Source: Selaginella moellendorffii (Eukaryota > Plantae > Lycopodiophyta). From it: DNA of 64,000 nt. Shown here piece after piece: positions 1 through 64,000 of this stretch. Made by a program: the position numbers and the translations under genes. The notes under the pieces are model-generated. The model ran no database searches and was not told the origin of the DNA. It saw nothing but the letters and a program-made list of their open reading frames with translations. Location of the stretch: contig NW_003314267.1 of the NCBI RefSeq assembly GCF_000143415.4, forward strand, positions 3,617,138-3,681,137, given 5' to 3'. Numbering within the stretch: the stretch's first letter is position 1; each line of letters opens with the position of its first letter.

Positions 1-221
1 TATAAAAACTGGCCGTCACGAGTGACGGGCGAGGGCACTCAAGACAGCGGCTCACGACAAGCGTGACGGGCATCGACGCGTCGGTGTGTTAAATGGTAGC
101 GACATAAGGTAGCGCCCGTCAAGGTCGTCTGGCACATCGTACGGACGGACGCGCCCCTGGTTCGACTCTTCTCCACGCCATTTGGAGGAGGGCATATTCC
201 ACAAGATGAGCTTGAGCTCTT

Positions 222-1659
222 ATGGCTCCTCACGCAGCGATCTTCTCCATGGATGGTCCCGGGCATTTAAATCCGATGCTGGAGCTCGCGGAGAGATTGC
301 AGCAGCAGCATGGATTCGCCATCACAGTGCTCGCCTCGCCGCTGACAGACGCTGCCCCGCTCGCGCGAAAGCATCCCAGCGTGAAGTTCGTGACAGTTCC
401 AGTTCCGGATGATCTCCTTCGCCTCGCCTGCATGGGTGATTTGTTCCGGATGGTGGATTCCATGCCAGGAGCAGTGGAAGAGGCCGTGCGCGAGCTGGAT
501 CCTCCCGCGACGATGGTGATCGCGGATGGATTCGTGGGCTGGACGCAGGACGTTGCCGACAAGCTCGGGATCGCGAGAGTGTTCTTCTGGACGGCGTCGG
601 CGGCGTGCGAGATCGTTTGCTCCAACATCCTGGAGCTCAAGTCTCGAGGCTATCTGCCAGTCAAGAGTAAGTTTGTCAAGGATGATCTTCTTTTAAAAGT
701 TGATGAGCACTTCTTCTCCAGGAAACTTGGAAGACGAGAGTGTCATCGATTTCCTGCCGGGGCTGACTGGCATGACTCGAAAGGATTTGCCGCTGGCCTT
801 CTATGACGACGACGTCTGCCTGGATTTCATTGGAAAAGCTTGCGCGAGGCGTCCAGAGGCGTTTTGCGTGCTCGCGAACACGTTCCAGGAGCTAGAACCA
901 GTGGCCATCGCCGCGATGCGCGAGAGGATGAGGTACTTTGCGATTGGGCCACTGATCCCTCGGGCTCTTCTCCGCGAAGCGCAGCTCCCCAGGGAGGATT
1001 TGCGCGATCACGACGAGCATCTCGGCTGCATGGAGTGGCTGGATCGCCAGCTTCCGGCGTCGATCCTCTACATCGCGTTTGGGAGCGTCGCAGTGCTCTC
1101 CTTCCGCCAAGTGAAGGAGATTCTCGACGCGCTGCAAGCTTCCAATCAGGCGTTCTTGTGGAGCTTCCGGAAGAACTTTGTCGTGGATGTTCCGGACAAC
1201 GATCACAAGGCCCTGGACGAGCTTCTAGATCGAGCCAAGGCCATGGAATCCAGGCTCGTGTCGTGGGCTCCCCAGCTCCACGTCCTGCGGCACCCAGCGG
1301 TGGTGGGATTCGTGACCCACTGCGGCTGGAACTCGACCATGGAGGCGATCAGCTCCGGCGTTCCAATGCTCGCGTGGCCGCGCACGTCGGAGCAAAACAT
1401 GAACTCCAAGCGCATGGTCGAGGAGTGGAAGATCGCGCTGGGCGTGAACAACCATGGCCAGGACACGGACGATCCCCCGCGAGTGATCCAGTCCCGGGAG
1501 ATCGCGAGGCTGATCGAGGAGCTCAATGGGGAAGAGGGCAAATCGATGAAGGAGAATGTGTTGCGATTGAGAGACGCGCTCCGGGCGGCGCATGGACCCG
1601 GTGGATCGGCGTGCGAGAGCTTGCGCGAATTCGCAGAGTGTTTCGCGAAGAGCCGCTAG
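222..1659 (+). CDS. Family-1 UDP-glycosyltransferase, 2 exons (intron 667-721)
   Basis: N-terminal PGHLNP catalytic His motif; PSPG box WAPQLHVLRHPAVVGFVTHCGWNSTMEAISSGVPMLAWPRTSEQ; a GT-AG phase-1 intron joins ORFs 222..806 and 700..1659 in frame. Confidence 0.93.
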
Positions 1660-1667
1660 TCTACGCT

Positions 1668-1718
1668 AGTCAAACGCTCAGTCAAACTCTTACTCAAAAC
1701 GCTTAGTCAAACGGTCAA
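1668..1718. promoter_or_regulatory. Four W-boxes (RGTCAA = TTGACY on minus strand) upstream of the second UGT
   Basis: AGTCAA at 1668, 1680 and 1705 and GGTCAA at 1713, within a 105-bp intergenic gap. Confidence 0.5.
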
Positions 1719-1764
1719 TGTTATTTAAACCTTCCTCGCAAGAGCCCTAAGTTGAGATTCGTCC

Positions 1765-3281
1765 ATGGCGGAACAGCACGCCGTGGTTGTGGCTTATCCA
1801 GGGCAAGGCCACATCAATCCGCTGATGCAGCTCTCCCTGCGCCTGGCGAGCTCCATGGGATTCTTCGTCACCTTCGTCACGACGAGGGGCAACCACGAGA
1901 GCATTCTAGCGGCGTGGGAACGGCAGGGCGTGGCGCCGCCGTGGGAGCGCGGCCTCTCCATCCAAATGCGCCCCATCCCCGACGATGTGCTCCCGCCGCG
2001 CTCCATGGGCGGGATCTTCCACTTCCTCGAGGGCGTCAAGAAGCTCGGTCCCGGACTGGAGGAGCTCATGGAGGCACTGGCCAAGGACCCTAGCATGCCG
2101 CCGGTGTCGTGCGTCGTATCGGATGCGTTCTTGCTGTGGGCGGCGGGAGTGGCGCGCCGATTTGGAGTGCCCTGGGTGATGTACTTCCCCTTGCCGGTCT
2201 TGGCGTTCCTGATTTACCACCATGCTAGTGCTACCGAGGTCCTCTCATCTCGCGATCCAGGTAATCGAGATTTCGGAGCATAGAGCGAGTAGATTCGTGT
2301 TCTTGACAGTGAGCGAAAAACTAATACGCATCCTTGTGGCCAGAATGCGAGGATCTTATCGAGTGCCCGGGCGTGATCCCGCTGCATCCACTGGAGTTGC
2401 CATCGCTCGTCTGCAATCCCCAGGACACGACTCACGAGCTACTGCGAGGGATGAGCGATGGCGCGAGGAACAGCGCTGCTTGGGTCTTCTTCAACACTTG
2501 CCCCGCGCTGGAGCAGCCGCTCATCGATGCGGCGAGGGAGCAGGGGTTTGATAGGTTCGTACCAGTCGCACCACTGCTCCCACCCAGCTTCCTCGGACTA
2601 GGCGACCTGGATCATCGATCATCGCCCCAGGAGTTTTTCACGAGCTCGCTCTGGGAGCAAGATCTCAGCTGCCTCGATTGGCTCGATCGCCAGCCGCCAC
2701 GATCCGTGCTCTACATCTCCTTCGGCAGCATAGCGGCGATGAATTTCTCGCAGCTGGAAGTCCTGCTCGGTGGATTGCTCGACCTTGGCGAGAGATTCCT
2801 GTGGGTGCTTCGCCCGGATCTCGTCTCGGACATGGGAGAGGAAGATCACGCACGATTCCTTGACAGGGCGAAAGATCTGGGCCTCGTCGTTCGCTGGGCG
2901 CCGCAACTCCAGGTCCTCCGCCATGGATCAACCGCGGCCTTCCTCACTCACTGCGGATGGAATTCCACGTTTGAAAGCATTTGCGCTGGAGTGCCGACGA
3001 TCTGCCAGCCCTGCTTCGCGGAGCAAAAGGCCAACGCCAAGTACGTCGTGGAGGTGTGGAAGACGGGCGTGAAGCTCGCAAAGGGTCATCGCGGAGATTT
3101 CTCCAAAGAGGACGTGCTGCGCGCCATAAGCGCGGTGATGGGCGGTGGCGAGCAGACCGATTCGATCCGGAAGAGAGCCGCGGATCTGCGCGATGCGTGC
3201 CGGAAGGATTTCCAAGAGATGAGCGGGCTCAAGGCATTCGCGGCCGATCTCCTCGCCAAGAACAAGAGCGCGGAATTCTGA
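1765..3281 (+). CDS. Family-1 UDP-glycosyltransferase, 2 exons (intron 2261-2343)
   Basis: YPGQGHINP; PSPG box WAPQ...THCGWNSTFES...FAEQ; phase-1 GT-AG intron restores the frame. Confidence 0.93.
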
Positions 3282-3367
3282 ACGGCTAAGATCGAACCCA
3301 AGATATCCGACGGTTCCGTTTAAATAAGTGAATATGCTGCGGCATTTAGGGTTCTTGAGCTTGATGG

Positions 3368-4981
3368 ATGCGAAGAGCGTGTAGCGGCGAGCACATCTAC
3401 CCCCAGCTTTGTTCTCTTGCACAGCGCTGCGGCAAAGATCCGGCGGCAGCCAAGTGGGTTCACTCGCAGATCGTCGCCTGCGGCTATGGAAGCGATCGAT
3501 TTCTGGGGAATCTCGTCGTACAGATGTATGGCGGCTGCGGGCGCGTGGAGGACGCGATGGATGCGTTCCGCCGGATCCAGCAGCCCAATGTCTTCTCTTG
3601 GGCGATTCTGGCGGCGGCACTGCTGCACAGCGATCGGCTCCGAGAGGGCCGCGAGGTTTTCTCGCGAATGCCGCAGCACAATGTGGTGTCGACCACGGCG
3701 ATGCTCGCCGCGCTCGTCTCGGCCGGGCTGATGGAGCAGGCAATGGCGGTGTTTGCGAGCATGAAGGAAAGGAATGCCGTGACATGGACTGCGCTTGTTA
3801 CCGGATTCAGCGATGGTGCTGCCGCGCTCGAGGCGTTTGGAAAAATGCCGCAGTGGGATTGCGTGGCGCTAAACGCAATGCTCGCTGCAAATTTCCAAGA
3901 AGGGCATTTTGGCATGACGAAAGATTGTTTCGATAGGATGCCATGGAAGAACGAGGTGTCGTGGAACACGATCTTAGATGCTTTCTCGCAACGAGGTCTG
4001 ATCTTTTCAATCTTGGAGAAGTTCTGGAGAATGCCAATGTGGACTATTGTTTCGTGGAACACTATGATCGCGGCATTTGCCAGAGTGGGGGATATGTATA
4101 ACGCAAAGAAATCTTTTGACACCGCTCCAGAGCGCGACCTGATCTCCTGGAACAGTCTCTTGGAAGCGTGTAGTAACATCGACGAGTCGAGGAAAGTGTT
4201 CGATCTTTCGCCCAAGTGGAGCTCGGCAACTTGGAGCTCTATGATCGTGGCACTTGCACAAAGCAATCGCGTCAAAGAAGGCGTGGAGCTCCTGCTTCGC
4301 GCGGCGATGGAGCTCGAGGGATTCCATCCCGAGCCCGGCACTCTCACCGCTCTCATCACCGCCTGCACCACCACCGGGTCACTCGAGCAGGGAAGAATCC
4401 TCCACGAGTTCCTCGGCAATTCAATCGCTTGCGACGATTCCCACGGGCTTTCTCTGGCGAGCGTGATGCTCCGCATGTATAGCGAGTGTGGATGCCTCGA
4501 GGGGGCCGAGCTCGTCTTCTCGTCCATGCCGGAGCAGGATCTCGACTTGGTCGCGTGGAGCTCTATGATCTGTGCGTACGCCCATCACGGACAGGGCGAG
4601 CGAGCGCTGGATCTCTTCCGGGCTATGAGCGCCGCCGGAGTGGAGCCCGACGATGTGGTATTCGTGAGCATCATTTCGGCTTGCAGCCACAGTGGTCTAC
4701 TCCATCACAGCCGGGTGTTCTTCCACTTGATGGCTGGGGAGTTTTCGATCGCGGCAGGGCTGGATCAGTACAAGAGCATCGTCGATGCACTGGGCCGCGC
4801 GGGAATGATCGAGCTAGCTCTCGAGCTCTTGCAAACCATGCCTTTCTTCCCGGATAGAAGCTCTTGGACGGCGTTTCTAGGGGCGTGTAATAGCCATAGA
4901 AGGAATGTGAGCGTGGATGTGGAGCTCGAGGGGCTTAGCGGTGCGCTCTACGTGCTCCTGGCCAACTCGAAGCTTTGTTAA
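3368..4981 (+). CDS. PLS-class pentatricopeptide repeat protein with partial E domain, no DYW
   Basis: Intronless 537-aa ORF with repeated F..MP..(N/D)VVSWN motifs and FVSIISACSHSGL...IVDALGRAG...MPFFPD..W..FLGAC. Confidence 0.9.
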   Translation: MRRACSGEHIYPQLCSLAQRCGKDPAAAKWVHSQIVACGYGSDRFLGNLVVQMYGGCGRVEDAMDAFRRIQQPNVFSWAILAAALLHSDRLREGREVFSRMPQHNVVSTTAMLAALVSAGLMEQAMAVFASMKERNAVTWTALVTGFSDGAAALEAFGKMPQWDCVALNAMLAANFQEGHFGMTKDCFDRMPWKNEVSWNTILDAFSQRGLIFSILEKFWRMPMWTIVSWNTMIAAFARVGDMYNAKKSFDTAPERDLISWNSLLEACSNIDESRKVFDLSPKWSSATWSSMIVALAQSNRVKEGVELLLRAAMELEGFHPEPGTLTALITACTTTGSLEQGRILHEFLGNSIACDDSHGLSLASVMLRMYSECGCLEGAELVFSSMPEQDLDLVAWSSMICAYAHHGQGERALDLFRAMSAAGVEPDDVVFVSIISACSHSGLLHHSRVFFHLMAGEFSIAAGLDQYKSIVDALGRAGMIELALELLQTMPFFPDRSSWTAFLGACNSHRRNVSVDVELEGLSGALYVLLANSKLC

Positions 4982-5299
4982 TATTCTTAAGAATATGCTT
5001 TTCGATAAAGCTTTCTGAGGATATTCTAAGATGCTTTGCTAGGAGCATATGCTTTTCGATAATATGCTAAGATGCTTATATTGATCTAGGTTTAGGGCTA
5101 ACAGGGGAGCGAAGGCGCGCGCGATCGAGACAAAATGCGGCCGACACCGATGTAAGTTCTCCTCGATTCTATTCCCGATCGCGTGTTCCGGATGGATCCG
5201 CGGGCGAAATCTCCCCTCCATATTTCCTTGAAAGATTTCGCTCTTGTAGGATCGCGGCGCCGCCGCTGATTTCGTGTTTCCAGCGATGATCTGCGGGAC

Positions 5300-6814
5300 A
5301 TGGACGCGAATGGAGGCGGCGATCGGCCGCATGCGGTGGTATTCCCGTTTCCATCGCTGGGCCACATCATCCCGATGATGCATCTCTCCTGCCGGTTGGA
5401 AGCGCTGGGGTTTCTCATCACTTTCGTCAACACGGAGCACAACCATCTCCGGATCCTTCACGCATGGAGGGCGAGACGAATCCCGCTGCCGGAGGAGCAC
5501 GAAGTTCACATCAATATGGTGGGGCTGCCCGACGCCAACATGCCTTCTCTCGAGACTATCAACGTGTTTGAGGCGATCATGTCCACAGACAGGCTCCGCG
5601 GCGCTTTTGAGAGAATGATCGGCAAGCTGGTGGAGAGCCAGAGCTGTCCTCCAGTTTGTATCATCGCAGATGGATTTCTTTCTTGGACTCAAGACATTGC
5701 TCAGGAGTTTAGTCTACAGTGGGCCGTGTTCTGGGCATCGTCCGCGGCAACGAGCTTGATCTCTATGCACATTCCCGACTTGATGGAAAGAGGCCTCGCT
5801 CCTTTGAAAGGTACGTTTCCCTCTTTTCTCTTTTGTTTCTCTTTATTGAGTTTGTTTTCCTTTGCAGCTGAAAACGAGCATAGCTACATTTCGTTCATAG
5901 ACGGTATGCCAACAATATCTTCCAGTGATCTCCCGACTTCCATCGCCAGGCAGGATCAATATGATCCTGGTTTTAGGCATAGAATCGAGAGGATACAACG
6001 TGTGAAGCGAGCCGACTGGATCTTTGCTAATACTTTCATGGCTCTGGAGCACAACGAGCTCCGGGCCATGCAAGGGCGGGTCCAGAACAAGCTCCTCCCA
6101 GTTGGTCCGGTTCTCTCGCTTGGGTTCTTAGAAATAAGTGACGGAACGGCAGATATCGAGATCACCATCGATGATTCTGTGGAAGACGACAGGTGTATAG
6201 ACTGGCTAGACAGACAAGGAGCTCTTTCGGTGCTGTATGTCTCTTTTGGCAGCATCGCTCATCTCTCTGGACGGCAGCTGGAACAGGTCGCTCAAGGATT
6301 GGAGGCTTGCTCTTACCCGTTTCTGTGGGTGATACGGAACGAGCTGGTCCAGACTATGTCAGCTGACGTTCGAAACGCTTTCACGGAGAAAGTTAGAGGC
6401 CGCAGTCTCGTGATTCCATCAGCTCCGGCTCGCGTGCTCAAACATCCTTCATTGGGAGCTTTCGTGACGCACTGCGGATGGAATTCTACGCTGGAAGGCA
6501 TCAGCGTGGGGCTTCCAATGCTGTGCTGGCCGTGCTTCGCTGACCAGATGCTAAACTGCCGCTACATCGTCAAGGAGTGGAGAATAGGAATCGAGTTTGC
6601 GAAGGCAGCAACTGGTTTGGTGGACAAGTCAGAAGTTGAAAGGGTGGTGAGGGCGGTGTTAGAGGGAGACCAAGGTCGGCAGATCAGGCGAAGGATTCGC
6701 TCCTTGAGAGACGCCGCAAGAACTGCATTGATGGCCGGGGGACTTTCACGAAAAAGTTTGGAAGAGTTCGCAGAGGCTATGAAGTCTGAGATGCGATCCA
6801 GCTTTTTTTTCTAG
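5300..6814 (+). CDS. Family-1 UDP-glycosyltransferase (probable in-frame intron 5811-5867); atypical PSPG box start
   Basis: FPSLGHIIP; THCGWNSTLEG...FADQ; a 57-nt GT..pyrimidine tract..CAG segment at the conserved UGT intron site. Confidence 0.92.
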   Translation: MDANGGGDRPHAVVFPFPSLGHIIPMMHLSCRLEALGFLITFVNTEHNHLRILHAWRARRIPLPEEHEVHINMVGLPDANMPSLETINVFEAIMSTDRLRGAFERMIGKLVESQSCPPVCIIADGFLSWTQDIAQEFSLQWAVFWASSAATSLISMHIPDLMERGLAPLKGTFPSFLFCFSLLSLFSFAAENEHSYISFIDGMPTISSSDLPTSIARQDQYDPGFRHRIERIQRVKRADWIFANTFMALEHNELRAMQGRVQNKLLPVGPVLSLGFLEISDGTADIEITIDDSVEDDRCIDWLDRQGALSVLYVSFGSIAHLSGRQLEQVAQGLEACSYPFLWVIRNELVQTMSADVRNAFTEKVRGRSLVIPSAPARVLKHPSLGAFVTHCGWNSTLEGISVGLPMLCWPCFADQMLNCRYIVKEWRIGIEFAKAATGLVDKSEVERVVRAVLEGDQGRQIRRRIRSLRDAARTALMAGGLSRKSLEEFAEAMKSEMRSSFFF

Positions 6815-6869
6815 CCTGTCTACTGGCATGGCGGAATGGGGGGCTGACAACCATGTTACTTCGACTTAA

Positions 6870-8368
6870 CTATACCAATCGTTTTGAGATCAAGTCAACA
6901 AAGGCGGACAAGTTCCTATCGGATGACCCACCTTCTGTCACGGTACTTCTAATCTCATTTCTAAGTTCTATGGCTCTTTTCCTGATTTCTTTTCCAGGAT
7001 CTTCCACCATGAGCCGCCTGATCACTTGATGAACCACCTCCTTGCTCGCCACACCGTGACAGGAGCCTCGGAAAAAGCTCAGCCCGACCTTCCAGTCGTC
7101 GACGATGATCTTACAGTTGAGATGTTGCTCGGCGAAGCAAGGCCAGCATAGCAAAGGAACTCCACTGCAGACGGCTTCTAAGGTGGAATTCCACCCGCAG
7201 TGCGTCAGAAAGCCTCCAACGGACGGATGCTTGAGAACTTGAAGCTGCGGTGCCCAGGAAATCACCAGTCCCTGCGACTTAGTCCTCACGACGAAGTCCT
7301 CGCAGAAGTTAGGAGCTTCAGACTCGCTCACAAGGTTCGGCCTCATCACCCACAGGAATGGCTGCCCGCTCGATTCGAGGCCTAGAGCCAACTTCTCTAT
7401 CTGGTTCGCTTTCAACGTCGCCATGCTTCCGAAAGACACGTATAGGACCGACCTCGGCTCTCTCTCGTCGAGCCAGCTCAAGCAGTGCATATCTTCCTTC
7501 CAAACTCCTTCGGCCGACACAGTGTTCTCATCAGCTGGATGGTCAGACAAGAACGAGCTGGGTAGCAGGGGCCCGATGGTCAAGAACTTTGCGGGACGAA
7601 GAAGCTCCTGGATGGCAGCAACGACCTTGCGCTCCAGCTCCTCGACGGTATTCAGGAAGATGCAAGCTGCCTCCTTGTTCCGGGAGAAAATGCGAGATCT
7701 TCGCTCGAGCCCCTCGGGGGTGGAAGTAAGCAGGGAGGATGGGATATCTTTGATGGAAAGACTGTCGATCCCAGGGATGAAGTCGATGACAGAGTCCGGA
7801 TCACTCGTCTCTGGCTCACACAGCAACAGCGACATTGTCAAGCGGCAGAATTTCTCCTCTCAATCAAGCACAGACCTGTGAAAGGTAGCATGCCTCGGGA
7901 GATCAGTTGAGGGAGATTGCAATTGATGAGAAAAGTCGCTGCCGAGGCGGTCCACATAGCAATTCTGGGGAGCTTGAGCCTGTCCGCAAGATCTTGGCCC
8001 ATCTCGACGAAGGAATCCAGCAGGATGCAGCAGATTGGAGAGCTCCAAACTCCATCGCCACCGAGTCCCGAGATGAAGGCAGCGAGATTGTCCTCGGCCT
8101 CCTCGAGAGCGTCTAGAACGGCAGAGAGTTGGCTCGTGCTCGGCAGGCCAGCGATGTGGCTGATCTCCAAGACGCTGGGAGGGAGTGGAAGGACGCGGAC
8201 GTGTGGATTGGGGGAGCGCTGCATGCGATGGACGTCTTGCTGTGGAACTAGGAGCGTGGTGATGAGATCTGGGCCGCAGAGACGAGCCAAGAGGTGGAGG
8301 AGGGGATTGATGTGGCCTTGGAGTGGCAACGGAAGCGCTACTATGTGCAAAAGAGATGCTGCTGCCAT
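6870..8368 (-). CDS. Family-1 UDP-glycosyltransferase, 2 exons (intron 7811-7875)
   Basis: LPLQGHINP; WAPQLQVLKHPSVGGFLTHCGWNSTLE...FAEQ. Confidence 0.92.
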
Positions 8369-9027
8369 GGTCGCCAACAAAATTCCAACCTAGGTTCTTT
8401 GTCTATGACAATGTAAAATATATTCTTTTTTAATTTTATTATTTATACAATTGTTTTTGTCTGGATATTTTATCATGCAGGGTAAATATTCATAATACCT
8501 ATTTTTTCATTTATGTTGCTCATGAGATTTCAAAATTAATTTCATTCTTTATTAAAATAATATTTCTTTGATAAGCTGTTCAAAAAGATCAGTTGTTATT
8601 TTTTACTTAGAAAATTTAAATAAACATTATATTATATAATATAAAGATGGTCTATAGTTCGATTCGGTTGTCTGTCGTTTTTCCTTGGCCAGCTGTTTCG
8701 CTGTTTAGCACTTTTTTTCTTGGTATGATGATGGAAACAAGACAGCAGCCATTCAGTTCTCTCTTTGATCGTGTACACACAAGCACTAAGCAAATGGATT
8801 CCAGGCTTTCTAAGGCTTTTGCCAGGCCAGAATTTCCATCCTCGTCCTCAAGGCACCAAGCAATGGAAGAGTAGCAAAGGTGAAGAACTTTCAATCTTCT
8901 CACATTTTGGGTGGTAGCTTATAAGTTGACGATAGCACAATGTGGAGCACTGGATCCATGCCTTCGTCGTGAGAGCACACAAGAAGTAAAAGCTTGAGAA
9001 CTGTTTAGCTTTTCCTTTTCTCCGTCA

Positions 9028-10551
9028 ATGGGCTCTTCGACTGGTGCCAGGAGGCTCGCTCCTCACGCAGCGGTTCTTCCCATTCCAACCCAAGGCCACA
9101 TCTCCCCACTCCTCCACCTCTCAAGAGCTCTGGCCTCGCGAGGCTTCGGCATAACTTTCATCAACACGGAGGCCAACCAGCGGGACTTGAAGAACATCGT
9201 TTCGAAGGAGAGCTATGGCTGTGGTGGCGGCATTCGCTTCGAGACGGTCCCGGGCATCCAAGCGAGCGACGTCGACTTGGCGGTCCCGGAGAAGCGGCGG
9301 ATGTTCTCCGAGGCAGTGATGGAGATGCAGGCTCCAGTGGAGAGCTTGCTCATCAGGAACATGGCCAGAGACGATGATCTCGTTCCTCCGGTCTCGTGCT
9401 TCGTCTCGGATATGTTCTTCCCGTGGTCCGCGGAAGTAACAAGAAGGATTGGAATCCCAGAGGTCAAGTTCTGGACTGCCAGTGCCTCTTGCGTTTTGCT
9501 CGAGTGCGCGGTTCCGCAAATGTTGGAGAAGGGAGACATTCCAGTCCAAGGTAAAGCTTGAGGCACTTCTTTCTTTTTTCCCTTTCCTTCTTTCGAGAAG
9601 CTCTAACGTGTTCCGCCAGATCGTTCCATTGAGAAGTGCATAACTTACGTAGACGGCTTGTCACCACTACCAATGTGGAGCCTCCCGGGCGACTTTTCTG
9701 CCAGTGACGACGACCCGGGATTCGCTGGCAAGTGCGCTAGAGCCAAGATCTTCGCCACAACGTCGTGGGTTTTGATAAACTCGTTCGAAGAACTCGAGGG
9801 CAGTGCCACCTTCCAAGCTTTCCGAGACATCTCTCCCAAAACAATCGCAGTGGGTCCTGTTTTCACCATGATCCCCGGCTCCGAACCACGCAACAGTGCC
9901 CTGTGGGAGGAAGACACCGAGAGTTTATCCTGGCTCGGCAAGCAAAGTCCCGGCTCGGTTCTCTACATTTCCTTGGGCAGCATCGCGACTCTCAGCTTCG
10001 ATCAGTTCAAGGAGTTCTCCGAGGGACTGAGGCTTCTCCAGCGTCCGTTTATCTGGGCCATCCGACCCAAGTCGGTCAACGGCATGGAGCCCGAGTTCCT
10101 GGAGCGTTTCAAGGAGACCGTGAGGAGCTTCGGACTGGTTGTGAGCTGGGCTCCTCAGGTGGACATCCTCCGCCACCCTTCCACGGCTGGATTTCTCAGT
10201 CACTGCGGCTGGAACTCCATCCTCGAGAGCGTAGCATCCGCGGTGCCCATGCTTTGCTGGCCGTGCGTCGCGGAGCAGAATCTAAACTGCAAGTTGATAG
10301 TGGAGGACTGGAAGATCGGTCTCAAGTTCTCGAACATGACGAGGTCGGATCCTCGCGACGTGGTGGTGGCGAGGGACGAGTTTGTGGAGGTGGTGGAGCG
10401 ATTCATGGGAGCTGACAGTGAGCATTTGAGGATTAACGTCAAGAAGCTGAGCGAGGAGGCTCGTAGGGCAGTGTCTAGAGGTGGCTCCTCGTATGAAAAC
10501 CTGGAGAGATTTGCCGAAGTAATGAAGACTTTCTTACATACCATAAACTAA
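9028..10551 (+). CDS. Family-1 UDP-glycosyltransferase, 'B-type' paralog in inverted orientation (intron 9551-9619)
   Basis: PTQGHISP; PSPG box ...SHCGWNSILES...VAEQ; very similar to the minus-strand copies at 12149, 14955 and 17709. Confidence 0.93.
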
Positions 10552-10585
10552 GCAAACTATTCTCAAACATATTGGAATAAAATTA

Positions 10586-12029
10586 TTATTTTAGTGACAA
10601 GATAAAATTTTCCAGATTTTTGTATGAAGAGCCTCCCACACACACTGCTTTTCTAGCTTCTTCACTCAGCTTCTTTGCATTACTCCTCATGTATTGCGCA
10701 ATACCATTGTCATCTTCCATCAATTTCTTCACCACCTTTTGAAATTCATCCCTCACCACAAGCTTCCCAGATCCCACATTGGAAAATCGCAATCCAATCT
10801 TCCAATCTTCCACCACCAACTTGCAATTCAGATTTTGCTCCGCAACGCAAGGATGGCAGATCATAGGCACACCAGCAGCCATGCTTTCCAGCACAGAATT
10901 CCATCCACAGTGAGTGAAAAATCCCCCAATAGAAGCATGCTGGAGAACTTCTCGCTGGGGAGCCCAAGTTATAACTCGCCCAAAACTTCTTACTCTCTCT
11001 TTGAGCGGTTCCAGAAACTCGGGCTCCATACCCGGCACAGACTTTGGACGAATCCCCCATAGAAATGGCCTCTGGAGCTCTTCCAGCCCTGCCGCTATCT
11101 CTTTAGCTTGTTCCAAGCTCAGGGTGGCGATGCTACCAAGAGCTATGTAGAGCACGGATCTTTCTTCTTGCTCGTTGAGCCATGCTAAGCACTCGTTGTC
11201 TTCCTTCCAGAGGCTTGCATTTTTCATGGATGGTGAAGATAGAAACGCGGGACCTATAGGTATTATCCTTGGGATGTAATCTCTCACGGCCTCAAGCGCG
11301 CCACCTTCGAGCTCCTCGAAAGTGTTGGCCAGGAACCAAGAATTCTGGGGGATGTTTTTTAGCCTCTCGTACCTGCGAGCGAAACTTGGATCATCCCTGA
11401 AAGCAAAAACCCGGGGAAGACTCCACACAGGCAATGGTGACAAGCCACGCACGTACTCGATGGATTTGTCCATAGAGAAATCTGGAAGAAACCATGGAAA
11501 AGAAAATAAGTAAGGAACCATGGTTGATAATCATACCTTCGACGGGTATGTCTCCTCTCTCCAAGAGCAAGGGAATGGAAAAATCCAGAAGAACACAAGC
11601 AGCACTCGTAGGCCAGAAGTAAACGCTTGGAACTCCGATTCTGGCCGCCAGATCTCTCATCCAGGGGAACAACTCGGAGACGATGCACGAAACAGGGGGG
11701 CCCTTGGCGATGATCTTCTCTCGTAGCAGCCTCTCCACTGGCGCTTCCATGTCGAGAATAGCCCGGTAGAAGATCTGGCGATTCTCGAGCTGGGTCAAGT
11801 CGAGGCCGTGGTGACCCGCCTCCAGCCCGGGGAAGGTCTCGAAGCGAATGCCCTCGACGCCATCTCCCAGCATTTCCTTGATGCTGTCTTGATTGGCCTC
11901 CGTGTTGATGAAAGTGATGAGGATGGATCCATGAGAAGCGAGTGCTTGGCAGAGATGCAAGAGTGGAGAGATGTGGCCTTGAACTGGGAGAGGAACGGCG
12001 ACAACATGAGGTGTGATCTTGGAACCCAT
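10586..12029 (-). CDS. Family-1 UDP-glycosyltransferase, 'A-type' (intron 11482-11536)
   Basis: LPVQGHISP; WAPQREVLQHASIGGFFTHCGWNSVLES...VAEQ. Confidence 0.92.
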
Positions 12030-12056
12030 TATACGCGTGCTTATCTCGTCTTTCCA

Positions 12057-12059
<3 letters not shown>

Positions 12060-12097
<38 letters not shown>
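12060..12097. repeat. (GA)n microsatellite, CT-rich on the sense strand of the A-type UGT leader
   Basis: About 18-19 GA units read directly. Confidence 0.95.
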
Positions 12098-12100
<3 letters not shown>

Positions 12101-12148
12101 ATATCGAGGGTAGTATATTCTTGAATAGAGTTGACTTTGGATCAAAGT

Positions 12149-13688
12149 TTAGGAAGTTTTCACTGCTTGAGCAAATCTCTCCAGGTTTTCATACGAGGAG
12201 CCACCTCTAGACACTGCTCTACGAGCCTCCTCGCTCAGCTTCTTGACGTTAATCCTCAAATGCTCACTGTCAGCACCCATGAATCGCTCCACCACCTCCA
12301 CAAACTCGTCCCTCGCTACCACCACCTCCACAAACTCATCCCTCGCTACCACCACCTCGTAAGGATCCGGCATGGCCACGCGCGAGAACTTGAGACCGAT
12401 CTTCCAGTCCTCCACTATTAGCTTGCAGTTTAGATTCTGCTCCGCGACGCACGGCCAGCAAAGGATGGGCACCGCGGATGCTACGCTCTCGAGGATGGAG
12501 TTCCAGCCGCAGTGACTGAGAAATCCAGCGGTGGAAGGGTGGCGGAGGATGTCCACCTGAGGAGCCCAGCTCACAACCAGTCCAAAGCTCCTCACGGTCT
12601 CCTTGAAACGCTCCAGGAACTCGGGCTCCATACCGGCGACCGACTTGGGTCGGATGGCCCAGATAAACGGACGCTGGAGAAGCGTCAGTCCCTCGGAGAA
12701 CTCCTTGAACTGATCGAAGCTGAGAGTCGCGATGCTGCCCAAGGAAATGTAGAGAACCGAGCCGGGACTTTGCTTGCCGAGCCAGGATAAACTCTCGGTG
12801 TCTTCCGTCCACAAGCTTGCATTGCTGGAGCCGGGGACCATGGTGGAAAGAGGACCCACTGCGATTGCTTTGGGAGAGATGTCTCGGAAAGCTTGGAAGG
12901 TGGCACTGCCCTCGAGTTCTTCGAACGAGTTGATCAAAACCCATGACGTTGTGGCGAGGCTCTTGGCTCTAGCGCATCTGCGAGCGAATCCCGGCTCGTC
13001 GTCACTGGCAGAAAAGTCGCCCGGGAGGCTCCACATTGGTAGTGGTGACAAGCCGTCTACGTAAGTTATGCGCTTCTCAATGGAACGATCTGGTGGAACA
13101 CGTATATGGACGTCAGTGCTTCTCGAAAGAAGGAAAAATAAAAAAGAAGAAAGAAGCTTTACCTTGGACTGGAATGTCTCCCTTCTCCAGCATTTGGGGA
13201 AACGAGTTGTAGAGCAAAATGGAAGAAGCACTGGCGACCCAGAACTTGACCTCTGGGATTCCGATCCTTCTGGGTACTTCCGTGGACCACGGGAACAACA
13301 TATCCGAGATGAAGCATGAGACCGGAGGAACGAGATCATCGTCTCTGGCCATGCTCCTGATGAGCAAGCTCTCCACTGGACCCTGCATCGCCATCAATGC
13401 CTCGGAGAACATTGGCCGCGTCTCCGGGGCCGTGAAGTCGGCCTCGCTCGTTTGGACCCCGGGGACCGTCTCGAAACGAATGCTGCCACCATAGCCAAAG
13501 CTCTCCTCCTGTGAAACGATGTCCTTCAGGTCCCTGTGGTTGCCCTCCGTGTTGATGAAAGTTATGACGAAGCCTCGCGAGGCCAGAGCTCTGGAGAGAT
13601 GGAGGAATGGAGTGATGTGGCCTAGAGTTGGAATGGGAAGAACCGCTGCGTGAGGAGCGAGCCCCTCGGCACCAGTAGAAGAACTCAT
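12149..13688 (-). CDS. Family-1 UDP-glycosyltransferase, B-type copy 1 (intron 13090-13162), with a 10-aa internal duplication
   Basis: PTLGHITP; intact PSPG box; EVVVARDEFV present twice. Confidence 0.92.
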
Positions 13689-14063
13689 TGACGAAGAACA
13701 AAGAAAATTCAAGCTTACTTCGTGAGTGCTGTGGAAGGGTTTCTCACATTACGTTTTCTGGATCGCTCCAAGGCTGAGCTTAAGAATCAGTGCGTTTTGC
13801 AAAGGTTTTAATCTAGTGGTCTCCACAGTTCTAATCTCCTTATTGCACGTGGTGGTTCAGGAATTTAATACTCCTCTTGATTACTCCCTCAAGCCATCTA
13901 TTTCTTTGGGAAGGAAAATAACACTTCCACCAACCTATACACTTTCAAGCATCATCTTTATGTGCTCTTGGTGGTTGGTCTGTCTGTGCATTGGCCCCGC
14001 CCTCATGCCCGATGATCCTCCTGCCACCAGCTGCGGCATTGGATATAAATTACCTTATGAAAC

Positions 14064-14890
14064 TTGACAAACTTGTCCGAACTTTCATATGAAGATCTTG
14101 ACTTCTTTCACTGTTGCTCCCTGAGCAGCCTCGCTGAGCTCCTTCACATTACATCTAAAGGAATCGCCATTCTCAGCTCCCATGAGCTGCTCCACCACCT
14201 CCGCAAACTCGTCCCCGCCACCACCTTGCGAGGATCTCTCATGGGCGAGAACTTAAGATCGATCTTCCAGTCTTCCACTATAAGCTTGCAGTTGAGATTC
14301 TGCTCGGCAACTCATGGCCAGCAAAGGATTGGCACCGCTGAAGATACGCTCTCGCAGCCTGTGGAAGGATGCTGGAGGATTTCCAATTGAGGAGCCCAGC
14401 TCACAACCAGTCCAAAGCTGATCACTTGCAAGGAGAGCCTTGAAAGCCTCCAGGAACTCGGGCTCTATGCCAGGGACCAACTTGAGACAAATGGCCATTA
14501 TAACTGGCCTCTAGAGCTCTTCCAATCTTGCTAGTATTTCTTTAAGCTGTTCCTTGCTCTTTAGTTTTTTTCATTTTTTGTTTTCCATTTTTTAGTGTTT
14601 AATTCTTTTATCGTGGTTCCCCTTTGACTCCAGAACTTTACACTCTCTTTCTTCTTATTATTTTTTCTTTGTTTTTCTTTAGTTTCTTCTCCTCGCATCA
14701 GTTTCTGACATAAGGCATCGCCTTGGAGTCTACACTAGCACATTGGCCATGGGTTCTTGCACGGGACAAAGTCCAGCACATTCCCTCATGGTTGCGTGTT
14801 TTGGAGATAGCATCCCCCAAAGGATGAAAGTGAGAGCTTGGCAGAGATGCAAGAGTGGAGAGATGTGGCCTTGAGCTGGGAGGGAGAGAG
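14064..14890 (-). pseudogene. Chimeric, internally deleted UGT pseudogene
   Basis: 14064-14555 matches the 3' half of the UGT at 19382 with the HCGWNS segment deleted; 14830-14885 matches the 5' end of the UGT at 12029; stops and frameshifts. Confidence 0.85.
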
Positions 14891-14954
14891 AAAGAGTAAT
14901 ATATTCTTGAATAGAGTAGATGCTTTGAAGTTTTCTCTTAGCTTGGATTGAAGT

Positions 14955-16448
14955 TCAGGAAATTTTCACTGCTTGACCAAATCTCTCCAGGTTTTCATAC
15001 GAGGAGCCACCTCTAGACACTGCTCTGCGAGCCTCCTCGCTCAGCTTCTTCACGTTAATCCTCAAATGCTCACTGTCAGTTCCCATGAATCGCTCCACCA
15101 CCTCCACAAACTCGTCCCTCGCCATCACCTCGGGAGGATCCGGCATGGTCACGCACGAGAACTTGAGACCGATCTTCCAGTCCTCCACTATCAACTTGCA
15201 GTTTAGATTCTGCTCGGCGACGCACGGCCAGCAAAGAATGGGCACCGCGGATGCTACGCTCTCGAGGATGGAGTTCCAGCCGCAGTGACTGAGAAATCCA
15301 GCGGTGGAAGGGTGGCGGAGGATGTCCACCTGAGGAGCCCAGCTCACAACCAGTCCAAAGCTCCTCACGGTCTCCTTGAAACGCTCCAGGAACTCGGGCT
15401 CCATGCCGTTGACCGACTTGGGTCGGATGGCCCAGATAAACGGACGCTGGAGAAGCCTCAGTCCCTCGGAGAACTCCTTGAACTGATCGAAGCTGAGAGT
15501 CGCGATGCTGCCCAAGGAAATGTAGAGAACCGAGCCGGGACTTTGCTTGCCGAGCCAGGATAAACTCTCGGTGTCTTCCTTCCACAAGCTTGCCTTGTTA
15601 GAGCCGGGGACCATGGTGAAAACAGGACCCACTGCGATTGCTTTGGGAGAGATGTCTCGGAGGGCTTGGAAGGTGGCACTGCCCTCGAGTTCTTCGAACG
15701 AGTTGATCAAAACCCACGACGTTGTGGCGAAGCTCTTGGCTCTAGCGTATCTGCGAGCGAATCCTGATTCGTCAATGGTAGAAAGGTCGCACGGGAGGCC
15801 CCAGATTGGCAGTGGTGACAAGCCGTCTACGTAAGTGATGTACTTTTCAATGGAACGATCTGGCGGAACGCGTTAGTGCTTCTCGAAAGAAGGACAAATA
15901 AAAAAGAAGAAAGAAGCCTTACCTTGGACTGGAACGTCTCCCTTCTCCAGCATTCGCGGAAACGAGCAATCGAGCAAAACGCAAGAGGCACTGGCGGTCC
16001 AGAACTTGACCTCTGGGATTCCGGTCCTTCTTGCTACTTCCGCGGACCACGGAAGCAACATATCCGAGATGAAGCACGAGACCGGAGGAACGAGATCATC
16101 GTCTCTGGCCATGCTCCTGATGAGCAAGCTCTCCACTGGACCCTGCATCGCCATCACCGCCTCGAAGAAGATTTGCCGCGTCTCCGGGGCCGTGAAGTCG
16201 GCCTCGCTCGCTTGGATCCCGGGGACCGTCTCGAAACGAATGCCGCCGCCATAGCCAAAGCTCTCCTCCTGCGAAACGACGTCCTTCAAGTCCCTGTGGT
16301 TGCCCTCCGTGTTGATGAAAGTTATGACGAAGCCTCGCGAGGCCAGAGTTCTGGAGAGATGGAGGAATGGAGTGATGTGGCCTAGAGTTGGAATGGGAAG
16401 AACCGCTGCGTGAGGAGCGAGCCCCTCGGCACCAGTAGAAGAACCCAT
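14955..16448 (-). CDS. Family-1 UDP-glycosyltransferase, B-type copy 2 (intron 15860-15922)
   Basis: Intact GH motif and PSPG box; GT-AG phase-1 intron. Confidence 0.93.
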
Positions 16449-16828
16449 TGACGAAGAACAAAGAAAATTCAAGCTTACTTCGTGAGTGCTGTGGAAGGGT
16501 TTCTCACATTACCTTTTCTGGATAAGCTTGAAATCGCTCCAAGGCCGAGCTTAAGAATCAGTGCGTTTTGCAAAAGGTTTTAATCTAGTGTTCTCCACAC
16601 TTCTAATCTCCTTATTGCACGCGGTGGTTCAGGAATTTAATACTCCTCTTGATTACTCCCTCAAGCCATCTATTTCTTTGGGAAGGAAAATAACACTTCC
16701 ACCAACCTATACACTTTCAAGTATCATCTTTATGTGCTCTTGGTCTGTCTGTGCATTGGCCCCGTCCTCATACCCGATGATCGTCCTGCCACCAGCTGCG
16801 GCATTGGATATAAATTACCTTATGAAGC

Positions 16829-17645
16829 TTGACGAACTTGTCCAAACTTTCATATGAAGATCCTGCCTTCTTTCACTGTTGCTCCCTGAGCAGCCTCGCT
16901 GAGCTCCTTCACATTACATCTAAAGGAATCGCCATTCTCAGCTCCCATGAGCTGCTCCACCACCTCCGCAAACTCGTCCCCGCCACCACCTTGCGAGGAT
17001 CTCTCATGGGCGAGAACTTAAGATCGATCTTCCAGTCTTCCACTATAAGCTTGCAGTTGAGATTCTGCTCGGCAACTCATTGCCAGCAAAGGATTGACAC
17101 TGCTGAAGATACACTCTCGCAGCCTGTGGAAGGATGCTGGAGGATTTCCAATTGAGGAGCCCAGCTCACAACCAGTCCAAAGCTGATCACTTGCAAGGAG
17201 AGCCTTGAAAGCCTCCAGGAACTCGGGCTCTATGCCAGGGACCAACTTGAGACAAATGGCCATTATAACTGGCCTCTAGAACTCTTCCAATCTTGCTAGT
17301 ATTTCTTTAAGCTGTTCCTTGCTCTTTAGTTTTTTTCATTTTTTGTTTTTCCATTTTTTAGTGTTTAATTCTTTTATCGTGGTTCCCCACTTTACACTCT
17401 CTTTCTTCTTATTATTTTTTCTTTGTTTTTCTTTAGTTTCTTCTCCTCGCATCAGTTTCTGACATAAGGCATCGCCTTGGAGTCTACACTAGCACATTGG
17501 CCATGGGTTCTTGCACGTGACAAAGTCCAGCACATTCCCTCATGGTTGCGTGTTTTGGAGATAGCATCCCCCAAAGGATGAAAGTGAGAGCTTGGCAGAG
17601 ATGCAAGAGTGGAGAGATGTGGCCTTGAGCTGGGAGAGAGAGAGA
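16829..17645 (-). pseudogene. Second copy of the chimeric UGT pseudogene
   Basis: Near-identical to 14064-14890 with the same lesions. Confidence 0.85.
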
Positions 17646-17708
17646 AAGAGTAATATATTCTTGAATAGAGTAGATGCTTTGAAGTTTTCTCTTAGCTTGG
17701 ATTGAAGT

Positions 17709-19202
17709 TCAGGAAATTTTCACTGCTTGACCAAATCTCTCCAGGTTTTCATACGAGGAGCCACCTCTAGACACTGCTCTGCGAGCCTCCTCGCTCAGCT
17801 TCTTCACGTTAATCCTCAAATGCTCACTGTCAGTTCCCATGAATCGCTCCACCACCTCCACAAACTCGTCCCTCGCCATCACCTCGGGAGGATCCGGCAT
17901 GGTCACGCACGAGAACTTGAGACCGATCTTCCAGTCCTCCACTATCAACTTGCAGTTTAGATTCTGCTCGGCGACGCACGGCCAGCAAAGCATGGGCACC
18001 GCGGATGCTACGCTCTCGAGGATGGAGTTCCAGCCGCAGTGACTGAGAAATCCAGCGGTGGAAGGGTGGCGGAGGATGTCCACCTGAGGAGCCCAGCTCA
18101 CAACCAGTCCAAAGCTCCTCACGGTCTCCTTGAAACGCTCCAGGAACTCGGGCTCCATGCCGTTGACCGACTTGGGTCGGATGGCCCAGATAAACGGACG
18201 CTGGAGAAGCCTCAGTCCCTCGGAGAACTCCTTGAACTGATCGAAGCTGAGAGTCGCGATGCTGCCCAAGGAAATGTAGAGAACCGAGCCGGGACTTTGC
18301 TTGCCGAGCCAGGATAAACTCTCGGTGTCTTCCTTCCACAAGCTTGCCTTGTTAGAGCCGGGGACCATGGTGAAAACAGGACCCACTGCGATTGCTTTGG
18401 GAGAGATGTCTCGGAGGGCTTGGAAGGTGGCACTGCCCTCGAGTTCTTCGAACGAGTTGATCAAAACCCACGACGTTGTGGCGAAGCTCTTGGCTCTAGC
18501 GTATCTGCGAGCGAATCCTGATTCGTCAATGGCAGAAAGGTCGCGCGGGAGGCCCCAGATTGGCAGTGGTGACAAGCCGTCTACGTAAGTGATGTACTTT
18601 TCAATGGAACGATCTGGCGGAACACGTTAGTGCTTCTCGAAAGAAGGACAAATAAAAAAGAAGAAAGAAGCCTTACCTTGGACTGGAACGTCTCCCTTCT
18701 CCAGCATTCGCGGAAACGAGCAATCGAGCAAAACGCAAGAGGCACTGGCGGTATAGAACTTGACCTCTGGGATTCCGGTCCTTCTTGCTACTTCCGCGGA
18801 CCACGGGAGCAACATATCCGAGATGAAGCACGAGACCGGAGGAACGAGATCATCGTCTCTGGCCATGCTCCTGATGAGCAAGCTCTCCACTGGACCCTGC
18901 ATCGCCATCACCGCCTCGAAGAAGATTTGCCGCGTCTCCGGGGCCGTGAAGTCGGCCTCGCTCGCTTGGATCCCGGGGACCGTCTCGAAACGAATGCCGC
19001 CGCCATAGCCAAAGCTCTCCTCCTGCGAAACGACGTCCTTCAAGTCCCTGTGGTTGGCCTCCGTGTTGATAAAAGTTATGACGAAGCCTCGCGACGCCAG
19101 CGCTCTGGAGAGATGGAGGAGTGGAGTGATGTGGCCTTGGGTTGGAATGGGAAGAACCGCTGCGTGAGGAGCGAGCCCCTCGGCACCACTAGAAGAACCC
19201 AT
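17709..19202 (-). CDS. Family-1 UDP-glycosyltransferase, B-type copy 3 (intron 18614-18676)
   Basis: PTQGHITP; exon 2 nearly identical to copy 2. Confidence 0.93.
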
Positions 19203-19381
19203 TGAACGAAGAAAAAAGCAAATTCAAGCTTACTTCTTGAGTGCTCTGGAAGGAAGGGACTATGCTGCCGTTTCTCACATTACCTCTTCTGGATTAGCTC
19301 TTACTTCAACATTACGCCACCTATACACTGTCAAATGTCATCTTTATGTCACGAATGGATATAGAATTTCCAAACCATATC

Positions 19382-20832
19382 TTATAAAACTTCCACAGCT
19401 TTGACGAACTTGTCCAAACTTTCATATGACGATCCTCCTTTCACTGCTGCTCGCTGAGCCGCCTTGCTGAGCTCCTTCACATTACGTCTAAAGGAATCGC
19501 CACTCTCGGCTCCCATGAGTTGCTCCACCACCTCCACAAACTCGTCCCTGGCCACCACCTTGCGAGGATCTCTCACGCGCGAGAACTTAAGACCGATCTT
19601 CCAGTCCTCCACTATAAGCTTGCAGTTGAGATTCTGCTCGGCAACGCACGGCCAGCAAAGGATTGGCACCGCCGAAGATACGCTCTCGAGAATAGAGTTC
19701 CAGCCGCAGTGACTCAAGTATCCACCTGTTGAAGGATGCCGGAGGATTTTCAGCTGAGGAGCCCAGCTCACAACCAGTCCAAAGCTGATCACTCTCTCCT
19801 TGAAAGCCTCCAGGAACTCGGGCTCCATGCCTGGGACCGACTTGGGACGAATGGCTAATATAAACGGCCTCTGGAGCTCCTCCAATCCTGCTAGTATTTC
19901 TTTAAGCTGTTCCAAGTCGAGCGTCCCGAGGCTGCCGAAGGATATGTAGAGAACCGACTGTGGCTTCTGCTCGTTGAGCCATGTCAGGCATTCTGTGTCT
20001 TCCTTCCAGAGGCTCGCGTTGTCTGCTAGCGAAGAAAGGAACACTGGTCCCACAGCTACAGTGTTTGGATTGATCTCTCTCAGCGCCTGGAATGCACCAC
20101 TGCCCTCGAGTTCCTCGAAAGAGTTTACCAAAACCCCCGACACTGTCGCGACGTGGTTTATTCTGTTGTACCTGCGAGTAAAACCAGGATCGTCGCTGAA
20201 AGATAGTTCGCAAGGAAGGCCCCATAGCGGCAGTGGAGACAAGCCACGGACATACGTGATTGACTTGTCGATCGAGAGATCTGGAACTCAAAGTTAGAAT
20301 CAGATACAACTCATAAAAAAGATGAAAGTTTTTTACCTCTGACAGGTATGTCTCCCTTCTCGAACATCTGAGGAACGGAGCACTCGAGCAGAATACAAGA
20401 GGCACTTGCGCACCAGAAGATAAAACTTGGAACTCCAATTCTCCTGGCAACATCTTCCGGCCACCTGAAGAGCATGTCGGAGATCAAGCACGATATTGGG
20501 GGATCTGCGCTGACTAGCTTGTCCTTGAGCAGCTTCTCGACTGGCCCTTCCATGTTGATCAAGCCTTGAGTGAAGATGAGCCGGCCTTCGTCATGAGATA
20601 AGTCAATACCAGTTCCTTGGATGCCCGGAACGGTCTCAAAACGAATGTCTAGGCCATGGCCGTCCTCCAAGGTGTTCTTCATACACTCCTGATTGGCCTC
20701 TGTGTTGATAAAAGTAATGACGAAGCCTCTCGAGGCGAGAGCTTGGGAGAGATGCATGAGTGGAGATACATGACCTTGTGTTGGAAGAGGAATTACGAAG
20801 ACGTGAGGAACGCTCTCACGGCTGGAAGCCAT
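19382..20832 (-). CDS. Family-1 UDP-glycosyltransferase, 'C-type' (intron 20281-20336)
   Basis: LPTQGHVSP; WAPQLKILRHPSTGGYLSHCGWNSILES...VAEQ. Confidence 0.92.
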
Positions 20833-20957
20833 CCAAAGTATGAGGCAACTGATGAAGAGAAGAACAGTGTCTTGAAAGAGATCCAAAGACGACAATATGT
20901 AAATAAAGATGTGGGGTGCCTCTAGTATAATTTCTGTACAGAAAGTTAGCAGGAGAA

Positions 20958-23900
20958 TCAAACGCTTAACTTTGGACGGAAGTCGGCCGAAGCGAAGCGA
21001 GCAGTGATATCATCTACGCATGCCATCCTGATTCTTTCTGGAGTGGCCGGGGTGTCCAAAAGAAACCACCCGTGAAGTCCCGTTTCAGCTCTCGCAGAAG
21101 CGATAGCTTCTTTTACTGCAAAAAGCGCCGCTGCAGCTAAGAACAGCGGGGGTTCCCCCACTGCCTTCGACGAGTGGATGGCTCTTGGATTCGGAGCATC
21201 CTGGATTTAGTCACCATATCATCAGCCAAAGTCCTATGAAGGAAAGATTCCAAACCTTTAAGAGCGAGACTCGGAAGTCAATCGGAATATCGTTTACTGT
21301 TGGCAGTTTGTAAGTTCCGGGGCCTTGAGTGAAAAGATATCCGGGCTTTATCCAAGGATGAGCTTTGTCACCCCACTTAAGTTCTTCTAGTGCTACCCAG
21401 CCGAGGCCTTGGACAAACGCACCCTCAATCTACACGTACGTAGAAACTGTTAGCAAGTAGCAACTTTTCTACTCTTCGAACCTGGCCAATATCAATAGCG
21501 GGATTCAGCGAATGTCCCAAGTCCATGACGATGTCAACACGTCTCAAGTGTGAATCACCAGTAAGACAATCTATCTCTGCCTCGGCACAAGCAGCTCCAT
21601 AAGTATAGTAGCTGAAAGGTGATCCTTTCCCTGTCTTCCAATCGAAACCAATGTCTGGTGTTATGTAAAACCCGTGTGCTGAGAGATCAATACGCTGTAA
21701 GTAACACGCCATAACCAGCTGCAATATAACAACAAAGATTAGCCAAAGAAACGTAACTTGGATTAGTACCTTCGCAAACGAGTCGTACTGAGACATCAAT
21801 GGTCTCATCCTTTCTTTGATTTGGTTGCATGCATCGATAACAGCGGCACCATACATATCAGAGCTCGCAGAAGCCGCAGTAGGCGAAGCATTTGGTACCT
21901 TACATTCCAAGACGTGGTGAGCAGAACTTGAAAGGTGAAAAGCAGCGTACCTTGTCGGTGCTTGTTTCAGATATAAATACTGAGCTTATGGGAATATCGA
22001 ACGCAGTGGCAGCGACCTGTGCGATTTTTGTGTGTAAACCTTGTCCCATTTCAACTCCACCATGTGTCACTAGAACTGTACCGTCTGTATAAACTTGGAC
22101 CAATGCACCTGCCTGGACGAGAAAATTCCGTCATTTCCACCATCAAAGGCTGCCTGATTAAACCATTCACCTGATTAATAAACTTGGTTGTAAATGATAT
22201 TCCAAACTTTGTAGGGACCATCGCTACTCCTCTTTTCTTCCACCGATTTTTCTTGTTAAATAAATCGATCTCATGCATACGTGAGGCAAGCTCACAAGAA
22301 GACTTCAACTCCGACCAAACCTGTTTTATACGACAGTTCTCGAGAACCTGGCTATAATGCAGCTCGTAACCTTCTCCTTGGAGATTAATTTCCTAAAAAA
22401 GTCAACAGTAAAAAACATAAGTTTTTGAGCGTCGGCAGCAAAAGAAAAAACGTTTTTTTAGAGATACACACCCTGATCTTTGAAGCAGGTACTCCCAGAG
22501 TTTTTGCAATGTGTTCAATCCAATTCTCCGTAACAAGCATCCCTTGAGGTCCGCCAAATCCGCGAAACGCTGTGTTGCTGGGAATGTTTGTAAAACATAC
22601 GTTTCCAAATATGCGCACGTTAGGGATCACATAAACGTTGTCCGAATGGAACATGGATCTCTCCAGAACAGCGTCCGAAAGATCCAATGAGTTGCCACCA
22701 TTGTTATATATCTGAAGGTCCAATGCCATAACTTTTCCCTCGTTTGTAAAACCAACCTTCACATTGAAGAGCGATGAATCAAAGCAACGCACACATGGAT
22801 AAATAACAAGGTACCTTGTAACGCGCAAGGAAAGCATGCCTTTGACCAGTAATTGCCATGTCCACTTCTCTGTCAAGTACTAGCTTCACCGGCCTCCTTA
22901 AGAGATATGCAGGGACGGCCGCTGCAGCTGCTTCGACAAATCCACGAGTTTCCTTTCCTCCAAATCCACCGCCAATTCGTTTTGTCTTACAAACCACCCT
23001 ATGCATTGGAATGCCCAAGACGTGCGCTACAGTATACTGGTGCTTCTGAGGTGCCTGTAGACATCAGAAACCTTGTAAGTTCTGGCCCCTTGAACGCAAG
23101 AATAGCTTACCTGTGTCGATGATAGCATCATAACCTCATTTCCACCATCCTGAATCCATACTGTTGTTCCATGCGGTTCTAAGTAAAAATGCTCCTGTCC
23201 TCCCATTTGCACAGTGCCTTCGACAATGTGATCGCATTTCCCACTGGCGAAACACTCTTGTACGTTCCCCTTCGAAAGGACTCGGGGCGCCTTCAGAAGA
23301 AAACTCTCAGCCTCAATGGCGTCTTCAATGCTCAGAATCGCAGGTAAGTCTTCGTAAACCACTTTGACCTTTAGTGCTGCGGCCCTTGCTGCATACTGAG
23401 TATCAGCAACAACAACTCCAATCACCTGGCACAGTGAAGAGCAATTAGCCATGACTAAAAAACATATATATTCCTACCTGACCAACACATGTGACAACGT
23501 TCGTTGCAAATAACTCTTCGTCATGCGCCACAGCTCCAATATCATTTCCTCCAGGAACGTCTTTTGCGCAAAAATAACCAGCGAAACCAGGAACAGTCTC
23601 CGCCTCTCGGTAGCTCACAGAAACGATACGAGCATGCGGTCTGGTACTCAAAACCAACGCACCATGCAGTCCATTGGGTGGAAGAGGCTCGTCATCAAGA
23701 TATTGTGCTTCACCAGATACCTGTTGCATTTTCAGCTCAATTTTCGTGCGAAAGAAACTGTGGTGTTACCTGAAGCTCTGCTGAAACATGAGCGATAGAC
23801 TGACCGACAGCTGATCCATCCACTATAGTTTTGAAGTTTTGCATCCCACTAGAAATGTCTCTCTTGTAAGGATCAGCTGCTGACATGAACCTTTCGGAAA

Positions 23901-25768
23901 ACTCGTGCTCGACATTTTCATCCTGCTGAAGCTTGTCCGCCACCATCAAGAAATATTTGAAGAAAAAACTCAAAATGAGAGACCTCCTGAATTCGGCCAT
24001 GCCTCCGGGAGCATTATCGGCAATGATGATGTCCTTCTGAAGCTCCGAAAGAGCACCTTCCAGGGTCGACTTGTCCCAAACCTTTCCTTGCATAAAAGTC
24101 TCGGTTTTGCTCGCACGAACGGGAACAGCGGCAACTCCACCATATACCAATGAAATCCCCGATACGAGCCATTTCCCCGTCTCCTCTTTTAGATGAACTC
24201 TCATCCCTGCGTTGACAAGAGCGATGTCGTCATCTCTGCGGTGAGACTGCTTAAACTCCTTTATATATTCGTTCTTCCTCGTCCATGGAAGAAAAACGCT
24301 GGCAAGAATCTCTCCTTTCCGCAATGCCACCCTGCGATACCCGATAAAGAAGTCGCTTGCCTGTACTGACCGCGGCAATCCACTGTCATCAACTAAGGTG
24401 AAAACGGCCCCCGCTGCTATCCAAAGAGGATTTAAATCCGAGATAGGACTAGCAGTACAAATGTTGCCTCCAATAGAGGAAACATTTCTTATTTGAACCC
24501 CTGCAAACCACTTCAACTGTGCCAAGAATGCGTCGCATCCAGATACTTCGTAAGCCTTCCTGTCCTTCACACAAGCATGCATCACTTCCCGGAGTTTTTC
24601 CAGCGTCACGGACGCACCAATATTAAGACCATCGTCGAGAACTTTGATGGCGTTGAGCTCTGCGACGTGAGTAGCTGCAATCAGTACCGGGTACCTCAAG
24701 TTCTTAAACCTTGTCTCTATGCCAACTTCACTGTTCCCGACCACCAACTTAGCATCCGGATACCGTTTCTTCAAATCCAGTAAGTCAGGCAGGCTTAACG
24801 GACGGAACCACTGCAAATCCTCAGCACCTTTCAGAACCAAAGACTGAACCTTCCTGGTCATTAGCTCGGGAGGAAAAATAAGCTCCCCCCGATCCTTGAT
24901 CTCTGATGGTTTCTCCTGTACGCTACAGCAACCGGTTTTCTTCTCGGATCCACAGTCACAAGGCCTTCCAGTACCAGGACAGATCTTACCACCTTGAGAG
25001 GCCCGATTCACAGCGACTCCACTTGCCTTAGCAGAATCATCCCAGTAGAGGAAACTATCTGCTTTGGTGAACGACCGGAATGCCTCTAGAATAGGCCGGT
25101 AACCCGTGCATCGACATAAATTCCCCGCGAGGCTTTCTTCTATCTGTTCTTCTGTTGGTGGCATCTTGCAAGTCCTGAGCAGTGCGTACATCGACATGAC
25201 GAAGCCTGGTGTACAAAAACCGCATTGCGAGCCATGTGTGTTAGCCAAGACTTCCTGTGCCAAAGTTTGCGAAGAGAAGTTATGGAGTATAGTTTTAGCA
25301 TCAACGCTACCTGGACTTTGTGAAGGCCTTTACGCCGACTTCCAATTCCTTCCACGGTCATGACGTGCATGCCTTCGACTGAGTAGAGCGGAGCCAAGCA
25401 AGCGTTGATCGCTCGATGACTAAGAACAAAAGAAGAACAGCAGTTTAATTCTTTGCTCTCATCTCAACAGGGACAAGCTCACTTGATTTTGTCTTCTCCA
25501 TTGTCGAAGAAAGAAAGCATCACTGTGCACGCTCCACACCCTCCCTCTCCACATCCCAATTTCGTTCCGGTCAAGCCAAGCCCTGGAAATAATCACCCGA
25601 ACAAGAGCACCGATGCTGTGCAAATTCTCACAAATTCTCACCTCGGAGATACTCCAGCAGCGTCATGTGAGCTAACCCATCGGGAAGAATGTAGCGCTTC
25701 CCATTCACGTAGAGAATCGGCTCCTGGGGATCGCCGATCAATTCGATGCTTGCTTCCAGCGATCCCAT
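20958..25768 (-). CDS. XDH: Xanthine dehydrogenase (molybdo-flavoenzyme), multi-exon
   Basis: Start [24 protein letters not shown]; 2Fe-2S motifs [22 protein letters not shown] and GNLCRCTGY; FAD domain; Moco motifs [34 protein letters not shown] and GEPP. Confidence 0.96.
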
Positions 25769-26084
25769 CTGCTCAATTCGATCTGCGCGGCGGCGAGGAG
25801 CAAAGCGATGGAATCCACGCTCGAAAACCTAGGAGCTGGGATCGCTATCTATCTATCCATCTAAAACCCTTTTCCTCGCTACAGGAAAAATAGAGCACCA
25901 AATGGACCTGGAATATGCTCGTAAAAAACACGTGACCGCATTTCACGTTAATGGGAATTTACTTAGGATTGTTAAATCTAAGTATATTCTAATGGTATCT
26001 TGCTTAAGACTAAATAATAGTTTTTATTCAAGACTAACCATTTATATTAAATTAAAAGAAATTCTTTTGCCCTTAAATGTTTTT

Positions 26085-27539
26085 CTAGATACTCCTCATA
26101 GATTCCACAAACTTTTGGAGGTTGCCATACGAAGAGCCACCTTTCAAAACTGTCTTATAAGCTTCTTCCTTGATCTTTTTAACGTTGTTCCTCATATCGC
26201 TACCACTTTCTTCTTCCATGAGTGTCTTCACAACTTTCACGAATTCCTCCCTGGTAACGAGCTTTTGAGTCGCTACATTTGAGAACTTCAATCCGATCTT
26301 CCAGTCCTCCACCACCAGCTTGCAGTTAAGATTTTGCTCGGCGATGCAAGGCCAGCAGATCATTGGAACGCCTCCTGAGATACTCTCGAGCGTCGAGTTC
26401 CAGCCACAGTGACTCAAAAATCCACCGGTGGAAGGATGCTGTAGGATTTCCAGCTGAGGAGCCCAGCTCACGACGAGCCCAAAGCCGCCAACTCTCGCCT
26501 TGAATGATTCGAAGAACTCAGCCTCTAAGTTGGCAATTGACTTCGGACGAATGGCCCAAAGGAATGGTCTCTGGAGTTCTTCCAATCCCGCTGAGATCTC
26601 CATGAACTGCTCCAAGCTGAGAGTAGCGATGCTGCCGAAGGATATATAGAGAACTGACTCGGGAACTTGCTTATCCAGCCACGATAAACACTCCTGATCT
26701 TCGTTCCAGAGGCTTGGATTGCTTGCTTTCTTCTCGCCAGTGCAAAGCAAAAGAGGTCCAACTGCGATGCTGTTTGCGTTGATCTCCCTGGCTGCCTCAA
26801 ACGCCTCACCTTCGAGCTCTTCAAAGCTGTTGAAAAGGACCCATGCATCCTTAGCCATTTGCGTTGTTCTGTGGTGCCGGCGAGCAAACCCGGGATCCAA
26901 CTTTTCATCGTGAGCGGACAACACCGAGGGGAGGCCCCAGATTGGCAGTGGCGACACCCCGGGAATGTAAGTTATCACCTTGTCGATTGAAAAATCTGCA
27001 AGGATGAAAAGGTAAGACACGGAAAACCTGTAAAAGAGCGGAGTACCTTGCACTGGTATGTCACCATGCTCTAGCAACTTCGGTAAATGGTACTCGAGAA
27101 GAAGTGAGTGAGCAGTCGAGGTCCAAAAAGTAACATTGAGTATCCCGACCCTTTGAGCCACATCTCTCGACCACCTGTAAAACAAGTCCGAGATGAGGCA
27201 CGAAACTGGAGGCCCCCTCTTCGAGATCTTGTCCACCAGCAGCTTCTCGACCGGACCTTCCATATCCTCCATGGACTTGAAGAAGATAAGCCGGTTGTCC
27301 TTGTAGAAAAGGTCGAAGTCCAATGGAGTACCGGGAACAGTCTCGAAGCGAATGTCAAGGCCGTCTTCACCGTCTGTGACATGCTTCATCCGGCTCTGGA
27401 CGGCCTCCGTGTTGATGAAGGTGATGACGAAGCCTCTGGAGGCGAGAGCTTTGCAAAGGTGTAAGAGAGGAGAAACATGACCTTGAACTGCGACCGGGAG
27501 TGCAACCGCATGAGGCCGGCTATCTACGAGAGAACCCAT
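26085..27539 (-). CDS. Family-1 UDP-glycosyltransferase (probable in-frame intron 26996-27046)
   Basis: AVQGHVSP; WAPQLEILQHPSTGGFLSHCGWNSTLES...IAEQ; a 51-nt GT..CAG segment at the conserved intron site. Confidence 0.93.
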   Translation of the reverse strand: MGSLVDSRPHAVALPVAVQGHVSPLLHLCKALASRGFVITFINTEAVQSRMKHVTDGEDGLDIRFETVPGTPLDFDLFYKDNRLIFFKSMEDMEGPVEKLLVDKISKRGPPVSCLISDLFYRWSRDVAQRVGILNVTFWTSTAHSLLLEYHLPKLLEHGDIPVQGTPLFYRFSVSYLFILADFSIDKVITYIPGVSPLPIWGLPSVLSAHDEKLDPGFARRHHRTTQMAKDAWVLFNSFEELEGEAFEAAREINANSIAVGPLLLCTGEKKASNPSLWNEDQECLSWLDKQVPESVLYISFGSIATLSLEQFMEISAGLEELQRPFLWAIRPKSIANLEAEFFESFKARVGGFGLVVSWAPQLEILQHPSTGGFLSHCGWNSTLESISGGVPMICWPCIAEQNLNCKLVVEDWKIGLKFSNVATQKLVTREEFVKVVKTLMEEESGSDMRNNVKKIKEEAYKTVLKGGSSYGNLQKFVESMRSI

Positions 27540-27959
27540 TTTCTGCTGCTGCTGCTTGTTCTTGCCCTCGGGATTTTAACTCCTCCACAAAGAACACTTC
27601 AGAAGCTTCAACGATTGAAGCGACCGTCTCTCGATGAAGCTTCTGATTTAAAGAGAGACGACCGAAAGTCAGTAGACGTCTAAACCTCTCAGTTGTTAGC
27701 CACACCAATATCCTGTCTACTGGTTGGTGTGTCCCATTAAGACTCGCGGCCACGACAAACTATCGTAAACGCTTGTAAATCAAATACAAATATCAGAAAA
27801 AGTTTAGTCGTGTAGCCAACATACAGAAAGGAAGGTGCCGCGTTACTCTCGTGTTTTCTTCTTGGAAGAGACCGGAAACTCCGAAAAGGCTCACATCATT
27901 GCCAGCTGATGGAGAGAGAGACTGAAATATCTTTTTTACAATGGCCAGCAGTCAGAAAC

Positions 27960-28420
27960 TCAACCGTAAGAAACATAAAGACGTACCAGACAACCGTGAT
28001 TCAGCCGACAATCGGAGCAAAACAATGGTGTAAAGGGCTCTGCATGTAAGGATTTAACCAACAGAGATGTCGAGTTTTCTCGTGTTATCAAACTATTCTT
28101 GTAGAAATGTTGTTGTACACTGTGCAGCCACAGCACTGAACAATGATCTCCCCAATATGAACATCAACTGGAACCTAAGAAAAAAGCAGAGAAGTAACGA
28201 GCTTTAGGGCAAACTAATCCTAGAATCTGACAGAGAAAAATAGAAAACTGACACGACGTACCAGAACGAAACATGTTGGTCCCTGGTCTTGCAGAGCAAT
28301 AGTCGACACAATCACGGGGAAAAATTCCAAATGAGAAAATTATTCTTCATTACCTGCCAGTGCATCATGCCCACGACCATGATATCCAGTTTTCCCCACA
28401 AGACTCGTGTAGAGAGAGAG
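27960..28420 (-). pseudogene. Decayed duplicate of the 3' part of INDL
   Basis: Colinear blocks shared with 34040-34830 (gatttaaccaacagagatgt, aactattcttgtag, atatgaacatcaa.tggaacct, ccacgaccatgatatccagttttcccca) separated by deletions. Confidence 0.85.
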
Positions 28421-28429
28421 TTTTTCTTT

Positions 28430-31400
28430 TCGGCCAGTATTGTAATATATTGTGTGGAATTATTCCAACATTGTGACATTGTTATGCTAACACTCAGCTT
28501 TATTTCATTTCATCTCAGTTGCTTGCCCATGTGTAAAAAATAAAAAATGGAAAGTGTTCTATAAGAAATAAAAATGGAAAGGGAATGAAGTAAATTACTT
28601 GTGACATGGTAACCGATACTTTTTTTATGGAACATCAAAAGCTTTGACACTTTTTTCTTTTTCTTTTCTTCAGTTGCACAATTTTTGAATTATTTAGGGA
28701 CAATAGTCTTCCTTTTATGTGGTACCTGTAACCACATGAAGTTAAAACTCAAGAAAGAAATGTAAAGTTTGATACTTTGTCCACTTGCACTTCCTCGGCT
28801 TCCACTTTCGCATACCTTTGGAGTGTTTGTAATTTTCTCTCCCAACATAATATTCTCTTTTTCATGCACACTAGAACATTTCTGTTGAAAAAGAAATAGT
28901 TAAAAGTATTGGAACAAGCAATTACCTTTCTTTCCTTGTCGTGCTTCTAGGTTAGCATTCTCTCCAAAATATCTTTGGGAAGCCAGTAGATGATTCGCTT
29001 ATGAAAACACAAGAGAAAGATAGAACCTTCATATTTATCATGGATGAACTTCATGATCGTAGCTTTTGTGGTGTTGTTTTTTGACTTGAAATTATGGTGT
29101 AGCAACAAGTTTTGGTGTAGTTTGACCCACTTATGAACTTGTGCAATGTTGGATTTCTGGACGTCATGTTGCATCAGCCAATACTTTACTAGAAATTTTT
29201 AACCATAGCTACTGTATTGTCGATCACCGTGTGGAAGTTTGTGAAAAATCCGCTCATATGTTGGAATTTCTTCATCAGTGAAGTCATTGCCATCTCCATC
29301 ATCACTGGCTAGAATGATCTTTTCAGGTAATGCATGAGATGGACTTGGCTTTTTCTGCATTGAAAGGAAAAGTAGTTAACTTGAGTTCAAACAAGAAAGA
29401 TTATATCTGGTTTTTAGCATCAATATAGCAACATAGAATTCCCAAACTTGATCAAGTCACCATTAAGCCTTAACTTCCTTATAGCCTCTAAGAACGATTG
29501 CCCATTACTAATCTCAGCAACAAACTTACAACATCTACGTTTGTCCACTCCTAGACATCATACTCTTCGGCTTGTAGCAACTGTTGGATGGAAAGTCAAA
29601 TAGTGATCATTAGCAAATACGCCAAGTTGTTCGTAACATATATCTGTGCTAGCTATGAGTAAAGGAAATAAGATGAACTTGTGTAGAATCTCCTGCACTG
29701 GCTAAATAGCAATGTCCCTCTTGCCTCCATTTCTTAGTAGTACCATCCCTGCTGTTACATCTGTAGCTGCCACCAAATGGCTTCAAGACATTCTAGCTTC
29801 AACCAATGCATGCTTACTCGAAAAAAACCTTAAGTTTGAAATCTTGTTGTATCCAAAATAAGGGTTCAATCTTTGCCTTCCAAGTCTTGCTTTCATTCGT
29901 GTGATCTTCTCAAACTATTACACAATCCCCTACTTTGAAGATCTCCCCAAGCGAAAGGACATGATGAACAAGTTGCTTTAATTTTCTTTTACACCCATTA
30001 TAGCTTCCAGAATCTATTTTCTTCTACCAACAAGCATTGGTTGCTGTAACAAGCTTTTGAAACCTTCTCCATAAAGCCCTCTTACTTCCTTGAAAAACTC
30101 AACTCTAAACCTACCATCTATCAAGACCTACAATCCATATCTTGAAACACTTGCTTGCTCACACCCTTAAATATAAATTTCAAAAAATACCATGAGTTTG
30201 AAATTTTGTTGTCCTTGTTGTTAGAGTAGATTGCATTATAATTCTTGACTACCCACTCAAATGGATAGCACCAAAAGTTGATATGGCTGCTATGCCTTTG
30301 AATGTCGCTAAAATATCTCCACATCCAATATTATGCTCCAATGGAACATTTTTCGCTCCAAACTCTTCCTCCCTAAGTGTCCTCCATAGCATAAATATAA
30401 CAGCCCCAATCTCAAGGTTTTCCTTAGTCCATCCTCCATTACTTTGCTTGAAAAATAAGTGAGCAACATTGGAGACACACAACCCAATTTTCTTCAGATT
30501 TCCATTTGAATTCTACTTAAAAATACAACGATTCTTCTGCTTTGTAACTCAAAAACGAAGCAATAAGTAAACAAAAGAATAACTCAATGTACACATTTAC
30601 CTTTCTAAACTGGATGGCCAACATCTTGCTTGAAAGGGCTTGAAAATAACAAATTTATGTCCTGAATCACCACTTCTAATATGGAAGAGAGTTTGTCATT
30701 GCTTTTGAGATAATCAAAAAAACTTTTGAAACATGTCTCACTGCATCAGATCAAAAACAAAATCTAGGACCATGAACATAGTTGGAATATTCAAATGAGA
30801 AAATGAAAAAGCATATTTGTATAATTGATAAAGCCTCCAGAAAACTGAGACAAAAGCAAGACTAGCTTCATTGAGATACTCATCCCTCTTTGATATTGTT
30901 GTGCTTCTAAAATGTTTGAAAATAGTAACTCAAATGTCCTAGCAGACATGGGATTCTGAAAAAAAAGGTGTTTAGAAGTAAATGATTGAGATTATAAAAT
31001 CAGTAGGAAAACAAAGAGCAATTACATGTTTTTATCGAACAGATCTCTCCCATCTCAGAGTGTAGAAGCAATATAGTAGCACCTACATCCTGATGGTCCA
31101 CCCCGCTTAAAACTGCCAACCATGCATTGTGCTACATGATCTCCCGTCCACGCCATAAACATTGCACGTACTTGAGTAGTACTCATACCTCATGGATACT
31201 CCAAGTTTCAAAGAGCTCCTCCAATTCTTCTATCAACAGCCTCAAAAGGTATTGGAGAAGTTCACCTTCTCTTTCCTACCTCTTGAACTTCTTCTAGGGG
31301 ATGAATAGAATAGGAAAAGGCTTTAAAAACCTTCCATTCCTTGTGTTAAGTATCTGAATCTTGACAACTCCAAACTTTCGTTGTGAATCATAAAGTTGGT

Positions 31401-32420
31401 GATTGTCAAAGGGGCCAAGAAGAGCAAAGTTTGCAGGATTTCTTGCTACTTACTGCGAAATCACTTTCTGTAATAAGTCACACCTTGAGCATGTGAATGT
31501 CTAAGGCTTCACCAGTCCACCAAAAGCCTCTTGAGATTTCTGGTGCCACCTTGGGAAAAATGGGTAGGCATGCTTACAACACGAGCAATAAACTGATAGT
31601 CTGTAGGTCTCTTCTAGATTCCAAAACTGCTATAATGATTTCCAATACTATAATGACTTAAACTTGTCCTCATCCCAGAATTTTAAGATTTCTCGTTGGA
31701 CTTAAAGCCCTCCCTCCACAAACGTTACAAATGGTGGTAATATGTCCTTAAGCTGCTTACAAGACTGAGATAAGAGCTGATTGACAGGTAGTCGAATGCC
31801 ACCATCTTGGCCTTGTGTGTAGACACCATCAGATGGAGAGTAAACTACTAGATCATGACGCTCCTTATCACCTTCACATAGTCTCCACCTGACTGGTTCA
31901 TTCATTCCAAACCTCCTGAAAAATGAGTCCATTTGCTTTGCAAAACTTGGCAATCTACTCCATACATCAGCTTCAGGGTATTCTAGCAGGATGTTCATGA
32001 GAGACTACTCGCCCTTGCCAAAAATCTTTCCTAGAATCCTGTCCCGTCACTTTTAGACACCAAGTGCACATTGAATGCCTCGTGGAGATCTAATAGAACT
32101 AATGTTATCAACCGTTAGACCAATTCCTCCTTTCTATCCTGATCAGACTCTATCCCCTGTGCCTGGTTGGCGCTCTCCTTCATCCCCAGACCCTGGTTCA
32201 TCCAAGCTTGCTAGATCAATGCCCCAGATTCTTCCATTATCTACTAATCTGCATTCTCCCTTGGCCTCCAAGAACCATGGCCTAGGTGCTTGAATTCTAT
32301 CCAACTCTCTAGATTCATGTCTATGCAAGGTGATCACTCTCTCCTCTCTTCTAGTTCTTTCTCATTGTGACCCGATACTCCTCGCTCGCAAACTCTTTGA
32401 CCCTTCTTTCAAACATGCAA
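28430..32420 (-). mobile_element. Degenerate CACTA/En-Spm (CMC)-like transposase remnant
   Basis: AT-rich and full of stops; residual motifs VRAMFMAWTGDHVAQCMVGSFKRGGPSGCRC (~31075-31175) and HINFWCYPFEW (~30255-30290); no TIRs found, boundaries approximate. Confidence 0.6.
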
Positions 32421-32532
32421 TTCCAATAGACGGCCACAATCTAATTATGCCAATCCAATGACCAGGAAATACCTTGTAATTCATTTCCAATTAAAAGATC
32501 CCGCTTATTTAAGTAAAAGAAAAAGATGCCCT

Positions 32533-32735
32533 GCTAAATTTTGATTTAGGGTTTGTCACGATCTTAGGAGCGCTTGCTCATCTCTGTCCTCGGGCAGGGA
32601 TCGAAAGAAGGTGAACAAATGTCAACGACACTGAGTAGAGTACTTCTCCTGGAAAATCTTACACAATGCCCCACCCGATCGCAGCCAATCGCTGTGTAAG
32701 TTTCTTCTAGCGTTTCTACCGCTGCTAGATTCTCA
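32533..32735 (+). pseudogene. Scrambled duplicate of ELF1 and its promoter
   Basis: gcagggatcgaaagaa and gccaatcg.tgtgtaagtttctt match ELF1 at 35551 and 35705; two internal pieces match in reverse complement. Confidence 0.8.
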
Positions 32736-33123
32736 AGCAACCAAACAAGCCTGTCTTGCAGCCTATGCCTCAAGATCCAATCAAGTGTGCGAGTCTCGAA
32801 GCATGCGAAGTTTTGCTTACGAGATTGCGACCAGCGAGATGACCAACACTAATCCATTGACAATCTGAGCTGAAAGATCGAAAAAGTCTCACATACCGCC
32901 TTGTTGAGGTGCAAACCCGATCCAATCAGATTAAATATTACTCTGACATTGAAGCATTAAGGTAATGTAATGCATCAAGGAGACAAGTCTGCTTAATTTG
33001 AAACTCCCCCCGAGACCGCGGTTCAATTCGTGGCCAGAAGCACTATCAAATTCAACAGTCAATTGAGCCGCCCAAATGGTGGCCTCTATCTATGTACACA
33101 CACGACTGTTCTGAAACCTTGGG

Positions 33124-33815
33124 TTACACTGTCGTCGAGGAAGCATTCGAGCTGCTCCTTTTGTCATGAACGATTGCGATCAGTGAGACAACGAACGCAA
33201 TATCGACTCCAGGCGCCACGCTTATGGTGTACTCAGTGCAGCCCCATAACGAACCACCTTTGGCCTAGTTGAAATACATACAATCAGTTCATGCGAAGTC
33301 AGATAACCAAAGCAATCTGAATTACCTGTGCTACGAGCTCTTGGTTGTGGCCTCGAACGATATCGATGCCCCGGCTGAAGCAGTGTCCCTTGATTTGGTA
33401 ATCCGGCTGCCTGTTCTTGCCCGGCTCCTTGTCCGACCCCACAAACACATCAATCGACATGCTTATCTGAAAGATCGAAGAGCTCCTCAGCATAAACAGC
33501 ATGCGGTCCCGTTGGGCATCATATCCATACCAAGTACCTCTCACTGGTAAAAACATCTGCTAGCACAGATTGTCAGGATTTCAGGAGCTTCAGGAAAGTG
33601 ATGGTGTTTACCTGTGGCCGCAAACGAACAAGTGGAGCATTCGTAGTGAGGTCTACGATATAGTGGTCGCGGTTCCAGAGAAAGGAGGGGTGCTTGACCT
33701 TGAAGAGAGGCCTACCGGTGAGATCGAGTACCTCCTCATTTCTCCAGCCTCGTTTGTAGACGAGCGCAACCCCCGCAGACTTGCAGAACTGGCTGCTTAC
33801 AACCGCCATTGCCAT
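33124..33815 (-). CDS. LURP-one-related (LOR / Tubby-C-like) protein, 3 exons
   Basis: VVSSQFC..., DLTGRPLFKV, PDYQIKG and C-terminal YTISVAPGVDIAFVVSLIAIVHD. Confidence 0.8.
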
Positions 33816-33997
33816 GAAGTGGCGAATCGAAAGATGCAGCGGTAATCTTTTATAGAGTGCCGCCGACAACGATGGGCAGACTTGGCAGACTGTGGCACCG
33901 CGTGCTTTGAGTTACGTAAAGTGAAAGAAAGCTAGACTGGGTCTAAGCTGACCTCGATGTCCGGGCTGCGCACGGAACTGCTGGACAATTAAAACGA

Positions 33998-34034
33998 TAG
34001 TCAACTCTAGTCAACTTATGATGAGTAGTCAACT
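33998..34034. promoter_or_regulatory. Three TAGTCAACT W-boxes upstream of the LURP-one-like gene
   Basis: TAGTCAACT at 33998, 34008 and 34026; a minus-strand TATAAAA near 33850. Confidence 0.55.
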
Positions 34035-34120
34035 CAAGAAAGACGTAAGATACATACCAGACTACCGTGATTCAGCTGACAATTCCTACAAAACAATGAA
34101 AGAGCTCTGCATTTAAAGAT

Positions 34121-35335
34121 TTAACCAACAGAGATGTTGGGTGTCACGTATGCACCCGCTGACGCGAGCTCTCTCATTTTATCAACTATTCTTGTAGCAA
34201 TGCTGTTGTACACTGCAGCGACATCGCTGTTAGCACTTGAAGCAACGATAGGCTTTCCTTCATCTGAAGTCTCTCGGATATGAACATCAAGTGGAACCTG
34301 AGGACAAAAAACACAACGAGATTCCTCAAGAGAAAACCGGATGTATATTGGATTATACCTTGCCAAGGAAGTCGATTTGCATTTCTTTAGCGGTTGTCTC
34401 ACATCCTCCGTGCCCGAAAATGTGTGAGCTTTGGCCGCAGCCGGGGCAAATAAAGTAGCTCATGTTCTCAATTAATCCCAGAATCTGGAAAACAGAGAAC
34501 TTACAGGAAAATGGATAGAACAATGGAACGACGCACCGGAACGTGAACCTTCTGGAACATGTTTGTTCCTCGTCTTGCATCCAACAGAGCAATATCTTGA
34601 GGCGTCGACACAATCACAGCACCTGGATCAATCAAGAAAAGCTGTGAGAGGAGAAGATCTCAAACAAGAAAAACTATCCTTCATCACCTGCCAGTTTCAG
34701 ACGTTGTGAAACTGATATCTGCGCATCACCAGTGCCTGGCGGCATGTCCACGACCATGATATCCAGTTTTCCCCACGAGACACCTCTCGTCAGCTTCTCC
34801 AGCGCGCTCATGACCTGTAGAGAGCTGCAAAGACAGTCTTTTTGCTCGAAAGAACAAAAACCTTCAAAGAAAGAACAAGGAGACGATCATACCATCGGCC
34901 CTCTCCAAACCACTGGCGCATCTTTATCCATCAGAAATCCCATCGACATGCACTTTACACCATAGTTCTCCAGCGGGACCATCTTGTTCGCTACATTTTT
35001 TTCTTCTCAACTGGATGTCATCGAAATGGAAAACTTTCTTACCGCTATCGATCTTAGGCTGTCCACTGAGATTCATGAGCAGTGGAATCGAAGGCCCGTA
35101 GACATCAGCGTCCAAAAGCCCCACCCGGAGCTTACATTTCAAAGCGAGCGCTACCGCCAAGTTCACTATGTAAAAACAAAAACATTCACTCTAAAGAATT
35201 CTAAGAACACGAACCTGCCGTGGTGGATTTCCCGACTCCTCCTTTCCCTGAAGCCACAGCGATAATCCTTTCCACTCCATCCAGCTGGGGCTTGCTCAAG
35301 GCGCCAGCGGCCATCGCCAGAGCTCTCCTCGCCAT
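34121..35335 (-). CDS. INDL: Mrp/NBP35-family P-loop Fe-S assembly protein (Ind1/NUBPL-like, complex I assembly), multi-exon
   Basis: [63 protein letters not shown]. Confidence 0.9.
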
Positions 35336-35348
35336 TCTGTTACTTGAT

Positions 35349-35374
35349 AAACCCTAAATCAAAATTTAGGGTTT
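35349..35374. promoter_or_regulatory. Inverted pair of telo-boxes between the INDL and ELF1 start codons
   Basis: AAACCCTAAAT-CAAA-ATTTAGGGTTT. Confidence 0.7.
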
Positions 35375-35383
35375 TTGGAGGAA

Positions 35384-35828
35384 ATGGGCAAGCGCAAATC
35401 CGCCAAGAAGCCGCAGCCCAGCAGAAAGATGCAGGAGAAGCTGCCATCGGTGTTTAGCTGCCCGTTCTGCAATCACGAGAGCAGCGTCGAGTGCCGCATG
35501 TAAGTGCCGCATTAGGGTTTTTAGAAGCGCTCCCTCATCTCTTTCCTCTCGCAGGGATCGAAAGAATGCCGTGGGCGAAGCGTCGTGCAGGATTTGCCAG
35601 GAGAAGTACTCCACTCAAATTGACGGTCAGTGTCCTCGTTTTCTTTTCGATTCTCCCAAAACCTGACTGACTGGATCTTTCGTTTGCATTCTAGCTTTGA
35701 GCGAGCCAATCGATGTGTAAGTTTCTTAATCTAGCGCTTCTAGCTCTCGATCTTTCTCACTCTTTTGAGATTTTTCCAGCTATAGCGAATGGATCGACGA
35801 ATGCGAGCGAGCAAACACTGCCTCGTGA
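35384..35828 (+). CDS. ELF1: Transcription elongation factor 1 homolog (Elf1/ELOF1), 4 exons; missed by the ORF track
   Basis: MGKRKSAKKPQP...FSCPFCNHESSVEC...CRICQEKYST...LSEPIDVYSEWIDECE assembled across three GT-AG introns. Confidence 0.93.
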
Positions 35829-36024
35829 AGGAAGGTTTGAGTTTTACATATACATAGCGTGTAAATACGCACTCCTTCAAGAAAACCAGTGTGTAATGTG
35901 CAGTCCAGGAATACATTAGCTTGGATTTTTTTCTCTTTGTCGTCTAACGAGTACTGTGGACTAGAAGGTAAAAGGGGGTCACATTTTCTTTGCTTGTAGG
36001 TTCCTTTGCGCTCAAGTAAAAGCT

Positions 36025-37574
36025 ATGGTGGAAAGGCCTCGGGTTGTGGCTGTGCCATTTCCTATGCAAGGCCATATAAGCCCGCTTCTTCAGCTCTCGT
36101 ATCAACTGGCTGCTGCTGGTATTGACATCACTTTTGTCAACACTTTCAGAAATCACGAGCGACTTGTGGGATCCAGAGAAGTCGTGTCTAAGGTACTTGG
36201 AACTGTTGATGTTCTTGAGCTGCTTAAGTTTTCTTTTCCTCTTTCTCTCTCCAGGAGCATTCTTCCGGAGTTATAACTTTCATGGGCATCTCCGACGGCG
36301 TTGCAGCGAAAGCCTTCGACGGAGGTTTCAACGAGTCCCTCAATGCGTCCCTCGTTGCCTCCGACGAGATGGCGAAGCCCTTTGAGGAACTTCTCTGGAA
36401 ACTGGACGGTGTTAGCTGTGTGATTTCGGACGCTTATCTTGGATGGGCTCAAGCCGTCGCGAACAGATTTGGGGTCCCCAGGGTTGCACTGTGGACGTCC
36501 AACGTTGCTTACTCCCTTGTGAATTATCATCTTCCACTGCTTGTTGAGAAAGGCTATCTTGGAGTAAAAGGTAAGAAATGACCGCATTGTTATGCATATC
36601 TGACGCTTTCCTAAACAGATCCTTCTTCTGTTGGTTTTCTCGACAACCTTGTGACTTGCGTTCCTGGGGTCGAGCCAATTTATGCTCGGGACCTTCCAAC
36701 CGTTCTTCGCTACGACTCTGGGGAAGATCCCGGCTTTGCAAACAGGATTCGCAAGATTCAAGCTCTGAAACATGCATCGTGGGTCCTCGTCAACTCCTTT
36801 GAAGAGCTAGAGAGCGCCGGAGTTGAGTCCATGAGGCGAGAGCTTGGAACGCAGAACTACGTGACAGTCGGGCCACTCCTGGTAGAAGACACAGGGGGCA
36901 GGAAGAGTCTGTGGAGCGAAGACGAGGCATGCTTGAAGTGGCTTGACTCTCAAAAGCCAGGCTCGGTTCTCTACATTTCTTTCGGAAGTATAGCCAGCAT
37001 TGCAGGTGCTCAGATGAGAAGCATTGTGAAAGGGCTGGGGGACACAAGGCAGCCTTTTCTCTGGGCAATGAGAAAAAACTTACTGGTTCCGGACTCCGAC
37101 TACTCAGAGAGATCCTTCCAGGAGTTTATGGGAGCGACTAAGGCACAAGGGCAGGGACTGATCGTGGAATGGGCTCCGCAAGTGAAAGTTCTCCAGCACC
37201 GGGCACTAGGTGGCCACCTATCACATTGCGGATGGAACTCGGTACTGGAGAGCATGGCGATGGGAGTACCGATACTCGGCTGGCCCTGCGTCGCCGAGCA
37301 GACGATGAACTGCAAGAGAATTGCGGAAGACTGGAAGATTGGGCTGAGATTCACGACCGACGACGCAAAGCAGCAGCTTGTGAGCGATGAGGAAGTGGCA
37401 AGAGTCATCAAAAAGCTGTTTTGCGAAGGCGAGGGGCGCGAGATCAAGAAAAGAGCCAGAGAGTTCTCAGCCATTGTGAAAACCGCTGTCAGCCCGGGCG
37501 GATCGTCGCACCGAAACTTGGAGAGGCTTGTCCAGGCGATCAAATTCGGAAGGCTCGGCAAGAACTCTGGCTAA
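36025..37574 (+). CDS. Family-1 UDP-glycosyltransferase, 3 exons (introns 36193-36254 and 36571-36618)
   Basis: FPMQGHISP; WAPQVKVLQHRALGGHLSHCGWNSVLES...VAEQ. Confidence 0.92.
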
Positions 37575-37647
37575 AGTGATGTCCGTACGAGTGAGCTTGT
37601 GGGAATAGGATACTGCAAAGTCAGGCTTTCTCAGTTGACCTCTGGCG

Positions 37648-40600
37648 ATGGCGCTGGCTAGAACAAGATACGAGCGTGCTCGATGGGGTGGTCGTCGGGA
37701 CACTGCGGAGAAGTCAGTTCACAGCATGAGCAGCAGCAGCCTGCAAGCGTTTTATCTCAACACTTTGCAGCTAGAGGCGGATGCAATTGAGTTTGCAGCT
37801 GGGGGGTATGGAAGCATCTTCAAAGGGACAGTGGCAACTGGTTTTCAGATCCCGGAGAGACTGGAAAGAGGCCGGTATTTGCCTTACGGCCAAAAGACGG
37901 ATGAAGCCCCGGATTTCTCCAAGCCATCCGAGAGAGTTCCTGTCGCTGTCAAGAAGATCCGGGAGCCGGAGAACGACGACGAGGTTTTGGAGATGACCAG
38001 GGAAGGAATCAACATGAGAGTTGTCCAAGGGGCAAGAAATGTGGTGACTGTCTACGGGGTTGCTTACAGCAAGGAGCTGGAATGCGTCTGTCTCGTCATG
38101 GAGCTTGTTCAAGGCCCGCAGCTGGATGCGTTTCTCAAGGCACACCATCCTCCGGTTCCAGACGCAGCTTGGTGGAAAACGAAGCTAGAGCTGTTCATGG
38201 AGCTCGTTATTGGGCTATCGGTTTGCCATCAGAATGGTGTCTACCACGGAGACTTGAAAGGCAGCAATGTGCTCGTGGTGGACGAGTCTCGGGTTCCAAA
38301 GTTGATAGACTTCGGCTTCAGTTTCCGGAAACGAGACATAGCTTACCTGAAGGAGACGATAGGTGGTTCACCGTTTTGGGTCAGTCCCGAGCTTTGCGAT
38401 CAAGACGAGCAGAAGGTGCTGCAGGAAGTGATGCGGAATCCTTATCCCTCCGACTTTTACTCTCTCGGCATGACCTTGGTTGAGATGTTTCTCGACGGGG
38501 AGGTGCCGGAACAGCTTTCAGCAGGCTTCATCGAAGAGAAAATCTACGGAGGATTTCCCGTGTCTCTGGAAGTGCCACCCGGTATGGAAGCTTTTGAGCC
38601 AGTTTTTACGAAGCTTTTCCAGGTGGTAGAGGGCTGCTGCATGTCGGATCGCGACGAGAGGATCTCCTTGCAGCAGTGTCTGGCAGAGGTGCAAGCGGCC
38701 TACGATGAGCTTTGCAACATCGGCTGCAGTTTTAATGAGGATTTTCTCCGGGATCCTTCCAAGCTTGCATCTACGGAGGCGTACACAGCAGTGCTTCCAG
38801 CTTTCAAAGCAAAGTTTCCTGGAGTTCCGGATGCTGTTTTCCTTCAACCAGCGGATAACATGGTGGTGGACACGAAGGTAAACACGCTGGTGGATTTGTT
38901 CTGCGACATGGATTACGGGGAAGGCGTAGAAAGCATCGTCAGGTGGAGGTGGTCTATTGTTAAGATCAAGCTGGACGAAGAGGTTCCTCGTTTATGTCGT
39001 CGCTGCGTGCAAGCCGGGAGTCCGAAAGCACTGAAGGTTCTGTGCTCTCGGTGGAGGGAGATTTCTAAACAAGACGAATGGCTACTTCACGAGGCTTGCG
39101 AGGCGGACAGTGCCGAAGTGCTACAAGTTCTTCTTCAGGACTTCAAGATGGACTATAATACTTGGCACCGGAGGTGGCCGCTGAAACCGCTGCACAAGCT
39201 TTCGTACCAAGGCAAAACAGAGATGATGAAGATCGTGTTGGACCGTGCGAAACTTAGTGGGAGAAGGGACTACGTGAACGACGAAATCGCGGGACGGACT
39301 CCACTATACTACGCAGTCGCTGGTGACAAGATAGACGCGGTGTTTTTCTTGCTGGAACAAGGAGCGAACTCGTTGGGCCAGGAGGACGAACTCACTAGCT
39401 CTGATTTTTTGGACAACCTGCTAGGGGCGGCTGCAGAGAGCGTGAGCTTAAATGTGATCGCAGTTCTTTCCGAGGTAAGCAGCTCGTTGAGGACTACAGG
39501 CACTGCGGTTGGGCTTGAAGGAAAGGCCGCTCAGCTTTTCCGAAACCACTATAGCAGCCGTCTTGCGTATCTCAAGATTGAAGGTGATCGCCTGCTCGAA
39601 CTGAAGAAGCACTTGGAAGAATCAAGTCGACGTGGATTGGATGCCTTCAGCTTCGGGTGTTCCAGAGAGGGAAATGCGGAAGTTTTTGAGACGATCGTGT
39701 CGATCAAAGAAACTCCCAGGGACTTGTGGAGGCACTTGATTGGGTACGGAAGCAGGGAAATGGTGGCCTATGCGTTGGATAAGCTGGGATACTTGGCTAC
39801 ATTGGACTTGATCCATCTTGCTTCAAAGCAGGGAAACTTGGAAGTCATGGACTTTCTGACAGTGCTCATGGACAGACGTAAACGGGTTGGCGAAGCAGAG
39901 AAAACTCTCAAGGAGATGCTTGGCGGTTTTCGTGAAACTGAGGAACAAGTTCTAGAGAACAAGCAACAGCTACAGGAAGATGACTTGCAGCTCGGTCAGG
40001 GGAAAGAAGAGCAAACTAAGTTTGATGGAAGTTCCAGCAGCGAAGAAAAGGTTGCCAAAGACGATTTACAGGTACCGGAAGATGAGAAATCTGGCTTACA
40101 AGTGATGGAAGAGCTCGAGGAAGATGAAGTAGAGTCCAGCAGCGAGCTTGTTACTGATGGTGGGGAACTTCCAGAGTTGAAGTTCCGGAGGATGTTCGAC
40201 TACGAATACTGGGACGTGCTCAACGAGTGGACCACGTGCAGGAACATGAACACGGAATGGATACTGGGCGAGTTCCATAGGATTTCTCCAGACTCTTGGA
40301 CGGAAACATCTCAAAAGCTGCTATTGATCGCGGCACAGCTTGGAGACGAAACGATGGTGGAGAAGTTATTGGGAAAGAAAGTATCACCGGATTTCGAAGA
40401 AGAGGATGGAGTGTCACCTTTGTACCAGTCAGTTCTGTGGGAGCATGAAGAGATAGCCCAGATGCTGCTGAGAGCTGGGGCAAACGCGAGCGACTCTTGC
40501 ATGGACGCCGCGTTGGACGTAGGAAACGGGAGCTTGGCTAGACTGCTCATCAAGTTCGGCTTCGATACAGGCAGGAAGAACGGAAGCAACCAGACTTACA

Positions 40601-40695
40601 TGGACTTGATCAAAGTCATGGACGCCAAGAAGGAGGAGTTTCGGGAGAGGTATGAGATGCCGTTTTTCGCAGCGATGCATGGTGAATTTCCATGA
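37648..40695 (+). CDS. Protein kinase (N-terminal, non-RD) fused to C-terminal ankyrin repeats; alternative start 37726
   Basis: GGYGSIF, VAVKK, HGDLKGSN, DFG, WVSPE and SDFYSLG; ankyrin motifs GRTPLYYAV..LLEQGAN, IHLASKQGNLEV and GVSPLYQSV..LLRAGAN; 1015-aa uninterrupted ORF. Confidence 0.88.
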   Translation: MALARTRYERARWGGRRDTAEKSVHSMSSSSLQAFYLNTLQLEADAIEFAAGGYGSIFKGTVATGFQIPERLERGRYLPYGQKTDEAPDFSKPSERVPVAVKKIREPENDDEVLEMTREGINMRVVQGARNVVTVYGVAYSKELECVCLVMELVQGPQLDAFLKAHHPPVPDAAWWKTKLELFMELVIGLSVCHQNGVYHGDLKGSNVLVVDESRVPKLIDFGFSFRKRDIAYLKETIGGSPFWVSPELCDQDEQKVLQEVMRNPYPSDFYSLGMTLVEMFLDGEVPEQLSAGFIEEKIYGGFPVSLEVPPGMEAFEPVFTKLFQVVEGCCMSDRDERISLQQCLAEVQAAYDELCNIGCSFNEDFLRDPSKLASTEAYTAVLPAFKAKFPGVPDAVFLQPADNMVVDTKVNTLVDLFCDMDYGEGVESIVRWRWSIVKIKLDEEVPRLCRRCVQAGSPKALKVLCSRWREISKQDEWLLHEACEADSAEVLQVLLQDFKMDYNTWHRRWPLKPLHKLSYQGKTEMMKIVLDRAKLSGRRDYVNDEIAGRTPLYYAVAGDKIDAVFFLLEQGANSLGQEDELTSSDFLDNLLGAAAESVSLNVIAVLSEVSSSLRTTGTAVGLEGKAAQLFRNHYSSRLAYLKIEGDRLLELKKHLEESSRRGLDAFSFGCSREGNAEVFETIVSIKETPRDLWRHLIGYGSREMVAYALDKLGYLATLDLIHLASKQGNLEVMDFLTVLMDRRKRVGEAEKTLKEMLGGFRETEEQVLENKQQLQEDDLQLGQGKEEQTKFDGSSSSEEKVAKDDLQVPEDEKSGLQVMEELEEDEVESSSELVTDGGELPELKFRRMFDYEYWDVLNEWTTCRNMNTEWILGEFHRISPDSWTETSQKLLLIAAQLGDETMVEKLLGKKVSPDFEEEDGVSPLYQSVLWEHEEIAQMLLRAGANASDSCMDAALDVGNGSLARLLIKFGFDTGRKNGSNQTYMDLIKVMDAKKEEFRERYEMPFFAAMHGEFP

Positions 40696-40898
40696 CGAAG
40701 GTACTGGTCTGTCAATAGTGTCTGTGTCCTAAAAATCTTCTTTTCCTTGCAAGGCCTGATACTATCATAGCCGAAGTCTTTTACGAATTCCTTGCTAGAG
40801 CATCTGGCAGGATCGCTCTCATCCGGGAGCGAGCTTCCTGGATTTCTGCAAGCTCGTGTGGAATGGATTAACTTCTCGCGATCAACATGACCTTTTTA

Positions 40899-41365
40899 TT
40901 GCCGAGAGAGTGTTCAAAGACTCTCCAGGCGATCGGTAAGTCTCTTGCAAAGTTTAGTGCTGTTCCTGACAGTATTTTTCTTTTTTCTTTTCCAGCAAAG
41001 CTCGATGCACTTAGAAGATCAACATGACCGATGAATTGCCGAGAGATTGTTCAAAGACTCTGGAGGCGATCGGTAAGTCTCTTGCAAAGTTTAGTGGTGT
41101 TCCGGACGGTGTTTTTCTTTTTCTTTTCAGCAAGGATCTTTGAATTGCCGAGAGTGTTCAAAGACTCTGGAGGCGACTGGTAAGTCTTTTGCAAAGTTTA
41201 GCGGTGTTCCGGACAGTGTATTTCTTTGTCTTTTCAGCAAAGCTCGATGAACTTCTCGCGACGCAAATGAGATTGACCTCTGTATTTCCTAGAGTATGTG
41301 CAAAGACTCTCGAGGCGATCGGTGAGTCTCCTGCAAAGTTTAGTGGTGTTCCTGACGTGTTTTTC
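40899..41365 (+). repeat. Four tandem exon-intron-like cassettes
   Basis: Core caaagactct..aggcga..g|GT(A/G)AGTct..tgcaaagtttag..gtgttcc.gac repeated four times; three complete 58-60-nt GT..CAG units. Confidence 0.85.
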
Positions 41366-41526
41366 TGTGGTCGATCTATGCGCAAAACTCCGAGAAGACA
41401 CCCCACCCCGTACAGATATCGTACGTGGAATATACCCAACTTACCGTTGGGCTATAGTGTTCTTCGTGGGTGGAATCCATTCGTTCTCGAAGCGAGCGAG
41501 CGAGCGATCGATCGAAGGAGAGAGAG

Positions 41527-42156
41527 ATGGGCGGCGGCGGCGACAAGAAGAAGCTCATGGAACAGGTATTCCATCTCAAGCTCACATCCAAGGGGCTGGT
41601 CCGGCAGGCCAAGAAGTGCGAGGCCGAGGAGGCCAAGGAGAAGCTCAAGATCAAAAAGGCCATGGAGAAGGGCAACGCCGACGGCGCGCGCGTCTACGCC
41701 CAGAACGCCATCCGCAAGCACGCCGAGCAGCTCAACTACCTCCGCCTGGCGTCGCGGCTGGACGCGGTGGTGGCGCGCCTGGCGTCGCAGGCCACCAGCC
41801 AGGGCGTGTGCGGCGCGCTGGCGGGCATCGTCGCCTCCCTCCACGGCGCGCTGGCGGTGGGCAACATGCAGAAGGTGTCGCGCACCATGGACGCGTTCGA
41901 GCGCGCCTTCGTGGGCGTCGAGGTCCAGGCGGCGTTCGTGGAGGGCGCCATGGCCGGGAGCACGTCCCTGGCCACGCCCGAGGAGAGCGTCAGTGGGCTC
42001 ATGCTCCAGGTCGCGGATGCGCACGGCCTCGAGGTGGGCGCGCAGATGCCGCAGCCGGGCATCCATCGGGTGGCCGTGGCTGCGCCGCCGCCACGATCTG
42101 GTGTGTCCGAGGATGAGCTCTGCCGGAGGCTCGCCCAGCTCAAGAACAAGAGCTGA
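41527..42156 (+). CDS. VPS46: ESCRT-III-related CHMP1/Did2/VPS46, intronless
   Basis: LKLTSKGLVRQAKKCE..EKLKIKKAMEKGN.DGARVYAQNAIRK..EQLNYLRLASRLDAV; C-terminal MIM-like DELCRRLAQLK. Confidence 0.92.
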   Translation: MGGGGDKKKLMEQVFHLKLTSKGLVRQAKKCEAEEAKEKLKIKKAMEKGNADGARVYAQNAIRKHAEQLNYLRLASRLDAVVARLASQATSQGVCGALAGIVASLHGALAVGNMQKVSRTMDAFERAFVGVEVQAAFVEGAMAGSTSLATPEESVSGLMLQVADAHGLEVGAQMPQPGIHRVAVAAPPPRSGVSEDELCRRLAQLKNKS

Positions 42157-42351
42157 TCGCACGAAGAATATGCTTTATTTTTAAAAAATTTGAACGTTAG
42201 TGCTTGACACGTTAGCCCTAATTGGACACGGAAGCCCTAAACATGAGCTGATGTGTTACATTGTGTGCCCAATTAGGGCTTATGTAATTAGGTGCCACGT
42301 CTGCCCTAGCCATATGGAGGTTATTCGGTGGGATATTCTACTGCCCCCCCA

Positions 42352-43617
42352 ATGGCTATTGCGCTTATGAATGTGTGCCCTGGAAAATTTCCTGGGAGGA
42401 GAAACGAGGGCTCCCTTGACAGTGAGAAGAATGACTCCTCCCTAGAGCTTGTAGGGAGGCAGCCATGGCCATGGAAGCGCACGGTGCTTGGCGCGCTTGT
42501 GGTAGGCTTTGCTTGTGTGGGGATTAAATCCCAGCATCATGGGCTAGCGCTGGCAACCACCACGAGTTGCGAGAGTGAGAGCTACTATGAAGGAACTCAA
42601 GCTCTCACGGGTACTGCGCTGGAGCTCAAACTCCACCACATTGTCCAGGAGGGACATGATTCAATCTCTTATGTCCAGGTGAGAGAACCTTAACTGGAGA
42701 TTGGTTTTGTAAGAAAAACTTACAAGATAAGCAGGTATGGGAGGCTCTAAAATTTCTAGATGAGGATCCAAGCTCGCCAGATGACATGTAAGACTTACAT
42801 CATTTTACTTAAGATTCTCACAATGTTTTCACTAGAATCGAGATTTACAGCCAAAGAAGTGCTCCAAAAGAACTAGCAGGGAAGATCGATGGCTGGAACA
42901 GCTAAGTCTGTGCAATCAAATCTCCAGAGATGTTGACACTATGAATTCTTTTTCCAGGAGAACATTTGTGGCCACGCTCTTATGGGCTCAAGCAAGGCCA
43001 GCCGGAGTTTACAGACTTACACAACTTAAGGCCAGCCGACACCAATGGTCTCTAAACTTCTTCTTTCCATTTGAGAAGTTTGTTTTTCCAATGATCGCAG
43101 TGATCGCGCAGTGAATTCGTCCAGAAGAAACAAATACTTCGGCGATTGCACTGTGGAGAGCGTGGGCGATTGTCTCGTCCCAGCGAATCGCGAGGCTGGA
43201 GCAGACACCGCCACCGATAAGAAATCGTGGCGTCCCCCCAAAGAGGTAGCCCGCAAACTCCTTGGTTTTGTCCTTGTGGTCCTTGCGATAGAAACAAAAT
43301 AACTCTCACTATAGGTGAGAGGAGACATCGCCCGATCTGTGATGTATATGGCAGTGCGCTACTTTCCCTCTCTACGTCTCTCGAACACTCCGAGCATAGG
43401 TAAAAAGAATTCCTTGGCTGTGTTCCGAATTTCACTTTCGTTTCCTTGCTGGCCAGCAAATGCCGAAATGGGAGTCCTTTCAATGCTTTTGCGCTGGAAT
43501 GATGCAGACCCTCCATCGCCCAGCGAAGAAATCCGTAACTCAAAAGTTTGCGAAAGGTACCAGCACAACCGGAATCCTTTCGTGGACCACCCAGAATTCG
43601 CGCATAGAATATGGTAG
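42352..43617 (+). CDS. Endonuclease I (EndA/NucM, Bacillus Bsn-like extracellular nuclease), multi-exon
   Basis: Spliced motifs WEALKFLDED, WNREHLWPRSYG, TDLHNLRPAD..VNSSRRNK, RGDIARSVMYMAVRY, LLRWN..DPPS..E..RN and QHNRNPFVDHPE. Confidence 0.85.
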
Positions 43618-43792
43618 AATTTAGGGTTAACAGAGGAGGACGAAGCATCTTATTCAAACGCAAAAATATTCAAATAGAATTTAGGGCTTAGAGAAGCATC
43701 TTATTTGAACGCAGGAATATTCTCCCTGCTCAAACATGCTAATTTAGAGTCTCCTTCGCGCCATTATTCGCACACACACACTTACACTCTTG

Positions 43793-45163
43793 CTAGTTAA
43801 ACTGTTCTTCGTCGGCAGTGACTTTGTAGCTCTTGAACACCCACTTTCCATTCTCGTCTCGGATCACATCGTTGTTCTCCACCACCCACCAACTATCTGG
43901 CACAGTCGGGTTCCTGAGAGCGTTGGAGAATTTGTTCACGAGCTCCAGCTGGTGGTGCTTGAGCGCCGGATCAAACTTGTAGTCGATGAGATGGAAGTAG
44001 ACCTGGAGATCGTGGAACTGGCCGAGCGCCAAGGTCGGGAAGCTGAGATGTGGCGAGTCCGGCGTGTTGAGCGATAGCTCGTCGTCGGTGTGGACGTATC
44101 CCCAGAGAATGGGAGGCACCAGCGTGACAACGTCGGGAAGGTTGCCGATACGCAGGATCCTGAGACCCTCTACGTTCTTCACCGCTGCGCGGAACTCCAA
44201 GTTGCCCACCCGCGGCGACGCGAAAGGGAACGCGGTCACTGGGATGGTGGCGCCGCTCAGAGGATTCCTGTTCTTCTTCTCGTTGGCGATGTCGTAGGCG
44301 CACACGGTGGCTATGGCCGCTCCCAGGCTGTGTCCCGTCACAGTGATGCTCAGCTCGTCGTCCTTGTAGAGATCGATGAGCTTGCACACCGCTTCCATGA
44401 CTTGCTGCCTGGCCGAGAGCTTTCCCAGCCCAGTCGCGTCCGCCGCATTGATGCTCGTGTAAGGAACCACCCACCGGTTGCCAATCGTTATCTTGTTCCA
44501 CGGGAGGTTGGAGTGGATGTCGCGCACCGCCGTGATGACTCCTCCAGCGATTCCACCGAGAAGGCCGAAGCCTTTGCGAGCCGGCGGCTGCTCTGCCTGT
44601 GCTGGAGTGGCGGCGGCTGTCGCGATTTCTTCCGGGGTGGCGTCCAGCGGAGGGAGACCGGACATGGTGTCGAAGAAGCTGGTCGGCTTGCTCGTCATGT
44701 TTGCCTGGAAGAAGTTGAGGAGGTTGCTGGCCCATTCGATGTCTTGCTGCGTCCCCCGGAACACGATCACGATGTCTCTCCTCCCGATCCTGCGGGTCTC
44801 CTCGTCGTCCGACACGGCCACGAATCCAAACCAGCTGGTTGCGGGGCCAGTGAAGTCGACGACAGCCTCCACGACCTTCCCGACCAGGCTCTCGAGCAGA
44901 GTGGTGCAGTAGAGGAACTTGTGGATCTTGTATCCAGGCGCGACGTGGACTTTGTCGAGGAGCTGCGACTTGCCGTAGCGGCTGTAGCCCAGGACTTTGG
45001 AACGAGGATTACTGTTGAAGGAGCTGTATACTGCGTCGACGAACTGGCCATAGCGGATGAGCTCCACCGCGAGCTCCTCGTCCAGAGGATCCAGCAACCC
45101 CGCCCAGTGAGCTTCGCCTTGCACAGCCCTCCACTTGTTAGCAAGCTTGGAGAAAGTAGTCAT
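43793..45163 (-). CDS. Phospholipase A1 (DAD1-like, lipase class 3), intronless
   Basis: W.GLLDPLD..L..ELIRYGQF, GRRDIVIVFRGT, SITVTGHSLG, FASPRVGN and WWVVEN. Confidence 0.92.
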   Translation of the reverse strand: MTTFSKLANKWRAVQGEAHWAGLLDPLDEELAVELIRYGQFVDAVYSSFNSNPRSKVLGYSRYGKSQLLDKVHVAPGYKIHKFLYCTTLLESLVGKVVEAVVDFTGPATSWFGFVAVSDDEETRRIGRRDIVIVFRGTQQDIEWASNLLNFFQANMTSKPTSFFDTMSGLPPLDATPEEIATAAATPAQAEQPPARKGFGLLGGIAGGVITAVRDIHSNLPWNKITIGNRWVVPYTSINAADATGLGKLSARQQVMEAVCKLIDLYKDDELSITVTGHSLGAAIATVCAYDIANEKKNRNPLSGATIPVTAFPFASPRVGNLEFRAAVKNVEGLRILRIGNLPDVVTLVPPILWGYVHTDDELSLNTPDSPHLSFPTLALGQFHDLQVYFHLIDYKFDPALKHHQLELVNKFSNALRNPTVPDSWWVVENNDVIRDENGKWVFKSYKVTADEEQFN

Positions 45164-45323
45164 GCTGTGCGAAACAATGCAATGCTCGAAGAACCATGCA
45201 CTAACCTGATCTATATGTACATGTAAAAGTGTGGACCGTATCGTTTGCTTTTGTGTACAGTGTCTGGTTGCTTTTGTGTTCACGTGAATAGCGTGAGCAC
45301 ATGGTCGAGAGCTTACTCCGCTA

Positions 45324-46169
45324 TTAAGGATTGCCCCGCAAGAATTGTAAAATGTAGAGGAAAAGGTTGATCACATCAATGTAGAGATTCACGGCTGCCC
45401 ATACGTACTCGTCGTAGTCAAAGCGTTGGATCAACAAATAAGTGTCATAAACGATGTAGAGGCTGAATATTAGCGCTCCAAGGAGCGTGTAAACACTCGT
45501 CAACATTCGCACAATGGGAAAGAATGCCTGCATTGCGTTTTCGTAACAGGGGTGATGAACTTATGCTGAATGCGCGTACCTGGATGATTCCCCAAACTAT
45601 CAACACCAGTACTGATGCAAAAAGCAACGGTCCCAAGAAGCCGAAATCGTATCCTCGATTCACCGCCCAAAATGTAAAAAGCGTCAAACCGATCGTAATT
45701 GTTGCGGTAAGAATCAATGCTTGCAATACAATCTCCCCTGTAGGGGAGAAATCAGGAAAAGTTCCAACTCAAGGTGAACACAAAAACATTACCTCGAGTA
45801 TAAGCACACACGAAACCAACCGTTAAGCTTAATAAGATGGTGAAGAAACCCAGAAGGATGAGGTTGAGTGGATGCTTCTGGCGATAAATGTAGAGGGGGC
45901 ACAACACTGCCAGGGAAAAAAAGTCAAAACTTGTTATGAGAAATCAAATACTTACGTATGAGCGCGAAAACGCCTAACGCGAGCGATATCCATGGGGTGT
46001 GTCCCAAGGCTCTGTTGATCGGCTTCACAGCAACAACAATGCCAGCAACAATCGCTGTGAGGACGAGCTGGCTCATCAGGATCCCATACACCTTCCTGAT
46101 AAAACCCCATCGCAAACTCAAGTCGCTGGTGCTTCGAGCACTTTCGATGTCGCCGCTTCCTCCTGCCAT
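45324..46169 (-). CDS. Bax inhibitor-1 family / Lifeguard (TMBIM) membrane protein, 4 exons
   Basis: LRWGFIRKVYGIL, KHPLNL, YDFGFLGP, YIVYDT..LIQRFDYDEY..AAVNLYIDVINLF. Confidence 0.92.
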
Positions 46170-46297
46170 GATTCAACACGAAGCAAGCCCTTCCCTTTCC
46201 CGACTCGCAAAGATAGCTTGTCACTAAGCCACGCGGCAGCATAAAATCGCGGAACCATATTTAATATTAAAAACGGCCTGTAAAACAAACTACGGGG

Positions 46298-49200
46298 TTA
46301 GTAGCGCGAACCCGTCTTACGATGGTGAACAGCAGTCAGACTCTTAGCATCCTGCAATGGAACAGGTTACGCACGAAAACGCAAACGCAAAATTATGAGA
46401 CCTGTAACTCGCCATTCTCCACAACTGCATAGAGCAACCAATGGTCTCCAGCTTCCATTCGACTTTGCACCGTGCATTCTAGCCATGCGATCTGTACAAA
46501 ATAAAGAGATTAAAAAGGCTATCGGACATTAACACGAAATTTAGCTTTACCGCATCCGTCAAAATTTTACCACCATTGCTGGCCTCCTTTGTTTCGAGTG
46601 CACCAAACCGAGGCTCACCGGGCTTGAATGGCTTCAAAAGCTGCCGGCTGATAGCGCTGGATTTCCCTTGCCCGAGTACATTTAGTACAAAGCTGGCTCC
46701 TGGGAGTACCAAGCTTTCCACCGCTCTTTCTTTTGCAACCTACAAACGACTAATTAAGCGTGAAAACTTTGAAACACATTCTTTACTTACAGCTACAGTG
46801 AGACCCGGGGGCAGAAAGCTTGCTTGGCTGACCCATGACGCAAGCATAGCGCTTTCGGCATCACCATTTCTTGCAGACAAAACACATAATGCACCAACAA
46901 CTCTTCCAGCGGCCTGATAAAGGAAATGTAAGATTACCGTAAAGCAAAGTCTAGAAAAAAAAAAACAAGAAGACCTGCTCCACAGAAGATGCCAATACAT
47001 ATTGTTGTGCAACAGACTCTTTGGTTTTGAGCTTTGCCCGTTTCACGGTCTGCGCAATGTCTGTGCCGCTTTCTTCGCATGTCTGAAGAGTTGCCTCCGT
47101 GGGCTGCAGTTTCCAACAAGCTAAGAGAACTGGAGAGCTAGGAACTCATACCTTGAATTTGCATCGGATAGCCGGGAAAGCAAATGAGAATCCAGCATCC
47201 TTTAGTTTCTGCTCCATTTCGTCAACTGCTTCTCCACTCCATCCAAATGATCCGAAAACACCACATGGTTTTGTTCTTGCAGTGGTATCGCTTAGAATTG
47301 CTCCCAGAGCATTCTACAGTAAGAGTTAGACAATAGAAATTGACAAGAGAACATATTAACCTGAATTGGAGTAGGCATGTGGCCAGCAAGGGTGGGACTG
47401 CCGATAACAAAAGCATTAGAACGTCGAACCAAAGCACTAACTTCTTCTATTCCACAATCTTCCGTATTCAAACTTTCGACTCCAAGGCCAGCCCTAGAGA
47501 TTCCACGGCTGCAAAATAAACAAGCTAATCACAAGAGAGATGTGGACAGTTAGTATTTACCTGATGGCCTGAGCAAGAGCAGCCGTATTTCCATAAGCAG
47601 AAGCATATATGACAGCTATTAGGCCATCGTCAATCTGTTTAATTTTTTCTTGTGTCCACTATAAAACAACCGAGTGAGTTCCCAACAGATTTCCCTCACA
47701 AATCTTACCGCCCGGTATTCCCTAACAAGTTCCGTGACTGATGAGCGAACGATAGGCCCATGAAGTGGGCACATTGCAGACACAACTAGCTCTTTATTTG
47801 AATCAGTTGTGGTCTTGGCCAATACAGCAGAGGCGCCGATTGAAAGATTCAGAGGACTCAATAAACCAGACAGGACATATTGTATGTCTGCCTGTAAACC
47901 AAAGAACAAAGCTTACAACGTGCAAAATGTTTCGAAAAGCGCTCACCTTTATAACGTCAACACCTGCTTTACCAGCATAGCTTGGTGGTGAAAACTGTGC
48001 CACAATCGGAAGTTTTCGAAGAGCAGCATCAGCCTGTAGTTCTCCAAGATTCAGTTTGCATACATATATAAAAGCACGATCAATACCTGTTTTGAAACTG
48101 GTCCGAGCATGCACTCATAAAAAAATCTCCAGTGCTCTCCAAAAACTTCCCATCCTCCAACATCAAAATCGGTATCTGTGCAAATGTGTGCACTGCAACA
48201 ACACGCTACAGATGCGCCCCATGAAACTCGTCATACTGGTAATGCCATACCTGAAAAGCTTCTGGGTGAACAAAAGCTGACTAGAAGGGTCGTATGTGCA
48301 CATCCCATCGGGCCACCTTGGCGTTGGCGTGAGAATAAACTGCAACTCGTGGCCTGTTGGTTAGTTTTCTACTGAGTAGTAGAACTGAAATTACAAAAGC
48401 AAAAAATAAAGGTGAGCAGTGAGGAAGATACTGACCATTTCCAAGGTCTAAAGTTTCGCCGGACTTTACAACATTGATGGACAGCACTTTAGCCTTGTAT
48501 TCTTCTGGCAGAGACGACGTAAGCTGGACTGCAGCTGGATTGGAGCAATACACCTGCAAGGGAAGAGCTGCAAGTCCCACGGCTTCATTACGATCCGAAT
48601 CAAAAATAACAACCACTAACCATTTTCAGGAATAGCGTCGCCTATTGCGATCAGCGTCTGCAGTCGTTTGGGACTTATGTGACCAAGCACAAGGTACTTT
48701 AAGCTCTCCATGCTGATGGCTTGAGCCAGAGCATCAACGTGACCTTTCGTGAATGTTTGGTCAGGTACATCAATCAGTGCTGTGCAACTTTGGCCTTTGA
48801 TAATATACGAGTTGTCGGTGGTGCCAGCCTTCAAACCATACTCCACCTATAACTTCCACATTAGCTTTCACAGTCGGAAAGATGGGAAAATTAAAGAGAC
48901 ACCAATTACCTCAAACTTGAGCCTCTCTAGGCTTTGATCTCTCAAGCTGAACGTGTCATCGGTCAGTTGTACCAATCTCAAGTATGTTTTCTATATCACA
49001 GCCGAGCTTTAGTGGATGAAATTTTTTTTCTTAGCGATCCAAATACCTTCGATTCGAGAGGAGCTGGCTCCTGAGCCGGAGCTGAGACGACAGCCTTGGT
49101 CGCACGGACACAAACGCGCGAGAGTTTCCTACTGTGCTGCTGCTGCGCCTGCGCCGAAAAAAACGAAAGAATTCATGCGCCCCTCCTCTTGCGGGATCGA

Positions 49201-49307
49201 AATATTTCGCTCACCTCAACCGATCTTGGCCGCGACAGCAACGGCGACGCTTGCGGACATGATAGAAGCCTGGCATTTTGTAGCGCCTGGGAGGAGACGG
49301 CGGCCAT
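46298..49307 (-). CDS. FLVA: Chloroplast flavodiiron protein, FlvA/Flv1 type, multi-exon
   Basis: Transit-like start MAAVSSQAL; ERLKFEVEYGLKAGTTDNSY, GHISPKR, TPRWPD, PLHGP; flavodoxin YASAYGNT and GSFGWSGE; flavin reductase ASWVSQASF..PG, GDHW and TAVHHRKTG. Confidence 0.88.
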
Positions 49308-49906
49308 CGCCGAGACGAGAACCAAAAACCCTCTTTATCGGATAAGAGAGAAAAGAGAAACGCACGGCCAGGATTTGACCATATTGGAAAATTAGGGCTC
49401 TTATGGCCAAAGCGCGGGAAAGTAACGCTACAGAACGATTCCAGTTGCTAAAACCATAGTAACGATCGCTTGACAATACCTGCAAAAAAAAAAGCTCTGT
49501 CCCTTGGATCTGATCTTGCAGCCCCTCCTTGAGAATCCACGGAAGCAGACTTCTTCTTGAGAGCTTGGCAAAATCTGAGATATGGTGGATTTGGTGTGAT
49601 TTCCACGATCATCGGGAACGCTACTCTCATCACCGGGACGATAACCACCATGAAGTCGTGATCGAGCAGCCTGTTGAGAGTTCCATCTCAGCCTGACGAC
49701 ATCGCAGATTGATGATCAGCTCGAATTCGACTCCCAAGAAACTGATCACACCCCAGATCCAAGAACGTTGCGCCGGAGATCTTGCCAGCGATGATCTTTG
49801 CAGTTCACACAAGCCCGTGACGCCAAGAACAAACAGGCTGTGCGATCTTTTTCCTGCCTGAAGTTTGCAAAATAAGAACAGAGAACAAAAAGATGGCATA
49901 CCGATT

Positions 49907-50758
49907 TCACGAAACATTCGCTCCGATGAGCGATCTCGATGTAACAACACCGGCAGAGGTTCGCATTGGCTGGCCTTCGAAGTACACGACCAGATCTTCG
50001 CCAGTTGTCAGCTTTGGTTGAAGAGCTTCCCAAAGTTTCTTCTTTTGGAGCTACACAAGGAAGAACATAAGAACCAATGGGATGCTAATGTTCTATGATA
50101 GAAAACAATCCAATGTACCTGGTTGGGAGTAGCAGCAGGAGCCTGGGAGGATTTCTGGTCCTCGGATCCAAACCAGATTCGCTCTCCAGGAACAGACCCT
50201 TCGGGAGGAATAACAAGCTCGACGTTCTCGTGAGCTTTGTCCGAGGCCGCCAAGAGCATCCCATTGGATTTCACCCCTTTCATGTTTCGAGGCTTGAGAT
50301 TCGCAAGAACAGCCACAAGCTTTCCCTGACAAAATTCTTCCTTTAAGAAATGCTAAAGAAATTTTCCTTACCTGGAGCTCATCTTCCGGCACGTAGTTCA
50401 CAAGCCCGCTACAAATCGTCCGTGGCCCCGACTCCTCCGCCATGTCCACTTCCTCCACATACAAAGAATCGGCATCCGGATGCTTCCAAGCCTTGACGAT
50501 CCTCCCTACCCTGATATCCAACGCATCCACGCCATTACCCTCCGATTCCACGGCCCGAGCTCCTGATTCCACAACAGGAGCTGCAGATACCATTGGCGCT
50601 GCCGCTGCCGCTACCTCTGAGGACGAATTCGAGCAAAAGAATCCACGGATCTTGCAGATCGAGCGAGATTTCACCGAAACCCTGCCCCGGATCGCTGGAA
50701 CGAGAAGACCTAATCTCGCGTGGCGCGCAATACACGACGCTCCTCCCAATGCCGCCAT
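49907..50758 (-). CDS. tRNA-binding OB-fold (EMAPII/Trbp111-like) protein with organellar transit peptide, 3 exons
   Basis: LDIRVGRIVKAWKHPDADSLYVEEVD..E..PRTICSGLV; LANLKPRNMKGVKSNGMLLAAS; KKKLWEALQP. Confidence 0.9.
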
Positions 50759-51412
50759 AGCTACAACACCTCTAGAAACTGGACACGTGGCACTAGTGTG
50801 GGATGGCTTTTCCTTTCACCGCGGTTTTTACCCAAGTAAAGATAATGCGGGGTTCACGAAAGAAATATCCCACTTCGCTCCTCCATCGTTCTCCCGGGGG
50901 TCCTATATTTAGGGCGCGCAATCGCGAGGGTTTGCCATCGTTCTTGCGCTCGTCTCCTCCCCGGATTGGAGCAGGCGCCGCTCTGCGTCGATCGAATCGG
51001 CGCGGCAATGCAATTCCAATCCCTGCGCTCCAGGTTTGCGTCGCGATCGCCTTGATTCTAGTTCCAGGACACCAGGGATTGGAACGAAATTTTGGCATCG
51101 CCTGCGCCGCTGGCCATTTGGCGAGCGGTCCGTCGCCATCGCCGTGCATAATCGCGAATTTTTTTCTCTTTTCCTTCGCGACATAGCGATCCAATCCAGC
51201 TGCTGGTGGGTGAGTTCATCGTGGCTGGCAGCCCATTGCAATCAACGTCAGCAGGCTTCTTCTAGGGTATGATACTGGCGGACAAGTCAGAGATAAACAG
51301 TGGCTCCATGGTTTCGTCCAAACGGCAGTTCTAGGCTAGGGGCAGGCTGCGGTGATGAGAATTCCTCTAGAAGAAGGTTGTAAGCGATGATCCCACTGAG
51401 AGGGCGTCGGGA

Positions 51413-53910
51413 ATGGTGATAGGCTGCTCAATCCGGCTGGTTCTTTCCAGTCTTTTAGTTTGCAGTCTATGGGGACAATCAGGAGCTCTGCGGCTCTTGA
51501 AAGACAAGGATGTTCACTACGAGAATTCATCCTGGCTCCAACAGGTTCGTTTATTTGGTAGACTTCCTTTCTTCCAGTTGTTTTGATGGAGTCTTTTCTT
51601 CTCTCTGTTGTTCTTTCCAGGATCTCCCTGGAGAAGGAAACGAGCTTTCAATTGGTCCGTTTCCAATGCTTAATGTTTCCGGGTCTTACAAGGGTACTTT
51701 CTTCGTTGGATAATACTGGAGATCTCGTTTTTTACGGCAAGTTTGTGCAGGGATATGGCGAACACAGAATCCAGAAAATGGTAGCGTTCGATTCCCAGAC
51801 TTTCAAAACTCGATGGGAACGTTTGTGGTTGAGCTTTCTAGTTCCACAACGGAAATACATGGTGTACACTACGTCCAGGTTTCTCGTTAGCGCTCTCTTC
51901 ATATACGAAACGGCTTTGACTGAATGTCGGCATTTCGGCAGGGTCATATTCTGTTATGGGACGGCATGTACGTGAAAGGAAATGATCCTCAGCTACTTCA
52001 AATGCGAATGGAAGGAGTGTATGTGTGGCCATTTCGGCAATTACGGATGGTTTTAAGCAGGTGCTTTTTTTTTTGGCTTTTTTCTTTTCTGGTTGTTCCT
52101 TTGGGTGAGACTTCACCTTAATCGGTGTTTGCAGTGCATCTGAAGCAGACTTTCTGAAAGTGGACGACTCGTTTCCATCAAATCCCTACCATCTGGTAAC
52201 GTCTGAATGCGAAGCTGTATAAGGTACTTATGGGCTGAATTTCATTCAGCTTGGCATTTTCTCGCTGCAGGTTCTACAAGAATCTCCTAGATCTCATCCT
52301 CATACCAGGAAGAGAAATGGTAATTATAGATATTAGGGAGCATTGTGGTTTCGATATATGATTGTTTCCGGCACTCGGTTGTTCTGGTTGGCTCACTGTT
52401 GAGGTTTAGGTGCTGTAATGGAAATGAGCAAAACATGCAAAGTGCATTTGTCAACGCAAATCGTCAGTGCTATCGCAGGTATTTTTTATTTTTCTTATGT
52501 AGACATGAGACTTAACTTTAATCTTACAGATGACCACCATGCATACCAAATGCGTGGATCCATAGAGAGCCCAATGATCGAAGACGAGGGCGAATGCTTT
52601 CCGTCGATAGCGATCAACGCAACTTCTGTAAATGTTGAGGCGTACTATACCAAGGCCGTCAATTACACGTTGATGGTCACTTTTGTATCCTTCATTCCTT
52701 TGCTGTTTACCTGATGCAGCTGCTATCCTTGACGAGATGCCTTTAGATCTCCTTCTTGCAGGTTCTTTTCTTGATAAGGCAGATGGAGCACAGCAGTACG
52801 CAATCGGTATGAAATGTTTCCAAGTACGTTAGACAGATAGTCATGTTTTGTTTGACAGGGTGCTGCAAAAGTATCTCTTTTAATGATCGGTCAACAAGCT
52901 ATCATGGATGCGTACTTGTGTCTGCTTCATCTGACTGCAGGGATCCTTGTAGGTACGCAAGTCGTTCTATTTTGTTTATGTTGCTGGGTTTAGTATCTGT
53001 ATAACTTTTGCAGAGTCACTGTTCAATGCTTTTGCGACCGCCGCATTCTTCAAGTTTGTTATATTTTCGATTTTTGAGATGCGCTATCTACTAGCTATCT
53101 GGAAAGCGCGGAGGCCGGCCACATCCGGAGAAGGATGGGAAGCCATGAGGCGCGAGCTGTCTGTCTTGTATTCTCGGTTCTGTACGTTAGCGCTTACTTC
53201 TGAATTTGGAAATGACGACTGGTGTTGCAGATGGATTTCTTCTTGGAGGAATTCTCATAATGTATGAGCTTCATTCCATGCTGAGATATATTTTGGTCGT
53301 TTTCTACGCCTTTTGGATACCTCAAATCGTTGCAAACGTTGCTCGTGATTCACGAAAGCCTCTTCATCCTCACTATATTCTTGGGATCACATTGACCCGG
53401 CTAGCTATACCTCTCTACGCATTTGGCTGTCCGAGAAATTTTATGCGCATTGAGGTTGATGTTGGATGGTGTATCGGTATTTCGTCCTTCTTGCTACTCC
53501 AAGCGTTTTTCTTGTTGCTTCAACATTACTTGGGATCGCGCTGGTTCATTCCAAGAAAGGTGCGCTCACTTTTTCTATCTGTTTTACTAGACTAAAAGTT
53601 GGTGTTTTCAATCGCCAGTTTCTTCCGGAGAAGTACAGCTACTTCCGAAGGATCGATCGAACAGCTTTGCAGATTGGGCTTAATGGTGACAACATGGTTG
53701 TGGACTGTGTTATTTGTATGGCTGCTGTAGATATTGGACAACGCTCTTCCGATTGCATGGTAAGGCATTCAAGCTCTGCGCATTCTCAGGCTCACTTCGT
53801 TTCTTCAGGTTACGCCTTGCGACCATGTTTTTCACTCTGGCTGTCTCCAGCGATGGATGGACATCAAAATGGAATGTCCAACTTGTCGTCGATCTTTACC
53901 TCCGCTGTAA
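51413..53910 (+). CDS. FLY1: Transmembrane RING-H2 E3 ubiquitin ligase, FLY1/FLY2/TUL1 family, multi-exon
   Basis: Signal peptide; YYTKAVNYTLMVT, LIRQMEHS.TQSGAAKVS, QAIMDAYLCLLHL, FWIPQI and CVICM...TPCDHVFHSGCLQRWMDIKMECPTCR. Confidence 0.9.
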
Positions 53911-55238
53911 TATAAAATTTCTTTCGCTCTGGTATGTGCTTGACTTTCGTGAGGTATGGAGTGCTTTAGTTGGTGAGACGATAGATAGATAGAATTCATT
54001 TTTTCGATCTCTATCTATCTATCTCGCTTCCTTTTTTTCTTTTTCTTTCTCTCCCAGGCGAGAAACGTATTTGAAAGGTTGGTTCTCTTTTGTTTTATGT
54101 TGTTATGGTTTTAATTCTTCTTCCGTTTTTTTCCTTTTTCTTTCTCAGGACTGACACGGGCACACGAACAGGCAACAGGCAATTAAGTGAAATCTTTGTA
54201 GCGGGCAGACAAGCATACCTCATCAAAACGAGTGTTTTCACTCAGCCGGGTCTCTCGAATCGAATCGTCCTCTCCGAGTACAAGGCAAGCATTTCAACGT
54301 TTGAGTCAGTGGTTTATTTTTTTTGTTTTTTTTTTTTTTTTGTTTTTTTCCCCATCTCCATCTCATTTTTATTTTTTTCCGTGGAAGTTTTGCTAGATTT
54401 GTAGCTCTAGCGAGTCGTAGCTCTCTTTCGTCTTTGAGTCCCTGACCCGACGACCATCGATCGTTGTCTGGTGGTTTGGAAGTTTCAGTCGCGACCGTTC
54501 TAATGCTGTGCTATTGATGATCTCAGAAGCTATGGTTTTAGCACCAATCCAGTGCTTTTTCAACGCCAAATGTTCTTAAAGTAAGATGGCAGTGGTCTCT
54601 TCGCGATTGTGAATGGATCCTCTCCGTTCTCCAATCATTCGCTTAAAAGAAAAAATCGTAAAGAAAGAAGCAACTTTCGCATTGTTTGTATCTATCAACT
54701 TGTTTGGTGATAAGATCCAGGATGTACTAGATTAAAAAACCATGCTGCCACTATTTGGACATTCCCCGCAATAGAAACCACGTACTGGAAAAATCCATAA
54801 AAATTAGCATATGCCAGCATATGCCACATGGGCCGTGACGTCATTGTGGTCATGGCCATGGGCCCATTTTATTTCAAAGAGGAGAGAGCTCTGTGCGTTT
54901 TGTTCTCCGCTGTCCAGCGCTTTGTCCCCGCGCTTCGCATCGAATCCCTGCTCTTCTCCTCGACGATCCGCCACGGCCGCGTCTTGACGCCACTGTCAGC
55001 GGCAATGTAGCTTCTTTCCTCGCGCGAATGCGATTCCAGCGATTTCCAGGTCAGGCACCGCGGTTTCTAGTCGATTCTAGCTCCGGAGAATGGGATTTCA
55101 GTGATTCTAGCCCCGATTCTAGCTGTGAGGGAGGTTGTTGCGGGTATTCCAGCGGTTCCAGCTGCGAGCACGCAGATCTGGGCGAGCTAGGTCATGAAGA
55201 AGCTTAGCTAGTCTTTCCCCGGCTCGGGAGGGTGGGCA

Positions 55239-57314
55239 ATGGCAGAGCAGCGGCAGCGCGGCTCCGCCGAGGAGCTTATCAAGGTCGTCAATGCCGTGGC
55301 ATGGATTGGGGGGCGGACGAAGCTCTACAAGAGGGAGTGCTCCCAGCTCGTGAGGAGGCTCAGATTGATGCTGCCATTGCTCGAGGAAATCCGCGAGCTC
55401 AAGCACCATTCCCTCCCCGACGATGCTGTGACTGGCCTTCTAACGGCAACTCTCAACGCAAAGCAGCTGGTTTCCTTGTGTCAAGCGGGACCCAAGCTGT
55501 ACCTGGTACGTACGAAGAGATCTTTCGCGAATTCCATGTCTAGCAAAAGATTGATTTTTTCGTTTGTTGGTTCTCTCGTTCTTTATGCCTAGGTGCTCGA
55601 GAGGGAGACACTGACTAAGAGGTTTCTCGAGATCGCGAGACTTTTAGCTGGGTCTCTGGATCATTTGTCGCTGGAGAAGCTGGATGTTTCAGACGAAGTC
55701 TGCGAACAGGTATTCTAGCATACGAGTTGTGAGCTTGTTCTCATCGCTGGAATGTTTTGTTTCTCAGGTCCAGCTTCTTCATTCCCAGCTCAAGAGGGCA
55801 AAGATCTGTGCCAACACCCTTGAAGCCCGGCTGCACGACGATCTCCTCAGTGTTATATCCGGCACTCCTGAGGAGGTGGACCAGTCGGCATTGCGCAGGC
55901 TGGCGGAAGGTTTGAATCTCAAAACTTCCGCCGAGGTACGAAAGGAAAGTCAAGCTTTCCATAAAGTGAAGGGAGAGAACGGGATTGATGAGAGAGTAAA
56001 GAGAGCTCTTCAGCTGCTCAGCTCTATCCAAACGCCCGACAACACTGCTGCTCCGGAAGATCTCTCCAGTCAGATGGCGCGCACGGATGCGTCAACTCTC
56101 GCTGTAATACCTGATGATTTTCGCTGTCCCATATCCTTGGAGCTCATGAAGGATCCCGTGATCGTGGCTACTGGACAGGTTCGCTTTCACGTTTTCTTTC
56201 TTCTCTCTTCTCATAAGCATGCTTGCAGACTTATGAACGAGCAAGCATCCAGAAGTGGCTTGACACGGGCCATAAAACCTGTCCCAAGACACAGCAAGTT
56301 CTTCCCCATCAGGTGCTCACGTCAAACTTCGTGCTAAAGAGCCTCATCTCCCAGTGGTGCGAGAGCAATGGCGTGGACTTCCCTCAGAGGATGGGGACCA
56401 GCCGAAAGAGCTGCGCGGCCGAGAACTCTTCTTCCCCGGAGCGAGCAACCATCGACGGGCTCGTCCAAAAGCTCGCGAGTGGCCAGCCCGACTTACAGAA
56501 GGCCGCTGCAGGGGAGATCCGGCTGCTCGCGAAGAAAAGCGCCGAGAACCGAGACTGCATAGCCGAGGCCGGAGCGCTCCGTCACCTGGTGAATCTCCTC
56601 GCAACCAAGGACCTCCGGACGCAAGAACACGCAGTCACGGCTCTCCTCAACCTCTCCATCAACGACAACAACAAAGGTCCCATCGTCATGCTCGGGGCCA
56701 TCGATCCCATCGTGGAGGTGCTCAAGTCGGGCAGCATGGAGGCCAGGGAGAACGCCGCCGCGACGCTCTTCAGCCTCTCGGTGGTGGACGAGAACAAGAT
56801 CACCATCGGCGCCTCGGGGGCGATCCCGGCGCTGGTGGAGTTGCTCCGGGATGGAAGCGCCAGGGGGAAGAAGGACGCGGCCACCGCCCTCTTCAACCTC
56901 TCGATCTACCAGAGCAACAAGGCCCGAGCTGTGCGATCCGGCGTCGTCCCCCACCTCATGGACTTGCTCGTCAACCAAAGCATGGCGATGGTGGACGAGT
57001 CGCTCACCATCCTCGCGATACTGGCGACGCACCCGGAGGGGCGGCTGGCGATCGGGCAGTCCGGGGCGGTGCCGGTGCTGGTGGAGCTGATCAAGACGGG
57101 GTCGCCCAGGAACAGAGAGAACGCGGCGGCGCTGCTCTATGCCTTGGGTGTCAACGATTCGAGCCATCTGGTGGCGGCGCTGGAGCTGGGAGCGGCGGAG
57201 GCGCTGGCGGAGCTCTCACAGAATGGGACTGCGAGAGCCAGGAGGAAGGCCAACGCGCTGCTGGAGCTGTCGAGCAAGCACCAGCACCAGCAGCAACACC
57301 ATCGCTGTTCATAG
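55239..57314 (+). CDS. Plant U-box/ARM E3 ubiquitin ligase (UND + U-box + ARM; PUB10-14-like), 4 exons
   Basis: [41 protein letters not shown]; ARM repeats QEHAVTALLNLSI and ARENAAATLFSLS. Confidence 0.93.
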
Positions 57315-57525
57315 ATTCTTCTTCTACGAGATCCAGCTCTTTGACTCTTTTTGACTATTGTTTGACCTGGATTGACTGCCAGGACTTGCAGTTGCCACCT
57401 TTTGGACGTGTAACGATTGCCTGCATGGCTACGAATGTTAAAAAAAGTATTTATAGTATTAACAAAGCTTATGCTATTGTTTGACCTGGGAAAATCCGCC
57501 ACCTTTTGGACGTATGCGCCTCTAC

Positions 57526-58735
57526 TCAGTTATTAGAAAGCTCAACATTGTCTAAGAGACGAACACTACCAAACCATGCAGCAATTGCAAACACCGATGG
57601 CTTCGTAATTTTATCAACACTTTTCAGCGTTTCTTGGTCGACGATCTAAGCACAAAAACATTAGATTGAACAGCCAAGAAAATTTATAAATCTTACGCTT
57701 GCATAATCCACTTTGCCACCTGCATTGCTGATGGCAGTCACTGCCTGTTCTATAAGAACACTGGAATCCGTCTCGCCAGATCTCACAAGCTCCTCAGCCC
57801 TCTTGAGCGAATGGAAGATCGCCAAAGCCTGAGCCAAAGAAAGAGAGACTAGTAGTTAGAAGAGTCACAAAGAACTTTACATTTTTTCTTTCGGTCGCAG
57901 TGAGTCTAACGTTCCGGGAGCTCATTGCAAGGCCATCAGCTTCTCGTACAAGCGGGCAGCCGATCACCTCCACTCCAAAGTCCAAATCCCTCACCTAAGT
58001 TAAGGCAAGAACTATAAAAAATGAGCTTCAATTGAAAAAACAAAACGACGAAAGGAATGGAGGAAAACGAAGAAATGAATGGAAGAAAACGAAGAAAGGA
58101 ATGGAGGAAAGCGAAGAAATGAATGGAAGAAGACGAAGAAAGGAATGGAAGGAAAGAAAATGAAAGAGCTTACCATTCGAGCCAGGACTCGCCATTGTTG
58201 GTAATCCTTCTTGCCAAACACGACCACGTCCGGCTCCACAATGTTGAGAAGCTTGGACACCACGGTAGCAACACCCCTGAAGAACAATGGACGGCTTCCA
58301 CCGCAAAGAGACTTTTCCAAGTTCTCCACCCGGATCCAAGTCTCGTGGCCGGACTCACCATTCTTCTCGGGTGACTCTCGGACATACAAGTCGTGTGGAT
58401 TGAAAATGATGTCCACGCCAAGTGGCTGCTCCAAAAAGAAAAGCAAGTAAGAAAGAAATGCGAGAGAGAGAGAGACGATAATCCACCTTGAGCTTCTCGA
58501 CATCGCTGTCGAAATCGCGGGGATACACATCCAGATCCTCCCCGGGAGCAAATTGCCCGGGATTCACATAAATCGACACCACCACTTTGTCCGCTCGCAG
58601 CCTCGCCTCGGCCACCAGCGACAGATGACCTTGGTGTAGGAATCCCATCGTCGGCACCAGCGCGATCCGCTGGCCGCATTGGCGCTGGGACCTCGACCAC
58701 TGCCGCATCGCCCCCTTCTCCCTCACGATCGCCAT
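57526..58735 (-). CDS. PANC: Pantoate-beta-alanine ligase (pantothenate synthetase), multi-exon
   Basis: [63 protein letters not shown] and VRLLDN. Confidence 0.95.
58044..58155. repeat. Purine-rich ~21-22-bp minisatellite in a PANC intron
   Basis: About five imperfect copies of acgaagaaa(g/t)gaatgga(g/a)gaaa. Confidence 0.8.
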
Positions 58736-58813
58736 AGAACCCTAATTCTTAAACCCTGAGCTCAGGGTTTTAAATCAAGCATATTCAGACTATATCTTAA
58801 AGAATATTCAAAT

Positions 58814-61228
58814 TTAGAGCATCTTTCCTTCTTTTATTCTCTTTGGCGCTTGGAATATTCTTCCAACCGGAGAGGATCTTTCACGAAAGATACTAGCGAC
58901 CGTCATGTACGTGGCCGAGTTCTCGGGGTCCATCTCCAAGGCCTGCTGGAACACACGCTTCCCTCTCTCCACATCGTTGTGAACCTTGCAAGCTCCCAGC
59001 AGCGATCCCCATGCGATCTCATCCGGCATAAACGGCATAGCTCCCAGCAAATCCTCCGCCAGCTCCAGCTTCCCGGATCGACCATAGACATCCACCATGC
59101 ACGAGTAGTGCTCCCTCCACGCACCCAGCCCAAAGTCAGACACCATTGACACGAAATGCCCCACGCCGATCTCCACGAGTCCAACATGGCTGCAAGCCAC
59201 GAGAACACTCAAGAAGGTGATCTCGCTCGCCTTGATCCCGCAGAGTTTCATCGCGTCGAAGAGCTCCAGCGCGTAATCTCCATGCCCGTTGTGCGCGAGC
59301 ACCGTGATCATCGCATTCCACGCCACAGTGTCCTGCTCCGGCATCGAGAGAAACATCGACTTGGCCTGCTCGATCCGCCCGTTTTGCGCAAGCCCCGCAA
59401 GCATCACCGTCCAGGACACGGAGTCATGCACAGGCATCGCGTTAAACGCCGCCAGCGCTTCATGCATATGCCCTGCCTGGGCATATGCGACCAGCATCGT
59501 ATTCCACGACACAACATTCGGCTGCGGGATACAGTCAAACGTATGCTTTGCGTTCACTTGCAACCCTTTGTCCGCATACATGATCATCATTGTGTTCCAC
59601 GACACAACATCTCTGTCGGGCATCTCCTGAAACACACTCCGCGCGGACTCCAGATGCCCGTTTTGGGCATAAGCCGACATCATCGCATTCCAGGCGACAA
59701 GATCCCTCTCCGGCATGCCGTCAAACACCGCTTTCGCGGTCTCCATGTCCCCCGATTCCCCATACGCCGACAGCATTGTCGCGCGCGACACGACATTCTG
59801 CTCCGGCATCTTGTCGTACAGCCCCTTGGCGGCGGTCAACTCCCCACGTTGACAATACGCGGCGGTCAGCGCGGTCCATGAGACGAGGTCCCGCTGTGGC
59901 ATGAGCTCAAACATTCTTTTGGCGCTCTCCATATGCCCGTTCTGGGCATACGCGCCCATCATCGCGTTCCACGAGACCATGCTGTGCTCGGGCATCTTGT
60001 CAAACGCCGCCTTGGCGGCATCCAAATCCCCGTCCTGGGAGTAAGCTCCCACAATCGCGGTGTACGAGATCACGTCCTTGCCGGGCATGGTATCAAAGAG
60101 CTTCTTCGTTCCAGCGATGGTGGAGTTTTGGGCATAGCCCTGGAGGAGCGCGTTCCAAGAGACGACGTTCCACTCCGGCATTGAGTTAAAGACGCTCTTG
60201 GCAGCCGTGAGATCGCCGGTGTCGCCGAAAACCACGATCATCGTCGTCCAAGACACCACATTCCTCTGCGGCATCGCGTCGAAGGCCTTCTTCGCTCGAT
60301 CGGCATGGCCGAGATCGGCGAAACCGGCCATGAGCGTGTTCCATGACACAACATCACGGCTGGGCACCGAATCAAAGAGGCTCTTGGCCTCGCTGATCTG
60401 CCCGTTTAGAGCGTAGGCCGTGATCATCCCATTCCACACCACGACGCTGTGCTCGGGCATCTTTCGAAACATCATCTCGGCCTCGCTGGGGTGGCCGTTC
60501 TCTGCGTAGCACATCAGGATCGTCGTCCAGGAGATGATATCCCTCTCGGGCATCCGATCAAACACCGACTTTGCCTCCTTTAAATGCCCACTCTGGGCAT
60601 ATGCCTGAAGAACAGTGTTCCACGAAATGCGATTCGGCCTCGGGATTTTCTCGAACATTTTCACAGCCTCTTCGGTTTCTCCAGCGTTTGCGTACGCCGC
60701 CACCAGCGCGTTCCACGACACGACACTTTTTTCTGGCATCTTGTCGAACAAATCTCGAGAGGCTCGCAAATGACCCTTCTGGGCAAGCAGCGTGATCATC
60801 ATGTTGTGGGACATGACATCGGGTTGTGGCATGCTATTGAAGAGTTCTTGAGCTTCCGCGAGGTGGCCATCTTGCGCATAAGCTTTGATTATGGTTCCAT
60901 ACGTGACGGCGTCCGGGACGGGGACGCGATCGAAGAGTTCCTTGGCATCGGCAAGATGCCCGTTCTCGGCATAAGCTTGGATCATCGAATTCCAGGTAAA
61001 GGAATTGGGGGTCTCGATGGAATCGAAGAGGGCGCGCGCGGCGGCGGCTGCCTTGCACTTGCCGTAGGCCTGGAGGAGGAGATTGGCAAGGTAGATGTTG
61101 GATCTGTGGCGCTCGCTGGCGGCGATTATGGCGTGGAGGCGGCGCGCCTGCGCGAGATCCCTGGAACGCCCGCATTGCCGGATGGATTCCGCGAGCTCCT
61201 CGACGGAGCTGGGAGGAGAACGAAGCAT
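58814..61228 (-). CDS. PLS-class PPR protein with a long run of 31-aa repeats and an E domain, no DYW
   Basis: About 18-19 F..MP...VVSWN.M..AYA..G...A repeats; ACSHVGLV..HYSCMVD..GRSG..MPFMPD..W.SLLGACKVH. Confidence 0.93.
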   Translation of the reverse strand: MLRSPPSSVEELAESIRQCGRSRDLAQARRLHAIIAASERHRSNIYLANLLLQAYGKCKAAAAARALFDSIETPNSFTWNSMIQAYAENGHLADAKELFDRVPVPDAVTYGTIIKAYAQDGHLAEAQELFNSMPQPDVMSHNMMITLLAQKGHLRASRDLFDKMPEKSVVSWNALVAAYANAGETEEAVKMFEKIPRPNRISWNTVLQAYAQSGHLKEAKSVFDRMPERDIISWTTILMCYAENGHPSEAEMMFRKMPEHSVVVWNGMITAYALNGQISEAKSLFDSVPSRDVVSWNTLMAGFADLGHADRAKKAFDAMPQRNVVSWTTMIVVFGDTGDLTAAKSVFNSMPEWNVVSWNALLQGYAQNSTIAGTKKLFDTMPGKDVISYTAIVGAYSQDGDLDAAKAAFDKMPEHSMVSWNAMMGAYAQNGHMESAKRMFELMPQRDLVSWTALTAAYCQRGELTAAKGLYDKMPEQNVVSRATMLSAYGESGDMETAKAVFDGMPERDLVAWNAMMSAYAQNGHLESARSVFQEMPDRDVVSWNTMMIMYADKGLQVNAKHTFDCIPQPNVVSWNTMLVAYAQAGHMHEALAAFNAMPVHDSVSWTVMLAGLAQNGRIEQAKSMFLSMPEQDTVAWNAMITVLAHNGHGDYALELFDAMKLCGIKASEITFLSVLVACSHVGLVEIGVGHFVSMVSDFGLGAWREHYSCMVDVYGRSGKLELAEDLLGAMPFMPDEIAWGSLLGACKVHNDVERGKRVFQQALEMDPENSATYMTVASIFRERSSPVGRIFQAPKRIKEGKML

Positions 61229-61411
61229 CTCTAAGGCATATTCAACGGTATTGTCTTAGGACAGCGACACGTCAAGACATGTCTGACACGTGTCTACGCG
61301 GTGTGAGTCAGATTTTTTTATTTAAAGCACACGTAAGCATATATATAGTGTCACTGGCGTTTTAGGGCTAGCCATTAGGTTTTTAGAAAAGAAGGAAGAT
61401 CCGGGAGCTAG

Positions 61412-62439
<1,028 letters not shown>

Positions 62440-62677
62440 AAACGAAAGATCAAGCTATCAACCAAGAGAAAAAAAAGAAAAATTCTTTGGGATCAAACGA
62501 CTCACAAGATAGATAGACTGTTCGTGAATAATTCTTGGCGCTATTCCTCCTGTACAAAGCTTTATCGTGATGGTCTTTCCTTTATCTTTCTTAACCATGT
62601 AAAGCAACCGATACTAGCATATTCTGTCACTGGAAGGAACATTTCGTCAGAGTGCCGTAGATGAATATTCTCCCGGC

Positions 62678-62704
62678 AACGGCTACAATTTACTTGTGGC
62701 CGTT
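62678..62704. promoter_or_regulatory. Two MSA elements (AACGGYYA, MYB3R sites) upstream of cyclin B
   Basis: AACGGCTA at 62678 (+) and AACGGCCA at 62697-62704 (-), followed by TATAAT near 62721. Confidence 0.65.
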
Positions 62705-62819
62705 CACAGTGGTCCGAGCTTATAATTCTATTGTGTGTGTTCTAGGGCTCCTCCTCGTTTCTCTCTCTCTCTCTCGCCATAGCCAGGGCTCCCATCCATC
62801 GATCGATCAGGCAAAGAAG

Positions 62820-64000
62820 ATGCAGACGCGAAGCCGGCGAGCTCTTGGCGACATCGGCAATCTCGTGCGGCCTCCGCCGCAGCAAGGCGCGGAGCTGAGC
62901 AAGCCGCCGCTCACCAGGCGCCGGGCGCAAGCAATCAAGGCCGCTGGCGCCGGCGCCGCGGCAGTGAAGCCCCCGGTCCCGACGCTGCCTATCCGGAAGG
63001 AAAAGGAGCCAACGCTCACAGCGCAGCTCACTGCTCGTAGCGAGGTATGCTAATTTCCTTTGTCGCATCGTTTCCTTCCATGGATCTTCTTCGTTTCCTT
63101 TCTTCACTGGAATTTTTTCCTTCGTGGTTTTGCTGGATCAATGCTTGATCGATTCTTCGTTTTTCCCTGGCAGGCAGCATGCGGATTCGACGCGGAGATG
63201 GTGGACGCTACCTCTACGCCCGTCGCCGAGGAGCCTCTTCCAAACATCGACGAGCACGACGTGGGGAATCAATTGGCGGTCACGGACTACGTCGAGGATA
63301 TCTACAGCTTCTATCGCAAGGCCGAGGTACAGAGCTGTGCGGCGCCCGAGTATATGAAGCAGCAACCGGAGATCAACGATAAGATGCGCGCGATACTCGT
63401 CGACTGGTTGATCGAGGTGTGTGAAAACTCTACTCTCTCATTTGTTCTTCTTCTTTGTGCTAGAGAGTTCTTATCTGTGATAGAGATCTCATGGCGTGAT
63501 GGCTTTTCTTGTTCTTTCGCAGGTCCATCTCAAGTTTAAGCTCATGCCGGAAACACTCTACCTCACGATCAACATCATCGACCGCTACCTCTCGCTACAG
63601 CAAGTCTCGAGAAAGTATCTCCAGCTCGTCGGAGTGACTTCGATGCTTATCGCGGCCAAGTACGAGGAAGTTTGGGCCCCTGTGGTTGGCGACTTTGTAT
63701 TTATTTCCGATGATGCCTACACCGATGATCAATTACTGTCCATGGTACGTACTCGAGAATTTGGCTTTAGATCTGCTTGCTGAACTCTTCTTTTCTTCTT
63801 TTCTTGTTCTTCATCTCAGGAAAAGAAGATGCTCAACACGCTGCGTTTCAACCTGACTGTTCCGACGCCTTACGTATTCGTGGTGCGTTTTCTCAAAGCA
63901 GCTGCCTCCGACCGACAGGTGAATTGGTCTTTCTTCCAGGCAAACTCAAAAGCTCTGGCTGACTTGCAATGAACAGATGAACTTGCTCGCCTTCTTCTTT
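62820..64000 (+). CDS. CYCB: B-type cyclin, truncated by the window end
   Basis: D-box RRALGDIGN; cyclin box MRAILVDWLIEVH.KFKLMPETLYLT, LQLVGVTSMLIAAKYEE. Confidence 0.93.

What the first reader, a model, noticed from the sequence alone, without database searches (positions are those of the whole stretch)
37648..40695. Intronless non-RD kinase with C-terminal ankyrin repeats, an atypical domain order for a plant
Seen: a 3-kb uninterrupted ORF with a complete kinase (VAVK, HGDLKGSN, DFG, SPE), then a helical region and at least 6-7 degenerate ankyrin repeats split by a very acidic linker. There is no signal peptide or transmembrane segment. Known: the usual plant ankyrin-kinases (ILK/Raf-like) carry ankyrins N-terminally and are intron-rich, whereas kinase-then-ankyrin is the order of animal RIPK4/ANKK1. 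An HGDLK catalytic loop is common in fungal TKL-like kinases, and non-RD kinases are associated with innate immune receptors. Inference: a lineage-specific cytosolic sensor-kinase, possibly horizontally acquired or retroposed. This is the best candidate here for an undescribed signalling system.
Basis: partly seen in the sequence, partly recalled or inferred. Interest (0 to 1): 0.75.

Follow-up and report, generated by a model that had tools for sequence, protein, structure and literature searches.

The report
Kinase-ankyrin gene of seed-free plants
This spikemoss gene is a real, expressed, intron-free kinase with a long ankyrin-repeat tail. It belongs to an undescribed family found only in mosses, liverworts, clubmosses and probably ferns, and in three bryophytes that family sits next to a relative of the animal cell-death protein MLKL, so it may be the kinase half of an ancient plant cell-death or immune switch, though this is untested.

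Summary
Window 37648-40695 (+) is an uninterrupted 1015-aa ORF in Selaginella moellendorffii (LOC9642796). It encodes a complete non-RD kinase (VAVK, HGDLKGSN, DFG, SPE), a conserved helical region, and about 11-13 ankyrin or ankyrin-like repeats split by an acidic linker.

RNA-derived contigs from four studies cover the ORF without any splice. The two haplotypes differ with dN/dS 0.27.

The gene is not lycophyte-specific. The same kinase-then-ankyrin, intron-free gene occurs in Riccia, Sphagnum, Ceratodon and Diphasiastrum, and in Pteridium transcripts. No seed-plant member was found.

The kinase does not group with the plant RLK-type or Raf-type kinases sampled. Its nearest relatives are non-RD kinases of arbuscular mycorrhizal fungi (96/94 support).

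In Riccia, Sphagnum and Ceratodon the family member lies 5-7 kb from a full-length MLKL homologue (helical bundle plus dead kinase). Selaginella has that homologue too, but unlinked.

Best reading, inferred only: this is the active-kinase partner or sensor of an MLKL-like executioner. It is RIPK-like in logic, but not a RIPK family member.

The scan had already noted kinase-ankyrin/MLKL-like pairs on other DNA of this genome.

The parts
37648..40695 (+). Complete intron-free CDS (1015 aa plus stop) of the kinase-ankyrin gene (S. moellendorffii LOC9642796, this haplotype)
   Evidence: ORF. Same gene call in GCA_000143415.2. RNA contigs cover it without a joint. dN/dS between haplotypes is 0.27.
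37648..37782 (+). Variable N-terminal region (aa 1-45)
   Evidence: Poorly conserved in A1. pLDDT is about 30.
37783..38703 (+). Protein kinase domain (aa ~46-352), including a variable ~35-aa insert between the Gly-rich loop and VAVK
   Evidence: Pfam Pkinase 97-346. Family alignments. Foldseek hits to the FGFR, RIPK2, BRAF and NEK7 kinase domains.
37942..37953 (+). VAVK (aa 99-102; ATP-anchoring Lys102)
   Evidence: Regex. Invariant in the family.
38245..38268 (+). Catalytic loop HGDLKGSN (aa 200-207): non-RD, of Ser/Thr type
   Evidence: Regex. H, G, D, L, K, G and N are invariant in all family members.
38308..38391 (+). Activation segment from DFG to SPE (aa 221-248)
   Evidence: The pattern DFGxSF...Y...GGSxFWxSPE is conserved, and the AM-fungal relatives share DFGxS...GGT..W.APE.
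38704..39075 (+). Family-specific conserved middle region (aa 353-476): helical, and ankyrin-like from about aa 400
   Evidence: Invariant P391, V393, P401, N404, M405, F418, C419, G426, V427, C453, V454 and W469. Helical hairpins in the AF2 model.
39076..39882 (+). First ankyrin-repeat block (aa 477-745, about 8 repeats)
   Evidence: Pfam Ank_2 480-574. PDB AnkB/DARPin matches. DSSP helices.
39883..40287 (+). Acidic, disordered linker (aa 746-880). It is specific to this gene and variable in relatives.
   Evidence: 27 E and 10 D in 136 residues. pLDDT below 50 over residues 757-881. The region is gapped in A1.
40288..40617 (+). Second ankyrin-repeat block (aa 881-990, 3 repeats)
   Evidence: Pfam Ank_4 893-941. 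DARPin alignments over 890-969. The C-terminal LLIxxGFDTG motif is conserved.
40698..40753 (+). Small 3'UTR intron starting a few bases after the stop codon
   Evidence: RNA contig joint 40697>40751, GT..AG, skipping 53 nt, in runs X1 and X10 (X2: 40698>40751). Sequence shown.

Best explanation
Shown: this is a functional, transcribed, intron-free gene for a cytosolic protein. The protein has a catalytically complete non-RD Ser/Thr-type kinase at the N-terminus, a family-specific helical region, and a long ankyrin solenoid interrupted by an acidic disordered linker. It belongs to a small, undescribed family found in seed-free land plants (liverwort, mosses, lycophytes, probably ferns). The kinase domain's closest relatives are non-RD kinases of Glomeromycotina that carry Sel1/TPR-type repeats.

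Inferred mechanism: the ankyrin solenoid binds a partner or ligand and controls the kinase. The kinase then phosphorylates and switches on an MLKL-like protein (N-terminal helical bundle plus dead kinase), as RIPK3 switches on MLKL in animals. The output would be membrane damage, cell death or immune signalling. In bryophytes the two genes are kept side by side. In Selaginella the MLKL homologue (P0272) exists but lies on another scaffold, so here the link rests on homology and shared phyletic range only.
For: Gene reality. RNA-derived contigs from 4 studies splice out both UGT introns and then cover the CDS with no internal joint. The haplotype pair has dN/dS 0.27, dS 0.064, 40 nonsynonymous and 41 synonymous differences, and conserved synteny.

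Family. Searches show that every full-length member is kinase-then-ANK and that all named members are bryophytes, lycophytes or Pteridium. The CDS is also intron-free in Diphasiastrum, Sphagnum and Ceratodon.

Kinship. The best single-domain hits outside the family are Dentiscutata, Gigaspora and Geosiphon kinases at 96-99 bits, against 66 bits or less for everything else. Family plus AM fungi form a clade at 80/98 and 96/94. The AM-fungal kinases are also non-RD and have a similar activation segment.

Linkage to MLKL-like genes. In Riccia the kinase-ANK gene is at L006 10001-13108 and the MLKL_N+pseudokinase gene at 18539-20795. In Sphagnum jensenii a homologous gene lies 7 kb downstream (tblastx 1e-60). 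In Ceratodon the pair is divergent, 6.8 kb apart, and present twice. Orientation differs between species and no other neighbour is shared. The MLKL-like family's best PDB match is full-length mouse MLKL, aligned over residues 19-461 (102 bits). Its catalytic Asp and DFG are lost, and an invariant Ser sits in its activation segment. Its phyletic range matches that of the kinase-ANK family: Riccia, Ceratodon, Diphasiastrum and Selaginella, with no seed plant.
Against: No MLKL-like gene lies in this 64-kb window, next to the Selaginella paralogue, or next to either Diphasiastrum copy. The Selaginella MLKL homologue has no kinase-ANK neighbour. Linkage was seen in three bryophytes only, and mosses and liverworts share ancestry, so part of it could be inherited synteny. 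The kinase shows no specific affinity to RIPKs: in the PDB profile search B-Raf scores 72 bits, TNIK 69 and RIPK3 64. No RHIM tetrad is present. No binding, phosphorylation or phenotype data exist. The AM-fungal relatives examined have no MLKL-like neighbour.
Confidence: 0.4

Rival explanations
1. It is a stand-alone cytosolic signalling kinase whose ankyrin repeats act as a scaffold, for example in stress or developmental signalling, like other TKL or MAP3K-like kinases. On this view it has no functional tie to MLKL-like proteins, and the bryophyte adjacency is inherited synteny or chance.
For: It is unlinked to any MLKL-like gene in both lycophytes. Generic kinase groups score about equally in PDB searches. 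The haplotype dN/dS of 0.27 is ordinary purifying selection, without a clear diversifying signal.
Against: The adjacency survives a change of orientation between Riccia/Sphagnum (tandem) and Ceratodon (divergent), and the pair was duplicated as a unit. No other neighbour is shared. Both families have the same unusual phyletic range.
Confidence: 0.33
2. It is an intracellular sensor or guard. The variable ankyrin solenoid binds a microbial molecule or a guarded host protein, and the non-RD kinase relays this into immune signalling independently of MLKL-like proteins, through other substrates.
For: The non-RD catalytic loop is invariant. From established knowledge (Dardick and Ronald 2006), non-RD kinases are over-represented among innate immune receptors. 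The ankyrin blocks evolve faster than the kinase (dN/dS 0.41-0.46 against 0.23). Repeat number and linkers vary between members. The paralogue is tandemly duplicated with one decayed copy, a birth-and-death pattern.
Against: No ligand, no expression response and no positive selection (dN/dS above 1) was shown. There are few copies per genome, unlike expanded receptor families.
Confidence: 0.2
3. It is a decaying retrocopy, a recent horizontal insert or a contaminant, with no function in the plant.
For: The CDS is intron-free in an intron-rich neighbourhood, and the nearest kinase relatives are fungal.
Against: It is present with conserved neighbours in both haplotypes. It is transcribed in 4 studies. 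dN/dS is 0.27. Its G+C (0.52) and GC3 (0.60) are like the adjacent UGT. Intron-free orthologues exist across bryophytes and lycophytes.
Confidence: 0.02

Closest known systems
Animal RIPK3-MLKL necroptosis pair (and the RIPK family in general)
   Same: An active TKL-like kinase is genetically associated with a full-length MLKL homologue (helical bundle plus pseudokinase). The pseudokinase has a conserved Ser in its activation segment. The proposed kinase-activates-executioner logic is the same.
   Different: The kinase shows no specific sequence affinity to RIPKs. There is no RHIM and no death domain or CARD. The repeats are ankyrin. The association is by gene neighbourhood in bryophytes, not by shown interaction. 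In the tree the family groups with AM-fungal kinases.
Animal RIPK4 / ANKK1 (kinase, intermediate region, C-terminal ankyrin repeats); DAPK1 also has kinase before ankyrins (from my own knowledge)
   Same: Same domain order, with a non-conserved or disordered stretch within the C-terminal half.
   Different: Orthology was not demonstrated and no RIPK4 sequence was in the tree. The family-specific middle region has no counterpart that I could test. The distribution is seed-free plants only. Convergent architecture is the simplest reading.
Plant ankyrin kinases (ILK / Raf-like group C; PMC5376563)
   Same: They combine ankyrin repeats with a TKL-type kinase in a cytosolic plant protein.
   Different: In ILKs the repeats are N-terminal, and those genes occur across land plants. 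Here the repeats are C-terminal and far more numerous, and the kinase is non-RD. It does not group with the plant Raf-type (Dioscorea EDR1-type) or RLK-type representatives (AU p 0.005).
Glomeromycotina expanded kinase / Sel1-like gene families (PMC8647823)
   Same: They are the closest kinase domains found: 96-99 bits and a clade at 96/94. They are also non-RD (HSD, HFD, HLD), with a similar activation segment. They share the kinase-then-helical-repeat layout: Geosiphon P0236 has Sel1 repeats and Dentiscutata P0210 has a weak, sub-threshold TPR_12 match.
   Different: The repeats are Sel1/TPR, not ankyrin. The family-specific middle region is absent. A long stem branch (about 1.1 substitutions per site) separates the two groups. 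No MLKL-like neighbour was seen at the two fungal loci examined.
IRAK1 / Pelle-type non-RD kinases (HGDIK catalytic loop; from my own knowledge)
   Same: They have an HGD catalytic loop and an association with innate immunity.
   Different: The plant RLK/Pelle-type representatives form a separate, well supported clade (100/99). A tree that holds the family together with them is rejected.

Membership tests
Active eukaryotic protein kinase (ePK) | Beta-3 Lys, alpha-C Glu, catalytic Asp and Asn, DFG, APE, alpha-F Asp and the alpha-H/I Arg are all present | tested here: met
   K102, E119, D202, N207, D221-F-G, P247-E248, D269 and R338 are present here and invariant in the family. The first Gly of the Gly-rich loop is Ala. 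Activity itself was not measured.
Non-RD kinases | The residue before the catalytic Asp is not Arg | tested here: met
   HGD is found in all 14+ family members.
RIPK family (RIPK1-4, ANKK1) | The kinase domain groups specifically with RIPKs | tested here: inconclusive
   In the PDB profile search RIPK3 scores 64 bits, below B-Raf (72) and TNIK (69). No RIPK sequence could be put in the tree.
RIPK family (RIPK1/3) | A RHIM motif ([IV]Q[IVLC]G core) for oligomerisation | tested here: not met
   No such tetrad occurs in 10 family members.
RIPK4/ANKK1 architecture | N-terminal kinase followed by C-terminal ankyrin repeats | tested here: met
   Pfam and the AF2 model. This concerns architecture only and is not evidence of common descent.
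Plant ILK / ankyrin protein kinases | N-terminal ankyrin repeats before a Raf-like kinase | tested here: not met
   Here the repeats are C-terminal. ILK repeats are N-terminal (PMC5376563). The family does not group with the plant Raf-type representative.
Plant RLK/Pelle (IRAK) family | The kinase domain nests within the plant RLK/Pelle clade | tested here: not met
   RLK-type representatives form a separate clade at 100/99. The constrained tree is rejected (p-AU 0.0048; the group was named after the tree was seen, and the representatives are few).
Kinase plus MLKL-like two-gene module (as in RIPK3-MLKL) | The kinase gene is physically linked to an MLKL homologue | tested here: not met
   This is not met for this gene. 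There is no MLKL-like sequence in the 64-kb window, and Selaginella P0272 lies on another scaffold. It is met for the orthologues in Riccia, Sphagnum and Ceratodon.
Kinase plus MLKL-like two-gene module | The kinase binds or phosphorylates the MLKL-like protein | not testable with these tools
   The one complex prediction returned no verdict. This needs biochemistry.
Seed-free land-plant kinase-ANK family (defined here) | HGDLKGxN kinase, then a conserved middle region (PxNM...FC...GV...CV...W), then C-terminal ankyrin repeats, in an intron-free CDS | tested here: met
   P0001 scores 655 bits against the A2 profile over all 498 positions, though it is one of the eight sequences the profile was built from. 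Members outside the profile score 400-620 bits. The family clade is 100/100.

The most novel reading that the evidence does not exclude
Early land plants had a necroptosis-like two-gene switch: a non-RD kinase with a repeat sensor (this family) and a true MLKL-type executioner. The switch is still linked in bryophytes, was dispersed in lycophytes and lost in seed plants. Its kinase is shared, by ancient horizontal transfer in one direction or the other, with arbuscular mycorrhizal fungi, the oldest fungal partners of plants.
Probability: 0.25. Interest if true: 0.85.

Novelty: new variant of a known kind. Interest (0 to 1): 0.6.

Why it matters
Regulated necrosis through a kinase and MLKL is regarded as an animal invention, and the known plant MLKLs have no identified activating kinase. 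This is a conserved, expressed kinase family that is genetically coupled to full-length MLKL homologues in three bryophytes and absent from seed plants. It offers a concrete, testable candidate for an upstream kinase. It also opens a route to asking whether kinase-triggered membrane-damaging cell death was part of the immune toolkit of the first land plants. The kinship with kinases of arbuscular mycorrhizal fungi bears on gene exchange during the oldest plant-fungus symbiosis. For genome annotation, it gives a name and a set of diagnostic motifs to proteins now labelled 'uncharacterized'.

Tried and rejected
1. Complex prediction on the Ceratodon pair (kinase plus middle region, 531 aa, with MLKL-like P0264, 443 aa) returned no verdict: score 0.01 and my alignments were not used. 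It counts neither for nor against binding.

2. The whole-protein word search was swamped by ankyrin hits and found only the query itself. Searching the kinase region alone was needed.

3. The protein-atlas search gave only generic kinase clusters. Foldseek against the PDB gave only generic kinase and ankyrin matches.

4. I looked for an MLKL-like gene in the window, at the Selaginella paralogue loci, at both Diphasiastrum loci and at two AM-fungal loci. None was found.

5. I looked for a kinase-ANK gene next to the Selaginella MLKL homologue. None was found.

6. The search of earlier findings by sequence was blank.

7. I could not identify which Selaginella kinase-ankyrin gene the earlier notes place head-to-head with an MLKL-like gene. 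It is not this gene or its paralogue.

8. A paper reporting a plant-derived kinase in Rhizophagus (PMC5982333) concerns a different kinase, whose best donor hit is a different, unrelated plant accession (XP_001698359.1).

9. I considered and rejected a recent HGT, contaminant or retro-pseudogene origin.

10. The spliced MLKL-like genes of Riccia and Sphagnum were searched exon by exon by reference.

Full report
**1. The observation**

The ORF listing finds a single uninterrupted ORF at 37648..40695 on the + strand, 1015 aa long and starting at ATG. It is the longest ORF in the window.

Pfam gives Pkinase at residues 97-346 (E 2.7e-27), PK_Tyr_Ser-Thr, Ank_2 at 480-574 (8e-20) and Ank_4 at 893-941. 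PDB sequence searches hit DARPins and ankyrin-B for the C-terminal half, and many kinases at 25-30% identity for the N-terminal third.

The remaining catalytic and structural residues (E119, N207, D269, R338) are invariant across relatives. The only blemish is that the first glycine of the Gly-rich loop is Ala.

No 19-residue window is hydrophobic enough for a membrane segment; the maximum is 1.40.

An AF2 model built on 7 sequences has mean pLDDT 61.8. It is weak in the N-lobe and good in the repeats. It shows helical hairpins running without a break from about residue 395 to 755. A disordered stretch follows at 757-881, with 37 D/E in the 136-residue linker, and then three more repeats at 881-990.

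**2. Where it is, and whether it is alive**

The exact protein is encoded on scaffold GL377571.1 of Selaginella moellendorffii GCA_000143415.2. The other haplotype (GL377582.1) carries the allele LOC9642796 (P0093, 1016 aa). It has the same neighbours: LOR, ParA, Elf1, UGT, this gene, then Endonuclease_1, Lipase_3 and Bax-inhibitor-1.

Between the haplotypes the CDS has 41 synonymous and 40 nonsynonymous differences, giving dS 0.064 and dN/dS 0.27. By region dN/dS is 0.23 for the kinase and 0.41-0.46 for the two ankyrin blocks. That is purifying selection, looser on the repeats.

Contigs of four public runs from four studies were laid on 36000-41900. All four splice out the two introns of the upstream UGT gene (36190>36253 and 36568>36617, GT..AG), so they derive from RNA. 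The same contigs run on through the UGT stop codon and the 74-nt spacer, and into the kinase ORF as far as 38472. Other contigs tile 38592-40701. No joint falls inside 37648-40695.

The CDS is therefore transcribed and intron-free. These are contigs, so neither expression level nor transcript ends can be read from them. G+C (0.52) and GC3 (0.60) resemble the neighbouring UGT. A pseudogene, a contaminant and a recent insertion are excluded.

**3. Relatives**

A whole-protein search was swamped by ankyrin proteins. Scoring the kinase region alone found proteins with the same kinase-then-ankyrin layout:
- a S. moellendorffii paralogue (P0030/P0094, 52% identity in the kinase);
- two Pteridium aquilinum transcripts from EukProt;
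- a Diphasiastrum complanatum tandem pair;
- Sphagnum jensenii and S. magellanicum;
- peat metagenome proteins.

After these there is a gap of about 40 orders of magnitude in E-value.

An exhaustive profile search used the kinase plus middle region against 1.84 billion representatives. It added Riccia sorocarpa, a second Diphasiastrum locus, a third Pteridium transcript and unnamed assemblies. All the unnamed members are closest to Sphagnum, Ceratodon, Diphasiastrum, Selaginella or Riccia. A Ceratodon purpureus member was found through its neighbour.

Every full-length member is kinase-then-ANK. No seed-plant, algal or hornwort member appeared among hits that cover the profile.

The CDS is also intron-free in Diphasiastrum (2991 nt for 996 aa; 3006 nt for 1001 aa), Sphagnum (2511 nt for 836 aa) and Ceratodon (a 1050-aa ORF). 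The gene is therefore not lycophyte-specific. It is a family of seed-free land plants. The fern record rests on a transcriptome only.

**4. What kind of kinase**

When per-domain scores are recomputed locally, family members score 400-760 bits. The next best hits are Glomeromycotina proteins at 96-99 bits: Dentiscutata erythropus P0210, Gigaspora margarita P0216/P0260 and Geosiphon pyriformis P0236. Everything else scores 66 bits or less, including oomycetes, Chromera, Tritrichomonas, bacteria and seed-plant kinases.

The fungal proteins are a kinase followed by Sel1 repeats (Geosiphon) or by a weak, sub-threshold TPR_12 match (Dentiscutata). They are also non-RD (HSD, HFD, HLD) and share the activation-segment pattern DFGxS...GG[ST]..W.[AS]PE.

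Maximum-likelihood trees of kinase domains (LG+C20) gave these results:
- the family is a clade at 100/100, on a long stem of about 1.1;
- its sister group is the three fungal kinases, at 80/98 in the first tree, and at 96/94 after two very long rows were removed and more plant sequences were added;
- the plant RLK-type representatives form their own clade at 100/99, and a tree forcing the family together with them is rejected (p-AU 0.0048);
- the Dioscorea EDR1-type Raf kinase also lies elsewhere.

In PDB profile searches B-Raf (72 bits), TNIK/MINK (69) and RIPK3 (64) score about equally. So the domain is TKL-like but belongs to no solved group.

There are caveats. The outgroup sample is what the capped hit list offered. 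The stem is long. AM fungi also have hugely expanded kinase and Sel1-like families (PMC8647823), which raises the chance that one of them looks close. An ancient transfer between AM fungi and early land plants, in either direction, is a reasonable hypothesis but is not shown.

**5. A partner**

Earlier notes of this scan mention kinase-ankyrin genes next to MLKL-like genes elsewhere in this genome and in 'a liverwort and a peat moss'. I tested this for the present family.

- **Riccia.** The member P0111 (L006 10001-13108, +) is followed 5.4 kb downstream by a gene whose product carries MLKL_N and a kinase domain. MLKL_N scores 35.6 bits against a cut-off of 27.
- **Sphagnum jensenii.** A homologue of that gene (tblastx summed E 1e-60) lies 7 kb downstream of P0099 on the same strand. 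One exon gives a weak MLKL_N match and others give kinase matches.
- **Ceratodon.** The MLKL-like gene P0264 has a family member 6.8 kb upstream on the opposite strand. That member is 47% identical to the Sphagnum protein over the kinase and middle region. The whole pair occurs twice, 32 kb apart.

Orientation differs between species and no other neighbour is shared.

The MLKL-like proteins form their own small family: Riccia, Ceratodon, Diphasiastrum, Selaginella P0272 and peat and other assemblies, with no seed plant. Their profile aligns end to end with full-length mouse MLKL, residues 19-461, at 102 bits, the best PDB hit. They are pseudokinases: HRD has become HRN/K/S, DFG has become FGF, and the beta-3 Lys context is lost. 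They keep an invariant Ser in the activation segment. In the kinase tree their pseudokinase domain falls next to the family plus AM-fungal clade, but only at 87/80 and between long branches.

In the lycophytes the genes are not linked:
- no MLKL-like sequence lies in this window, at the paralogue loci or at either Diphasiastrum locus;
- Diphasiastrum's MLKL-like gene is on another chromosome;
- Selaginella's P0272 is on scaffold GL377587 and has no kinase-ANK neighbour.

The spliced bryophyte genes were searched exon by exon by reference.

**6. How it most likely works**

These points are shown:
- the gene is active-looking, non-RD, cytosolic, expressed and under selective constraint;
- it belongs to a family conserved since before bryophytes and vascular plants diverged;
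- the family is physically coupled to full-length MLKL homologues in three bryophytes;
- both families have the same phyletic range.

The following is inferred. The ankyrin solenoid binds a partner or ligand and gates the kinase. The kinase then phosphorylates the MLKL-like pseudokinase, for which the conserved activation-segment Ser is a candidate site. This releases the helical bundle to act on membranes, by analogy with RIPK3 and MLKL.

I put this at about 0.4. The main rival (0.33) is a scaffolded signalling kinase unrelated to MLKL-like proteins. A sensor or guard role that signals through other substrates gets 0.2. A dead or foreign gene gets 0.02.

A complex prediction for the Ceratodon pair gave no verdict and is not used either way.

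**7. Comparison with what is known**

The domain order matches animal RIPK4/ANKK1, and DAPK1 also has its kinase before its ankyrins. Membership of the RIPK family is not supported, because there is no specific sequence affinity and no RHIM.

It is not a plant ILK/ankyrin kinase, since those have N-terminal repeats (PMC5376563). In my trees it is not an RLK/Pelle kinase either.

Full-text searches combining Selaginella, Physcomitrella, Marchantia, bryophytes, kinome, ankyrin and MLKL found no description of the family or of the pairing. Chia et al. 2024 list MLKL only as an NLR-associated class (PMC11218826). RefSeq calls the protein 'uncharacterized'.

I rate it a new variant of a known kind: a kinase plus MLKL-type module, and a kinase-ankyrin architecture, in a new lineage with a new kinase subfamily.

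**8. Verdict**

The gene is atypical, undescribed and fungal-like, but it is ancient and widespread among seed-free plants rather than lineage-specific. The 'sensor' role is unproven.

The scan had already flagged kinase-ankyrin/MLKL-like pairs on other DNA of this genome (s1-433176, s1-432081) and a twin of this finding (s1-420354). The gene studied here is the unlinked copy.

Interest 0.6.

Noticed in passing
window 40697-41397: RNA contigs show a 53-nt GT..AG intron that begins a few bases after the kinase-ANK stop codon. Four more mini-introns of 58-76 nt (40934>40995, 41071>41130, 41178>41237, 41320>41397) lie before the Snf7/CHMP1-like ORF at 41470-42156. The two haplotypes carry different gene models here (209-aa Snf7 against a 297-aa protein with no Pfam hit). 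It is unclear whether these exons are the 3'UTR of the kinase gene or the 5' part of the next gene.
   Followed up: partly
window 36025-38472: In all four runs one RNA contig covers the spliced UGT gene, its stop codon at 37574, the 74-nt spacer and the first 825 nt of the kinase-ANK CDS. This could be overlapping UTRs, read-through, or an assembly join of two adjacent transcripts. The promoter and 5' end of the kinase gene are unknown.
   Followed up: no
L002 3480-6428 and L010 16065-19002 (S. moellendorffii GL377586 / GL377729): The paralogue locus holds a second, tandem full-length copy of the kinase-ANK gene within a duplicated PRK/CYTH - kinase-ANK - PPR block. In L010 that copy is split over three reading frames, so it is broken. 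In L002 only a 104-aa kinase piece is annotated.
   Followed up: partly
P0030 residues ~45-52 (paralogue LOC112343566): The Gly-rich loop of the paralogue reads RQRYSC instead of GxGxFG, so this copy may not bind ATP normally. The gene model may also be truncated at the N-terminus, since the allele P0094 is 11 aa longer.
   Followed up: no
L011 6189-6611 (S. moellendorffii GL377587): An aegerolysin-family gene (a pore-forming / membrane-binding protein family) lies 3.4 kb upstream of the Selaginella MLKL homologue P0272. Three genes with no Pfam hit follow P0272.
   Followed up: no
L012 and L013 (Ceratodon purpureus CM026438.1, 32 kb apart): The kinase-ANK / MLKL-like pair is present twice, and the MLKL-like protein (P0264) is identical in both copies. 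This points to a recent segmental duplication of the pair as a unit.
   Followed up: partly
window 14955-20961, minus strand: There are three tandem repeats of an ORF pair of about 288 aa plus 191-216 aa (14955-16472, 17709-19202, 19382-20961). This looks like a tandemly triplicated two-exon gene. It was not examined.
   Followed up: no
trees: Within the family, the Pteridium transcript P0031 is sister to the two Selaginella genes, while Riccia is sister to Diphasiastrum. This does not follow the species tree. It implies old paralogues with differential loss, transfer between plants, or contamination of the fern transcriptome.
   Followed up: no
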